Positions 1-64,000 of a DNA stretch of 64,000 nt are shown here, in pieces; the first letter of the stretch is position 1, and the number at the start of each line of letters is the position of its first letter. The stretch is taken from positions 186,001 through 250,000 of the forward strand of contig JAPEUD010000001.1 in the NCBI GenBank assembly GCA_026026165.1, read 5' to 3'. This DNA comes from Sarea resinae. Lineage: Eukaryota. A model generated the notes under the pieces. It saw only the letters and a program-made list of their open reading frames with translations. It had not been told where the DNA came from and made no database searches. The translations under genes and the position numbers were made by a program.

Positions 1-599
1 CAGAAAGGCGCCTTGATCTCCTCGGGCGGTTGCCCACGGCATCGATCAGAGGGTGAGACAGGCAAGGGATCGGCCGGCTGTCCGAGGTTTCCGGACGCCA
101 AGGACAACGGCGCCGTCATCCATCAACGCCTGTCCTGCCCTGCTCTGCCCCCTTTAATACGCCCAAGCCCCAACGACAACAATGATGCGAAGAGGACGAA
201 TACAGGGCCAAAAGCGATGAAGAGATGGATTGTGACTGCTGACTTCCTGCGAGAGCTGCTTGTCCTGCGACGGGCCGGGATGCTGTTCTCCATGGATGCT
301 CGGCTGGCTTCTCCTTGACGGTACCACCCGTGGACCTCACCTATCAGAGCACGCCCTCCCCTCCATCTTCGAGTCAATGACAGAGACAGCACCAGCACGA
401 CCTCATCATGACGACATCCCATCAACACGGAAATCAGCACGTCCACCAGCCCAACTGGCAGCGCATAAAGCCCACGATGAATCCCAATCACCTCCCCTCA
501 CTAACCGCAATCAATCCGCAGCTACCTGATGAACCTCACCATCTGCACCGACTACCTTTCAACATCATCTCCCCGACAAGAACAGAGAATCACCTGAAA

Positions 600-1052
600 A
601 TGGCCCCCACCGACCCGCACGAAGGCGGTTCCCTAACCTCCATGGCCGAAAGCGGCACCACGATGCCCAACGACGCCGGCAAGCAAAACCTGATCCCATC
701 GGTGCCGAACCCCGCGCAGGCATCCGCCCCGACGAGCGGCGGCCTCGGCGCCACCTCCCCCGCAACCGCCGCCGACAACGCGACCGACATGCCGCGCGGG
801 CCCGCCGACACGGGCGCCTCGGCCGATCTGGTTACCGGCACGGGCGACGCGCTGCCGGCGTCGGTCACGAGCAAGAACCTGCACATGACGGCCGACAACG
901 ACCTGGCCAAGGGCTCGGCGCGCGCGGACAAGCATGCCAGGAGCAATCGGAGCGAGTTCGAGACGCTGGCTGGCGAGGGGGCTGGCGTCGAGCCGGCGCC
1001 GGGGGAGGAAGGGGATGCGCAGGATGCGGTCAGGGATCGAAAGGGGCTTTGA
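600..1052 (+). CDS. Small hydrophilic hypothetical protein (~150 aa, MAPTDPHEGG...RDRKGL)
   Basis: ATG at 600 in AAAATGG context within ORF 408..1052; strong C/G third-position bias from 600 on; no introns; no family recognised. Confidence 0.7.
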   Translation: MAPTDPHEGGSLTSMAESGTTMPNDAGKQNLIPSVPNPAQASAPTSGGLGATSPATAADNATDMPRGPADTGASADLVTGTGDALPASVTSKNLHMTADNDLAKGSARADKHARSNRSEFETLAGEGAGVEPAPGEEGDAQDAVRDRKGL

Positions 1053-1656
1053 GTGCGGTTGCTGAGAGTGGCTGCGTGATCGTGCATTCTTTTGTTTCGA
1101 GTCCGTCGTTACACTGCTATTTTACACCTTTAACAATTCAAGACGATACGACTGATGAACAATCAAGACCATTTATGATTAGCCAATGTCCATCATGGTC
1201 TGAGACGAATTCGGTGATCCGTCTATAACAGAAAGTATATATGCCAAGGACGAGAGGATAGCCATCTTGGAGAAGGCGCAGCTTTTGTTCATCTGAACAT
1301 CCCATCGCCAACCGTCCATTGAGCACAGGTATTCTTCTCCCAATCGGATTCAACATGTAATTGTTTTCCTTTATCCGTATGTACGAGGTAGTCTCTGTCT
1401 GCTTAGCCCGCCACAAAAGTAATCACCGCACAACAATTATTGACTTCAGTCGCCGGCAGCGACACCCGATACGCCTCATCAAAATCAGACCGCCACCGCC
1501 CCAGAAACAATAGAAAAGGGCAAGAAAAAGGACAATGCCATCTACGTGGAATGGAAGCCGGAAAGAAAAGCCCAAGAAGAATGAGACAAACCCAAGCTGT
1601 CTTTTGCCGTCTGAGACATCAAGAGACCGAATACAGGCAGCATTGCGCCATCCCAA

Positions 1657-2831
1657 TCAGCCGCTCAACAGATCCCTCACGCTCATCCCCCTCCCAGTAC
1701 TACTCTCATATCTCCGATCCGCATTGAGCATCAGCAGTGCCCTCGTGGCTTCATGGTCAATCAGCGAGGCTTCTTCGGCCTGCGGTTTCAGCGCTGGGGA
1801 TGTGAGCGCGGAATTTGTGCCTGCTGAAAATGCATAGCTATATCTACGGCCGTCGACAACCGGCGAGGCCATCGTGGACGTTGTCGATGATGAGTATGAA
1901 TGGTGATGCGCCTGATGCTGGGCTTCGAGAGCAGGAGTTGGCTCTTTGGAATGGCTAGAGTATACCGGGGATGTGGCATCGGATTGATAGTGGGAGCGCT
2001 CAGGGTTTGCTGCCGAGGGAGAAGCGCCGAGGGGCGTGCAATCCGTCATGTTGATTTCATGTCCTTCAATGGAGGCATACGAGCGTCGAGACCCGGTCGA
2101 TAGGGCTGCTTCAGGAATGTCTTCGACTGGTGTCCTAGCGTGCGGATTGGCCTTTAATTCGGTGACACAGGTCTCAAGGTAGCGGAGGTATTCGATGCTT
2201 GCCTGCAGACTCATGTGAACAATCTGTCGGTGACGTGAATAAGCTGGCTTACCTGCAGAATCGCAAGCTTGTGCATCTCCTGATCTTGACAGGCGGGAAT
2301 CATATCCTTGAGCACTGCAAACTCTTCGTTCATCTTGGAACGTCGACGACGCTCAATCAGGCTATGTGCCGTCTTCCTCGCAATCTTCCGCCCCGCTGCG
2401 CTCGTCGAGCTTGGTTGCTTCTTCTTTCCGGTAGCGTTCATGTTGGAGCCCTTGATTGAGTCGTCGGCAAAAGATTCGTCTTCCAACGGCTTCATCTTCA
2501 TCTGGATGATCTTGCGTGGCCTTGTCGGCGGCGGGGGAAGAGCAAAGTCATCTTTGGAAGCTGTCAATCGACCAGATGCCGCTCGGCGACGCGATCCAGT
2601 CTGATTGACGGGAGCAATCTCGGGCGAGGATGGAGACACGGGTCGGTAAGATGACACCGAGGATGCGTTCGAGGCCGTGCTGGCACTCGAAGAGCGGACC
2701 CGATCCTCGCCAGCTATCGCAGCAGGTGGCAGTAGAGCAAAGGAGCCCTCCAACAAGGCCAGGCTGGGATTGTCCTTGGCCGCGATATCGGTCGAGGACC
2801 CTGGCGTAGGAGGGAAGGCAGGTCGAGGCAT
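1657..2831 (-). CDS. bHLH transcription factor; exons 2831-2253, 2202-1657
   Basis: KTAHSLIERRRRSKMNEEFAVLKDMIPAC..MHKLAILQ|ASIEYLRYLE; the 50-nt intron 2252-2203 (GTAAGC...CTGCAG) joins the two halves of helix 2 in frame. Confidence 0.93.
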
Positions 2832-4134
2832 TTTGACGGTGGATTGGGGTACCCACGTGCTATCTGCACGGCGATCTTCGTACTTGGACTCTCAGAGACG
2901 TTTAGATATAAAGAGCAACGAACGGCTCGAGGCTAGCTTCACAGAGGCAATGGAAAAGCAGGAAGACGGATGAGAACAGGATTGAGGCTCCCAGATCGAT
3001 GGATCAGAAGTGAGACCAAGGTGGCAAGGAGGGAGAAACGGAAGAGGAGGACAGAGGAGACAGAAGATAGGAAAGGCCTATCAGAAAGGAAAGTGTCCGA
3101 GTGCAGTGCGGTGCTCTCGTCCGGCAGCTCTCCTCCACACATATTCAGTCGTGCGCGCACGACTGCCATCATCATGGTCCACAGCAGCTGGACTACCCAT
3201 CTCGCGGGTAGATGTGCCAGGCCGATACTTGTCGATGCGCTCCATCTCGCAGTGATGAGCATGTCAATCCGTCAAGCCAAGACCGGCGACCAGGGCAACG
3301 AGAGCACAACCTTCCCCGTGCTGCTGGATGTTGGTCAGCGCTGGAATGAGTGTCGCGTGCTCGTGCTCGAGATGATAGGCTGAGAGTGTTTCGCTGGTGG
3401 CAGAGGGACCTCGCTCGGGCCCCAGGGAGACAGTACCCGGACACGACCTCGATCGACCTCGATCGACCCCCACTTGCACTCACTTTGGCCACCTCTTGGC
3501 CGTGTGCGGGTGATGGTGTGGTCAGGTACTCATCATGTACCACATAGTACTGCTCCTGTCGCCCCGGACGGGGACGGACTAGGATGGAGGCAACGCGGGT
3601 CGTGCGCAATCTCGATCATGGCGGGGACCTGGGGACCCAGTCACGCGATCAGATCCAGCGATCTCGCCTTGTGCACGCGTATTCGCTTGGCCGCAGCACA
3701 AATGGGATCTACGGCGGTGGATAATAATAATGCGACAGCTCTTGGCTCTTGGCCTTTGGTCCTTGGCTCTGGCCGCCGTGTTTACAACCAGCCACTGGCT
3801 CTATCACCGACTTGGTGCGAGGGCTCCCTCATTCCACCCCCCCTCCCCCATCCCCCTTGGCTGTTGTATTCTAATTACGCCTTGCCTCCCTCTAATCTCC
3901 ATGACCTCAACTATCTCACTCTCATTTGATCTCTTCAACCTTCTCTGATTCACCATCCCGTGTACGGCGTAGACTGACCGTACATCGATCGCCTAATATA
4001 ATATAATATCTCGTTGACAAAACTCGTTCCGTCATCGAGAGCTTCCCCAGCTATTCGAAAATCTCTTTTGGATACTTGTCATCGTTTGTATCTGTTTCAT
4101 CGATTTGCTGTCTCATCTGAGCGATATTGCCGTC

Positions 4135-7100
4135 ATGGCGGACATACCGACCCGGGCGCAAACGGGCGCCCCTGTCCTAGCCCGAAACGCAGAGACCATT
4201 GCATATGAAGCTCTCAATCAGCCTCTGACCCACGATCTGAATGGCAGGTCGGACTCGGAGACGCTGCCCGGCCAGAGCAATGGTCAAAGTCTGTCTGAAT
4301 TTGGTGCATTCAATTCTCCGACGGTGGCTGGCCAGGGCAATAGCCAGACGCTCGCTCACAAAGGAGGATTTAATTCTCCATTGGACTCTATTCGACAAAA
4401 TAATCAGCTTTTGGATCAGGATGGAGCATCAGCACAGAATGGCGCGCTCACTTCTGCAGATGAACCTCCTGGAGACAGTCAGCCGCTGGCTGAAAACAAT
4501 GCTCTGAATTCAGCGGCAATACCTGCGCAAAGTAGTCCGCTATCCCCCAAATCACCACAGTCTGGCATAGCTTCGAACACAGGCACGGCGGATGGACGTC
4601 AGCATGCGCAAGGCACGAGCACAGGTGCTCACCACACCGCAGGTCTAGAGGCATCAGCCGCCTCGGACGAAATTGCAGTCATGTGCGGGCCGTTACTGAA
4701 TTACAAGGGGATGGGCGCAACAGAGTCAGCGACGCCAATATGGCGAGGAAGCGTTTTGATAGTGACCGAACCAGGTGCCATTCACCCATCGTTAAAGTTG
4801 AGCTGTGCGGGTGGTAAACGGTCCGCGACGGCTCAGAGTCTGAGCGGCCAGGCAATTGCTAGGGTCGACGTTGGAAGCGGAGGTCGTTCCCATGGTTCTC
4901 ACGCGCACCACCAACAACAAACCTTTTCGGGGGTCAAGCTATACGCCGACCCCGTCAAAGTTTTCTGGCGTTTCGAGATCCAACTACCAATTCAGGATTT
5001 CGAGGCTCGTTGGGAGTACTCGATCCCTCAGATGCGCTATCTGCCCGGCCCCAGCGAGAGACAGGCCTCGACGAAGACGTTTTTCGTTCCGTCCAGAAAT
5101 CAGTCAATGCGCATCATGTTTCACTCCTGCAATGGCTTTTCCGTGGGGACAGACGAAGAGGCATGGTCCGGTCCTGCCCTCTGGAATGATGTCAATCGTG
5201 TGCACAAAGAGGATCCGTTCCATGTCATGATTGGCGGAGGTGACCAGATATACAATGACGGCGTCCGGGTTCAGGGGCCGTTGCATGAATGGGCCGGCAT
5301 AGCAAATCCAAAGAAGAGGCGGGACTACCAGTTTCCAGAATCTCTCCGAGCTGCATGCGACCAATATTATTTCGACAATTATATTCGCTGGTATTCGACG
5401 GAGCCATTCGCCTCAGCAAACGGCCAGATTCCTCAAATTAACATCTGGGATGACCACGACATCATCGATGGCTTTGGGAGCTATACGGACCACTTTATGA
5501 AGTGCTCCGTCTTCCGTGGCATTGGCGGTGTAGCCCATAAATACTATATGCTCTTTCAACATCATGTGGCACCGCCAAAGTCGACGTTTACCGATGACGC
5601 TCCGCAAACCATGCATAGCCAAGGCACGAGTGGCATAGGGGCAGATCCCGTCCAGCTCAAGGACACGCTCGTGTTGCAAGAGAAGCAAGAGGACTCTAGC
5701 TTCATTCTTGGTCATCGCCCTGGACCTTATATTGAGGAGCTGAGCCACTCTGTATACATGCAACTGGGCAAACGCATAGCTTTTGTCGGGCTTGACGCAC
5801 GCAGCGAGCGAACCCGACACCAGGTTAATTGTTGGTTCACACTTGATTTCTCCTTCGCGTTGTATTCTAACGTATTCAGACCCTGAGACCTACGATCTAA
5901 TCTTCAACCGGCTCAACTCCGAGCTCTCTCACACGCCCGATATCAAACACCTCATCGTCCTTCTCGGTGTCCCCATCGCCTATCCACGTCTCCAGTGGCT
6001 CGAAAACATCTTCAATTCCCCCATCATCGGGCCCATCCGCTTCCTCAACCGTCGTTTCGGCATCGCGGGTGGTGTATTCAACAAATTCGACGGCCAGGTC
6101 GACTTACTCGACGACTTGGACGACCACTACACCAATCACCACCACAAGAAAGAACGGCGGGAGCTCATGCTGCGACTGCAGGCACTGTCCCAAAAGCACT
6201 CGATCCGTATCACCATATTGGGAGGAGACGTCCACTTGGCGGCTCTGGGGCGATTCTACAGTAACCCGAAATTGGGCCTCCCCAGCGAGCAGGATCCTCG
6301 GTACATGGTCAATGTGGTCAGCTCGGCGATTACGAATAAGCCTCCGCCGAAAGCAGTGGCGAATTTGCTAGCACGAAGAAACTTCATCCATCATCTGGAT
6401 CATGATACGGATGAGACGATGATGGATCTCTTCGACAAGGATCCCGGAAACACCGTCAAGACTGCAGCGGCGAATCATTGTACGATGCCGTCCAGGAATT
6501 ACGCTATCCTGACTGAGAGCGGCTCTTCTGCTACGACAACTGCTCCTCATGCCGCCGTCAACGGAGCTTCCATTAACGGAGCCAACGGAGCCAACACCAA
6601 CGGAGCCACCACCAGTGAAGCCACCACCAATGGAGCTACCACCAATGGGGTCACCCCTAACAATACCACCCAAAACTTCCCCGCGCCAGCCAACGACTCC
6701 AAAGCCGGGCACCACGCCCTCCACCTCGGCGAACAGCACGCGGGCACCAAGCACCCAGCGGCGAGCGGCACAACGCGCAGCGGGATCTTCGGACCGCATG
6801 GGCTCGACGTCGCCATTCGAGTGGAGATCAACCCGTCGGACCGCACGGGGAAGACAGAGGGCTACGGACTGTGCGTGCCCGCGCTTGAGATAGCACGGTC
6901 TCGCAAGGGAGAGAAAGGTGCAGGTGGGGTTTCGGCGGCCGATGCTGCCAGCGCTGCGATGGGTCTTCGTGGGAACGCACCACGTGGCGGTGATGCTGCT
7001 GCTGGGGGTGCGGAGAAGGCCAATGGTGTTGTTGGCGGCAGCGGTGGCATCGTGGGAGGCTTTGGCGGTGGCGGTGGCGCTGGTGCTCCCCGCTCAACAA

Positions 7101-7276
7101 CAGCAGCCGGGCCTACGCAGCACACTGTCAGGGGACGCGATGCCGTCCCTGCTGTTAACAGTCAGCCTCATGCTCCCAGCGCTCCTGCCGATGCTGTCGG
7201 AGCCACGACGGCGGGCGTCGCCACCACACGAGCAGCAGCCGATGCCGGTGGGCCCATCACCGCGGCTGCTGCATAG
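4135..7276 (+). CDS. PhoD-like (alkaline phosphatase D-related) metallophosphoesterase; exons 4135-5830, 5880-7276
   Basis: Motifs FHSCNGFS, GGGDQIYND, WDDHDIIDGFGSY, LGGDVH; intron 5831-5879 (GT...CTAAC...CAG) gives ERTRHQVN-Y-PETYDLIF; low-complexity N- and C-termini. Confidence 0.88.
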
Positions 7277-7899
7277 ATGGACTTGGATCGAAAACGAGTG
7301 GGCTTTTCGAATACGAAGGGAAAGATTGGATCGATGGCTCTCTTCCACTTGGTTCATTCTTTCCAATCGGATCATATTTTTGTCCATTGGTCTTTTTGAC
7401 TCCCCCTCTCCCTTTCTGTAGGGGATAGGCTTACTCCCGTATCTCACTTCTCGCATACACGTTGGCTATGCTTGTCTGATGTACGTATATCGTTCGGCGC
7501 TCGTTCCTCTTCCGGCCGGTTTGGGGGCCAAAAGAGTCCTTTTGTTTCTTTCATCGTACGGTTGGCGTCACGGCCCCCACCCCCACCCCCGTATCCAGTC
7601 TCGGTTGATTGGTTGGTTGAGTCTCTGGTTGATTGGGACGAGGTCGTAATGGAATGGGATGGAACGGAATAGAAGAAGCTCCAGGAGTTGGGGGGGCGAG
7701 TGGGGGATGAAAGTCGATTGGATTTTCCCTTTTTTCCTTTTTTTGGTTTAAAATTCCCTGGGGAAAAGGAGTTCGGTCGTCTATTCCGTCTTCGTTGTTG
7801 TTGTTCTTGTTGGTCTTGTTTGTTCTGTAGTGGATACAGTCAACACAGTCAACATCATGAATACAGTGAACCCAATGCATACAGCCAATAAAGCTTAAA

Positions 7900-8830
7900 T
7901 TCGAAGCTATGGCGTACGCACGCACGCACGCACGTACGTATGTATTGTCTAGTCTCGTTGTGTTATTTCTCTCATCTCATTTCGTTTCATTGCGACCTGT
8001 TTACCGACCTGTCTGTCGCTCTCTCGAACTCGCACTCGATCTTGAATTCGATCTTGAACTCGAACTCGGCCCCCAGGCTCAAGAGCAAGGCGTTGAACTC
8101 GAACTCGAACTCGAAGCCAAACTCGATCTTGCAGCTGAGAGTGGGAGTAAGAGGTCGGAGACAGGCTTGGGCATGATGGGTACGGGGATGATAGGGATGA
8201 GGGATGGGCATAGGGATAGGCATGGGTATAGGCATGGGGATAATGGCAGATAGGCATGGGGATGATGGGGATTTGCCTCTCTATCTAATCCACCACCGGT
8301 CTATTGAATGCTCTGTCTTTCTGTGTATTTATATACTCATCTCTCTTGCTATTGGCTAAATGACTGGCTGGCTGGCAGGTTGGCTGGCTGGCCGACTATT
8401 GAAGATTGGAGATTTAAGGTAGGTATTAGAGATTGGCTATTAGAGATTGGAGATCAGAGATTGACCATCTATCCATCCCATCTAATCTACTATATCAAAT
8501 CATCCATGTCTCTATCAAACCGTCCATGAATGTCCCTACTCACCTACTCATCTACTCATCTATTCTACCAAACTACCCATCTCCCGTCCCACATCACCCG
8601 TCTCCCGTCCCCTATCTCCAGTGTCCACCTACTTACCTACCTATCCGCCTACCAAGAAGGCAAATAAAAGGTAAATAACGGGTATTAGCACGTAGATAGG
8701 TGAATACTTTTGGTCGCTGTCTGTCTCAAGAGGCTGGCTAGGTGACTCAGGGGGTGGCTGGCTGGCTCAGGAGGTGGGGCTGGCTCAAGGATCGAGGATC
8801 AAGGATCAAGGATCGGGGAAAGGTGGTGAC
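7900..8830. repeat. Degenerate microsatellite field between convergent genes
   Basis: (CGCA)n near 7915, (GAACTC)n near 8025-8112, GGCATG/GGGATA units near 8170-8270, (GGCT)n near 8365, GAGATT(G/A) units near 8400-8463, (TCAAGGA)n near 8785-8812. Confidence 0.85.
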
Positions 8831-9051
8831 TAGGGTGTGAGGTGGGCGTGATATATGTGGTATGGGATTTGTTGGTGTGAGTTATGATAGTGCTGTTACT
8901 ATTGTTGTGTTCATCATCTTTGTCTATGAATGAGTGAAGCCTTGAGAGATATATGAGCTGGACTGGTCGTCTCCTAGACGGAGGCCTGTTCATGTGTATA
9001 CATAATTCTACAAGCATAAGGTATGTATAGGATGTCGGTCTATGAAAGGTC

Positions 9052-10190
9052 CTACGCACTCGGCCAGATCGGACACAGCCAGTCCCAGAGCCCTGGTTTT
9101 CTGACTTCGTCCGTGTTCTCATCATCGTCATCGTCTTGCACTTTTTCTTCATGCATGACGTACACGCTGGCTCGCTTTTCATCGATACCGACATCGCCGT
9201 CATCGGCATCGCGATACGGAGTCGGGAATTTCTTGCTTCTCTCCTTTTCCTCTTCGTCGTCTTTCTTTTCTCCCCGTTTGCCCCTCGAGGTGGCGGAGAT
9301 GGAGACGAGGTCCATTGCGAATGGCCCCGATTGCTCGTCGAAGAAACTCCGCATCATGATGCTGACGCGCTTGACGCCGGCCAGGTTCAGCGCCGGGGCG
9401 TCTTTTTGCTCGCGGCCGCGGTAGGTGGGCGTGAGAGATGCAAAGGGGATGAAGATTGAAGTGGTGGTGGTGGTGGCAGGGTTTAGCGTGGGTTGGGATG
9501 GGGATGAGGATGAGGATTGGGGCACGCGAAAGTCGTATTCGTAGGAGATGGTGGCTTGTTCGCGGCCGTTGGACAGGTTGGGCGGCAGGAGCGTGTCTTT
9601 GAGGATGAGCGTGTATCGTTTATCTGATTTGTCTTCTTCGTCAGCGTCTGTGCTCGAGATTCATGGATTATTTTCACGTTTTCCATGCATCAGAGGAATG
9701 ACAGATAATCAAGAAAAGGAGGTCTGCAAGATAAACATACCGTCGGCGCTCCCGATCTCCACCTCCACCCCATCGAATCCCTCGAGGTCGAGGTCCAGCT
9801 CGTCGCTCGTAGTCCGCTGGCTCGCGAACCCAGCACCACCTAGTGTTTCGGTGTCGAGAGTCCCGTTAAAACTCGCGCTCGTCGCGTCCTTGGAGACGTC
9901 CAAGTAGGACTTCCAGGCTCTCGGTCAGTACGGTCTCAACATGTAGATTACATAGGGTAATACGTCATTCTCAGTGACTGAGATAGAAGGGGAGAGTGTG
10001 AAACGGCTATACAATAGTCATACCTGAGAGCTTCCACCGCGCACACGATCGTCGCTGGCGATCCAGTCGGCCGCGTTCCATGGCCTGTAACGTTGCGGAA
10101 GGATTAGCGTCTCTGGTATATAGAAATCTGTCACGCAGGCACTGCTTACTTGTCTCCTCCGAAGAGATAGAGTTGTTTGGACTGTGCCAT
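9052..10190 (-). CDS. CIA30 / complex I intermediate-associated protein 30 family protein; exons 10190-10150, 10084-10024, 9909-9741, 9623-9052
   Basis: Spliced product MAQSKQLYLFGGDKPWNAADWIASDDRVRGGSSQSYL..FNGTLDTETLGGAGFASQRT..DKRYTLILKD..SYEYDF..PTYRGR..MMRSFF; all three introns GT-AG and phase-consistent; only fragments appear in the ORF track. Confidence 0.88.
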
Positions 10191-10805
10191 TGTGATTAAT
10201 ATTGTGTGAAATTCGAAAATCGGCGGTGAGGGAAGATTGGTGTTGAACTGAATCGTTCAGAATGTTCGACTAGGAATTTTCCAATTGGTAACCGCATTGA
10301 AAATCGGTGGTGATGACGTCCTCTAGTGGCTGTTTCGGGCGATTGTTGCGGCGATCGACCTCATGGATCGCTAAGTCGTCTCCAAACGATCATCACCCCG
10401 CCATCCATGGATGCTGCTGCACGTCCATGCGCAACGCATCACATCAACTGCTTACCTGCTACTGCGAAACTATTCTCCTCAAACATGCATCATTTGGCAT
10501 CACAGCTTCACAGCTTCACGGATGGATATGATCAATGTGACTAGAGAGTGAAGATTTCAATTCGTAAAGGACCGTTATGATGACAAAACAGGCCCGTGAT
10601 CCCGACGACTGACACTTTTCTAGATTACCACGAACCCTCCCTGCAAGGCAAGTCTGCACTAGACAACGCTGCAAGGGACCAATAGAACACGCTAAAGCTC
10701 AAACGCCAATTTCTCATCCTGGAAACGTATCAATTTCGCTTCCCAACAGCGCCGGTGATCCGCAGAAGCAGCCAGCGCAAATAATCCATCCTGGTGACAA
10801 CCGAA

Positions 10806-11875
10806 TCACAACATGCGTAGAGGGGGTGACTCTGGTGTAGAACCCGGTGTCGTCGGGAAGATCATCGACGACTCGGACGGCGAGCCCGAAGTCGACTGCT
10901 CATATGGTTGTAAGAGCGGAGGAGTCTGGAAGATGTTGTCAGTGGTAGTTCTTTGAGCGTCCCGAGGTAGGTGGCAGGCCAAAAAAAGCAAGATGTCGCT
11001 GAATGTTCATTGGGGAAGATAACAGCACCCGGGGAGCATTACTTGAGATTGGGGTTCCTGATACGAGTGGGCAGCTGAAATCTCCATACCGGCCATCGAA
11101 GCGTAACTCATGTTGAATGGGCTAATGATGTCTTCTTCGCCGTACAGCGGCTGCTGCTTCACAGGCCCCAGATGCGAACTCGACATCATTGGAATTCCAG
11201 ACGAGAGAGGCGGCAGGTATTGACTGTGCAACGAATAGTCGGAATTTGACACCGCCATGGTGTGGTGCGGTGTGTGTTGAGGATATGGAGTGTGCATGAG
11301 AGCTTGTGGGACGAGATATGAAGAGTACATGAAAGGTGGAGGAGAGGCCGACAGTTGGCGGGTGTATTGATGTGAAAACATGGAGTCGTGCTCATCGTCT
11401 CCACCACCATACTGGCTCGCACGAGAGTCTTGTGAGATATGTCGGCTCACGGATGGCTCGTCTCTCCTCGGAGGCTCTACCGATGGTGCATCCTCGGTCC
11501 GCTCTGGAGATCCGGCCTCGATCTCGGCGTGGACGTGTGGTGGAGAAGGGGAGCTTGAGGCGGCTTTACGTTCCAAGTCCTCAAGGCGTCTCTTGAGCTT
11601 CTTGCCTGTTTTCATCGTCAGCATGAATTCAAGCCATCTCGAGCTTGCCCGCAGCGGGCCATTTCAGTCCTCAAGAGCAAACGGTTTCACTTACGATAGT
11701 TGCGTTGTGCAATGCGGTTCTGAATCCTCCTTCTCTCGGCGAGGTCGGAGATCTTGGTCCAGTCTTCGTTGGCATTGGCACTGGGACTGAATGCGCTACT
11801 GGTCCCATGGCTGGCAGAGTATTTCTGAGTCGTGGGGGCCGCCGGGTACGAGTACGGGTAGGCGTGCTTCTGCAT
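10806..11875 (-). CDS. bZIP transcription factor; exons 11875-11695, 11605-11043, 10925-10806 (in-frame upstream ATGs exist, e.g. 11974)
   Basis: HGTSSAFS..NEDWTKISDLAERRRIQNRIAQRNYR|KKLKRRLEDLERKA basic region and zipper across a GTAAGT...CAG intron; last intron has a CTGAC branch and gives a TPPL..FPTTP tail; start codon uncertain. Confidence 0.9.
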
Positions 11876-14802
11876 GTTGACGAGGGGCACTGGTGGAGAA
11901 AGAGAAATACTGGTCGAGAGATGCTCACAGGAGAAAAGTTCGAGAGTGGTAGGGAGTATCGTGATTGCTTCCATGTATTTCGGGGGAGGCTTTCGGACAA
12001 TAAATAATAAAGCCAGAACGAGGGTCTTGGTCTGCGGGGGCAGCGGAGGGCTGTATTTATCAAGGCCGTCTCTGACCTGCGCACGTTGCATACAATACAT
12101 TGACACAACTCTACCTGAGCTACTACCACAAGCTGGCTGGCGGGCTGGCGGGCTGGCAGGCTCAGGTCGGTAGCTCGCTGACATGGAACCCTGTCCCGGG
12201 GCGCGCAGCACCACCAGTCCACCGGCGTGGGCAACCCATGCTCTCGCAGTCGGTCTGCATGGACTGCATCGACTGCATCGAGTGCGGTGGGTGTGCGTGG
12301 ATACAGCAGCGCCCTTGTTACCTTACCAGACCAGCCCAGGGATCTCGGGCGACGAGTACGCCGAGTACTCAGAGTACTCAGAGTACTTCGACTACATGGT
12401 CTACCAGCTCTGCTCAGAGTACAAGCGCTACACCGTCGACCACTAGTGTACCTCCAATACGCCCTGGAATGTGCAGGCAATGTCGATATCGAGTTTGGAG
12501 TATGCGGCGACCGGTCTGATCCAAGGGCCGCCGGATCAGTCATCCACTGTGACGCCGTTCGGACCGCTGGAGATCTGACCGGTGGATGCGACTCCTCTCT
12601 CGTCTCGCCTCTCCTCTCCCCTCTCCCCTCTCGCAAGGGCCAAGCGACGTGAGGTACCGGACAAGTCACGACTCACCCGATCGGGGAGAAAGCTTGCGGA
12701 GAGCCATCGGGCTGCTTTCAAAGCAGCATGGAATGTATTGGCACCTCTGACTCTCGCGCTCTCCCCATTCGCACTCTTCCGCTGAGCACGGAAGGCCGTG
12801 GAGTGGAAATGGAGGTGACGCTTGCATGTCGGGAATAAGTGCAAAGCCGACCCTATTCGAGGTAGTCGGGGGGTATCCAGCCGCCATGGGTACTTCCTCG
12901 TCTTGGCCGTGGTTGGTATGTGAAACGGTATATTTAGCAGTGAAGCTACTTGAGGGTCGTGGCCGGGCATGGTCAATAGGCAACTGAACCAAGCGGGCAG
13001 ACAAGATCGGGACAGCTCGGTGATAGTGTCGCCCGGTAGCTCCAAGTAGCCCTGAAAGTACCCTTGGGAGTCCTTTACCAAGCAAGCCGATCATTTATCA
13101 TGTGGAAACAGGCATGGGGAAGATACGATCCCATGTGGCAGCTCAGGTCAATGACAGTAGGGTACCAATCAATCCATCAATGCAGCCGACAAAGTACGAG
13201 ATACGTTGCCAGTGATGAGCGTCTCATCTGCGTCGTTGCCCGTTCACGTTCATCTAGATCCCTAACCGATAAATTCTCCATCATCATCGTCCGTCTTCGC
13301 TCCCAGGCTTCTCCTCGCCTGTCTTCCCTGCCATCACTCGTATAAGCGAGGCGCCGACAATAGAACTCGCGCTAAACTCTATTGCAAGGCTGCAGCTCTG
13401 TCGGCCTGCGCCTGTACCAATGGCATTGTGGGACAGGAGGCCCCATACACACGGGTTGGTGTCGTCGAAGATCTTGCCTCTTCCTGGTAGCAGTCGCGAG
13501 GGCAGAGCAAGCTACGAAGGAAGTACTTTGTACTGTACACACTCCGGACGGTTCGAAACGGGAATCACCAACACAGAACCACCCGAGAGAAGACAGAGGA
13601 GGCAGAGCGCCGACAGACGTACGCGTACGCATGAGACTCGGAAGCAACCATCCATCGAGGCTGTGTTCTGCGCGTCGACGACTATCTGCATGAGCGGCAA
13701 GCAACGGGAGTCGACGGGCATCGAGGTGCGTAAGGCGTGCCCTGTGAAAGCGAGGAGCATCATACGCAGAGTAGTACTATGTAGTCCGTACTCCGTAGAG
13801 CTCTGTACAAAGGACGGGGCGCAATCCCTGTCGGAATCTGAGCGAGCGTCATTTCCAAATTCGCTCGCCTTTCATATCCCAGAAATTCCATCGTCGAGCC
13901 CTAGGCTGTACTCATAGTAGTATGCTTGCGCAACCGTCGTCCCCATGAGGAACGCGTTGCGATTGGGGTCCAGTCGGTCTTGGGGGCAAGCGGGTTGGGG
14001 GCGCCATGGCCCGTGACGCGGGATCGGCCTGATACTCGTACCGACTCTGGCGACCCACCACCGTCCCCCGCCCACCGCCTTAGGCAGCAACCAAACCAAC
14101 GCCAATACCAAGCACCAACATGCCCCTCCGGCGAACAAGTGGTGTCGGAAAGAGTCATAACCACCACCTGCCCTGCCTTGGCGGCTTAAATGAAGGGACC
14201 GCACTGCGTACCTCCATACATTCCTGTATTAGAAATCACGATCCAATCATCCAGGTAGTTTCCAGACGGATTTGTATTCCCCCAATGCTTAGCTAGATGC
14301 ACTATGCGACAAGGCAATCTTAGCGTTTCATCTCCTCGTGCGGGAAGCAGGCCAAAGGACGGCTAAAGACGAAGCTTTCCTGTCCATGAGGTGGTTTCGA
14401 CAAGGTACAGAGTACAGAGAGGTAGGAACTGGACGAGCGAGGAACCTTCGGATCGTGACCTCGTACTACGTTTTGCCTCATTCATCGATGTATTCTCCGT
14501 ATCAATCTTATCAAGCGTGCTGGGGGACTACCTTCGGATACAAGCGCCCTACGATCAATTATTCCCGCATTTGGATCTCCAATCTTAATCCAGCCTCCGC
14601 CCCTCGTCTACCACATGCGAGGAGACGGAGGGTGGGGAAGGAGCACGCACATGGCTGCTGTGACTCCTACACCCTGGCCTAGCAAGTACGTCGGCAAACC
14701 TAAAGTGTTTACAGACCCAACAAGGCGCCGTACCTGATAGTATGATAGTACCTACGTACGGTAGGACCTGACAATTACATTATCACTAATCCACCTGCGC
14801 CT

Positions 14803-14847
14803 TCCGCCTTCCGCCATCCGCCATCCGCCATCCGCCATCCGCCATCC
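14803..14847. repeat. (TCCGCCA)~6 heptamer tandem repeat
   Basis: Directly visible tandem array. Confidence 0.9.
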
Positions 14848-15344
14848 TGCGCCTTCGCTGCCAAGCACCCCAAGATACGGAATTCTCCAAGATGCTCTGT
14901 CGCGGCTCGCTAATCCCATGGCTTGCTCGCCTATGCGCAAGTCCAGTCTTGGCCGCTTCGAGTAAGCTGCTTCGTGCTTACTTATCCAGATGGAAAGCTT
15001 GAATCCCCTCCTTTGCTACCTAGTATCATCATAATCATCATGCTCTTGAGTAGTAATCCGGAGTGGCCGAACAGAGGCAACACGACGCCTTCATTTTCGA
15101 CGAAGCGGTCTGTCAGACCCCAGGTTCTGAGGTACAATGGGAGTACTTGCCCTCTACTACGGAGTAGTCCCCGACCGTGCTGGAGCTTTCGAGATGAAAG
15201 CTAAGCTTCCACGCGTTGGTTTCGAATACTAGTGCAGTCGCTTCATGCAGCTGCTTGGTAAGAACGCGTAAGGGAGGTTCCTCCTTTCGCCGTCTATATC
15301 CGAGGCCAGCACCGACCCTAACTCCGCGAGGCGTGCCCCCCGGA

Positions 15345-15376
15345 CACCGGTCACCGGTCACCGGTCGCCGGTCACC
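15345..15376. repeat. (CACCGGT)~4.5 heptamer repeat with palindromic ACCGGT core
   Basis: caccggtcaccggtcaccggtcgccggtcacc. Confidence 0.85.
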
Positions 15377-18300
15377 TAACGGCCGCCCAACGGCTAAGGC
15401 CAGCCCTACCTTGTCTACCTAGGTAGGTAACTTGATCTTCCATCTTCTGCTCTATCTCTATCAATGACTGGAAGGTACCTCGATGTACTTTGTAGAGGAG
15501 TGATCTATGATTTTTGAATCCTTGACCGCCGATTGATTTCATCACTCAATGAATCATTTCGTCGAGTTCTTCTCGATCCATTATCACTCGCAAGGCGGTT
15601 CCCTCACGAGAAATCGAGTACGGACGTAAGAGACGGAGCTCCCGAGGGCACACGCCATCTCAGGTGTTAGACTCATCAGATACGCGCGGGTGATCCTCTG
15701 ATCGACATCGGCTTAGCACCGTGTCCCGCCCACTGGGCTCTCATTATGGCCTCAGCGGACTTTCGGTCATAAGCGATCGAAAGTCCAATGCGCTATCTTA
15801 CAAAGCAGCCTTGGAAGAGCAAGATCGTTATGACATCGGCTCAAACTAACAGACCAAAGCAAGGGATCGTTGAAATAGTCTTCAGCTGTTGACCACACCC
15901 TCGGAAATCTTCACGCGAGGAACCGTGACGGATTTGAGCTGTAGTCTCGCACCCCGTGGTACTGCGATCTGAATTTGCTGTCTCTGTCATGTTCAGCACT
16001 ATTCCATGACGCTGTCATTTGTCAGGCACCGCTGGAATCCAGATCCGGAAAGTCCAGCAAGATAGCTTTCATGATTACTTGACTTCTTTGCATGGTATCG
16101 CCCATGCCTGCTCAACTTCAGTAGCAGGGTTCTTGGGCTTGGGTGTTGGCAGTGTACTGCGTAAGGGTCCGAAACTCGAGATTGCTGCGCTGTATATCGG
16201 GCGTACACCAGTACATCTCTAAAAGGGGGAGACAGGACTTCGCCCTTCCCGATTCTACATAGCTCATTTACCCCCGTGATCCAATTACTAGGCATCGTAT
16301 CTTCTCGAGCTCAGAGCATAGTCGCAAAGTGAAATGGAATGCAGACGGCCAGCTGCGAAAGAGATATCGCCTAGGATGTTGTTTCGACGCTGGCAGGTTT
16401 GGTTGCTGGATCCGGAGTTGTGCTAGTCGCGCTACCCACGAGTAGGAGTAAGGCAGGTAAGGTCAGGTAGGTACTCCGCCATCCTTGATATGGATCTAGC
16501 CTGGCTCGCCTCGAGCATCTCCAAAACGTGGCATCTCGCCTACAAGCTGGCTTCAGAGAGCTCCCGGGTTTGGGGTGTGATGTTCTGATGCTTCGCTCTT
16601 CGCGCCATCTCGCGCCGGGGAACCTCAAGGCAGAGCCACATTCTGCCCCAAGGCCACAATGAGCGCTAACATTCAGAGAGTATGCCAAATGAACATCACA
16701 GGATCCCAGATCGGCTCTTGCCCTGATCGGCCCGTCTAATATGATGGGATGGCGTCCTCGCTAGCACTCCTTGGTGCTTCTCTCGGTCCTCAAATAGAGC
16801 AACAGAGAGGCTTGCGGCCCGACTCAAGTTCATTTGCGAACAGGGCCGTCTTCAGGCTGTCATGATAAGATAGACTATTGCGTATGATCTGTGGTTTCGA
16901 GATTGCTACTGTCAAGTGCTGTTTGTTGATCAGGGAAATGCATTACTGGAGAGGTTGGCAAAACGATACTACTCCATTCTCCACATTTCAGTCCACGCGA
17001 AACCTAGTGCCAACAGGGCGGGGAATCGGGAGGCTGAACTACCTTCATGTCTGTCCTAAGACCCAACACGAGTAGACGCGATTCATCTACAACCAACAAA
17101 ACCGGCCAAATCTGTCACGCTTCAAGGTTTCTATGGCGCTGGGTCTTGTTAGTACTCGAGAGACGGCTCTTAGCCCATATGCGGACTGCTTCGAGATCTC
17201 TTATCTATCCAACCACACACCTCCCTCTGTTAGCTAGAATACTTCGTTCCTTTAATCGTGGCTACCTCTTAGCCAACTGACTCCCTTGAAAGCAAGCCAT
17301 CCAGCTTTGCTCTGGGCTATTTCGCCTTAGCATGGTTGATCAATTTAGCTCTAGATGCGCTCGGAAACGATTCAGCCTATATTATACCCTCCTGCGATTT
17401 CCAGATTTACACTCCAGCGTGAATCATGCAGCTATGTGTTTTGGCACGACGAGAAATCACAGCCTGTAAATCTTGACGTGAATCATGTACGAAGTGCATC
17501 TCTAAGCTTCGGCCATTACAAAGAACACTAACACTCTTCGACAACGCAGGCTATGTTCGTGATTAGATTTACAGCTGATCCACAATTTTAGCCTCAAGGT
17601 GCAATCCAGTCATTTCTTCCCTTAGTCTTCCTCAGCTCTTAAGAGATCCGATAATAGAACTCGATTTCTGGCAAATTCCCCGACTAGCTTGTTGAGCAGG
17701 GCTTCGCTACTGCTGTACCCATCCCATACCTTCAAGCGAATCAACGCTGTCAGGGTCGTCCTTAATGGCCGTAAGTTCATGTAGACCGACAACATGAATA
17801 TGAGATGCCTATGCGTCCAAGGAGCGAGTATACGCCCTTGCCTCAACCTCGGAGAAGACCGAAAGCCTTACGCCTTGCATGGCGTAGAACACCGTTGACT
17901 TTGAGATACTGTCTCAAGGCTTTTTTACTTGAATGATAGAATCGGTACACTGGATACTTCGGGTTTACTCGAAGCCTTGGGCTAGTATGATACAAAACAT
18001 CGCGTTCCACAGGAATTGGAGGCCGTGATCCTCCTTGGTTGAAATCTTATCACGATCTCCACCATGTCGGAGCCCGCTGCACTGGCAGACAAGTTCTCGT
18101 GAGGATTTGACTCACCGTCCACTGCCGTCTGAAACTGGTCATATCTAGGCATCAATGATGGCAGGCTGCGGCTCCAGATTCGGGCATCTCACGTTTGCAT
18201 CGGCGATGGACGTTCGATGAGATTCCTGCGTTGGCAGCAATTAATTAATCATCTACACGATGATGCAAGTGTCTTGTCCTGCTGCAATATGGACTCGACC

Positions 18301-21300
18301 CGATCTACTGGGTCTCAGCCCTGCGGTAGAGTAAGTTGCAGTCCTACACAAGCTACGCTTCCTCGCACGAAAAGACCTTTCCAGACCATACACCGCAGAG
18401 CTGCATCTGGATTCATCTCAATTTCGGCGCCGTTGTGCTGTGGTGCGCTGCACTGCAGACTGACGTTCCCAGAAGACCCTCCCGAGCGGGCGTTATGCCT
18501 TAGAGAGGGGTTGCCTTGCAGAGGCGACCCCGTGCACCAGAGGTGTTTTCACGGTCGAAAGAGTCGACTCTTTCGTGCAACGCGAACCATAGGATACTGG
18601 TGATCGACCCCCCAAACTTTAAGCAGATTAGGTTGTGGCAGGCAACCATCATGACCGCCTTTGTGTCGAGTCCCGCTCTCTGAGGTTGAGAGATCTCGTA
18701 GGGCTGAGGCGGTCAAGGGCCTCGCTCAGACCCCGGTCCGTCAATTCGTAGCTGCGGAGAGAAGGTACCGCCGGTCTGGCTAACCCCCCAATTCGTGAAC
18801 AGACAATCTGTGCAAAGACGGTCGTAGTTGATCCAATGAATGATCGGGGTTAGCCAATGCCTCGGGAGCAAAACATTTTGATATCGATCCGACCAGGATT
18901 ATCCATCTCCTCTGCCACTTGAGCAGATACGTCCGTATATTCGTGCCACCGTAGCGCTCGCAACCCAAGTAGCCTGCTACCTACCTGCTCTATGCTACCG
19001 TCTCATTTTCCCCGTCCATCGACCGCAGTCCTCTGTAGCCACCAGAGACGACAGGCAGACAAGCAAACAAGCTTGGAAGATGGGTCGGGTCGACGAAACA
19101 GCCTCCAATCTGCCAAGAGTTGCTGTCACCCGAGGGGACCTCACCGCCTGTCCCTTTTACTTGCCTTCATGCATCTCGCCTGTCCTACTCCATCCACCAA
19201 GGATCGACGAATACATTCCTCGAGCCGCACAATAACCCCACAAGTCCGCGACGCTCTTGCTTTGCAGCCAGGATGATGAATACTACGTACACTACTATGT
19301 ACGTCTCCGGCACCAGGATGGTTGTCCCTGGGAGAAGCTCCGAACTGGATCTTCGCTCGCTTCCTATTGGGAGGAGTACCGGTCCGATAATCAAACGCCC
19401 GACCAACGGGCCGAGATATAGATCGCAACACAGTACATCAAATACCAATAGGTACCTGCCTGTGGAGGCATACGTACGCCGTCGGCCGCAGTTGGTAGTA
19501 TTCGTAAGGTAGTTGGGGCAGAACCTGGAAGAAGACCTCAGGCTACCTTCAAGACACCTTGAGCGACTCGAGTACGAATACGGAGGAGTCGAATACGCCG
19601 CCAGAGCAATCGAGGAGAAGGGCATCGAGAGCGAGGACCACAGCCCTATGGCAGAGAAGGGCGTCTCCCACAGGAGTAGAGACAAGCGAGATGGCAGAGC
19701 GGGCACGAAGTACCTGCAAGTACATTGCTCGAACCTTATTAGGCGTCCATGGATTCCAGCAATCTTCCAAGCATCAAGCCAACACCCCCCTATCCACGAC
19801 CACGACACGGTTACGAACGAGTCCAATCAGCCCCCCCAGCACCGTCATGTCAACCTGCAGAAGGGGTAAGAACCTTGAAGGACAGACTTGACCCCATTCG
19901 ACCATCTCGTGCATCGCATCGTGCAGGCAGGCGCATGTGCATGCAGGTCGCTTTGTCAGAAGTCCAGGGGGAGTGGCATTAGGGGCAGACGGCAGGGAAC
20001 TCTATTATTGAGCAGCATCGCGCTAACAAAGTAGATCCTGATGGATGATTTGATATCGTCGAGACAGAAACAACAAATTCATTTCCTGCCTCGATGCGAC
20101 CACCTTCGTTCCACCATTGGCGTCGATGGCCTCTAGCTATCGACGGAGTGCTCCGTACGAAAAGCGATGGGAGGATTGTGGACGTCGAGGTTGGTTTGCT
20201 AGCTCGGCCAGGATGTGGGCATCTACGCCTGGTCAGTGGGATCACGAAGCACCAAGGAGCACATGGCCTGCGAGCACGTCCTAGTGGCTGATCTACGATT
20301 CGATACAGTCTGGATGGCTCTCGTTTGCCCACAGGTCGTCCGTACGGAGAGTATCCTCAATGCGAATCTACTGACCATCTTCATGCCAGACTGATCCATT
20401 CTCTGACGTATCAGCTCAACACGATCAGCCCGGAAATTCTCTCGTCGTCTTCGGCGGCCCTGAGGGCGCGCATCGAGTCTTGTTGGCCTTCTTCCTCGCT
20501 CGCTTGGCATCGTTACGATTCGCTTCCAGCGTGCAAGCCTTCGCTACGCTCGCTTCGCCTCGAGAAGGGCGCCGCGCGGAGCGATCGGTGCGGGTTTGAT
20601 CGGGACGCTGACTGTGCGGCTGCGCTTGGTATCCCAATTTCCCAAGCTACTTGTGCCTAACCTGCTCAATACTAGAGGGTCCCCACTCTGCCGCCATAGC
20701 CACGATATGTGATGTATGGGCTTTTCGCTAGTAGGTCGATCTTCGACGACCAATCTTCTCTACCAAGAGTACTACGGAGTATTCGTAGACTGGTGGGAAT
20801 AAGGCAGCACGCGCGCACTTTTGGCTCGAGGCTGTCTCAACATGACCAAATCACCCAACTCTAGTTTGGCCCATACCAATATGATCTACCTGATCCGCCA
20901 TACTGCCACTGACCTCCTACGCAGCTTCATTTCTGGAGCGCGCGCACATGGACGACCAGGAACTCATTCCGAGGACCGCCTATCTCTTCCCCCCCACTCT
21001 CTCTAGCTTCTCGATTACGGTCCATCTATCAATCGCGTGCTACGCTGGTGCCAGGGCAGGCCGGGAGGGAGGTAGAGGCGCTTAGGGCTTCGGGCCACGC
21101 GCGCGCGCCCATGTAACTTCGTACTCGTCTGAGGCCACCTTTAGCCAGGCCGGCCGCCTTTAGGCGTTCGATAGGCGTTCCCGAGCGGAAGTCCCGAGAG
21201 AGAGAAAGAGAGGGGTTCGTTGCAGAGGGCAGAGCAGATGCGATTGCGAATCGGGAGCTGAGGGGAAAGCTCAGTGCGGACGAGGAGATGACTCGATGCG

Positions 21301-21609
21301 GTGACGACAATCAATCAATGGCTTGGCTTGCCTTGCGCCTGTGTGTGATCGAACGCTGCTCGCGGGTTGGCAGTCGGAAGCAAGCATGTTTGTGGAGAAG
21401 GGCTTCGGATCGGCCGGGTTGAGAAGATGCCCATTTCGTGTAAGGTGTCCTGTCTATCCTATCTAGTTGTGGTCATGTGGGATATCGCCACCTGGACGTC
21501 GAGGAGATAGGGGGATCGAGTCTGCCGTGGGACTGACTTGACGATGATATTGGTTTGACGACCTATCTGCTGGCCGAGACTGTATAGTACTGCATTGGCA
21601 ACAACATCT

Positions 21610-22183
21610 CTTGCGCTCTTAGAAGGCGAACAAACGGTAGAAAGAGAGCAAGCGGTAGAAAGGAAGCAAGCAGATATAAGACTGCTTGCTATAGTGATCC
21701 TAGTATTAGCTACAGTGTTATTGTTAGCCCTGCTACTCTATTCACTAGATATATAGCTAGCTAGAGCAATTCTCCTCTTAGTATCTCTTGTATTCTTATA
21801 TATAATAAGGAGAATAATTCTATAAGTAAAGGTAGCCTATATATTCTCTCTATTCTATTCTATCTGTCCTCTTTTTTCTCTCTTTCTACCTTTCTACCTA
21901 TTTCTCTTCTCTCTTCTCTCTCTCTATCTTTCTCTCTCTCTTTTCTTCTTACTTTCTTATCTATAACTATATCTATATCTTTATAATATCTATCCTAAGT
22001 TGACTTAACATCTACTAAAGAAAATAAGAAAGAAAAATAAAAGGATTTTCTACCTTAACTTTTTCTTTTGTCCTTATATTTTAGTAATAGCTAGAGAAAA
22101 GAGAGAAGAGAAGGGTTTTAATTACACTTAGTGTTTTAATATATAAGTGTATAAGTGTCTTCTAAAGTCTCTTAATACTCTCT

Positions 22184-22224
<41 letters not shown>

Positions 22225-22989
22225 TTTACCTTTTCTCTTTCTATAAGGTGCGCTGCGCTATATAGTAGGCAAATAGGTATAGCCTAGACGAGCTAGGTTA
22301 TAGTAGTCTTTTAGCGCATGTAGGAACAGGTTTGCCTATTTACTAGTCCTTACACTTTCTCTTTCTCTTTTTATTTTCTTCTTTTTCTTCTATTTAGATA
22401 ACACCTCTACTCTCTTCTACTCTCTTCTACTCTATTCTACTATACTCTACTATACTCTAACTTAAACTCTAAACCTCTTTATTCTCTCTCTCTATTCTCT
22501 TTCTCTTTCTCTCTCTCTACACTAAATATAGACCTTTAACTTCTCTCTAACTTAATCTTATCTCTCTCTTCTTACTAGCTCCTTTACTCTCTAGCCACCT
22601 CCTATAAACTCTATAAAGATAGACTAAGTAAAATAGGCACACCTATTCTTACCTTATATAAGCTACCTTATCTAAAAAAAAAGAAAGACTAATCTAGCCT
22701 ACTTTACCTAGGTAGGTAGGTAGCTTATCTAGGCTAGGCTGTACTTGTTTTGTTTTGCTTACTAGATAGGAGCGCGCTTTGTATTACCTCTTTTTCCTTC
22801 TTCTTCTTCTCTAGAAGTTTCTTAAGAAGAAAGAGGCTTAGAGAGTCTAGATAGAGAAAGAGTTAGAAAAGAGAAGGAAAGATTAAGAAGAGAGGTAGAA
22901 GAGAGTTAGATATTAGTAGAGGTAGAGGTAGATGTGTACTTAGAGGGTTTTCTTAGAGGATAATAGTAGAGAGGTAGAAAGATAATAAA

Positions 22990-23031
<42 letters not shown>

Positions 23032-23440
23032 AAGTAAGTAGATAGGTATAGAAGAGGTAAGTAGGTAGGTAAGTAGGTAGGTAGGTAGATATAAGAGAGA
23101 GAGAGAGATATTAAAAAGGTATTTAGGTAGATAGAAGAGAGGATAAGACTAGAATTATATAATATAATGTGATCTTATATAGTATAGTAAACTTTACTCT
23201 ATGTTTCTTCTGATTAGGTTTGTTTCTGCTTAGAGGTAGTAGGTAGTAGGTAGTAGTAGCTTGTAGAAGAGAGGAGAGAAAGTAACAAGTAATGTAGAAG
23301 ATAGAGAGAAGATAGAGAGGAGAGAAGAAGAGCGAGAAGAGCGAAAAGAAGAGAAGAGCGAGGAGAAAGAAAGAGAGAAAGGAGAAGAGAGAAAAAAAGG
23401 ACAGCAAAGAGATATAATATAATAGTCTTTGAAATTAGGG
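21610..23440. repeat. AT-rich, TpA-rich island with RIP-like signature, built largely of simple repeats
   Basis: Abrupt GC drop, many TA dinucleotides and stops, near absence of TCA/CCA/TCG/CCG and their complements; contains (CTATCTCTCT)n near 22185-22223, (CTACTCTCTT)n near 22407-22458, (GA)n near 22996-23027, (GGTA)n. Confidence 0.85.
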
Positions 23441-23724
23441 CACTAGAACAAAGCCGAAGCAGCACAGCACATGGTTATACGGATTCTGAATACGCAGTCC
23501 GGACATCGAGAAGAGAACAACAACAAAAACAAAGAGGACGACGAGAACGAAAGCACATCAAGCATCAAGCATCAAGCCAGGCCAGGCCGAGCCACCGAAA
23601 CAAGCAGGCAAGCAGGCAAGCAGCCCAGCCGGTTCGCAGCAAGACCTCCCCGCCCCCCTCGACCCCAACACACATAGACACTCTCGTGAACTGAGCCCCC
23701 GTCCCATCATCCCGATAAACGGAA

Positions 23725-24873
23725 CTATCCGCCCTCCTTGACCCCGTTCGTATCCATCGGACTCCCACCGCCACCAGTCCCCTGCTGTCTCCTTCTCCTG
23801 ATCGGCGCCTTCTTCCTCCGCTCGACTGCGCCCTCGGCCTCGGCCGCTGCCGCTCCACCGCCCTCTTCCATCTCCTCGTCGCCATCCTCGTCCTCTCCGT
23901 CCTCGCCACTATCCATATGAAACAGCCTCCACTCATCCAGCTCGTTCATATCGGCCGGTCGGTCCCTGAGCCACCTCATGCGGGGCCCGCTCCGTGCCCG
24001 CTCGCTCACCCTGAACCCGTATATCCGCGGCTCGTACACTTTACCCTGGCCCAAGCCGGGGGCAAGATTCGACGTCAGCACACCGTTCACATTGAGAGGC
24101 TGCCCCGGCGGCGGTGCGGATGGCACGGAACCTGCTGGAAGTGCATTAGAAAGATCCGAGCGCGGAGGAGGGGCAGTAGTAGAAGAAGAGTGATGCTGGT
24201 CAGGCCGGGGCACGGGTAGGACAGACAGACCATCTGCGCGAGCGCCGACGTCGATTTCTGGGAACGTCATGAAGAAGAGACAGCCGAACGTGGTGCCAAA
24301 AAAGGCTCCATCGACTGATTGGAATCGGCTGTTGGGTGGCGTGTAGACGTCGAGGCACGACGGACAGAATAACTTGACGGTTTCCTGGCCGGGCGTGTCG
24401 CTGCAGCCGACGGGCAGGACTCGGCAACCGTTGCAGTAGACGCGCGGGCAGACGCCAAAGTGTTGAAGTTCGTACTTCTCGGCCATTTGCTGGATGCCTG
24501 GTCGAGAGGTGATGTAGCGTTGGTGGATGAGGCCGTAGAGGAGCTCGGCGGACGATTCGATGACGCTGAGGTCGCTCGCGACGCGGGCATGGCGACGCTC
24601 GCTGGCTCGACGATAGCCACCGGGCCGGTCGTCGCCCAGCCCTTCATCCTCGTCATCGTCATCGTCGTCATCTTCCTCGTCGTCCTCGTCCTCGGGCTCG
24701 ACGTCAAGGATCATCTCCAACGCCTCCTTGTACATGGGCACCTGTGACGACAGCCCCGTCAGGTTGAAGTCATCCTCTATAAAGTCCTCAGAAACCTCCG
24801 CAAAGTATTCATGGCCAAGCAGCGAGCAGAATGACGTGATCCACGACTCGGGCGCGGGCGAGGACGAAGACAT
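23725..24873 (-). CDS. CKB1: Casein kinase II regulatory subunit beta (CKB1 type), intronless, 382 aa
   Basis: MSSSS..ESWITSFCSLLGHEYFAEVSEDFIEDDFNLTGL, acidic loop, SAELLYGLIHQRYI, zinc finger CPRVYC..CPSC, DGAFFGTTF, YEPRIYGFRV. Confidence 0.95.
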   Translation of the reverse strand: MSSSSPAPESWITSFCSLLGHEYFAEVSEDFIEDDFNLTGLSSQVPMYKEALEMILDVEPEDEDDEEDDDDDDDEDEGLGDDRPGGYRRASERRHARVASDLSVIESSAELLYGLIHQRYITSRPGIQQMAEKYELQHFGVCPRVYCNGCRVLPVGCSDTPGQETVKLFCPSCLDVYTPPNSRFQSVDGAFFGTTFGCLFFMTFPEIDVGARADGLSVLPVPRPDQHHSSSTTAPPPRSDLSNALPAGSVPSAPPPGQPLNVNGVLTSNLAPGLGQGKVYEPRIYGFRVSERARSGPRMRWLRDRPADMNELDEWRLFHMDSGEDGEDEDGDEEMEEGGGAAAAEAEGAVERRKKAPIRRRRQQGTGGGGSPMDTNGVKEGG

Positions 24874-25953
24874 GACGTCCAGGTCGGAAGAAGCGACAAG
24901 TTCGCTGGACTCGTCGTCCGAGCGGAGACTCAGGCTCTCGACGCCTGTGACGAGGTCCTCTTGGAGTGGCGACACGGCGAAGAGTGAACGGCTTCCCGGG
25001 AATGATCGCGTTGATTGGGGGTATTGAGATCTCTCGATCCGCCTCTACCACGTGGCCCTTCTAGCCAGCGTACGATAATATTTTCTTGATGATAGCCCTT
25101 CAGGTATGCGCGGAGGGTCCGTAAGATTTTCTGTGTGGGCCAGTGTGACGGCGCGCTAGACGGATGGGTTCAGTAGAAGAAAGCCGTTGAGCATGCAGAT
25201 TGACGAGTAGATGCTATGCTCTGCTGAGCTGAGCTGTGCTGAGCTGAACTGAATTGGCTGAAATACAAGTAGATGGCCACTGATCCTATTCAAAGAGTCG
25301 AAATCCAAGTCTATTACTGCTGCTGTTGCTGCTGCTTCTTCGTTGCGTCGTTGACGGCCGATGCAGACTCCAGTCTCGCGACACTGATCGGGCGAGATTG
25401 TGGACAGAGAGGGGGGAGCAGATTTTAGCGACAAGAGTGAGGAGGCCGTGGGCAATCCAGCAAGGCAAAGATGAATCTATGAGGAGATTGCCGCATGGGT
25501 TTGTGATGTTTTGGTTGTTTTCGTTTGCATTGATCGTTGATCGTTGGGAAATGTTGGTGGTGAGTCCAGGTTTGCATGCGCGCGCTGATGCGTGTGTGCC
25601 GTCAGCTGCCAACGACTGAGGCGGGCACGTTTTGTGGCTGTGGCTGGTGCCCCCATGCCCCACTACATAATAAGGTATTTAGTGCCTCGGGCTTTCCGAC
25701 GCATGGGCTGGATTCACCCTTCCGTTCCAAATCAGCCACAATTCCATGGTAAAGGAGTCTGGTGAATTCCCGTCATCGATGCTACTTTTATTTGTATTTC
25801 TAGAGAGAAACAATCATCGATATGTACTATTTACTTCCTTCACCATGGCCAACCTGGTCCAAATCTACTCGCAAGGGTCGAGGACCCGATGGTATCTCAA
25901 ATTCCCAGATAACAAAAGAAGGCATCCCCAAACCTAAACAACCGAATGCCACT

Positions 25954-28419
25954 TCAGAAAAGATCTTTCATAATCCTCGACAATTCTTCCTCATTTCGGT
26001 ATATTACCTCCCCATTCCCTGCCACGCCTCCGTGTGATCCCACAAACCCGTTGATACCCTCGCCGTTTCCATGCGCCGTCATCATTTGCCCATAACCCCC
26101 CGCCGCCTCGAATAGATTGGTCAACTCATAGCTCATTTGCAAACCGTTTGTGGGACTATTTCCTAGAGCGTTGACGCCGTGACTGCCTGGAAAAACAGAC
26201 AGATTGTCGACGGGGTGGCCAGCTAGATCTGCCATAGCAACGGCTGCGGTCGAGTGTCGATCACTACCATCAAACCCTGGCTGAACTGAAAGTCCCAGCT
26301 TAGGTCCGACTTCTTTCAATCCTCTAATCGTCTTCCACAATCGCTTCGAGATGTATGACTTGGTGCTGAAGCCTCTGACTAGCTCGAGAGCCATGTAGAA
26401 TTCATCGCGAGCGTAGTCGCTGAATTGAGCTGGAGCGTGAGAGACAGCAAGGAAGAGAACGGCAAGAGCGGAGAGCAAAAAGTAGTTGAAGCAGCTCTGC
26501 TGTGCGCGATAGATGTCCGTCGTCTGGTTTAATCGGGTCAAGATTCTGATACTGTCCTTGGCAACGTCGACAACCGTCTGCGCCCATCCTTTGTTCTCCA
26601 TGATACTCGTAGCAGAATGCAGAACAGGACGATAGATGAGGATACGCATCTGGTTCGCTCGAAGATAGAGAATAATCTTTAAGCGGCGTATAGCGCGGTT
26701 CTCGGATTCCGCTTCTCGCCCTGTCTCAGGATGAAAGAACCTCAGGGATTCTGGGATCGAATTGTGCCATTGCAAGATCTGATAATCGAGGAAACCAATT
26801 TCATCTTTCTTGATGTCATTGGCTGCCTCACCACAACTAGCAACGGACTTCCAGACTCTCGAGCCTATTCGGCTATACGAAATCATTGCGACCAGATAAG
26901 GGGTTGAGTTGTCCTATTTGGACATGTGAATCATTTGCATCAAAAGATCAACACGCGGGACTTACTGGTTCTGGGAGCAATGGATCAAGGTCGGAGTCTT
27001 GCAATGCAAACGGCATGCCGGTGCCCAGACTCCACCGCCGATCGAGTACATATATCGACCAGAAGAACTTGAGAGCTCGTAGGCGTTCCTCTTCCGTTAA
27101 GAACGCTTTCTCGTATGTTTCTCGCCGATGAAGCCCATACTCCAGGCATAAGCGGGCGGTGAGACCGATCACTCTCCAGGCCAGAGCTTCTTCGTCGCGG
27201 TGAAAGTGGTACATGGACTAAGATGATCATCAGCAAAGGCCTTGAGAGTTCGGTGTAGGTGCCAAAGAGGCTCACAATAACTGTCAAGAGTGATAAACCC
27301 TTCATATCCACGGAACCCCATAGTGTAGTCTCAGCCGGCTCCCTAACGCTCTCGTAAAGCTTAGCTCCTAATTCGCTCTGTCCTCCACCCTCGGTGACAA
27401 GGGCTGTTGCAACAACGACTTTCAAAAGATTTGTATCGTCGTCGTGCAAGCCATCGGCACCGGGCAGACTCAGCTGCGCCAGACCAGTCCTCGCAGCAGC
27501 CTCGATGAATGTATACAACAATGAAGCATGCCGCACGAGCTTTTCAATGTCCAGAACCGGATACATCAGCCCCATTTCCTCCTCGTAGACCCGACACAAC
27601 CGAATAGCTTCCTCTTTTGGAATGACCCAGAGAGGATCCTTCGACGGGTGAGCCAGTACGGCAGAAACAGGCGGCGATCCGGATGGTGTGCCGTCTTGCG
27701 TCGCCACGCCCTCATCTACGCCCTCCTCTGCTCCAGTGATACCCATTGTCTGCAGGCTGGTCTTGGCAACATCGAAGCTGAAAGCAGAACTCGTCGGACC
27801 CTGGAATCGGGGAGGCTTCGGCAAATTTCTTCCGCGGCGTTGGGGTGGAGGGCTGTGGTTGTGGACCGACGATTGAGCGATTGACAGCGTTCCGGAAGGC
27901 GGCTGATGATAAGGAGAGTCAGTGGTAGAGATGCCGGAGTCGTGACTGTTGCGCATCGAACTGAGGTTGGAGAACAGCGTGTCGACCTGATCCTGAAGGG
28001 CAACCAGTTGGGCATTCATCTGCTTAAACTCCCTAAGAGAGGGATCGTCAGTCTCTTGATTGCAACAGTAGGAGAAGAAGGGGAGATCGGGCACGCACTC
28101 TGAGTCCTTGAACGAGCCACTGCAGCAATTCGGTGCATATTGGCACTCCAGCGAGAGGTTGCCGCATCGACGACAAGGGATCTCTCCGTTGCATTTGATC
28201 TTGCGTCTCTTGCACTCGTTGCTGCTCAGATATTAGAATCCTGGCAACATCGTGCCGCAGAGACAACGCATCCGCTCACCAAGCAATGGAGACGTAACGA
28301 TTGCGCTTCGCTCTCGTTTGCGCTTGTGTGGCGCCACTCTCTTCGCTCTTCCTCTTTGATCTTTCGGACTCGGCGTGAGGCGGGCTCTTTGGCGTCATGG
28401 TGGGCATGATATCGGTCAT
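25954..28419 (-). CDS. Zn(II)2Cys6 transcription factor with fungal TF middle domain, probably HmgR-like; exons 28419-28280, 28221-28099, 28032-27276, 27217-26966, 26913-25954
   Basis: AC|NECKRRKIKCNGEIPCRRCGNLSLEC six-cysteine cluster; GLHRR..FWSIYVLDRRWSLGTGMP motif; four phase-consistent GT-AG introns; HmgR assignment is inferred from adjacency to fahA and recall, not a search; three in-frame ATGs (28419, 28407, 28398). Confidence 0.9.
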
Positions 28420-28790
28420 GGCAGCACAATGGGCCGCCGAATCCACGATGGCCGAGACTGATGGCGGTCGACGGCGAAGCTCAGCATACTACTGTGCTGT
28501 GATAATTGGCAAGTAAGGTATGGTGTTGGATGTCAACTCCTACAGCTGCATAGTCGTGCGGCGTTGGACTTCTCAAACGGGTTAAGGGCCAGATCTGGCG
28601 GGGAATCCTCCCGAGTGCGAGCGAGATGGGCGGATGGTAGCCTAACGTGTACCTTACCACGTAAGGACCAGTGGCCAGGTACATACTATGAGTAGTCTAA
28701 ATACCTCGACCGAAAACATTGGATAGTGGCATAATTCTCCATTTAGCTCCCCTTCCCCACGCGGGCACCTACTGAAGTACTCCTACTCCG

Positions 28791-28820
28791 TACGCCTACG
28801 CCTACGCCTACGCCTACGCC
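28791..28820. repeat. (TACGCC)5 hexamer repeat in the fahA-TF intergenic region
   Basis: Perfect tandem array starting at the end of a TACTCCGTA motif. Confidence 0.9.
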
Positions 28821-28941
28821 TTTAGCCGCCTACCTCCACTGTATCCCCAAATACCTTAGCCTTGACATTATCACCATTTCCTCCATATCAGACATTGAGA
28901 CATGTAAACACCAGCCGGAATTGTGCCCTGATCATTTTCCG

Positions 28942-30293
28942 TCACAGCTCTGCCGCTCTCTCGATTCGTCCGGTACACTCCCCAAACCCGACTCTTCCCT
29001 CTTTCCCTTGACACCAGCCCCTGATGGTGACCGCATCCCCGTCTTCAAGGAATCGCCTCTGAACCCCTTCTTCTAGCTGTAGGCTGGTTTTCCCGTTCTG
29101 CGTCTGTTCGAGTAAACTCCCCTGGGTTCCCGGCTGGTCGCCGCTGATGGTGCCTGACCCGAGGAGATCACCAACCCGCATTGGACAGCCTGTGATCGAA
29201 TGATGTGCCACCATCTGTGGGAAGGAGAAAAGCAAATTGCGCGAGTTTGTGCGACTTATAGTCGTGGTCGTCCCTTCGGGTGCTGCTGAAATACGACGAG
29301 TGTAAATGTTCAGGCGTCAAAGGAATACAAAGGAATGCGCTTACTCGTTAAATCGACCTCCAGAGTAATGTCATAGACATTCGCTTTCTTCTCTTCCTTC
29401 AAGTATGGCAGTAAAGTCGTGCCTGAATCCAAACCCTCCACCCTAAATTGTTCCAAAGCGTCCGCGAGCACGATCCAGGGACTAATACTGGTCCCGAAGT
29501 TCTTTGAGCCAAATGGCCCCAACGGCACATATTCCCAAGCTTGAATATCCCTCGCAGACCAATCATTCATCAACACCAAGCCAAAGACATGCTCATGGGC
29601 TTTGGGGATTGGAATGGGTTCACCCATGTTGCTCGGTTTGCAGATAAAAGCGCCGACTTCAAGCTCTATATCTAGCTTCCGACATGGCTTCATTATTGGC
29701 CTCTTATCCTCAGCATTGGGGTCTTCTATAATCTGACCCCAAGGCCGACGGATTGGCGTGCCTGAGAGGACGACGGAGGAGGCCCGGCCATGATAGCCGA
29801 CAGGTAGGTGAGTATAATTTGGTTGAAGAGCGTGATCAGGACCGCGGAAGAGGAGGCCGACGTTGTAGGCATGATGGAGTCCTGCGTAGAAATCCGTATA
29901 GTCTCCTATCGTCAGTGGCAGATGCATTTGGACATCTTTCAAAGGAAATAAAGCCTTTTGCCGTAATGATGAATTGTCCTTTAGGATGCCAGGGTAAGGG
30001 GTGTATTCTTCCAAAATATCTTGGAGATAACTGCGGACTTCTCTATGGACTGGACGGCCGAGGGAAGCAAATTCATTCAGAGTGAGTTGGGTAAAGGCGG
30101 AGAGATATGGCTGAATAGAAGGCAGAAGAGAGAAGCCATCATTGATGGAGAAGACGAAGAGATCGAGGGCGTATTCTCCAATGGCAATGGCAGGATGTGG
30201 CCAATGCGAAGAAGGCGTAGTAATGATGCCAAACGGAATGTTTGCCAGCGAGAAATCCGAGGATGGAGGAATCGGCAGCCATGATTGCTCCAT
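28942..30293 (-). CDS. fahA: Fumarylacetoacetate hydrolase; exons 30293-29345, 29285 (or 29282)-28942
   Basis: SDFSLANIPFG, IGDYTDFYAG, HLPVGYHGRASS, LDIELE, MNDWSARDIQAWEYVPLGPF, GDLLGSGTISG, VGFGECTG. Confidence 0.96.
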
Positions 30294-30939
30294 GGTAGAT
30301 GCTGGTGCTATGCTAGAGTAGCCGTCAAGGCTATCTTGCTTGAGCTATAAAGTCGAAGAGCGCGGGTAAATGTTGCAAAAGCAATCCCCGCCATCAGGGA
30401 ATGAAGCATCCAGAGCCGATGCCTGACTGATTGTTCTTGCATAAGGTACACTCTTAATGCAGGCACGCGGGCATATTAATATTCAATTGTGTATCCCTAT
30501 CATGAATCTTCCCGACGCCGCTTAGATACGGCAGAGTGGGAGAGCTACTGTCCACCCCACTACCCCACAAAACGGAACTCTGTCGCCCTCGATCCTCGAT
30601 CAAGACACCACGGCAACAGTGGACAGATTGTCGTAGGCTTTTGGTAGGGGCGCAATAGTATTCTGTCAATGTGAAGTTGATATTGGTCTTCCTAGTCTAT
30701 TTCACGTCTTGTCTTTCTTGTATGTGCGTTTTCCCTCCCTCTCCTCAACCTCCCATCCCACGGTCCACACACGTGAACGGCCTATATATGCGAACGTACA
30801 GTCTTCTAAACGTATCACGTGGCTCCCATTTTGCACATCCTTTGCTACTTCCCCCTGGTTAGTCTACAAAAGCCACTGCCTCAGCCTTTGGCCCTTTCAC
30901 CTATCTCAGAAACCGAGAAGGAATGTCTGGAAAGACAGC

Positions 30940-32093
30940 CTATACCCTCCCCGCCCTCCCCGTCTGAATAATCTCTCCAGTAGCACGTTCATCGCTCCTC
31001 AGCGTCGCCCAACTCCTCCCCTCGCCCTCAGCCTTCACAAGCTCGAGCTCCAATTTCGTGCCCAGGACCTTGAAAGAAGAGCTTTCTGTATCGATGGCGC
31101 CGAAGAGCGGAAACGTGGTCTTGTAAACCTTTTTGTCGGACGTGTGGAGGTCCAGCGAGATAGTTGTGGAGGAGGAAAATGCGATGGTAGAGGTGGGCGG
31201 GGGCAGGATCTTTTTGAGGAACAGAGAGGCGTGAATTGTGGAGGGGGTTTGGTAGTAATCGTGTCGAACATTCTCCACTTTCTCCTCATTCTCGCCCTGT
31301 CCCTCGCCCTTGCCCTTGCCCTTCTTCCCGCTGCCGACGAACAGATGGCGGGGTTTTGTCTTGCATCCGGGCAAGCGCATGAATTCGTCGAATTCCAAGA
31401 CTCGTCGCTTGCAGCATGTCCAGCCCTTGCTGCCCTCGTGGAAGATTGGCTGGCCGGGGTGGTAGATGCATTTCTCGTCTTCTGGGCGCATAGTAGACGA
31501 GGCGGGCGAGCTGGTGTTGCAGCCGCGTCGGCGGCAGGTGGTATTGGGTGGAATGGGAACAGCTGGATCATCGCTATCTGATTCGGGTGAGGGAGCCGCT
31601 GAGGCAGGTGCGCTTGTAGTTGCGGAGGTTGGAGCGGATTGGGCTACTGCGGGGCGCGAAGGAAGGGCAGTATTTGCGGAGGGTGTGGTGGTCGAGATTG
31701 TGTCAGCTGGAGCTGAAACCGGAGCCGGAGTCGGGGCGCTATCAGTTTCTTCTGATGGCTCCGGCACGGGCGTGTCGTCAACCGTGGAGTGTCTGCCTGT
31801 TGTACAGGGAGGGATAGCAAGGAATTCATCGAACGTTAGAACACGCGGTTTGCAGCATTTCCAGCCTAATTTTCGTGGGAAGATCTGTTGTCAGTACGTT
31901 TCGTTCGCCTGTCCTCCGCATATTTTTAATTGCAGGTCGATGAGTGTGACAAGTGATGCAGAAGGAGGCTTGAGCGTGAGCAAATACCTTTTTGCCCCTC
32001 ATGGAAGACCGGGGGACCGGGGTGATAGAGGCAATCCTCGTTTTCGTCCGTGAAGTCCTTGCCGCACCCCTTGTGCACGCATTTTTGGGCCAT
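30940..32093 (-). CDS. CHORD and CS domain protein (Chp-1/CHORDC1/RAR1-like Hsp90 co-chaperone); exons 32093-31988, 31865-30940
   Basis: CHORD-I CVHKGC..CLYHPGPPVFHEGQK|GWKCC..FDEFLAIPPC, CHORD-II CRRRGC..CIYHPGQPIFHEGSKGWTCC, CS domain RHDYYQT..GTKLELELVKA..W. Confidence 0.95.
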
Positions 32094-32470
32094 GATGAAT
32101 GTCTCTCGGAATGCTTACGGGCTGTAGAGTGAGCTGAGGGAGATTTGAACGGGTCGCAGCTTGACGACTCTGTATTCTGTCCGCAATTGTGCGCAATGAT
32201 GATGCGGGCGGCGGTGAACTTCGTCGAAATTGTGGAACGTTCTGGGGACAGGCGTCTAGCCGGAGAGCGAGCGGTGAGCTGCGGCAGAAAAACGCATCAG
32301 CATCGGCGTATTTCGATTACGGTACTCGTACGGACACACAGACGGGCAAATGAGTGTAAAGCAGCCATCAATCGCCTCGTTCCAGAATCTTTGACCATCG
32401 GTCGATCGATCAATCAATCAATCGATCAACCGATCATCGATCGTGCCACTTGGACTTCTTTCCCGTCAAC

Positions 32471-32873
32471 ATGAAGCCAGCTCTACGTCTGCTGCAGCAC
32501 GCATCCCGCATCACCCTCTTCACCCGCTCCAACTGCTCGCTATGCGACAACGCCAAGACCGTCCTCTCGCACGTCTGGGATCGTCGACCCTTCGAGTATG
32601 AGGAGACAGATGTCATGAAACCAACCGAGAAGAGATGGAGAGATCTCTACGAATTCGATACTCCTGTCGTACGTATCTACGCTACTCGAGAAATGCTCGT
32701 TTCAATGTCCAGCAATGATTGACAATACCACGCATTCCGTACACCCATAGATTCACGTTCAAAAGGCTTCGCTACCTGAGCAGGGCCCGGAAGTGGTCTC
32801 GAAGACTCTCAAATTGATGCATCATTTTACAGAACAGGAAGTCGAACGCTTGATGGACGACTCTGAGAAGTAG
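32471..32873 (+). CDS. Glutaredoxin-like protein (DUF836 / YDR286C-like); exons 32471-32668, 32751-32873
   Basis: ITLFTRSNCSLC CxxC motif, W..LYEFDTPV|IHV, KLMHHF; GTACGT...TAG intron; basic N-terminus suggests mitochondrial targeting. Confidence 0.88.
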
Positions 32874-32955
32874 TAATGCCTGCGTCGCCCATGGTGGTGG
32901 TGGGAATCGAGAGCGTTTGGAAAGAACGCCGTATTCTAATGCCAGCCTAGCGCTG

Positions 32956-34296
32956 TTATCGTCCAGAGGACCCAGCCATCTTCACAGCACCCTTGGCGAC
33001 ATTCAACGCCGAATGAACATAACCCCCCTTAGCCGTGCTCAGCGAAGATGTCAGATGCGTCGTCAGCGCATCCATGTCCGCTATAACCGTGATCTGTTTG
33101 AACAGTCAGCAAATGGATCCAATTGATTAGTTCTGATGATCATCTGACCATGTTGAAACCCTGGTCCGCGTACGACCGCGCCTGCTCCCCTGAGGTTGAA
33201 TAGATACCGGTCCTCTTCCCGTTTTCTTGGGCGGCCTTCAATATCTTCGCCAACGCTTCCTTCAGTTCATCATCAAACTTGCCGTCCTTGATCGGGTGAC
33301 CAATGTTGATGCCCAAATCGAAGGGTCCCGCAAAGAGTACATCTAATCCATCAACGCGCGCAATATCATCGACCTGTAGCGAATGTCACTTTCAGCTTTC
33401 CTCTCTTTATACCTCCCTTAAAGTTTTTTGTAAAAGGACGGAGGGAAAGGAGGGCCTACATTCTCCAATGCCTCCACTGTTTCAATCTGCACAATAGTCA
33501 ACAGACTATCGTTCGCCTGTTCCAAGTATTCCCCAGCGGTCTCATTTCCAAAACACCCCATCGGAAAGCGCGAGCCAAATCCTCGAGTACCCCTGGGTGG
33601 GAACTTGGCCGATGAAACAAGGCGTCGCACATCGTCTGCCGTTTTAAGGAGGGGACATATTATACCGTGCGCGCCGGAGTCGAGCGCTCCTACACGAACA
33701 AGGCGTCAGATTCTTTCCCAAAATCGGTTCATGTATAAAGGAGCATACTCTTCACCATCCACGGCTCATTCGCCACTGTCCTCACAATAGGACTAACTCC
33801 ACACGCAGCAATTGCAGCGACAGCCTCGTGCATCTGTCCATCTAACAAGGCACGAAAAAATCAGTCTTAGTCCCTCAATCTCAGACAATGAAGAGCAAGG
33901 TCCCTTTCCCATCCAGAATTTGTATACCGAATTCTTCCCGCAAGGAGAACAATCAGAATCTCTCACCGTCAATGTTCCCATGTTCCGTATCCACAGTGAC
34001 CCAATCGAAGCCGCATCTTGCAACAGCGCGGGCGTGATTCGCTCCCGGTAACCTAGAAAAGCCACTGGTCGTCAGCCCCTTGCCATTGCTATCTATCTTA
34101 AGCTACCTAGACCTCCAATATGCGCCCAATCACGCCCGTGTCCACTTTTCGTATAAAACGAAAGAAACGGAAGGTAATCGAGCAAAAGAAAGACAAGACA
34201 AGAAAAGAAAAGAAAAACGTACGTCTGCCACGCGCCAAACGACACAACCCCCGGCCCAGACTTCAGCGCCTTCTGAAGCCTATTAGCAGCCTGCAT
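32956..34296 (-). CDS. HpcH/HpaI aldolase family protein (2-keto-3-deoxy sugar-acid aldolase-like); exons 34296-34223, 34052-33967, 33841-33749, 33689-33460, 33373-33149, 33093-32956
   Basis: Spliced product contains GFDWVTVDTEHG, KRALDSGAHGI, KFPPRGTRGFG, VQIET, IARVDGLDVLFAGPFDL; five phase-consistent GT-AG introns. Confidence 0.92.
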
Positions 34297-34484
34297 CCTT
34301 CTCTCTTTTTCCCTCACCCTCGCAGCACCGCTTAGCAATTGTCCGTTCGTTCGACACTTGACCCCAAAATCGAGAACAGCTCTGTAGACAGTCCAAGCGC
34401 TTTGCAAGATCAGACGCAATAGTTTAGTGGCCCTCCAATTGCTTTCCCCTTCCTTTACCTTTGCTTTTTCGACGGCATGAAGAA

Positions 34485-34640
34485 GTGGGGTTCGTCACTT
34501 GTGGGGTAGAGTGCAAGATCGATAGGAGCTGGGGATTACCTTAGGTACCTTACCTACCTACCTACCTACTATCATAATATGCCGTCAATTAAAAACGTGG
34601 GGTAGTACTGTCGGCAACGTAGATTTCACCTAGCGCGGGG
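34485..34640 (+). promoter_or_regulatory. Cluster of five SYGGGG (CreA/Mig1-type) sites upstream of the aldolase gene
   Basis: GTGGGG at 34485, 34501, 34597; CTGGGG at 34529; GCGGGG at 34635; all on one strand. Confidence 0.55.
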
Positions 34641-35235
34641 TAATTCCCGCTGTAATTTTTTCAGGGATCGAGTTACGAAGATAGGTACTTTGTGACTTCG
34701 TATTACACAGACCCTGAATGGGCACGCTGTATGGATTATGAAGGCGGGTATTTTCTTGCCTTGATTCTATTTTGATCTCGAGGCTTGGCAGTTAGATGAT
34801 GCGTTTCTTGGACACCGAAATTCTGATTGATATACAGAAGACGATAATCAGACGGGGCGCAGCGCTAAAATTCGTCAATCCTTCTGAATCACTAACAAAA
34901 CCAGTCCAGATGCCGTAGCAACTTTTCATAGAAATTCCCTGTCCAAGCCAGAACTTGCTATTGTTGGGAAGGTATGCTAGGGGGCATTACGAAAGAGCCA
35001 GATCCCCCCACGCGGAAAAGTGAAAGTCTAGGAAGTTTTCTCGAACCGTCGAAATAGCCAAAGCAGAATTTGCAAAACACCTCCCAGATAGTCATGTTGA
35101 AATCTTTTGCCACGCCCCATTGTAGACGCGAGATCGGTTCCATCTGTCGTCAACCTGCCATCTCGGCCTACAATTACATCCAGAGATGATTCGGATCGCA
35201 GTGAATGAATTGCGTGGGTTTGCTGCATCGGCAGA

Positions 35236-36252
35236 CTACACCAAAGTCCATGGCGGTGGTGGGGAGCTCGAAGCATGTAACGTCGGGAACAATTCCGGCA
35301 CGGGATACTCGAAAGAGGGAGGATTGATATCGGAAGGTGCATCAATCTCGGAAGGGGCGTCAATATCAGGAGGGACATCGATCTCAGGAGGGGCACCGAC
35401 CTCAAGAGGATCGCCCACGCCAGGAAGGGCATCGACTTTTGGGGTACCAGTCGCCAGAGATCTCCGAGTGTTCTCTGGACTTCTGATTCGGCCGTCTCCG
35501 GGGTAAAGATGGCGTGACTCGTACTCCTGCCGTGTTGAACCCGAAGCGCCTTTAGGAGGAAGTGGCAAGCCGCACCAAAGACAAATACGCCTTCGATCAC
35601 TATCATCCCCAGGAGTCCGATGGCAGCCAACGCCATAGCACCGGTTGAGTTTTGCAGGCAGATCAGTAATTTGCTCTGTCTTGCACTTGAGACAAAGCCA
35701 TCCATCTCGCGCGGAGCAATTGCAAAGCTCGCCCGAGTAAAGTGGGGACCGAACAGTAGATGAGCTGAGGCGCAGCTCGCTGTGAGGATTGTCACATGCC
35801 CAACATTGCTGACACAGATGACGTTTGCGGTTGAAAAATGTGTTCTCTTGTTTTCCAAAAGATGCCCTCACGACACAACCTTCACATACAGGCATGCTAC
35901 ACATGACGCAACCACGTACATTTGGTCCTTTCGTATGCTGCGGTTCTGAACAGATCTTTCGAGCTTTTGTTTTCAGGTTGCGCCAGTACTTGGTTTGGTG
36001 CTGTCCAAGATGCAGATCCATCTGCTTGAAGGAGGAGAGGTCTGCGCTCGGTGCCACGACACTTCCCTTGGGCTTCGCTTGATCCGGGGTAGAGGGAGGA
36101 AAGGCGTGAAGGACATCTCGATATGCAGAGTTGACCTTGACAAGCTGAAGGAGATCACCAAGAGGAAGTGAGGCCACAATGCTCTCGGCAACGGGGTAGA
36201 TGTTTAGAAGATCCAAAAGCGAAATCATCTTTGAGGAGCGCAGCCTATGCAC
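35236..36252 (-). CDS. Hypothetical protein with F-box-like N-terminus and multiple CxxC motifs (338 aa; 3' end may be spliced differently)
   Basis: LLNIYPVAESIVASLPLGDLLQLVKVNSAYR resembles an F-box; CVMC, CEGC, CQQC, CLKC, CLWC; ATG start; Pro-rich repeat tail. Confidence 0.7.
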   Translation of the reverse strand: MHRLRSSKMISLLDLLNIYPVAESIVASLPLGDLLQLVKVNSAYRDVLHAFPPSTPDQAKPKGSVVAPSADLSSFKQMDLHLGQHQTKYWRNLKTKARKICSEPQHTKGPNVRGCVMCSMPVCEGCVVRASFGKQENTFFNRKRHLCQQCWACDNPHSELRLSSSTVRSPLYSGELCNCSARDGWLCLKCKTEQITDLPAKLNRCYGVGCHRTPGDDSDRRRICLWCGLPLPPKGASGSTRQEYESRHLYPGDGRIRSPENTRRSLATGTPKVDALPGVGDPLEVGAPPEIDVPPDIDAPSEIDAPSDINPPSFEYPVPELFPTLHASSSPPPPWTLV

Positions 36253-36885
36253 AAAATGCTGCCAATGACGTAGTAAGATTTCGCGCCCTTTGCTGCGCCA
36301 GTGATGAATATAAAGGCATCAGAATAATAGCATCCAAGAGAAGAAAAGTAACCCAAAGATTTGCAATTCCAGAATCGTACGACTGAAGCGGGCAGTAATG
36401 GTTGATGGTGTTATCAACCATGCAATGGTGAAGGTAGTCCTGAGGCTCTAGAATAGTTGTGAAAATCGAGGTGATGAACAAACATCTTAAGCGCTCGCCA
36501 GAGGATAGACGATATGCTAAATAAGCAAATCAAGCCATTCAAGATTGTGTCTTTCCAGTAGAAAGTTTGCCTGTCGTCGCGGTCGTATCGCGATAGTGGT
36601 AATAAATGAGGCTTTCACGACCGAGTTCGGTGGTATGACGTACTTCGTTCTTGGTCCTCGTCGAATGCCTTAGCCAACACTTACCGGGTAACCATATTCG
36701 AAGACAACAAGTGCTTGGACCAAAGCCGCATTTCCAACACGAGAGAAAGGCGGCCTTGAATATTTCCGAAAAACTTTATCGTTCCGACCGCCACGAAGAG
36801 TCGCCATATTGGCCTTATTAGGCTATTCTAGGTGCCTTCTGGCTTCCTTCAGCTTTTTTTGACTGGTCATCATCCGCGACTCGTC

Positions 36886-37262
36886 ATGTCCCTCCAACCA
36901 TATGTAAACAGTACGTTTTCTTCTGTGCCATCAGTCCAAGGCTTCTTCAGTACCGCTACGAATCTCCAAGCTGACCCTGATACATTACAGAGAAAGTTCT
37001 TGTTCTTACAGCTGATGGGCGTACTTTGACCGGATTGTTACTGTCATGCGATCAACTCACGAACCTCGTCCTCAATCAGACCATCGAACGAGTGATACGC
37101 CCGGAAGACGACCCGGAGCCAAGCTCGGAAGTCAGTCATGGGCTGTATTTGATAAGAGGGGACAATGTTGCGGTCTGTGGATTAGTCGATGAAGAGCTTG
37201 ACGCGAGCATCGACTGGAGTCAGGTTCGAGGCCATGTCGTGGGTGGGGTGAAGCACACATAA
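36886..37262 (+). CDS. LSM8: U6 snRNA-associated Sm-like protein Lsm8; exons 36886-36910, 36991-37262
   Basis: MSLQPYVN|KKVLVLTADGRTLTG.L..CDQLTNLVL..GLYLIRGDNVAVCGLVDEELDASIDW; GTACGT...CTGAC...CAG intron. Confidence 0.95.
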
Positions 37263-40200
37263 GAGTGGATAAGGGTTCGAAGGTCTCCTTGGCGATGATG
37301 AAGCAAAGATTCGACGATCCAACACAATTTCGCGCGGTCCTAATGGAGATCTATATTTGCCGGCACTCTTTGGCGGGGAAATACCAGGGCGAGACGTGGA
37401 ATCGTCCGCTAGAAGGAATTCGACAGTCGACGCACTGTTCGATCTACGAGTGCGCGATTCTGTGTCGACCAGTGTTTTCATGGGCGTTTTTGGTGGCTAC
37501 AAGAGTATGTCCCTCATCAACGTCGCTCGGGGGAGCAATAGATAACAAACTTTACCCGAACTCGCAGAAGGATTCTTGTGTTCAGTTGTGTGAGCACATG
37601 CATGCAGAGGCATTGGCTGCGAAATCGGCGTTTCCAGAACCAAAAGCATTTCATGACTAGCTGAGAGCAAGGGACATTTGTATCTAGCTTGGACGCTCCC
37701 GCGTTTAGTAGCGGATCTGCGAATCATTTACGTCCAATGGCACTTCTGCCCTCCCAGTTGGCAAAGCCGGCCCTTCATACAGTGATGATAGGTTATCATG
37801 CTCGACTCCCGCTCGACTCCGACGAATCAGAATATGCTCAGCAAAATGAGATATAGATATGAAATATACCCTCTGGATGACGAGAGTGTCACGGTTGAGC
37901 TAGAAGTGATGTAAAAAAGTAGCTAACCCGAGGTCTCTCTTCCTCTTTTTCGGTCAGCCGAATACAAGCAAGTACTCGGAGTAGCTTGGCGCCAGACCAA
38001 CCACCGCGACAGCCTTACGACCGAGGGTCCAAGCATCTTACCGCTTCACATGGACGCAGATCAGACACATCAAGTTCAATGTCACGCGCCTCTTCTCCCT
38101 CTTGGACGAGCGGGATTTCAGGTCTCGAACGCCAAGGAGTCCGTTATGTGCCGTCGAGGATTACAGAAAAGGAAGCCGTAACAAGTCCCTAGGCCGTTTG
38201 AGATGGTCCCTTATGCCGATCGACACGGGGATGGTTACCTTGTGTGTGCGTGATGGCATGGTATGCAGTGCAGAGTACTCGGTATGGATGTAGCGTATCC
38301 GAGAGGGGGCAGAGCAGATGAGCCACAAGGTAGCAGTACTTGCTGTATCGTGGAGTCCTCGGCGTCGACATGGTACGAAGTACTGCTGAATGCTTCAGGA
38401 CGGCTCCCTGCCTGTCAAGGTGTGCTCTGCCTCAGTCTATTCCAAGACCCCGTATTGGACGTTACGGAGTGCTGGACTTTGCACGATGCACAATTGCATC
38501 GGAGCATCCAAAGAGAGCGCCAACAATAAAGTCGTGCTTGGCATCCATCTTCAAGCTTTCGCCGACTTCCTCTCGAAAAAACACGATACATAGTACATGG
38601 CAGCGCGGAGCAGCTGTAACACTGCCTTGCCCTGAAGGGCATAAGTGGCACGGGTCTGACCACAAGCCGGTGACGATTGAACTGCATTGAGCGTTGGTGC
38701 AGCCTGGCGTAGGGCAACTAAATCGTCCTAGTCCAGACAGGTCGCTTGATGCGACAGTCGTTTACGAGTGGTCGTCTGGGCGTCATTTCAACTCCGTTCT
38801 CACCTCGGGCACCTTGCGGCAATTGCCTGGTCGGGTACGGCTTCCATCTTCTTGTTCGTTGAGAGCAATGAAGATGGAAAGGTTCAACTCCAGTCGCTGA
38901 GCGGCATAATGACCATGAGTCGTTCTTACCAGATCATGGCTCTCCCTCTCTTCATGAGGTGCATCGTGTATCGTGATCGACATCGCCCCCACATAACCGT
39001 GCAGGTGCAGGTGAAAAGGGTACCTACTATGTACGGATCGCAGGATTCGGTACGAGCAATACATACTCCGTACACAAGAGGTGGGTACCTTACCGCATCC
39101 TTTAGGCTGGCCCCCATCTCAACTCCTATTCGCGCCAAGTACATACCGGTACCCCTTTTGTCCAAGGATCAGAAAAGATCCGGATCCCGTCACCAATAAC
39201 CCATCCATGTCTCTCTCCTGTCATCTTATTCAAGCGCCCCATACGACTTTTACTACGTAGAACTCCATACTCTACGAATGCATCCGGAGTACATAGTAGT
39301 AGGTAGCAGTCCGAGTATTATCACCAATTCCAGAAGACCCTGACATCCCGCCGGCGCCTGAATGCCACTAGTACGGAGTATGTAGGTCATACGAGGCAGC
39401 CACTGGCCGCTGTTGATCCCACCTCGACTTCAGAAATATCCGGAGCCAGCTGCAGCCGATCGCCAAGTCAATAGCAGGAAGGGCCTTTTGCTTCTGATTA
39501 TTAGGCTATCCCCCTCGAGGAGACTTCACCATCGTTTCGACCTCCTCCATCCTTTGCCTCGCGAGCGCACGGTTTCCCCAGATTTCGAAGTGCCTGGTCA
39601 GATATCCATTCTGCGCGTGTCCAATATTTCCATACCTTTCTGGTCCTCCGTACCTGCTCTAGTCACTTTCGAAAGTTACACTTGGGCCCGCCTATTCCTC
39701 GGCTTCTCCCGTCACTGGCACGGCAACCTGTTATATACGGGTTAGGGTACCGTATCGATCGATACTCCGGAGTACACTGCAGTAGAGTGGGGGATAGTTG
39801 TCTTCACCGTCTTCACCGTCTTCATTGTCGTCCTCGAAGTTCGGACCAAGTGAGAGCCGCCAGGTGTCTTGATCACAGCTGGATGAGGTGAGCAAGTCTT
39901 TGGATGGATTATTGATTTGCAGCCGAACTTCTGCATATTTACCTACCCGCCTTGCTCTCAGGTGGTAGAAGGTGCACACCGGAGTGTACCATCGACATCG
40001 TTTGGATCGCTGACGTGAGTTGTTGGTACGAGGCAGTGCCATTATTGAAACACCTCGAGAAAACTGTCCAATTTCCCTGGAACCACACCTCCGCCTTGGC
40101 GATCAAACATTACAACACCGTGCATTCCATCATTGCGGACTGGGCATCGCAAACCCTAGGGGACCCCAGAGGATCTCCGATCGTACTTTTGTATTCCTTC

Positions 40201-40418
40201 CTGGAGCTATTCAAGTCACGGCGTGCCCACGTACTACGCCTGAGCGATTACGTCCACTCCTTTCACAAGCCACGACGTCTTGCGTGCAAGAACTCCCCAC
40301 CACTCTTCCTAAATCAACGACGCAGCCATCCGTGGGATGCCATGTTGACTGACGCCTCATGCCTCGTCGCAACACTTAGGACCTCCAATTCCTAGGTTAT
40401 CAATCTATCATCGTCGCA

Positions 40419-41873
40419 ATGTCCCTCCTCAAGGGTATCCAGTCTGCCTTGTTCTATTATGTCTCGTGCGCACCATGCACGAAGAGCACTCATCGCCGCA
40501 AGCGAAAACAAGAAGCTCATCGTGCCCGCGAAGAGAAACGTACGCTTGAGATGGAGGAGCCTGGTGGTTTCCATCAACCCTATCCATTCTCGACCAACCA
40601 CTACTGGTCGTCTGAGATCATGCTCGGACCCGGCCCTCCACCTAGACGGACAGGAAAGGACAACAAACGCACTGGAAGCCAACGAATGATAACGACTGGC
40701 GATACTGAAAGCAGTATGGGTAGCAGTCCGATTGGCAGTTCGGCTGAAGGAAGCAGTTTGAACGAGCTGCACGAAACTGCAGACCAGAGACTAAGTGGGG
40801 ATGGCTGGAATCGCAGACGGTATCAGAGGGAGGATGAAGTGTTATGGGGCCATGACGTGAATCACCCCTCGCACGGCGAGCATGCGCACCATAGCAGAGA
40901 CAGCGGATCATCAGTGGGCTTGTCAGGTATCGGCAGGGCTGGGACCACTTTGTCTGAAGACTACTACCAGATCCGACCGCCACCCGTGAACGATCTTCAT
41001 CCTCCAATCGTTAGTGCTCAACCAGCGCATAAAGGCCAGATGAAGTGGATGTTGCAGCCGCCACCGAGCGCAAAGATTATGAGTGGGAAGGAGAGGTTGA
41101 CTAGGAGCAGGAGTGGAAGCATCAACAGTAGTCGGCGCGGCAGAGACCCCAATTTAGGGAAGAAGGTTGGCGAGCGATTGATGGAGGAGAAAGTGAAGAG
41201 GGGCCAGCTACCTCCCGGTAAAACATCAACGCCATTACCTCGCCGAATATCGCTGTCCAAGCAGTATGGAATGCCGATCCTAGATGGCATTGAGCATCTG
41301 TCATATGATCGGAACCGAGACTCATTGACTCTAACGGAATCAAGTTCTGAAGATGGGCTATCGAGAAAACACCGTCCCCCACCCATAATAGTATCGGACA
41401 AAAGCAGGAATCAAGCCAAGGTCGCTGTGCATGTACCGATGCAATCAGATTCTGATTTGCCGTTACGTCGCCCATCGACCAGGCCTGTGCTAACACCAAT
41501 TCCGTCTGATTCGATCGTAAACGATTCCAAGACTGGCGAGAAATCTCGGGAAAGAAGCCCATCATTGCCATCTCAAAGTTTAAGCGAACACCATGAGCAA
41601 AGGGCCAGACCACAAATGTCTTCCAACGACAGTGGAGGCTCATTGAAAGTTCTACAAGAGTTGGGATCTGACTCGGGCCTGAACTCTCGCTCCACCTCGC
41701 CTCTTCCAGAAGCCCGACTGGAATTACCTCCAACCAACGTTCCGGAAGATGTTGAGCTAGGCTTAACCCAGGTTGAATCGATTTTTCCGAACAAATACCG
41801 GTTCCCGGACACAGCATCGAAGCACGCAAAAGAGTCGGGAACGGTCATGGCGAGATGGAGCATGGATATATGA
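40419..41873 (+). CDS. Hypothetical protein, 484 aa, largely disordered and Ser/Arg-rich
   Basis: Long single-exon ATG ORF with conserved-looking blocks (FYYVSCAPC, QPYPFSTNHYW..EI.LGPGPP, WNRRRYQREDE.LWG, PPVNDLHPP, WMLQPPPSAKIM.GKE, RWSMDI); function not recognised. Confidence 0.8.
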   Translation: MSLLKGIQSALFYYVSCAPCTKSTHRRKRKQEAHRAREEKRTLEMEEPGGFHQPYPFSTNHYWSSEIMLGPGPPPRRTGKDNKRTGSQRMITTGDTESSMGSSPIGSSAEGSSLNELHETADQRLSGDGWNRRRYQREDEVLWGHDVNHPSHGEHAHHSRDSGSSVGLSGIGRAGTTLSEDYYQIRPPPVNDLHPPIVSAQPAHKGQMKWMLQPPPSAKIMSGKERLTRSRSGSINSSRRGRDPNLGKKVGERLMEEKVKRGQLPPGKTSTPLPRRISLSKQYGMPILDGIEHLSYDRNRDSLTLTESSSEDGLSRKHRPPPIIVSDKSRNQAKVAVHVPMQSDSDLPLRRPSTRPVLTPIPSDSIVNDSKTGEKSRERSPSLPSQSLSEHHEQRARPQMSSNDSGGSLKVLQELGSDSGLNSRSTSPLPEARLELPPTNVPEDVELGLTQVESIFPNKYRFPDTASKHAKESGTVMARWSMDI

Positions 41874-42794
41874 GCTCTCCAAAGTTTATGACCGTAGCTC
41901 TACACATTTTTTTCTCATATGTCATTACGCATCTTGGCCCCGGGTGGCTACAGACATCATTATCTTTGCTTTCTAAGCCTCTCAGGCCGAGGCTATGGGC
42001 TTGGTCCCTCTATTTATCATCTTGGCATTCTTGATCAATCTCTTTCTGTCTTTTTCTTTTCCAATTTTTGCTTGGGTTAGCGGAGGCGTTGGGCTTCTCT
42101 TCGGGTGGAGTTGACTGTCTTTATAATCTTTGGCGCCATGGGGAAAATGGGGGAGGCTCGACTGTGTTTCTTTGCCGGACACGCCTTGAACGAATTCGCT
42201 CTTTGAACTTTATCTTTCTTTGCCATCTATCCTTCTTATCACGGAGCAAACAGCCAATGCTGTTGAAGGCGTGACTGTCTTCTGGTCTCCCTCTATTATC
42301 TAGGGGACAGCGGAGGGTCCTAGCATCTATAGAATCATTAGATCGTATCGTCTAGGCTAGTCACGTTCTCAGAGACCGCTGTATCTCGAATAGAATAAAA
42401 TCGGAGTGAAAATTGTTGCATTCCTCATCTGCTGATGTCCTAGGACTAGTCGCTACTCAACTAGACTAATTACTGCGTATATGTTTGACCATGCATCTTT
42501 GCACATGGTGACATATCGGCAGCGGATGGGTAACGGCAGAGATATATGGAGCAACCTTTTGGTTTGCACTCAGTCTGCTGGTGGGGGGAAGCGAGGGGCC
42601 AAACAGTCGACGCTAGCGGCGGCAGTACCCGGTGGGGCATCACCAGGTGCTAATGACCTCAATAATCATTTGCATCGATATGAGCTTCAACTCGGAAAGA
42701 AAGCTCTGAACGTGATCCGGAAAAGATAGAATTGCATCTGGTTGTATCAATACGTTACTGCAATATACGACTCCAAGCTATTTCTATCATCAGC

Positions 42795-44464
42795 ATGGCG
42801 CCCCTGAACCGTATCATAATTGACACCGATCCGGTATGGTCCCGTTTCTGGTTTCCATCCAAAGTGTACGGCTCTGACCTTCCTCGAATTGCATAGGGTG
42901 TGGATGATATCCTGGCTATCCTCCTTGCTTTGTCTGCAACGTCTGAGGAGCTTGAAGTGCTATTGGTGTCAGTCACATTTGGAAACATTGATGTAGAAAA
43001 GTAAGGCTTGTTCACACAGGTATCGCGTCGGCATTCTGCTCATTCCTCTTTAGCGCTCTGCGCAATGCCGTGTCATTGTTCCACGTCTTGGACAAGGAAT
43101 TGCAATGGCGGAAAGAGCATGGCCGTCCAGAAGGCTTCGCCACGCTCAAATCGAGCAAGCCACTTATGGCCATCGGCGCTGACGAACCGTTGGGAGAACA
43201 GTTGATGATGGCAGATTACTTTCGTAGGTTCTTGACTTGCCTAATGGAGACCTATGAGGGTCGACTCCATGGCTAACGGCGATATTAAAAGATGGCAGTG
43301 ATGGACTTGGTGGCATCCATTCTACCGTATTGAGTCTGCTCTTGGAATGTTGGACATGGCTAAACAGCTTTACAGCACCCCCACCTTACTCCCGCCGAAA
43401 CATGGAAATCTCTTTTTTCTCATCGCCTCTCCTCTTCGACAGGTGCTGTTGATGCTGCCACTGCTGATGAACTCGCTAGTTCGTCTTTTACGCCGTCTCA
43501 AAATCCTGCACATAAGGAGATCTTGCGTTTACTGCGAGAGAATGAGAGGGATACAATTACTATCGTGGCCATTGGTCCTCTTACGAACCTAGCCTTGGCC
43601 TCCGCTGAGGACCCCGAGACTTTTCTCCGCGTGAAGGAGGTGGTAGTAATGGGTGGCGCTATTGACGTCGAAGGAAACGTACCTCCCCTTCATCCACCCC
43701 ATCCAAATCCAATCCGCCGGGCACTAAACAATCGCAACCAGATGACTCCTGTAGCTGAGTTCAACACCTACGCCGACAGTATCGCGTCCGCCAGGGTCTT
43801 TGCCCTCACATCGCCAATCCCTTCCAGCACAATGCCTCCGGCAGCACCGCACTCTGCTCAATCGTCCGATACCTCGCCAGACTCTTTACCTCCATACCCC
43901 TCTCCATTATCTCGACGACTTAATCTCACATTGTTCCCCCTTGATATCACCACTCCACATCTTCTCACGCGCGGACAGTTCCGGTCCACCATCTCACCCC
44001 TATTAGCAGCCGGCAGCCCGCTGGCTGAGTGGGTCAGCGTGTTCGCCGAGGCGACGTTCCGGAAAATTGAAACGCTCCAAGACGGCCAGGAGGGCAGTAA
44101 CGCTAGCCTGAGTCTACACGATCCACTCTGTGTCTGGTATATCCTCACACAGCTGAGCCCATCGTGGATGAAGAGCCCAGGTGGTCCCGAGGATATCAGG
44201 GTCGAAACATCGGGCCAATGGACTAGGTATCGAATCCGACCGTGGAGTAATTCTGACCTTGACTGATGATCGTTGCGTAGGGGAATGTGTGTAGTTGATC
44301 GGCGCAGTCGACGTAAGCGCCCAGATGATGGCGAAGGAGGCGAAGTCGCCGGCGATACGGGTAGCTGGCTGCATCCACGCAAAGGCAACCGAGTCTTCCG
44401 GATCGTAGCTACACCGGGTGAAGACAAGTTCGCGCCATATCTGCTGGATAGAATCTTTGGGTGA
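42795..44464 (+). CDS. Inosine/uridine-preferring nucleoside hydrolase family; exons 42795-42833, 42897-43000, 43054-43223, 43292-43326, 43376-43678, 43742-44226, 44281-44464
   Basis: IIIDTDP|GVDD signature, VSVTFGN, HGSDGLGG, GPLTNLA, VVMGGA, GN|MTPVAEFN, PLDIT, LHDPL; six phase-consistent introns. Confidence 0.93.
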
Positions 44465-44788
44465 AGCTAGAGGTGACCTGCCTAGAAGAATTGATAGTAC
44501 TTCGTACACCGTTTAAGTCTACACATGATATCCGGTAGCACTATGCTCAGGCGAACACATCAAATCTTGGGCACATAGGGGCAGTGCACAAGCCACGACT
44601 CCGGCCTGATGGCGTGGAGCGTCTCGACCTTCATCTCACGGGTCGCAGAAGTATGCGAAGGCGTTTGCTGCGTAGTCGAGCTATATCGTCGCTGGAGCGC
44701 GATACTTGGGTCCTGATAACTGCCTTGCCAGTCGGGTAATCAGAAATACTTCTCAAGCAGTAGCACTGTGGTGAAAGCCGGAGCGATG

Positions 44789-45572
44789 TCAAATCGTCGG
44801 ATCAAATCGTTTGCGCCAGGTAATATACTGGCCGGCATGAATGCCATTCTTTCTAGCGACTTGCAGTCTCGAATAAGCAGATAGGGAAACAGATATATCA
44901 TATGGAGCAGCTACATAGAACGTGGCTCCATGGAACGGCCGCCATCTACTCGGTCTACCACGTAGTAGTTGAGTGTCAGTCCACCAAGAGCAGTCCCCGT
45001 CTTCACATAATACTACTACTGAGGGGTTAAAGTCTTGGCTGCAGCGTGGAAGCCAGAAGTCGAGGACCGGGGGAACTTTGCGTGGTAAGGGTCGGGAAAG
45101 CGAGCAGTAGTATTGCGGTAGTGTCATCAGATCTAAAGAGAGTATTGATCTATGATCTGTCAACGATGGAATCGGTCGATATGTAATGTACGAAGTATCT
45201 TGCAGCGGACTGTTCCTCGCGTTCACGAAGACGATTGATTCTGCGCATTTCTCTTTCAGTCTTCATCGTTATCTCGTCTCCACCTGCCGGATACCTGAGG
45301 GGGCCAGAGGGCGGCTACGATGTTTCTTCTCCTAATGCGGCGAGGCGAAAAGGAGATGGAGATGGAGACATTTGGAAGAAAGGGAAGGTGCCAAACAGTC
45401 ATTATCATTATTAGGGAGTAGTGAGGTGGTTTGGTTGGGTCGGCACCGTTTCGGCAAATTATCGAATGAGATCGTGGAACGGGCGAGTCAGAGTAGCGGC
45501 TGGACGAGCGACGAAGTGCCGGTGACTTACCTGGGGGGGATTGAGAGAGGGACTGTGCAAGTACAGAGACAT
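44789..45572 (-). CDS. Candidate orphan gene (~176 aa); exons 45572-45531, 45331-45295, 45240-44789
   Basis: ATG exon ends CAG|GTAAGT; two GT-AG introns join it in frame to the otherwise GTG-started ORF 44789..45226; no family recognised. Confidence 0.4.
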
Positions 45573-45990
45573 GACCTGGAGGTAGTGGACCACTTGAAAC
45601 CACCTACCTCAGGGAGGGATCAAGTCTAGACCGGCAGTGTGTACTTAGGCGGCCCCCACGGCTCCGCCCTTGACGACGGAAGTACCTTACATTAGTTTTC
45701 CAGTGGGAGGTACCTCTTGGCGAGAATGCTGCAGGCTTGCTCTGTTCCCTTCAACGCATCATCACATCCATGCCAGTACTCCGTAAACAAAAGGTCAGGT
45801 CCGCGGTCCTAGAGAGCCAAAGGACAGAGTCAAAGCCGGCAGACCAGTGGCAAGTTATATGGCCCTGCTCGGGAGCACTGCGCAGTACTACGGAGAACCG
45901 CGTCATGATTGACGAGAGCGATCGTCTACTCTGGAGTAGTCGCTGCTGGGCCAGGACGCTATTTCCCGCCTGGGCCGGGGTCTGCGTTCA

Positions 45991-45999
45991 CACAGCCCC
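45991..45999 (-). promoter_or_regulatory. Putative Crz1/CrzA calcineurin-response element upstream of PMC1
   Basis: GGGGCTGTG on the minus strand (CACAGCC on plus) fits filamentous-fungal Crz1 consensus sites; PMC1 is an established Crz1 target; single site only. Confidence 0.45.
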
Positions 46000-46882
46000 A
46001 ATGCCAAGGCCGAGGCAAGCTCTCTGAAGGTTGCATCTCTTTCGTAGCCGTAAGACAGGCCATTCAAGTCGCTCATTGACGACCATTTCCACCCAACAGT
46101 TCAAGTGCCGTGGCGGATGCACAGCTCATTGCTCCCTGGCGAAGATCGCAGAAGGCGAAAAGTGTCCGGAGGCGAAAAAGTTCTCGACCTCGACTAGACG
46201 TCCCTCTGGTCTTCTTCCCCATCGTTGATGTTTCGATCCTAAAGGGGTAAGCGTCAAGCGTCAAGCCTCGAGCCTGAAGCGTCAATCATCCATCGTCCCG
46301 GCCTCGAACCTGCCCACCTGCTCTACGCCACCAGCGACGATTCAGAGAAACGTGTGAGAGGTAAGACGGATTCCTATCGGCTTGTCAGATCGATGCGGGG
46401 CTTAGCATCTGCCTGCGAATTCATGCTCTGGGGGCTCTCGCGGTCATCATCCTGAAGGTCCATTCCATTTGTTGTGTTGCGAAGCCTTGCCTCGACGCTT
46501 CAGGCCCGTGTCAGAACTACGACACCGAGAGAGATTTCCACAGAGCTAACTGCTTGGCAACAGGCGTTCATATAGCCTGCTCTCGTGTCATCTCCGCTCT
46601 TCATTGCACGGCCGAGTTTGTACCAAAAGCAAAGACTGTGACCAAAGCTGGGCATCAATGATCTCGTTACCGATCTGATATTGCACTGCCTCCTCCACCA
46701 GCACGCACACGAAACCGATGCTTCTCTACATGACGGGCCTATCAGACACTCACATCGTCCTCGCATACCTAGAGCATACGAAAACGGTCTCGGTCTCGGT
46801 CTCGAAATTTATGTTTTGAAGAAAACCTGCCTCGTACAACTCAAGCCTCGTTGCGCAATAGCGAGGCAGCAAGGCATTCCAG

Positions 46883-49800
46883 ATGGCTGACCCGCCACCG
46901 TCTGGCCCGGGGCCGGGCATATCTTCACCTTCAACTCCCGCTCGACGGCCACGAGCTCCGACCATCACAATTGATACCTCTGCTGTTCGTCCACCTCCAG
47001 AAATGGACAGTCCGATGCCCCTAAATACTCTTTCTGATGATGGGCGAAATCTGCAGGGTGACGCATCAAACGCACATCTCAGCAGTCCTCCGTCGAACAA
47101 CTTCTCGCTAGATGGACCTTCACCCCCGCCCAGACCAACCTCACCACAGAAGCTTGCTTCGCCAACCTCACGAGGAAACGACCATGCACCGCATAACTTT
47201 CTTTCCGTGCCTAACGCGCGATCAAGGGGTAATTCTTTCGACTCGGATGCGACCGGTCATTCGCCCACGTCGTATGGTGGAGAAACATTCATCCCTTCCC
47301 CGTCAACATCGTCTCGCGGTGACCTGTCACGAAACGCAAGTCAAACCCAGGACAATGGAGGCATCAGGGACGACGAAGAAGCGCTCAAACCAGATCCTGG
47401 AAACGAGGCCGACTTTGAAGTAGAGGATAACAAATTCGCCTTTACTCCCGGTCAACTTACGAAGCTTCTGAACCCAAAGAGCTTGGCTGCATTCTACGCG
47501 GTTGGTGGACTGGCCGGGCTCGAGAAAGGGCTGCGAACAGATAGGCGAAGCGGTTTAAGCTCAGATGAAGGTCGGCTTGATGGATATGTCTCTTTCGACG
47601 ACGCCAAGGTGGCTACCACCCACGATTCCCCTTCAAAAGGAGATGATCACCCGACACCGTCTGTCAATTATAATTCCAGCTCAGAGAACGACACGTCAGA
47701 GCACGGTGCGCTTTCAAAGGGCCACGGTAAAGACTCGTTTGCGGACCGGAAGCGGGTTTTCAAGGACAATGTTCTCCCAGAGAAAAAGGCTAAGAACATA
47801 TTCCAATTGGCGTGGATGGCATACAACGACAAGGTACTTATCATTCTTACCGTTGCGGCTGTCATCTCTCTTGCTTTGGGTCTCTACCAGACATTCGGCC
47901 AGCCAACCGTTGACGGGGAGCCTCACGTGGAATGGGTTGAGGGTGTCGCCATCATGGTTGCTATCATCATCGTTGTTGTGGTCGGGGCGGCCAACGATTG
48001 GCAAAAGGAACGCCAATTCGTCAAGTTGAACAAGAAGAAGCAGGATAGAGTGGTCAAGGTCGTCCGGTCAGGGAAGACGCAGGAGATCTCGATCTATGAT
48101 CTCCTCGTTGGCGATGTTATGCATCTCGAGCCAGGCGATATGATCCCGGTAGACGGGATCTTTATCGAAGGGCATAACGTGAAATGCGACGAATCTTCAG
48201 CGACCGGCGAATCGGACTTACTCAAGAAACACCCTGGAGAAGATGTGTTCCGGGCAATAGAGGATAATGCAGATGTGCGCAAAATGGATCCGTTTATCAT
48301 ATCCGGCGGAAAGGTGACAGAGGGTATCGGTACATTCCTAGTCACCGCGACCGGCGTCCACTCCAGCTATGGAAAGACGATGATGTCTCTTCGGGATGAA
48401 GCTGAGACTACGCCTCTACAATCGAAGCTCAACACGCTGGCAGAATACATAGCCAAGCTTGGTGGAGCCGCTGCTCTACTGCTCTTTGTCGTCCTTTTCA
48501 TCAAGTTTCTTGCGAAGTTGCATGGAAGTCACGATACGCCGTCTCAGAAGGGTCAAAATTTCCTTCAAATCCTGATCGTGGCGATCACTATCGTCGTCGT
48601 CGCTGTCCCCGAGGGTTTACCGCTCGCCGTCACTTTGGCCTTGGCTTTTGCTACCACAAGAATGCTGAAAGATAATAATTTGGTCCGGCTGCTACGAGCG
48701 TGCGAGACAATGGGAAATGCAACCAGTGTTTGCTCCGACAAGACTGGTACACTTACGCAGAACAAGATGTCTGTCGTGGCTGGGGCTATCGGCACTGCAT
48801 TTCGATTTGGTGACAAAAAGCTTCCCAACGGCAACACCGCAGAGGATGCTGCAGCGGCGAAAGGCAAACAGTCCACTACAGATCAGGATGCTTCTGGCGA
48901 CATAACTGCTGGCGAGTTCGTCTCTTCTCTTTGCAAAGACGTTCAGAATCTTCTCCAGCAATCAATTGCCATTAATTCTACGGCATTCGAAGGGGAGGAG
49001 GACGGGAATCAGACATTTATTGGTTCGAAGACCGAGACTTCACTCTTGAGCTTTGCTCGAGAGAATCTGGGGATGGGACCCGTCAGCATCGAACGGGATA
49101 ATGCAAAGATCGTGCAATTGGTTCCCTTCGACTCTGGCCGAAAGTGCATGGCTGTTGTCGTCAAGCTCGATAATGGAACCTTTAGGATGTACGTGAAAGG
49201 CGCGTCGGAGATTCTCCTCGACCGATGCACCGAGATCATACGCGACCCTAGCACGGACTTGTCGACCACTCGCCTTACACACGATAATATTGAATCCCTG
49301 AGCAATATCATCACTACATATGCCTCGCGCTCTCTGCGAACGATCACACTTACGTATAGGGATTTCAAGAACTGGCCGCCGAGAGGCGCTCGTACCCAGG
49401 ACGACGATTATCATCAGGCTGTCTTTGAAGATGTGAACAGAGAGATGGTATTCCTTGGCGTCGTTGGCATTCAAGACCCCCTTCGGGAGGGTGTACCTGA
49501 AGCTGTCGCTACTTGCCAAAAGGCTGGAGTCTTTGTTCGCATGGTTACTGGTGATAATGTTCTGACTGCTCGAGCCATCGCCGAGGAATGTGGTATCTAC
49601 ACTGCTGGTGGGATCATCATGGAGGGACCAGAATTCAGGAAGCTGAGTAGGACAAAGATGGATCAAATCATTCCTCGCTTGCAGGTACTGGCTAGGTCCA
49701 GCCCCGAGGATAAGCGCATCCTTGTGAAGCGATTGAAGGAACTAGGAGAGACAGTAGCTGTCACAGGTGATGGTACCAACGATGCACCAGCTTTGAAGAC

Positions 49801-51385
49801 CGCCGATGTCGGTTTTTCGATGGGCATTGCGGGCACAGAGGTGGCAAAGGAAGCATCCGATATCATCTTGATGGATGATAACTTCTCGTCGATAGTCAAG
49901 GCCATCATGTGGGGAAGGGCAGTCAACGACTCTGTGAAGAAGTTCCTTCAGGTTTGTGCGGCCATTGCGAGGCCATGTTTGTTTGGCGTTTTACTTTTGC
50001 TGACCATTCTGCAGTTTCAAATCACGGTCAACATCACTGCAGTCTTGCTCGCCTTCGTGTCTGCCGTCGCCAGCTCGACCGAGAACTCGGTACTGACTGC
50101 CGTACAATTGCTATGGGTAAATCTAATCATGGACACGTTTGCTGCTCTTGCATTGGCAACCGATCCACCTATGCCAAGTATTCTCGATCGAAAGCCCGAT
50201 CCAAAGTCTGCGCCCCTGATCACGACTACTATGTGGAAAATGATCATTGGCCAAGCCATCTACCAATTGGTCGTCACCTTCGTCCTTAATTTTGCAGGAA
50301 ACTCCATATTTTCCTATCAATCCGCGCATGAGAAAAAGCAACTGCAGACTGTGGTTTTCAACACCTTTGTCTGGATGCAGATCTTTAACGAATTGAAGTA
50401 AGTCACTCGATCTTAGGATAGCTCTTCATAGCTAACCCTGGACAGCAACCGTCGTCTTGACAATAAGTTCAATGTGTTTGAGGGCATCACTCGAAACTAC
50501 TTCTTCGTTGGCATCACGATGATAATGATCGGTGGCCAGATCCTGATTGTCTTCGTTGGTGGACAAGCATTTTCTGTTACTCGACTCAACGGCGCGCAAT
50601 GGGGATATTCAATCGTCCTTGGGGCTCTCTCCATTCCGGTAGCGGTGATATTACGACTCATTCCAGATGAGTTTGTCACAAGTTTGATACCACATAGTTG
50701 GCGACGCAAGCAACAGCCGCAGCTCGTGGTTTCGGACGACGAGCAACGCTTTGAATGGAATCCTGCCATCGAAGACATTCGCGAGGAGCTCGCCTTTATG
50801 AAGAAACTTCGAGGAGGCCGACTCAACGCGCTCAAGTTCAAGCTTCAGCATCCGCGGGAGACTCTGCTCCCGGGCTCACGAAGCAGATCCCGGAGCAGCT
50901 CATTTACCCAGACCGGAACTACCGAACAGAGCGGCAGTGACGCTGGATCTCAAGCGCCTCCTACGCCAGACTCTCGCAGCCGACGGCGGGGAAGATCTCG
51001 ATCGAACTCTGCCTTTGGTCCTGCTGCTGCTATGGCAGGTATTGTTGCCGGTAGTATTGCTGGCTGGTCACCCATCGAACGCGGACACGATGATGAAGAT
51101 TTGCTCGGATTCACTCGTGCTCGTGCTCGATCAGACTTGGAATCTGTAGGGGGTCTCGAGATCCACCCAGACACTCGTCCGGACGACCCAATCATCCTTG
51201 AGAATCCGCACGCAACCGCGGTTCCTCCTAGTCAAATCGACGACTCGACCCCTGCGTTTGGCACCCACCAGTCGCCGCCTCGTGGCTTGCGGACTTCCAC
51301 TTCTCATTCACGGAAGAACTCCAATACCCCTAGCAGTCGTCTCTCCAGGGGAGGTTCGGTCAGCGCTAGCGTCCGGAAAGACTAG
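46883..51385 (+). CDS. PMC1: P2B-type vacuolar Ca2+-transporting ATPase; exons 46883-49951, 50015-50397, 50446-51385
   Basis: DESSATGES, VAVPEGLPLAVT, CSDKTGTLT, KGASE, MVTGDN, VAVTGDGTNDAPAL, QLLWVNLIMDT; introns restore KFLQ|FQITVN and FNEL-N-NRRLDN. Confidence 0.97.
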
Positions 51386-52258
51386 TCCTCCCATATCTGT
51401 CTTTCATCATGACTCAAGCTCCATCTTGGAGATGAATACACGTCTGACAGTATCCTACTGTCTATTTCTCTTGTACTCTATCTATACCCTCTACCATCTC
51501 TACATTTGCGTAAGGGGATGGCTGCGCCATTCGCCGGTTTCCTAGTCACATCCTGCTTCCCGCACCGCATTCCTGGAGAGTCAGGCGTTTTTCTCGGTAG
51601 ATGTTCTTCCGGGTTGTTCACAGGTCGTCGCCAAGGATAAAGGCATACATATTTCCTTCTCCTGTTGTTGGGTGTTTCGGTTGACGCTCGCGTCATCAAT
51701 GTCGACTTTGCTCCAAAATTTTCCTTTTCCGGTTTTTTCCAGCTTGTTCATCTCTTTACTCGTCGAGGCCAAAGGGGCACGAAATAGATTAGAGAGCTTT
51801 AGTCTCTGAACATAGGTACGGATGGACGGTGTCGGGCCGAGGACTACAAATGTACCTACGCGTCGCGCGATACCTGAGCGGTTGAGCAATCAATATCAAT
51901 TATCATCAAAATCGCTGGCGGCCATTGCGGCGTCCCCAATGACAGTATCTGAGCCCGTCCACTACGCCGTATCAAGGGCGAGGCATCTTATGTGTCCTAT
52001 GGGTATTTGCTGACTAATCACGCCCACCGCCCAGCTCGTTCGGAGTCTCCACTAACCCGATGTACGGAGTACTTTGTATATCCCGTACCTTAATCAAGCA
52101 ACCTCCTCTCCCTCCACCGCCGACGACGACGACATCGACCACCACTCATCAATCGACTCATCCCAACAGTGTCGGCCCGCATCCTCTCCGACCAACATCG
52201 TCTCCCCATCTTCAATCCCTCCTACATACATCTACAAAGCGACGACATTCCGCCCACC

Positions 52259-52958
52259 ATGTCGGCACTGCTCCACCGGCCCCAGAGCGCCACCCGCGCT
52301 CTCCGCCCGCTCATCTCTTCGTCCGCCTGCACACACGCCTCGTCATCGTCGCGGTCCGCGGCGGCGTCATTCAGCACATCGCGCCCGCTCGGCAGCGCGG
52401 ACTCGCACGAGGACCACTACGAGCCGCCGTCGGGCTGGCTGTTCGGCGTCGCCCCGGGCGAGAAGTACAAGAAGGAGGGGTGGGAGAATGTTTGGATCTA
52501 CGGCTTCTTTGGCTCGTTGATCCTCGGCGGCGTGGCTTATGCCTTTAAGCCGGATAGCTCGTACGTTCTTTTTTTTTCTTTTGATGCTTTTTGAAGGGGG
52601 GGGGAAGGAGGCAGGGCCGGTGGTGGTTTGGGGATACCATGGCTTTTCTTTTCCTTTTTCGTCTCTTTCCCCGTCGTGTCCTGTCTCTTCTTGCCCTGCC
52701 TGAGCGCCGGAGGCCAACTGCGAGATCTCTGGGTCGGGCTTTGGATTTGTGCATTGGGCATCTGGGCGCCGAGGCCGAGCGACTGTTCCCACCAATCTGC
52801 CGCCTCTATCTCCTTCTGGTGTCCCAATTGACCGTCTGGATCGCTAACCTCGTTTCCTTTTTTCTCCTCACAGGATACAAACCTGGGCTCTAGAGGAAGC
52901 CCGCCGACGGTTAGAGGCCGAGGGTATCCTGCCCGAGACGTCGTCCAAGGAGCAATAG
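52259..52958 (+). CDS. NDUFB11: Complex I ESSS subunit (NDUFB11 homolog); exons 52259-52560, 52874-52958
   Basis: Arg/Ser/Ala-rich presequence, HYEPPSGWLFGV.PGEKYKKEGWE, single TM helix, AFKPDS|SIQTWALEEARRRL; 313-nt intron with GCTAAC branch. Confidence 0.92.
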
Positions 52959-53269
52959 ACGGATCTACGCGTGCGTGAAAGAGGCGACAAGAGGCGAAAG
53001 TGATGGGGGTGGGATACTGTCTTATAGCGGAGAGGGAGATATCGAGCTGGGAGAAGCCAGTGAGGCGGTCGGTGTATGTTGTGGGTCGGGGGAGATGGTG
53101 ACGGGATGGATGACCTGGCATGGTACGGCATGGCGTGGCGTGGCGTGGGGAGCAGATGCACAAAGCAAGCTTGACTGAAAGCAGGTGGATGGAGAGAAGA
53201 GAATTGGCTGGCTGGGCTCATGTAGATTCATTCATACAGGAGGGGCAATGAAAAGAGAAGCTAAAGTTA

Positions 53270-53278
53270 GAGCCACTG

Positions 53279-53321
<43 letters not shown>

Positions 53322-53960
53322 CAGAGAGTATAATCCGTTACCTTTTTTTTTTTTTTTTCTTATTTCTTTCTCTCCTGTGCCAATCCAATCAGAGGATAGA
53401 CAAGAGTAGAACTTGTAAGGGTCTAGAGAGATATATGTATCTTGTTTTGTGTTTTGATCTTTCTTCTTTTTAGGGTTTTCTTTTCGTTTTTCTGTCTGAG
53501 GGGTCTGAGGGGTGGAGAGAGGTAGAGAGGAGTTGAGTGCAGAGAGTAAAGAGGAGAGTAGATTTGAAGAGAAGAGGTAGACTAAGGTAGACTAAGGTAA
53601 GGTAGGGTAGGGTAGGGTAGGGTAGGGTAGAGGGGCTTAGTTGTGATGATGATAATAATAATAATGATAAATGATAACAATGGGGATAGGAATCGGGATA
53701 GGGATAGGGATAGGGATAGGGATAATAACGATAATAGGCGTAGGGATACTAACAATGTGAGTGACGACAATAGCGAACGCGCGATACGATGGGATCCTAG
53801 TCCTCAAACAAGTCCTTCCTATTATCATTTCTATTTCCTATCCCATTCTTTCTTTATTCTCTTACTTTCTATTCGTTCTATTTTCTTCTTTTCTTCTTTT
53901 CTTCTTTTCTTCTTTTCTTCTTTTCTTCTTTTCTTCTTTTCTTCGATAACATATACAGTC
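53270..53960. repeat. Microsatellite field between convergent genes
   Basis: (GCCAGA)8 near 53278-53327, poly-T, (GGGTA)~6 near 53601-53630, (GAT/AAT)n near 53645-53675, (GGGATA)~5 near 53695-53724, 21-nt T/C unit x3 near 53881-53943. Confidence 0.9.
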
Positions 53961-54221
53961 CCTCTCTTAGCCATCCTGCTATCTGACCATCTATTCCAAA
54001 CACTTCTATCCGTAGCAGGTTTCCTTCCCACTTCCACTTGTTCCAAGCACCGAGTACTGATTTCGGAGAGGAAATCAAACATAACACGTACGGCGCCAGC
54101 ACCAGCACCAACACACGCACACACGCGCTTGTATCATCCAACAGTCACGCCTATAGCTGTGGCGTGCTTACAATGCTTACAATACACAACACATTTACGA
54201 AATCCATCTCTCTCTACCGCT

Positions 54222-55238
54222 TCAGATGCCAGTCTTCCAGTCGGCCTCGATCCCCAGGACCAAGTGCCGCAAGATGGCCTCGTCCATGTTCCACAGCACG
54301 GGACTCTGCACCAGACTCCACATCTTCGTCGATGTCTGCTGCACGCCGCAGCCGTCTCGTCGCCAGAAGGCCTCGCGCAGGTAGCTTGTCAGGGTGCGTT
54401 TGCGGGGGTCGGTGCTACCCTGTGCCGCGTCGTCGTTGTCGTCGTCTTCGGTGTTGGTGGTGGCTTGGGTAACAGTTCCAGGAGCATTGTTGGTGATGTA
54501 GGTGGTACTACTGGCAGCGCCGTCGATCTGGTAAGAGTCCAAACACATCCACTCGCTGTGCAATTCCTGGGCCGCGTCGGCCTTGTGCCCAAGGACATCG
54601 TTCAAAAAGCGCGGGCCATACTTGAGAAGCAGCTCGCCAAAGACGAGACAGATGTCCGAGCGGGTCGCCGTGTCGTTGCGGGCGAACGAGGCGTTGATGA
54701 TGCCCTCGCCTACCTCCTCGGCGATCTTGATCGCCAGGTACAGTTCGAGGTGGAGCAGGGCGAGGGCATAAAGGGGTAGAGAGAGAAGAAAGGAGACTTT
54801 CTGCGACTGGGTCGGCTGGTCCGACAGCCGGTAGAGGAGCAGCAGGGAGCCCCGCTGGATCGCGTTCCAGTGCGCCGTTTGGTGGGGCAAAGGGTAAGTC
54901 GTTTCTTGTGAGAGGGAAGTGGTCTTGGCAATCAGGGCGGAGATGGTGGCGGTGCGGTGGGCGAGGAGGGAGAGCCAGCGAAAGGAGGGTTGGGACAGGG
55001 GCTCCGGGAGAAGGAGGGTCGGGGGAGGGAAAACGAGGGCCGCGGTTGGGAATTGCGTGGCGCCGATGGCTTTAGACAGGCAGTGCTCGTAATGCGTTAC
55101 GATGTCGTGGGTGCGCTTATTGACGAGGAGTAGTGATAGGAGCGTCGAGGGCGTGAAGGGAAGGTGGGTTGTTATTTCGACGACCAGGTCCACCGGAAGC
55201 TGCTCCCAGGGTGAGAACAAAGCACCTGAAAACGCCAT
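54222..55238 (-). CDS. F-box-like domain protein (338 aa)
   Basis: N-terminal WEQLPVDLVVEITTHL..LLSLLLVNKR F-box pattern; single-exon ATG ORF with coding-like codon bias. Confidence 0.72.
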   Translation of the reverse strand: MAFSGALFSPWEQLPVDLVVEITTHLPFTPSTLLSLLLVNKRTHDIVTHYEHCLSKAIGATQFPTAALVFPPPTLLLPEPLSQPSFRWLSLLAHRTATISALIAKTTSLSQETTYPLPHQTAHWNAIQRGSLLLLYRLSDQPTQSQKVSFLLSLPLYALALLHLELYLAIKIAEEVGEGIINASFARNDTATRSDICLVFGELLLKYGPRFLNDVLGHKADAAQELHSEWMCLDSYQIDGAASSTTYITNNAPGTVTQATTNTEDDDNDDAAQGSTDPRKRTLTSYLREAFWRRDGCGVQQTSTKMWSLVQSPVLWNMDEAILRHLVLGIEADWKTGI

Positions 55239-56851
55239 ATTCGACGGGAGATCGAATGAGTTTATATGTTGTGACTGTCTTGTTCAATGATGGTTGGTTC
55301 GATGTCTGCGAGGTAGACTCGCGTTTAAAGGACTCTGGCGCAGCCAGGTGGTGATGAGGTTCTATGGTGACAAGGTTCGTACAATTCCTGAGGGAATGGC
55401 AGTGATAAAAGTGATGATTCAAGAGATGGTCTACTGACGATAGAGAGAGGGTATGCAGAGGCAGAACATCAATCAGACAGCGAGCGAAGAAGATACAGGT
55501 AGTCTTTGGACGCCTGCTGGCTCAATGCAGCACAACGGTTTGCAAGTGACGGGTGATGGATTTGGAACTCAATGAAAGTGAGGAGATGATCCGAATCAGC
55601 GTCTGCAATCAATGGATGCAAATGAGAGGGGTTTCGTATTGAGGTGCATGCACCACCAAGGTGATGAAGAGAGATCCATAACATGGTCACGGGCGGGGCG
55701 CACCCTGATGGGTACGGTCGATGTCCTCGACTCCCTCCACTCCACGACTGTTGTTGGCAGGCACGAGGGAGGTCGAAGAGATGGACACCTTGGGGTATCC
55801 CCTCTCTCCAGTCATCGAGGGCAATGGAGGCCGTGGAGGCCATGGAGACCGCCGTGAGCACACATCAACAAGAGAGTCATCCATGATGGCCTTGATCTTA
55901 GTCATCCACGCCGCCATCCATTCCAGGGCACGCGTGAACCAAGACCTACTCGTACTGAAGTCTGTTACGCGACTCGACTGGACTGGACATGGCTTACCTC
56001 GGTATGATCATATCGATGCCGTGCATCTCATATCAATGCCTTCATGTTGCATCTCGTCGTGGTCGAGAGTAGGTACCTCCTACATAGGCGTTTCGGTTCG
56101 GGACGGGATCTCAATTCCGACAGGTGATGCGCAGTGCCTGTACCGAGTCGTACCGGGTACGAGCGTCGACTCGCCGCAATTCGATGCAGTCAAGTCGACC
56201 GCCATGGGCAATGACGACAATCAGATGACCACCGTGGAGAACGGGGTGCGCCGATCCATCGATATTGCTCGCACCCTGAGCAATCCCGTACCCGGTACCC
56301 GCCAGTACCAGTACCCGTATCCGTAGCGCTACTCACCAGTGACCTGCCCATGCCCGCCATGACTCGTGTCTGCTCGGGTACTCGTGCGGTCTCGCCGCAC
56401 TCTATCGTCATGTCTGTGATCCAATATCGATCGATCCATCCATGGAACCGTCCAATGCATCGCTCCAAATGAGCTACGCGTAGTGCATCACCTACTCCAG
56501 TATTGACAGTATCAAGTACATCCATGGGTGCAGCGAAGACCCTCGCCGTCCTGACTTCTATGACGCAACCTCTACTGGGTTCAGCAGCAACGATGAAATT
56601 TCCGTCCTCCAGACGCGTCGCACTTGCTCTCTCGAGCTGGAGCGATCGCCAGATGCTGTCCGCAAGCTTCGCGTTCCTGTTTGTATCCTGGTCCTCACTG
56701 TCGTGCATGGACCTTTGCATCTCTCCCTCATCTGTATAAAATCCAACTCGATCCCGCCGCTGCGACGGTTGTGGAACTCTCTTACAGCTCTACAGCATCC
56801 CATTCTTTGCACATCTCACCTTTCCCCTCGCTGTCCCCGGAACTACGGGCC

Positions 56852-58778
56852 ATGACAGAACTCATCAGGGACACCGTCTTTGGCCACTTGCTGCGGCTTC
56901 TCTCTGGCGGCCGGCTTCTACCTTATGCCGAGGACCGAGATCCTGCGTTGTGGAAGAAGTATGTGAATGAGGAGGCCTCTGGTCGATTGGCCCATCACGG
57001 CCATCTCGAGCGTCATGGGACTGAATCCGACACGGAAGACCGGCCGATCGAAGGTATCGGTATCGCGAAACGAGAGGAAAACGGACTGCCTTTGGCCGAT
57101 TCCTCACCGTCGGATTCATCCGATCTGGCCTTCAATGAGGCGAGCGGTGTGAAAGTGGACCCGGAGAAGGGCAAGGACTATAACGTCGTCGATTGGTTTG
57201 GCCCAGACGATCCCGAGGTATGGAGGACCGGCACGGCAATCTCCAAGGACGAGCATGTGCTGACTTCAGACGCAGAACCCTCTCAACTGGTCGCATACCA
57301 AAAAGGTCTTTGTCACGGCTGAAATATGTCTCTTGACTTTCTCTGTATATATCGGTTCGGCCATCTACTCGGCCGGAGAGATGTCTGTCATGAAGCATTT
57401 TGGTGTCAGTCAAGTTGCTGCAACACTCGGTCTGACCCTTTTCGTCTTGGGATACGCTGTTGGTGAGTAACTTACCCTCCATGCTCCATCAACTCTCTTT
57501 GGCCTGTGAGGGACAGAACTGACGGTCTGAAAGGGCCAATGATATGGTCTCCCATGAGCGAAATCCCACAGATCGGCAGGAATCCCATCTACATTGCAAC
57601 ACTTTTCGTCTTCGTTTGCTTTCAGATTCCCACGGCTTTGGCGGTCAATTTTGGCATGTTGCTTGCGTTTCGATTCCTCTGTGGCTTCGTCGGCTCTCCC
57701 GCCTTGGCGACTGGCGGTGCCAGCATAGCAGACATGTACGTGCCAAGGAAGCGCGCCTACGGAATCACAATCTGGGGTATCGCTGCAGTGAATGGGCCCG
57801 TGCTTGGTCCCCTCGTGGGCGGGTTTGCCGCGCAGGCCGAAAGTTGGAGATGGCCGATCTGGGAACTGATGTGGCTCTCCGGTGGCACTCTCATCCTCCT
57901 CATCTTCTTCTTGCCGGAGACCTCGCCATCTAACATCCTTTATCGACGCGCTCGACGGCTGCGAAAGCTCACAGGCAATGACAAGCTCAAATGTGCAGCG
58001 GAGATAGCGTCCGACTCGATGACGGGCAAAGATGTCGCGGTGATGATGCTCGTGCGTCCGCTCACCCTCAACTTCACAGAGCCCATCGTCCTGCTCCTGA
58101 ACCTCTACATCGCCCTGATTTACGGCTTGCTGTATATTTGGTTCGAATCTTTTCCTCTGGTATTTGAGGGCATCTATAAATTCAACCTCGGTGAGAACGG
58201 TCTCGCCTTCCTCGGCATCCTCATCGGTGCCGTCCTCGTCGTCCCGCCCTTTTTTCTGTACCTCTACTACGTCCAAGAAAAGCAGTTCAACGACAAAGGG
58301 GAGCTCAAGCCTGAATACCGCCTACCACCCGCCTTCGTCGGAAGTATCTGCATTCCCATCTGCCTATTCTGGTTTGGCTGGACCTCTCGCGCCAGCATTC
58401 ATTGGATCGTTCCCATCATCGGGTCGGGCTTATACTCCATTGGCGCATTTTTGCTCTTCAACTCCGTCCTGAATTATCTCCCGGACGCTTATCCAGAGTA
58501 CGCTGCTTCCGTCCTCGCTGGAAACGACTTGATGAGGGCGTCTTTCGGTGCTGGCTTTCCGCTGTTTGCAACGGCCATGTATAAAAATCTAGGCATTGGC
58601 TGGGCTAGTACGCTGCTAGCCTTGCTAGGAGTCGTTTTCATTCCGATACCCTTTGCACTGTACTATGTAAGTCTGCTCTTGGCCCGTGACAATTTCGTCA
58701 GTACTGCACTAACAGCTTTATTTTTAGTATGGTGAGCCTATTCGCATGCGCAGCAAGCATGCGCGGAAGGATTTTTAG
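56852..58778 (+). CDS. MFS drug:H+ antiporter, DHA1 family (Flr1/Mdr1/Caf5-like); exons 56852-57217, 57276-57462, 57534-58666, 58728-58778
   Basis: VDWFGPDDPE|NPLNWS..KK, GPMIWSPMSEIPQIGRNPIY, GSPALATGGASIAD, GPVLGPLVGG, LPET, PEYRL, AASVLAGN; multiple TM segments. Confidence 0.95.
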
Positions 58779-59780
58779 ATACGAGATACCCGGGTGGCAT
58801 TTAATTCTCAAGCATTGTGTATAGGTCCATAAGAGTACATGCTGTTTCTCGGAGAGTATGACGACGGAGGTCGGAGACTCTACTATTCTTCATATGACGA
58901 CATGATAGAGCAGAAAGAACGGGACGACTAGAAAGAGAAGATTGATTAGAGACGATTGTTTCTCGTCTGGCGTCTGACGCCTAGGATATGATTATTTAAT
59001 AAGCCATAGATCAATGCATTCAAGTTCCTCGACTATATCTGTGAAACAATTCAAGACTTGATCGAAACCCCTTGAAAGGAATGATTCCTATGATCATTTC
59101 TCTTCAAATTGTTGATTTTGTAAGTGGAGTGATACGGACTGCTATGAAAAAACCTGGCCAGTACTATCTGTGTACGGAGTCGTATCGACCGACCGACCCC
59201 TGTCCCACAACCCAATGTACCCAATGTTGCCAGGTTGACGGCCCTCACCACCACACCCTGCCTAAACAAGCGCACCACCTCACTTTTTCCTACCAGCTCT
59301 CTCCTTCCTAATACCTCTTCATTCTTTACGAACGCAATTGCAATTCGTATCATCATCCCTCTGCATGATGCATCGTGCGCCAAAGTCATTGCATCGCATT
59401 GGTTGTCGTCGATTATAGCATAGCGCCGTTGTTGTTATTGTTGACCGCCGCGGTGAGTTGTGTGGTTCTCTTATCGTTATCGCTACTCACAACGTTGCAA
59501 CTGCGTCCATGGATGGAATGAATTGAAAAATTGAGGTTCGATTTAATGTCGTGGCATGCGCAGCTGGGGGATTGAAATTCAATTGGCTAATTTTTGAGTC
59601 TTTGGCTGACCCAGCGCTCCGTTTAAGCATCTACGGGAGCAGACGGCTAGATTCATCGCAGGAGATTTTGAGCCATTGAGCGTTGAGCGAGTTTGATAAC
59701 GAGATACGACGGGCTTCACGACGACGATCTGCACCCTCCCATCTTTCTACGATTAAACAAGAACGCCTCCGAAAATAACG

Positions 59781-60737
59781 ATGCATCACTACCTCTCTTC
59801 CACCATCTCCCCACTCTTCGCCGCCCTCCTGCTCCTCCTCTCCGCCTTTCCCGCCCCATCGTCAAGCACACACCTCTCACCCTTTTTCTCCCCTCTCCTC
59901 AACGATCTCTCCTCCGCCACAGACACAACAAAGACCACCTCAAACGAAACCCTGATACCCGATCTCCTCATCCTCTCGCGCCGCTCAAACGGTTGCCCTT
60001 CGGACTACACGTCCTGCGCCAACCTCGGGGCGGCGGGCTCGTGCTGTAAGTCCGACACGGCCTGTGCGCTGGACCAGCAGGGCCAAGTCGCCTGCTGTCC
60101 GTCGGGCGCCGCATGCACCGGCACCATCAGCGGCAGCGGCTCCGGAATCGCAACGGGCTCTACAAGCTCGTCATCGGGCGCGAGCAGCAGCAGCGGCGGG
60201 TTCCTCATCACCGGCAGCTCCAGCTCCACGTCTTCCTCGTCATCATCCGCAACAGGCGGCGCCAGCAGCAGTAGCACATCCGGCTTCATCGCCGCCACCA
60301 CCACCACCTCCGGCTCCGGCTCCGGCTCGGGCGGAAGCCAAGCCACCAGCACCCTGACGAACCAATACTACCCCTTCCCCATCCCGCCAACGTCGTACAG
60401 CAACAGCGGCGCCTGCTCCTCGGCGCTGGCCGCCTGCTCGACCAATTTCCAACGCTGCACGGCCTCGCTCGCCGGCGGCGCCAACGGCGTCACCATCACC
60501 AACGGTAATGGCGGCGGCGGCTGGACCGTCCAGGGCGCCACCGCCACCGTCCAGGGCGCCAGCAGCATCTGCGCGTCCCTGAGCAGTCAGGCGTGCGGGA
60601 ACGTCGATTGCGGCACCTTTAGCGCGGGCAGCGCCAATGCGGCGCCGACGAGGTGTGTGCGCGGCTATAGGGGCGTGGGCGGCTATGGCATCGCGGGCAT
60701 GGGCGTTGCGTTGGGGGTCGCGGGCCAGTTGATGTAA
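59781..60737 (+). CDS. Secreted Ser/Gly/Thr-rich, Cys-containing protein, probably GPI-anchored cell wall protein (318 aa)
   Basis: Signal peptide (PLFAALLLLLSA), RR processing-like site, Cys-rich module CPSDYTSC..SCC..C..ACCPSGAAC, Ser/Gly linker, second Cys module, hydrophobic C-terminus. Confidence 0.82.
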   Translation: MHHYLSSTISPLFAALLLLLSAFPAPSSSTHLSPFFSPLLNDLSSATDTTKTTSNETLIPDLLILSRRSNGCPSDYTSCANLGAAGSCCKSDTACALDQQGQVACCPSGAACTGTISGSGSGIATGSTSSSSGASSSSGGFLITGSSSSTSSSSSSATGGASSSSTSGFIAATTTTSGSGSGSGGSQATSTLTNQYYPFPIPPTSYSNSGACSSALAACSTNFQRCTASLAGGANGVTITNGNGGGGWTVQGATATVQGASSICASLSSQACGNVDCGTFSAGSANAAPTRCVRGYRGVGGYGIAGMGVALGVAGQLM

Positions 60738-60739
60738 TC

Positions 60740-60941
60740 TTCTCTTTTCTTTTCCTTTTTCCTTTTTTTTTCCCCCTCAATCCTCATCTCATCTCATCAT
60801 CCAGCGAGGCGCGTTAATCGGTTCGAGTCAGTCGGATCGGATCGGAGGACCGGGTGACGCTGTTGTTGTTTGTGTATAGGAAAAGGAAAGAGCCCACCTA
60901 GCAGGACGGGACGGGTCGAATGGATAATCATCATCATCATT

Positions 60942-60974
<33 letters not shown>

Positions 60975-61858
60975 TTCCGTGTCGGAAGCCAGAAGGATGG
61001 ATAGATAAATTAGAGTAAAATCAGGGCGTGAGCCGGTGTCAAATGGACATGCATTCAATTACTGTACTTGTGATCTGAATGGAGAGATAGACTACAGCGG
61101 TTGAGTGTCTGCGCAAGACATGATGGCTTCTGTTTTGCTTTCGCCGCCAAAATAATCATGTTTCATTTCATGCTTGGCTGGGTTCTGCTTGGCTCGGGCT
61201 CTGGCTCTCTCTTCCGCTGGTTACGGCTGGCTGGCTGGCTTGCTGGCTGGCTTGCAGGGTACGTTTGTATGTAGGTATGTAATGTAGGTATGTATGTAGG
61301 TGGCCAGTTCACATTAGGTGGGCGTGCACGTAGAAGATAGGAGATAGATAGATGGATAGATGGATGGATGGATGGATCATTCAGGGTGGGGGGTGTTTTG
61401 TTGTTTGACTGATTGATTGTTTGTTTGTCTGGTTGCACTAGCTGGTCTGGTCTGGTCTGGTCTGGTCTGGTCTGGTCTGGTCTGGTCTGGTCTGGTCTGC
61501 CTGCCTGCCTGCCTGCCTGGCCTGCCTGTCTGCCCGCCTGACCGGCTGGATGGATGGATGGCTGAATGGTGGTAGCGGTGGTAGTGGTAGGATAGTGTGT
61601 TCGCTGTAAGGCCGGCCCTTGGTCGAATAGGTGTGGGGTGGGCCTAGAAGGGGCTTGGTGGTGGTGGCGGAAAGGAGGACGGAAGAGAGCAAGCGGAAAG
61701 AGAGTGAATGATGAAACCAATGGGGCGCAAGTGTGCAGTATGGATGGATGGATGGAAGAAGTGACGCTGGATGCTGGACTGCAGTTGAATAGAAAAATTG
61801 GACGGGTAGGTGGATAGGGAGGACGGTAGGTTGGTAGGAAGGGAGGAAGGCTGGGTGG
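60740..61858. repeat. Microsatellite field between convergent genes
   Basis: (ATC)~15 near 60927-60974, (GGCT)n near 61225-61250, (GATA/GATG)n near 61343-61377, (TGGTC)11 near 61444-61498, (GCCT)n near 61499-61527. Confidence 0.9.
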
Positions 61859-63376
61859 TTATATCTTGACGCTGGATTTCGAAAAGCAAGGTATAGTTAG
61901 CCATGTCTCCGGCACAAGATCGCGGAGGTCAAGTCCAAAAGCCAAAAAAGGGGGAAACGTGCCTCCATGGATGTTCCTCGTCGCCATATTGAATGCCCTC
62001 GATCCAGCCCTTCATCCTGGCCGCCAACTCGCCGGCCTCCTCGTCCTCCTTCAACCCACAGCTCACCAAGCGGCCCTTCCAGCTGATGGCGCGAACAGGG
62101 CTCACGACGGCGGCGGTCCCGGCGCCAAACGCCTCGATCAGTCGGCCCTCGTCCGCCGCCTCGGCCAGCTCTGCCATAGTGTACTTTCGCTCCGTGACCG
62201 CCCAGCCCTCGGGCACAAGCCGCTCTCGAGCGAGCGCGAGGATCGAGTCGCGCGTGACGCCTTCCAGGATGGTGCCGTCCAGAGGCGCGGTCAAGAGTTC
62301 CTTCTGGCCCGTCTGCTTGTTGATTACGGCCGCGAAGAAGTTCATCGTCCCCACCTCGGTCACGTAGTCCTTTTCGCCGAACAGCCAGAGGTTCTGGTGG
62401 AAGCCGCGGGCGGCTGCTTGCAGTTGCGGCACGATGCACGGCGCGTAGTTGGCGCCGAGCTTTTTGTCGCCCACGCCGCCGGGCCAGGCGCGCACGGCGT
62501 AATCGGTCGCTTCGAGCGAGACGGCTTTGAATCCCGTCGGGTAGTAGGGGCCTACTGGGGAGGCGATTACGTAGAGCAGGGCGCTGCCTGGAGGGCCGAC
62601 GCCGAGCGTGCGTTGTGTGCCGATTGCAGTGGGGCGTAGGTAGAGGGAGTAGCCGCGGGCACTATGTCTTTGAGATTAGATTTTTTGGCTGCTGGGAGGA
62701 TGTTATGTGTGGAAGGGATGTTTGGAAAGAGGGGGAATTGTTGATTGTTGGTGGCTTGCTTACGCGGGGATGAAGCGTTCTTCAAGTTTCACGAATTTGG
62801 AGAGCACGTCCATGAAGGCGGGGCCGTCGAACGTCGGCAGGGCAATGCGTGCGCAGGACTTGTTGAGACGAGCCATGTTCTTGTCGGGGCGAAAGAGGCG
62901 GATGTTGCCTTGCTTGTCCTTGTAGGCTTTCATTCCCTCGAAGCACTCGAAGGCGTAATGGAAGACGCAGGTTGCGGGGTCGAGACTCAGGTTCTGGTAG
63001 GGGGTGATTCGCGGTGCGAGCCAGCCTTCTGAGGCCGTCCATTCGATGGAGAGCATGTGGTCTGGCGGATTTGAGACAGATGTTAGCGGATGCTGCTGGC
63101 TGACGGAGATCAAGTTTACAAACCGGTAAAAGTCCGGCCAAAGACGAGTTGTTCTGGCGGGGAGAGCTCTGACGGGGTGGTGGTCTTTGCGATCGAGAGC
63201 TTGGAAGAGTCAATGCCTGGCAGCTGCGACTGTGCCGGTGAGTCCACCTGGACGCTATAGAGTCTGCGTGCTTGGGAGACATAGCGGAGTGAAGCCAGCT
63301 GGGGAAGGCTGCGGCTTGCTCGTGTGGGGACGGTGACGGTGGAGGCGGGTAGCCTCCTGAGGCATTGACGGAGCAT
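61859..63376 (-). CDS. BAT1: Branched-chain amino acid aminotransferase, mitochondrial precursor; exons 63376-63124, 63061-62764, 62661-61963, 61871-61859
   Basis: Presequence MLRQCLRRL.., [48 protein letters not shown] (PLP Lys), [23 protein letters not shown]; last intron is GC-AG. Confidence 0.96.
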
Positions 63377-64000
63377 GGTAGTGGTGGTGCTGAAGGGTCT
63401 GCAGGGAGATGGAGCTGGAGATGAAGACGGAGTTGATCGAGGCACGGGAGGGGCGGTATTTGATCCTTTTGCCTGCTCCTGAGTCAATTGGCGAGACGGT
63501 GATAGTGGTGATAATGAGCGCTGTGATCTTGTTACCTTCCCTCTCTCGGCATAGGTGCCGATATCGTCGCGGGCAGTACAAAGTACATAGTACCCGTTCA
63601 CTGATCGGGTCCATGATGTTCCGAGATCACACCCCTCGGCTGAACTAAAGTCCGAAGACGAGGGCAATCGGTGCCATCCGTGGATCAATGATGGTTCCCG
63701 AGTCCGTCATGCCCATTGGATGCATTAGCTAAGCCATCAACGACCTCATGAATCGATCGACAGGTGCCCCGTCATCTTGATTACGATCCGAGATAGCCTC
63801 AAGTCGAATCTCTGACCGGAGAAGCGACTCGCGGCCCAGAGATACCCAAGCTCCAATTGCTTCTTCCAAGTATACATCCAGCATACATCTCCTGGACCCG
63901 AGAGAGATGGGTGCCTGATGGCCCAATAGCCATTTGCGCGTTGCGCGACAGCACAACCACGCTCTTCAAAGGAATACAGGGCTGTGGCCCTTGCATCAAT

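What the first reader, a model, noticed from the sequence alone, without database searches (positions are those of the whole stretch)
21610..23440. RIP-like island with a 5'-pyrimidine rule: YCA/YCG lost, RCA/RCG kept
Seen: in the core 21781-23160 I count by eye about 28 surviving CpA/TpG sites in R-C-A context (ACA, GCA and complements TGT, TGC) against 2 in Y-C-A context (TGA near 22001, CCA near 22595). Five of six surviving CpG lie in GCGC, which is purine-preceded on both strands; the exception is ACGA near 22288. The tract is very pyrimidine-rich on one strand, so TCA/CCA should otherwise be common. Known: Neurospora RIP is described as CpA-directed, Magnaporthe as (A/T)C(A/T), Microbotryum as TCG. 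Inference: this fungus has a C-to-T mutator targeting YpCpR, which dinucleotide RIP indices would mischaracterise and which may reflect a distinct RID/Dim-2-type specificity. I cannot confirm the context is undescribed.
Basis: partly seen in the sequence, partly recalled or inferred. Interest (0 to 1): 0.72.

Follow-up and report, generated by a model that had tools for sequence, protein, structure and literature searches.

The report
Pyrimidine-guided RIP-like mutation in a fungus
This fungus mutates C to T in its repeated DNA mainly where the C follows another C or a T and precedes A or G, a three-letter preference that the usual two-letter description of fungal repeat-induced mutation misses and that may help show which enzyme picks the targets.

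Summary
The rule is genome-wide and was measured between real transposon copies. In the cleanest young pair C>T hits CCA 0.52, CCG 0.39, TCA 0.26, TCG 0.14, but RCR only 0-0.06. It is a graded preference (-1 base C > T >> A > G; +1 A or G; +2 C protects), not a strict YCR rule. The island (21653-23453) is single-copy simple-sequence DNA around a 113-bp solo-LTR-like element. Best reading: a RID/DIM-2-type RIP variant. Strands are interleaved, unlike single-round Neurospora RIP, so a mitotic Dim2 mutator stays a real rival. UV is unlikely (CC>TT in 4 of 768). Metagenome controls show other organisms with no, T-only or Y-type 5' bias, so the pattern is not unique. The genome has two RID and two DIM-2 genes, one of each lacking the catalytic Cys. 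I found no report of this context in ten library searches, but could not read Clutterbuck 2011. Verdict: new variant of a known kind.

The parts
21653..23453 (.). Hypermutated AT-rich island, single-copy apart from the short element; the only such segment in the 64-kb window
   Evidence: Maximal-scoring segment under a model trained on mutated transposon copies; YCR per 100 bp falls from 12-16 to 0-1; genome search finds only the short element and low-complexity matches
21781..23160 (.). Saturated core: 3 YCR sites left against 39 RCR
22242..22354 (+). 113-bp solo-LTR-like element (family ends TG...CA, short terminal inverted repeat); internal reporter of the mutator, with 11 C>T/G>A changes against sister copy L213, 7 in YCR and 4 in RCR
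   Evidence: 45 distinct copies examined; parent element not found
22237..22241 (+). Left 5-bp target-site duplication
22355..22359 (+). Right 5-bp target-site duplication, identical to the left
21845..22593 (+). Pyrimidine-rich simple-sequence tracts (left arm of imperfect inverted repeats)
   Evidence: arms 41-70 nt, 70-90% complementary to the right tracts
22842..23419 (+). Purine-rich simple-sequence tracts (right arm)
23725..25044 (-). Unmutated neighbour: casein kinase II beta frame (stop to stop), ending about 270 bp from the island; marks the boundary, not part of the island
   Evidence: PF01214, E 5e-68; normal YCR density

Best explanation
The island is the footprint of a RIP-type genome defence. 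A RID/DIM-2-family cytosine methyltransferase system marks repeated DNA, and the marked C becomes T. Target choice reads bases on both sides of the C: +1 must be A or G; -1 is ranked C > T >> A > G; C at +2 protects. CCR sites go first, TCR next and RCR last, so an old island keeps mostly RCA/RCG. SHOWN: directional C>T, restriction to repeats, the context ranking, intact RID, DIM-2 and MAT1-1-1 genes. INFERRED: the enzymes; premeiotic timing over many sexual rounds that hit both strands; and that this single-copy island was drawn in by local repeats (the short element plus facing simple-sequence tracts) with DIM-2-type spread into flanks.
For: Clean pair L085/L086: 336 transitions, 2 transversions; CCA 51/98, CCG 29/74, TCA 65/252, TCG 25/185, ACA 19/310, GCA 8/373, ACG 1/125, GCG 0/198. 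11 of 11 independent pairs have YCR/RCR odds ratio above 1 (2.3-18), 10 of 11 at p<0.01. Logistic fit on 15,809 sites with 1,733 changes: -1 odds vs A are C 26.9, T 5.5, G 0.55; +1 G 0.74, C 0.03, T 0.01; +2 C 0.31, T 1.74. Closest pair L080/L083: 42 transitions, 0 transversions, 37 YCR vs 1 RCR at sites with unchanged neighbours. 21 of 25 RT loci picked by Pfam, not by composition, are CCR-depleted. The 9 short-element copies inside islands carry 7-14 C>T changes against 0-9 in the other 36, one of which is the reference. RID (L033) and DIM-2 (L031) keep the motif IV Cys; MAT1-1-1 box has an open frame. DIM-2-dependent mutation of linker and flanks is described in Neurospora (10.1101/2021.04.05.438447, passages).
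Against: No strand-exclusive clusters: 0 of 23 run tests show too few runs (z -1.4 to +2.4), and neighbouring changes share a strand in 834 of 1601 cases, whereas about 91.9% of Neurospora RIP clusters are single-strand (PMC7296669). Four RT loci and one DDE locus are unmutated. The one full-length element with a clean flank shows leakage of only about 100-300 bp (L087), less than the 590 and 1100 bp around the short element here. Windows ranked 2-4 for facing purine/pyrimidine tracts are unmutated. No methylation or cross data.
Confidence: 0.58

Rival explanations
1. A mitotic, heterochromatin-linked Dim2 mutator like that of Zymoseptoria tritici: DIM-2 acts on repeats and AT-rich islands during vegetative growth and C>T accumulates gradually, with this enzyme's own 5' preference.
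For: Interleaved strands even in the closest pair; the island is mostly single-copy, so homology pairing is not obviously needed; two DIM-2 genes; precedent in PMC8016269 (passages).
Against: In Z. tritici CG sites are methylated but not mutated at high rates, while CCG is a top target here. Repeated rounds of RIP would also erase strand runs (inference).
Confidence: 0.3
2. UV photoproducts at dipyrimidines on methylated repeat DNA: methylation gives the 3' purine and the repeat restriction, the dimer gives the 5' pyrimidine.
For: The mutated C is the 3' base of a dipyrimidine in 41 of 42 changes of the closest pair (read).
Against: CC>TT makes up 4 of 768 changed CC sites. TCC and TCT are nearly spared (0.00-0.06). 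RCR sites are mutated to 0.2-0.5 in old copies. C at -1 beats T, opposite to recalled photochemistry (own knowledge).
Confidence: 0.04
3. An APOBEC3G-like cytidine deaminase with CC preference edits retroelement DNA during reverse transcription.
For: Strong C at -1 resembles the recalled APOBEC3G preference.
Against: Both strands are hit about equally; single-copy flanks are mutated; the need for A/G at +1 fits methyltransferase contexts. I did not search the genome for such a deaminase.
Confidence: 0.04
4. Composition artefact of low-complexity, microsatellite-rich DNA.
For: The island is rich in simple repeats; (TAGG)n is common elsewhere without mutation: besides the island's own two loci, only one of the other places among the 30 loci examined shows even a short weak segment.
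Against: Shuffle control; the same ranking measured directly in complex transposon sequence; a reporter element mutated in place.
Confidence: 0.01

Closest known systems
Repeat-induced point mutation (RIP) of Neurospora crassa and other Pezizomycotina (RID- and DIM-2-dependent)
   Same: Directional C>T confined to repeats, TpA gain, stop-riddled retrotransposons, RID and DIM-2 present, mutation of non-repeated flanks.
   Different: Neurospora order is CpA>CpT>CpG>CpC (quoted in PMC5496416); here CpA is about equal to CpG, CpT is spared and the -1 base dominates. No single-strand clusters seen. A 2025 survey of 1,239 genomes concludes RIP-like defences share a CpA preference (PMC12543289 section 9).
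TpCpG hypermutation of Pucciniomycotina (Microbotryum, Puccinia, Melampsora, Rhodotorula)
   Same: Trinucleotide target with a 5' pyrimidine, seen in aligned transposon copies (PMC3318451, passages).
   Different: Described as strictly TCG, in basidiomycetes lacking RID and Dim-2 (PMC4352252). Here TCG is the weakest of the four YCR targets.
Trichoderma reesei RIP
   Same: CpA about equal to CpG, both above CpT and CpC (PMC5496416, passage).
   Different: No 5' base effect in the passages I saw; its supplement was not read.
Dim2-dependent mitotic C>T mutator of Zymoseptoria tritici
   Same: Repeat-restricted C>T tied to a fungal methyltransferase (PMC8016269, passages).
   Different: CpA only, CG spared; no 5' rule in the passages seen.
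Solo LTRs of fungal LTR retrotransposons (for the 113-bp element)
   Same: TG...CA ends, short terminal inverted repeat, 5-bp target duplication perfect in 13 of 26 copies with readable ends, one mismatch in 6 more.
   Different: Very short; no parent element found among 52 element-bearing loci searched. Class assignment rests on recalled features.

Membership tests
RIP (Neurospora type) | Directional C:G>T:A transitions far above transversions | tested here: met
   336:2, 360:2, 183:4, 211:1, 42:0 in five clean pairs; a sixth pair with a diverged part gave 588:219
RIP (Neurospora type) | Confined to repeated DNA and near flanks | tested here: met
   One segment in the 64-kb window; 21 of 25 RT loci affected; genes unaffected
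RIP (Neurospora type) | RID and DIM-2 genes with catalytic Cys | tested here: met
   L033 and L031
RIP (Neurospora type) | CpA as the dominant target without strong 5' rule | tested here: not met
   CCG 0.39-0.51 exceeds TCA 0.26-0.28 and ACA 0.04-0.06 in the two youngest long pairs. Neurospora trinucleotide data could not be seen
RIP (Neurospora type) | Single-strand mutation clusters per round | tested here: inconclusive
   Not seen, but several rounds would hide them
RIP (Neurospora type) | Premeiotic timing and genetic dependence on rid/dim-2 | not testable with these tools
   Needs crosses and knock-outs; only a MAT1-1-1 gene was found
RIP (Neurospora type) | Triggered by sequence homology above a length threshold | tested here: inconclusive
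   Most lone 113-bp copies are little mutated; 2 of 2 close inverted pairs sit in islands and 4 more distant or direct groups do not; the window island has a lone copy
Pucciniomycotina TpCpG hypermutation | Target strictly TCG | tested here: not met
Zymoseptoria mitotic Dim2 mutator | CpA mutated, CpG spared | tested here: not met
   CCG 29/74 and TCG 25/185
Zymoseptoria mitotic Dim2 mutator | Acts during mitosis | not testable with these tools
   No mutation-accumulation data
UV signature | CC>TT tandem changes and TCC/TCT targets | tested here: not met
Solo LTR | Same sequence at both ends of a full-length element | tested here: inconclusive
   No match in fetched elements; only part of the genome's elements were fetched

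The most novel reading that the evidence does not exclude
The base 5' of the target C is an evolvable specificity axis of ascomycete RIP (none, T-only, C>T, CpC types in different lineages), and in this fungus it is set by duplicated writers: a Cys-less RID and a Cys-less DIM-2 paralogue act as DNMT3L-like partners that steer the active enzymes to CCR/TCR. That would give a direct handle on the open question of which protein chooses RIP targets.
Probability: 0.12. Interest if true: 0.82.

Novelty: new variant of a known kind. Interest (0 to 1): 0.55.

Why it matters
How RIP turns C into T, and whether RID or DIM-2 picks the site, is unsettled. A 10- to 60-fold 5' effect in young copies is an enzyme-like fingerprint that can be matched to methylomes or swapped between species. 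It also matters for practice: because RCA sites survive, the substrate index under-calls mutated repeats in such genomes, and surveys at dinucleotide level lump distinct mutators as 'CpA RIP'. A YCR/RCR ratio separated 8 mutated copies (0.22-0.88) from 4 unmutated ones (1.17-1.53).

Tried and rejected
Rfam scan of 21000-24000: 5 weak matches, all under their gathering scores; the short repeat is not a known RNA. No Pfam match for 7 of 8 frames tested near the island, so the left neighbour gene stays unidentified. The idea that (TAGG)n is a product of the mutator: rejected, 721 matches genome-wide and mostly in unmutated DNA. Long leakage from a former full-length element as the island's origin: not supported by the single clean flank, still possible. 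Facing purine/pyrimidine tracts as sufficient trigger: island ranks 1 of 370 windows but ranks 2-4 are unmutated. The 11 segments found in 300 kb of the contig pool to CCR 26, TCR 107, RCR 445, but they were found with a model that already holds the bias, so I do not count them as independent. Neurospora trinucleotide sheet (PMC7296669 Datasheet S8) not reached, the stored file is cut. Sequencing runs: one DNA holder that may be the source sample and one RNA run with a 0.07 share, not used as evidence; whether the island is polymorphic or methylated stays open. One search returned empty tables through a parameter error and was redone. PMC6180176, PMC6963459, PMC12994199, PMC5555474 and 10.1101/2022.03.13.484164 held no 5' RIP context in the passages seen.

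Full report
OBSERVATION. In 21781-23160 (GC 0.328) both strands hold ACA 21, GCA 7, TCA 1, CCA 1, ACG 1, GCG 10, TCG 1, CCG 0. Shuffles that keep dinucleotides give YCA 19.1 +/- 2.5, with 0 of 2000 at or below the observed 2, and YCG 7.7, with 1 of 2000 at or below 1. The rest of the window shows no such skew. A model trained on mutated transposon copies finds one segment in the window, 21653-23453.

ORGANISM. A filamentous ascomycete, 25.5 Mb in 143 contigs. A window protein has its best named matches at about 69-72% in Pleopsidium, Geoglossum, Lasallia and Sclerophora. The first exon of one RID gene is 99.6% identical over 546 aa to protein P0121, which its source labels Sarea resinae, so the fungus is that species or very near it.

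ANATOMY. The island is not a transposon body. A genome search finds dispersed copies only for about 110 bp. That element lies at 22242-22354 between two identical 5-bp duplications; the family has TG...CA ends. I read it as a solo LTR from recalled features; no parent was found. The rest is simple sequence, pyrimidine tracts to the left and purine tracts to the right, forming imperfect inverted repeats. A casein kinase II beta frame ends about 270 bp to the right and is unmutated. Against sister copy L213 the window copy has 11 C>T/G>A changes, 7 in YCR and 4 in RCR: direct proof that the island was mutated in place and that the rule is a preference.

DIRECT RATES. Pfam found 25 reverse-transcriptase loci; 21 are CCR-depleted and 4 look unmutated. 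I compared real copies pairwise, counting only sites with unchanged neighbours. Clean young pair L085/L086: CCA 51/98, CCG 29/74, TCA 65/252, TCG 25/185, ACA 19/310, GCA 8/373, ACG 1/125, GCG 0/198, CCC 7/88, other NCC and NCT at most 0.02. L079/L080 agrees (CCA 0.54, CCG 0.51, TCA 0.28, TCG 0.18, RCR 0.01-0.04) but includes a diverged part with 219 transversions. All 11 independent pairs give YCR/RCR odds above 1, 10 at p<0.01. The logistic fit gives -1 odds C 26.9, T 5.5, G 0.55 against A; +1 G 0.74, C 0.03, T 0.01; +2 C 0.31, T 1.74; the same in gypsy families and in the second RT family, whose class I did not settle. The island's survivors fit: 9 of 21 ACA and 10 of 10 GCG have the protective C at +2. 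Caveat: sites already lost in both copies are invisible, so rates at the best targets are underestimates.

MECHANISM. The genome encodes two RID-like (L032, L033), two DIM-2-like (L031, L034) and one DNMT5-like (L035) proteins (family names from homologue labels and recalled motifs) and a MAT1-1-1 box. Repeat restriction, near-pure transitions and the need for a 3' purine point to a RID/DIM-2-type process. Against single-round Neurospora RIP: no strand-exclusive runs in 23 tests, and 834 of 1601 neighbouring changes share a strand, while about 91.9% of Neurospora clusters are single-strand (PMC7296669). Many rounds would explain this; so would a mitotic Dim2 mutator as in Z. tritici, although that one spares CG (PMC8016269). 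UV is unlikely: CC>TT is 4 of 768 changed CC sites and TCC/TCT are spared.

WHY THIS SPOT. Of 45 distinct short-element copies, 9 lie in islands over 400 bp and carry 7-14 C>T changes; 36 do not and carry 0-9. The element alone is therefore no trigger. Two of two close inverted pairs sit in islands; four more distant or direct groups do not. The window island ranks 1 of 370 windows for facing purine and pyrimidine tracts, a feature transitions cannot create, but ranks 2-4 are unmutated. I infer that local repeats plus the element drew in the mutator, with flank spread like DIM-2-dependent RIP (10.1101/2021.04.05.438447). This step is weak.

OTHER ORGANISMS. The organisms are unnamed and 49 of the 80 come from two sources. 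48 of those 49 lose TCA most; aligned pairs from the larger source give TCA 0.95, ACA 0.82, CCA 0.76, GCA 0.54. About a dozen others have lost all CpA whatever the 5' base (saturated, so uninformative), and about ten are CpG-poor or unmutated. L092 matches this genome: YCA 0 vs RCA 62, YCG 23 vs RCG 105. L159 and short loci L191 and L206 are Y-biased at CpA; L094, L121 and L151 have lost nearly all CpC as well. So the 5' base is a variable feature of RIP-like mutation and this type is not private to one genome.

METHYLTRANSFERASE PARALOGUES. L032 has Tyr and L034 has Ser at the motif IV Cys. 120 of 120 RID homologues and 119 of 120 DIM-2 homologues keep Cys. Both genes have long open frames and normal YCR content. 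A role in target choice is speculation.

LITERATURE. Ten searches found no report of a CCR>TCR>>RCR context; the library lacks most subscription papers. Seen as passages: PMC3318451 (TCG in Pucciniomycotina), PMC4352252, PMC4943192, PMC5496416, PMC8016269, PMC11969663, PMC13297926, PMC6963459, PMC6180176, PMC12994199, PMC5555474, 10.1101/2021.04.05.438447, 10.1101/2022.03.13.484164. PMC7296669: passages and two supplement searches, its trinucleotide sheet not reached. PMC12543289: abstract, section 9 and passages; it screened 2- to 4-mers in 1,239 genomes, concluded a shared CpA preference and does not mention Sarea in the main text; its supplements were not read and may bear on novelty. Clutterbuck 2011 and the Magnaporthe (A/T)C(A/T) paper were not seen; the first could already record 5' effects.

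VERDICT. Real, strong and genome-wide; works like RIP; not filed as Neurospora-type RIP because the context differs and timing is untested. New variant of a known kind. Confidence in the context ranking about 0.98; in the committed RIP mechanism 0.58. Interest 0.55.

Noticed in passing
L032 (G000:C70) and L034 (G000:C72): Second RID and second DIM-2 genes with open frames but Tyr or Ser at the catalytic Cys; 120 of 120 and 119 of 120 homologues keep Cys. One other DIM-2 homologue (P0327) also lacks it. Possible DNMT3L-like partners.
   Followed up: partly
window 22242-22354 and 44 other places: Family of very short (113-122 bp) solo-LTR-like elements with 5-bp target duplications; more than 100 candidates in the genome search, no parent element found.
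   Followed up: partly
L094, L121, L151: Mutated RT loci from unnamed organisms that have lost nearly all CpC (L094: 3 left) while keeping TCG and RCA; a further context type.
   Followed up: no
49 loci from two metagenome sources (e.g. L089, L101): TCA-first context (TCA > ACA > CCA > GCA, TCG highest among CpG); another 5' rule in RIP-like mutation.
   Followed up: partly
L080:1-5604 vs L083: About 4,600 bp identical, then 31 transitions in the last 1,000 bp; gene conversion or a collapsed assembly.
   Followed up: no
L042, L056, L058, L059, L062: Unmutated reverse-transcriptase and DDE frames (up to 2102 aa) in a genome that mutates its other elements; perhaps single-copy, recent or domesticated.
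   Followed up: no
L087:1894-9273, L088:703-8083: 7.4-kb gypsy elements whose two 310-bp LTRs are 94.5% and 97.7% identical though the bodies are heavily mutated.
   Followed up: no
window 53600-54000 and 61000-61900: Other simple-repeat-rich stretches that keep normal YCR content, so simple repeats alone are not mutated.
   Followed up: partly
window 18000-21600: About 3.5 kb left of the island with no Pfam match in 7 frames tested; gene content unknown.
   Followed up: partly
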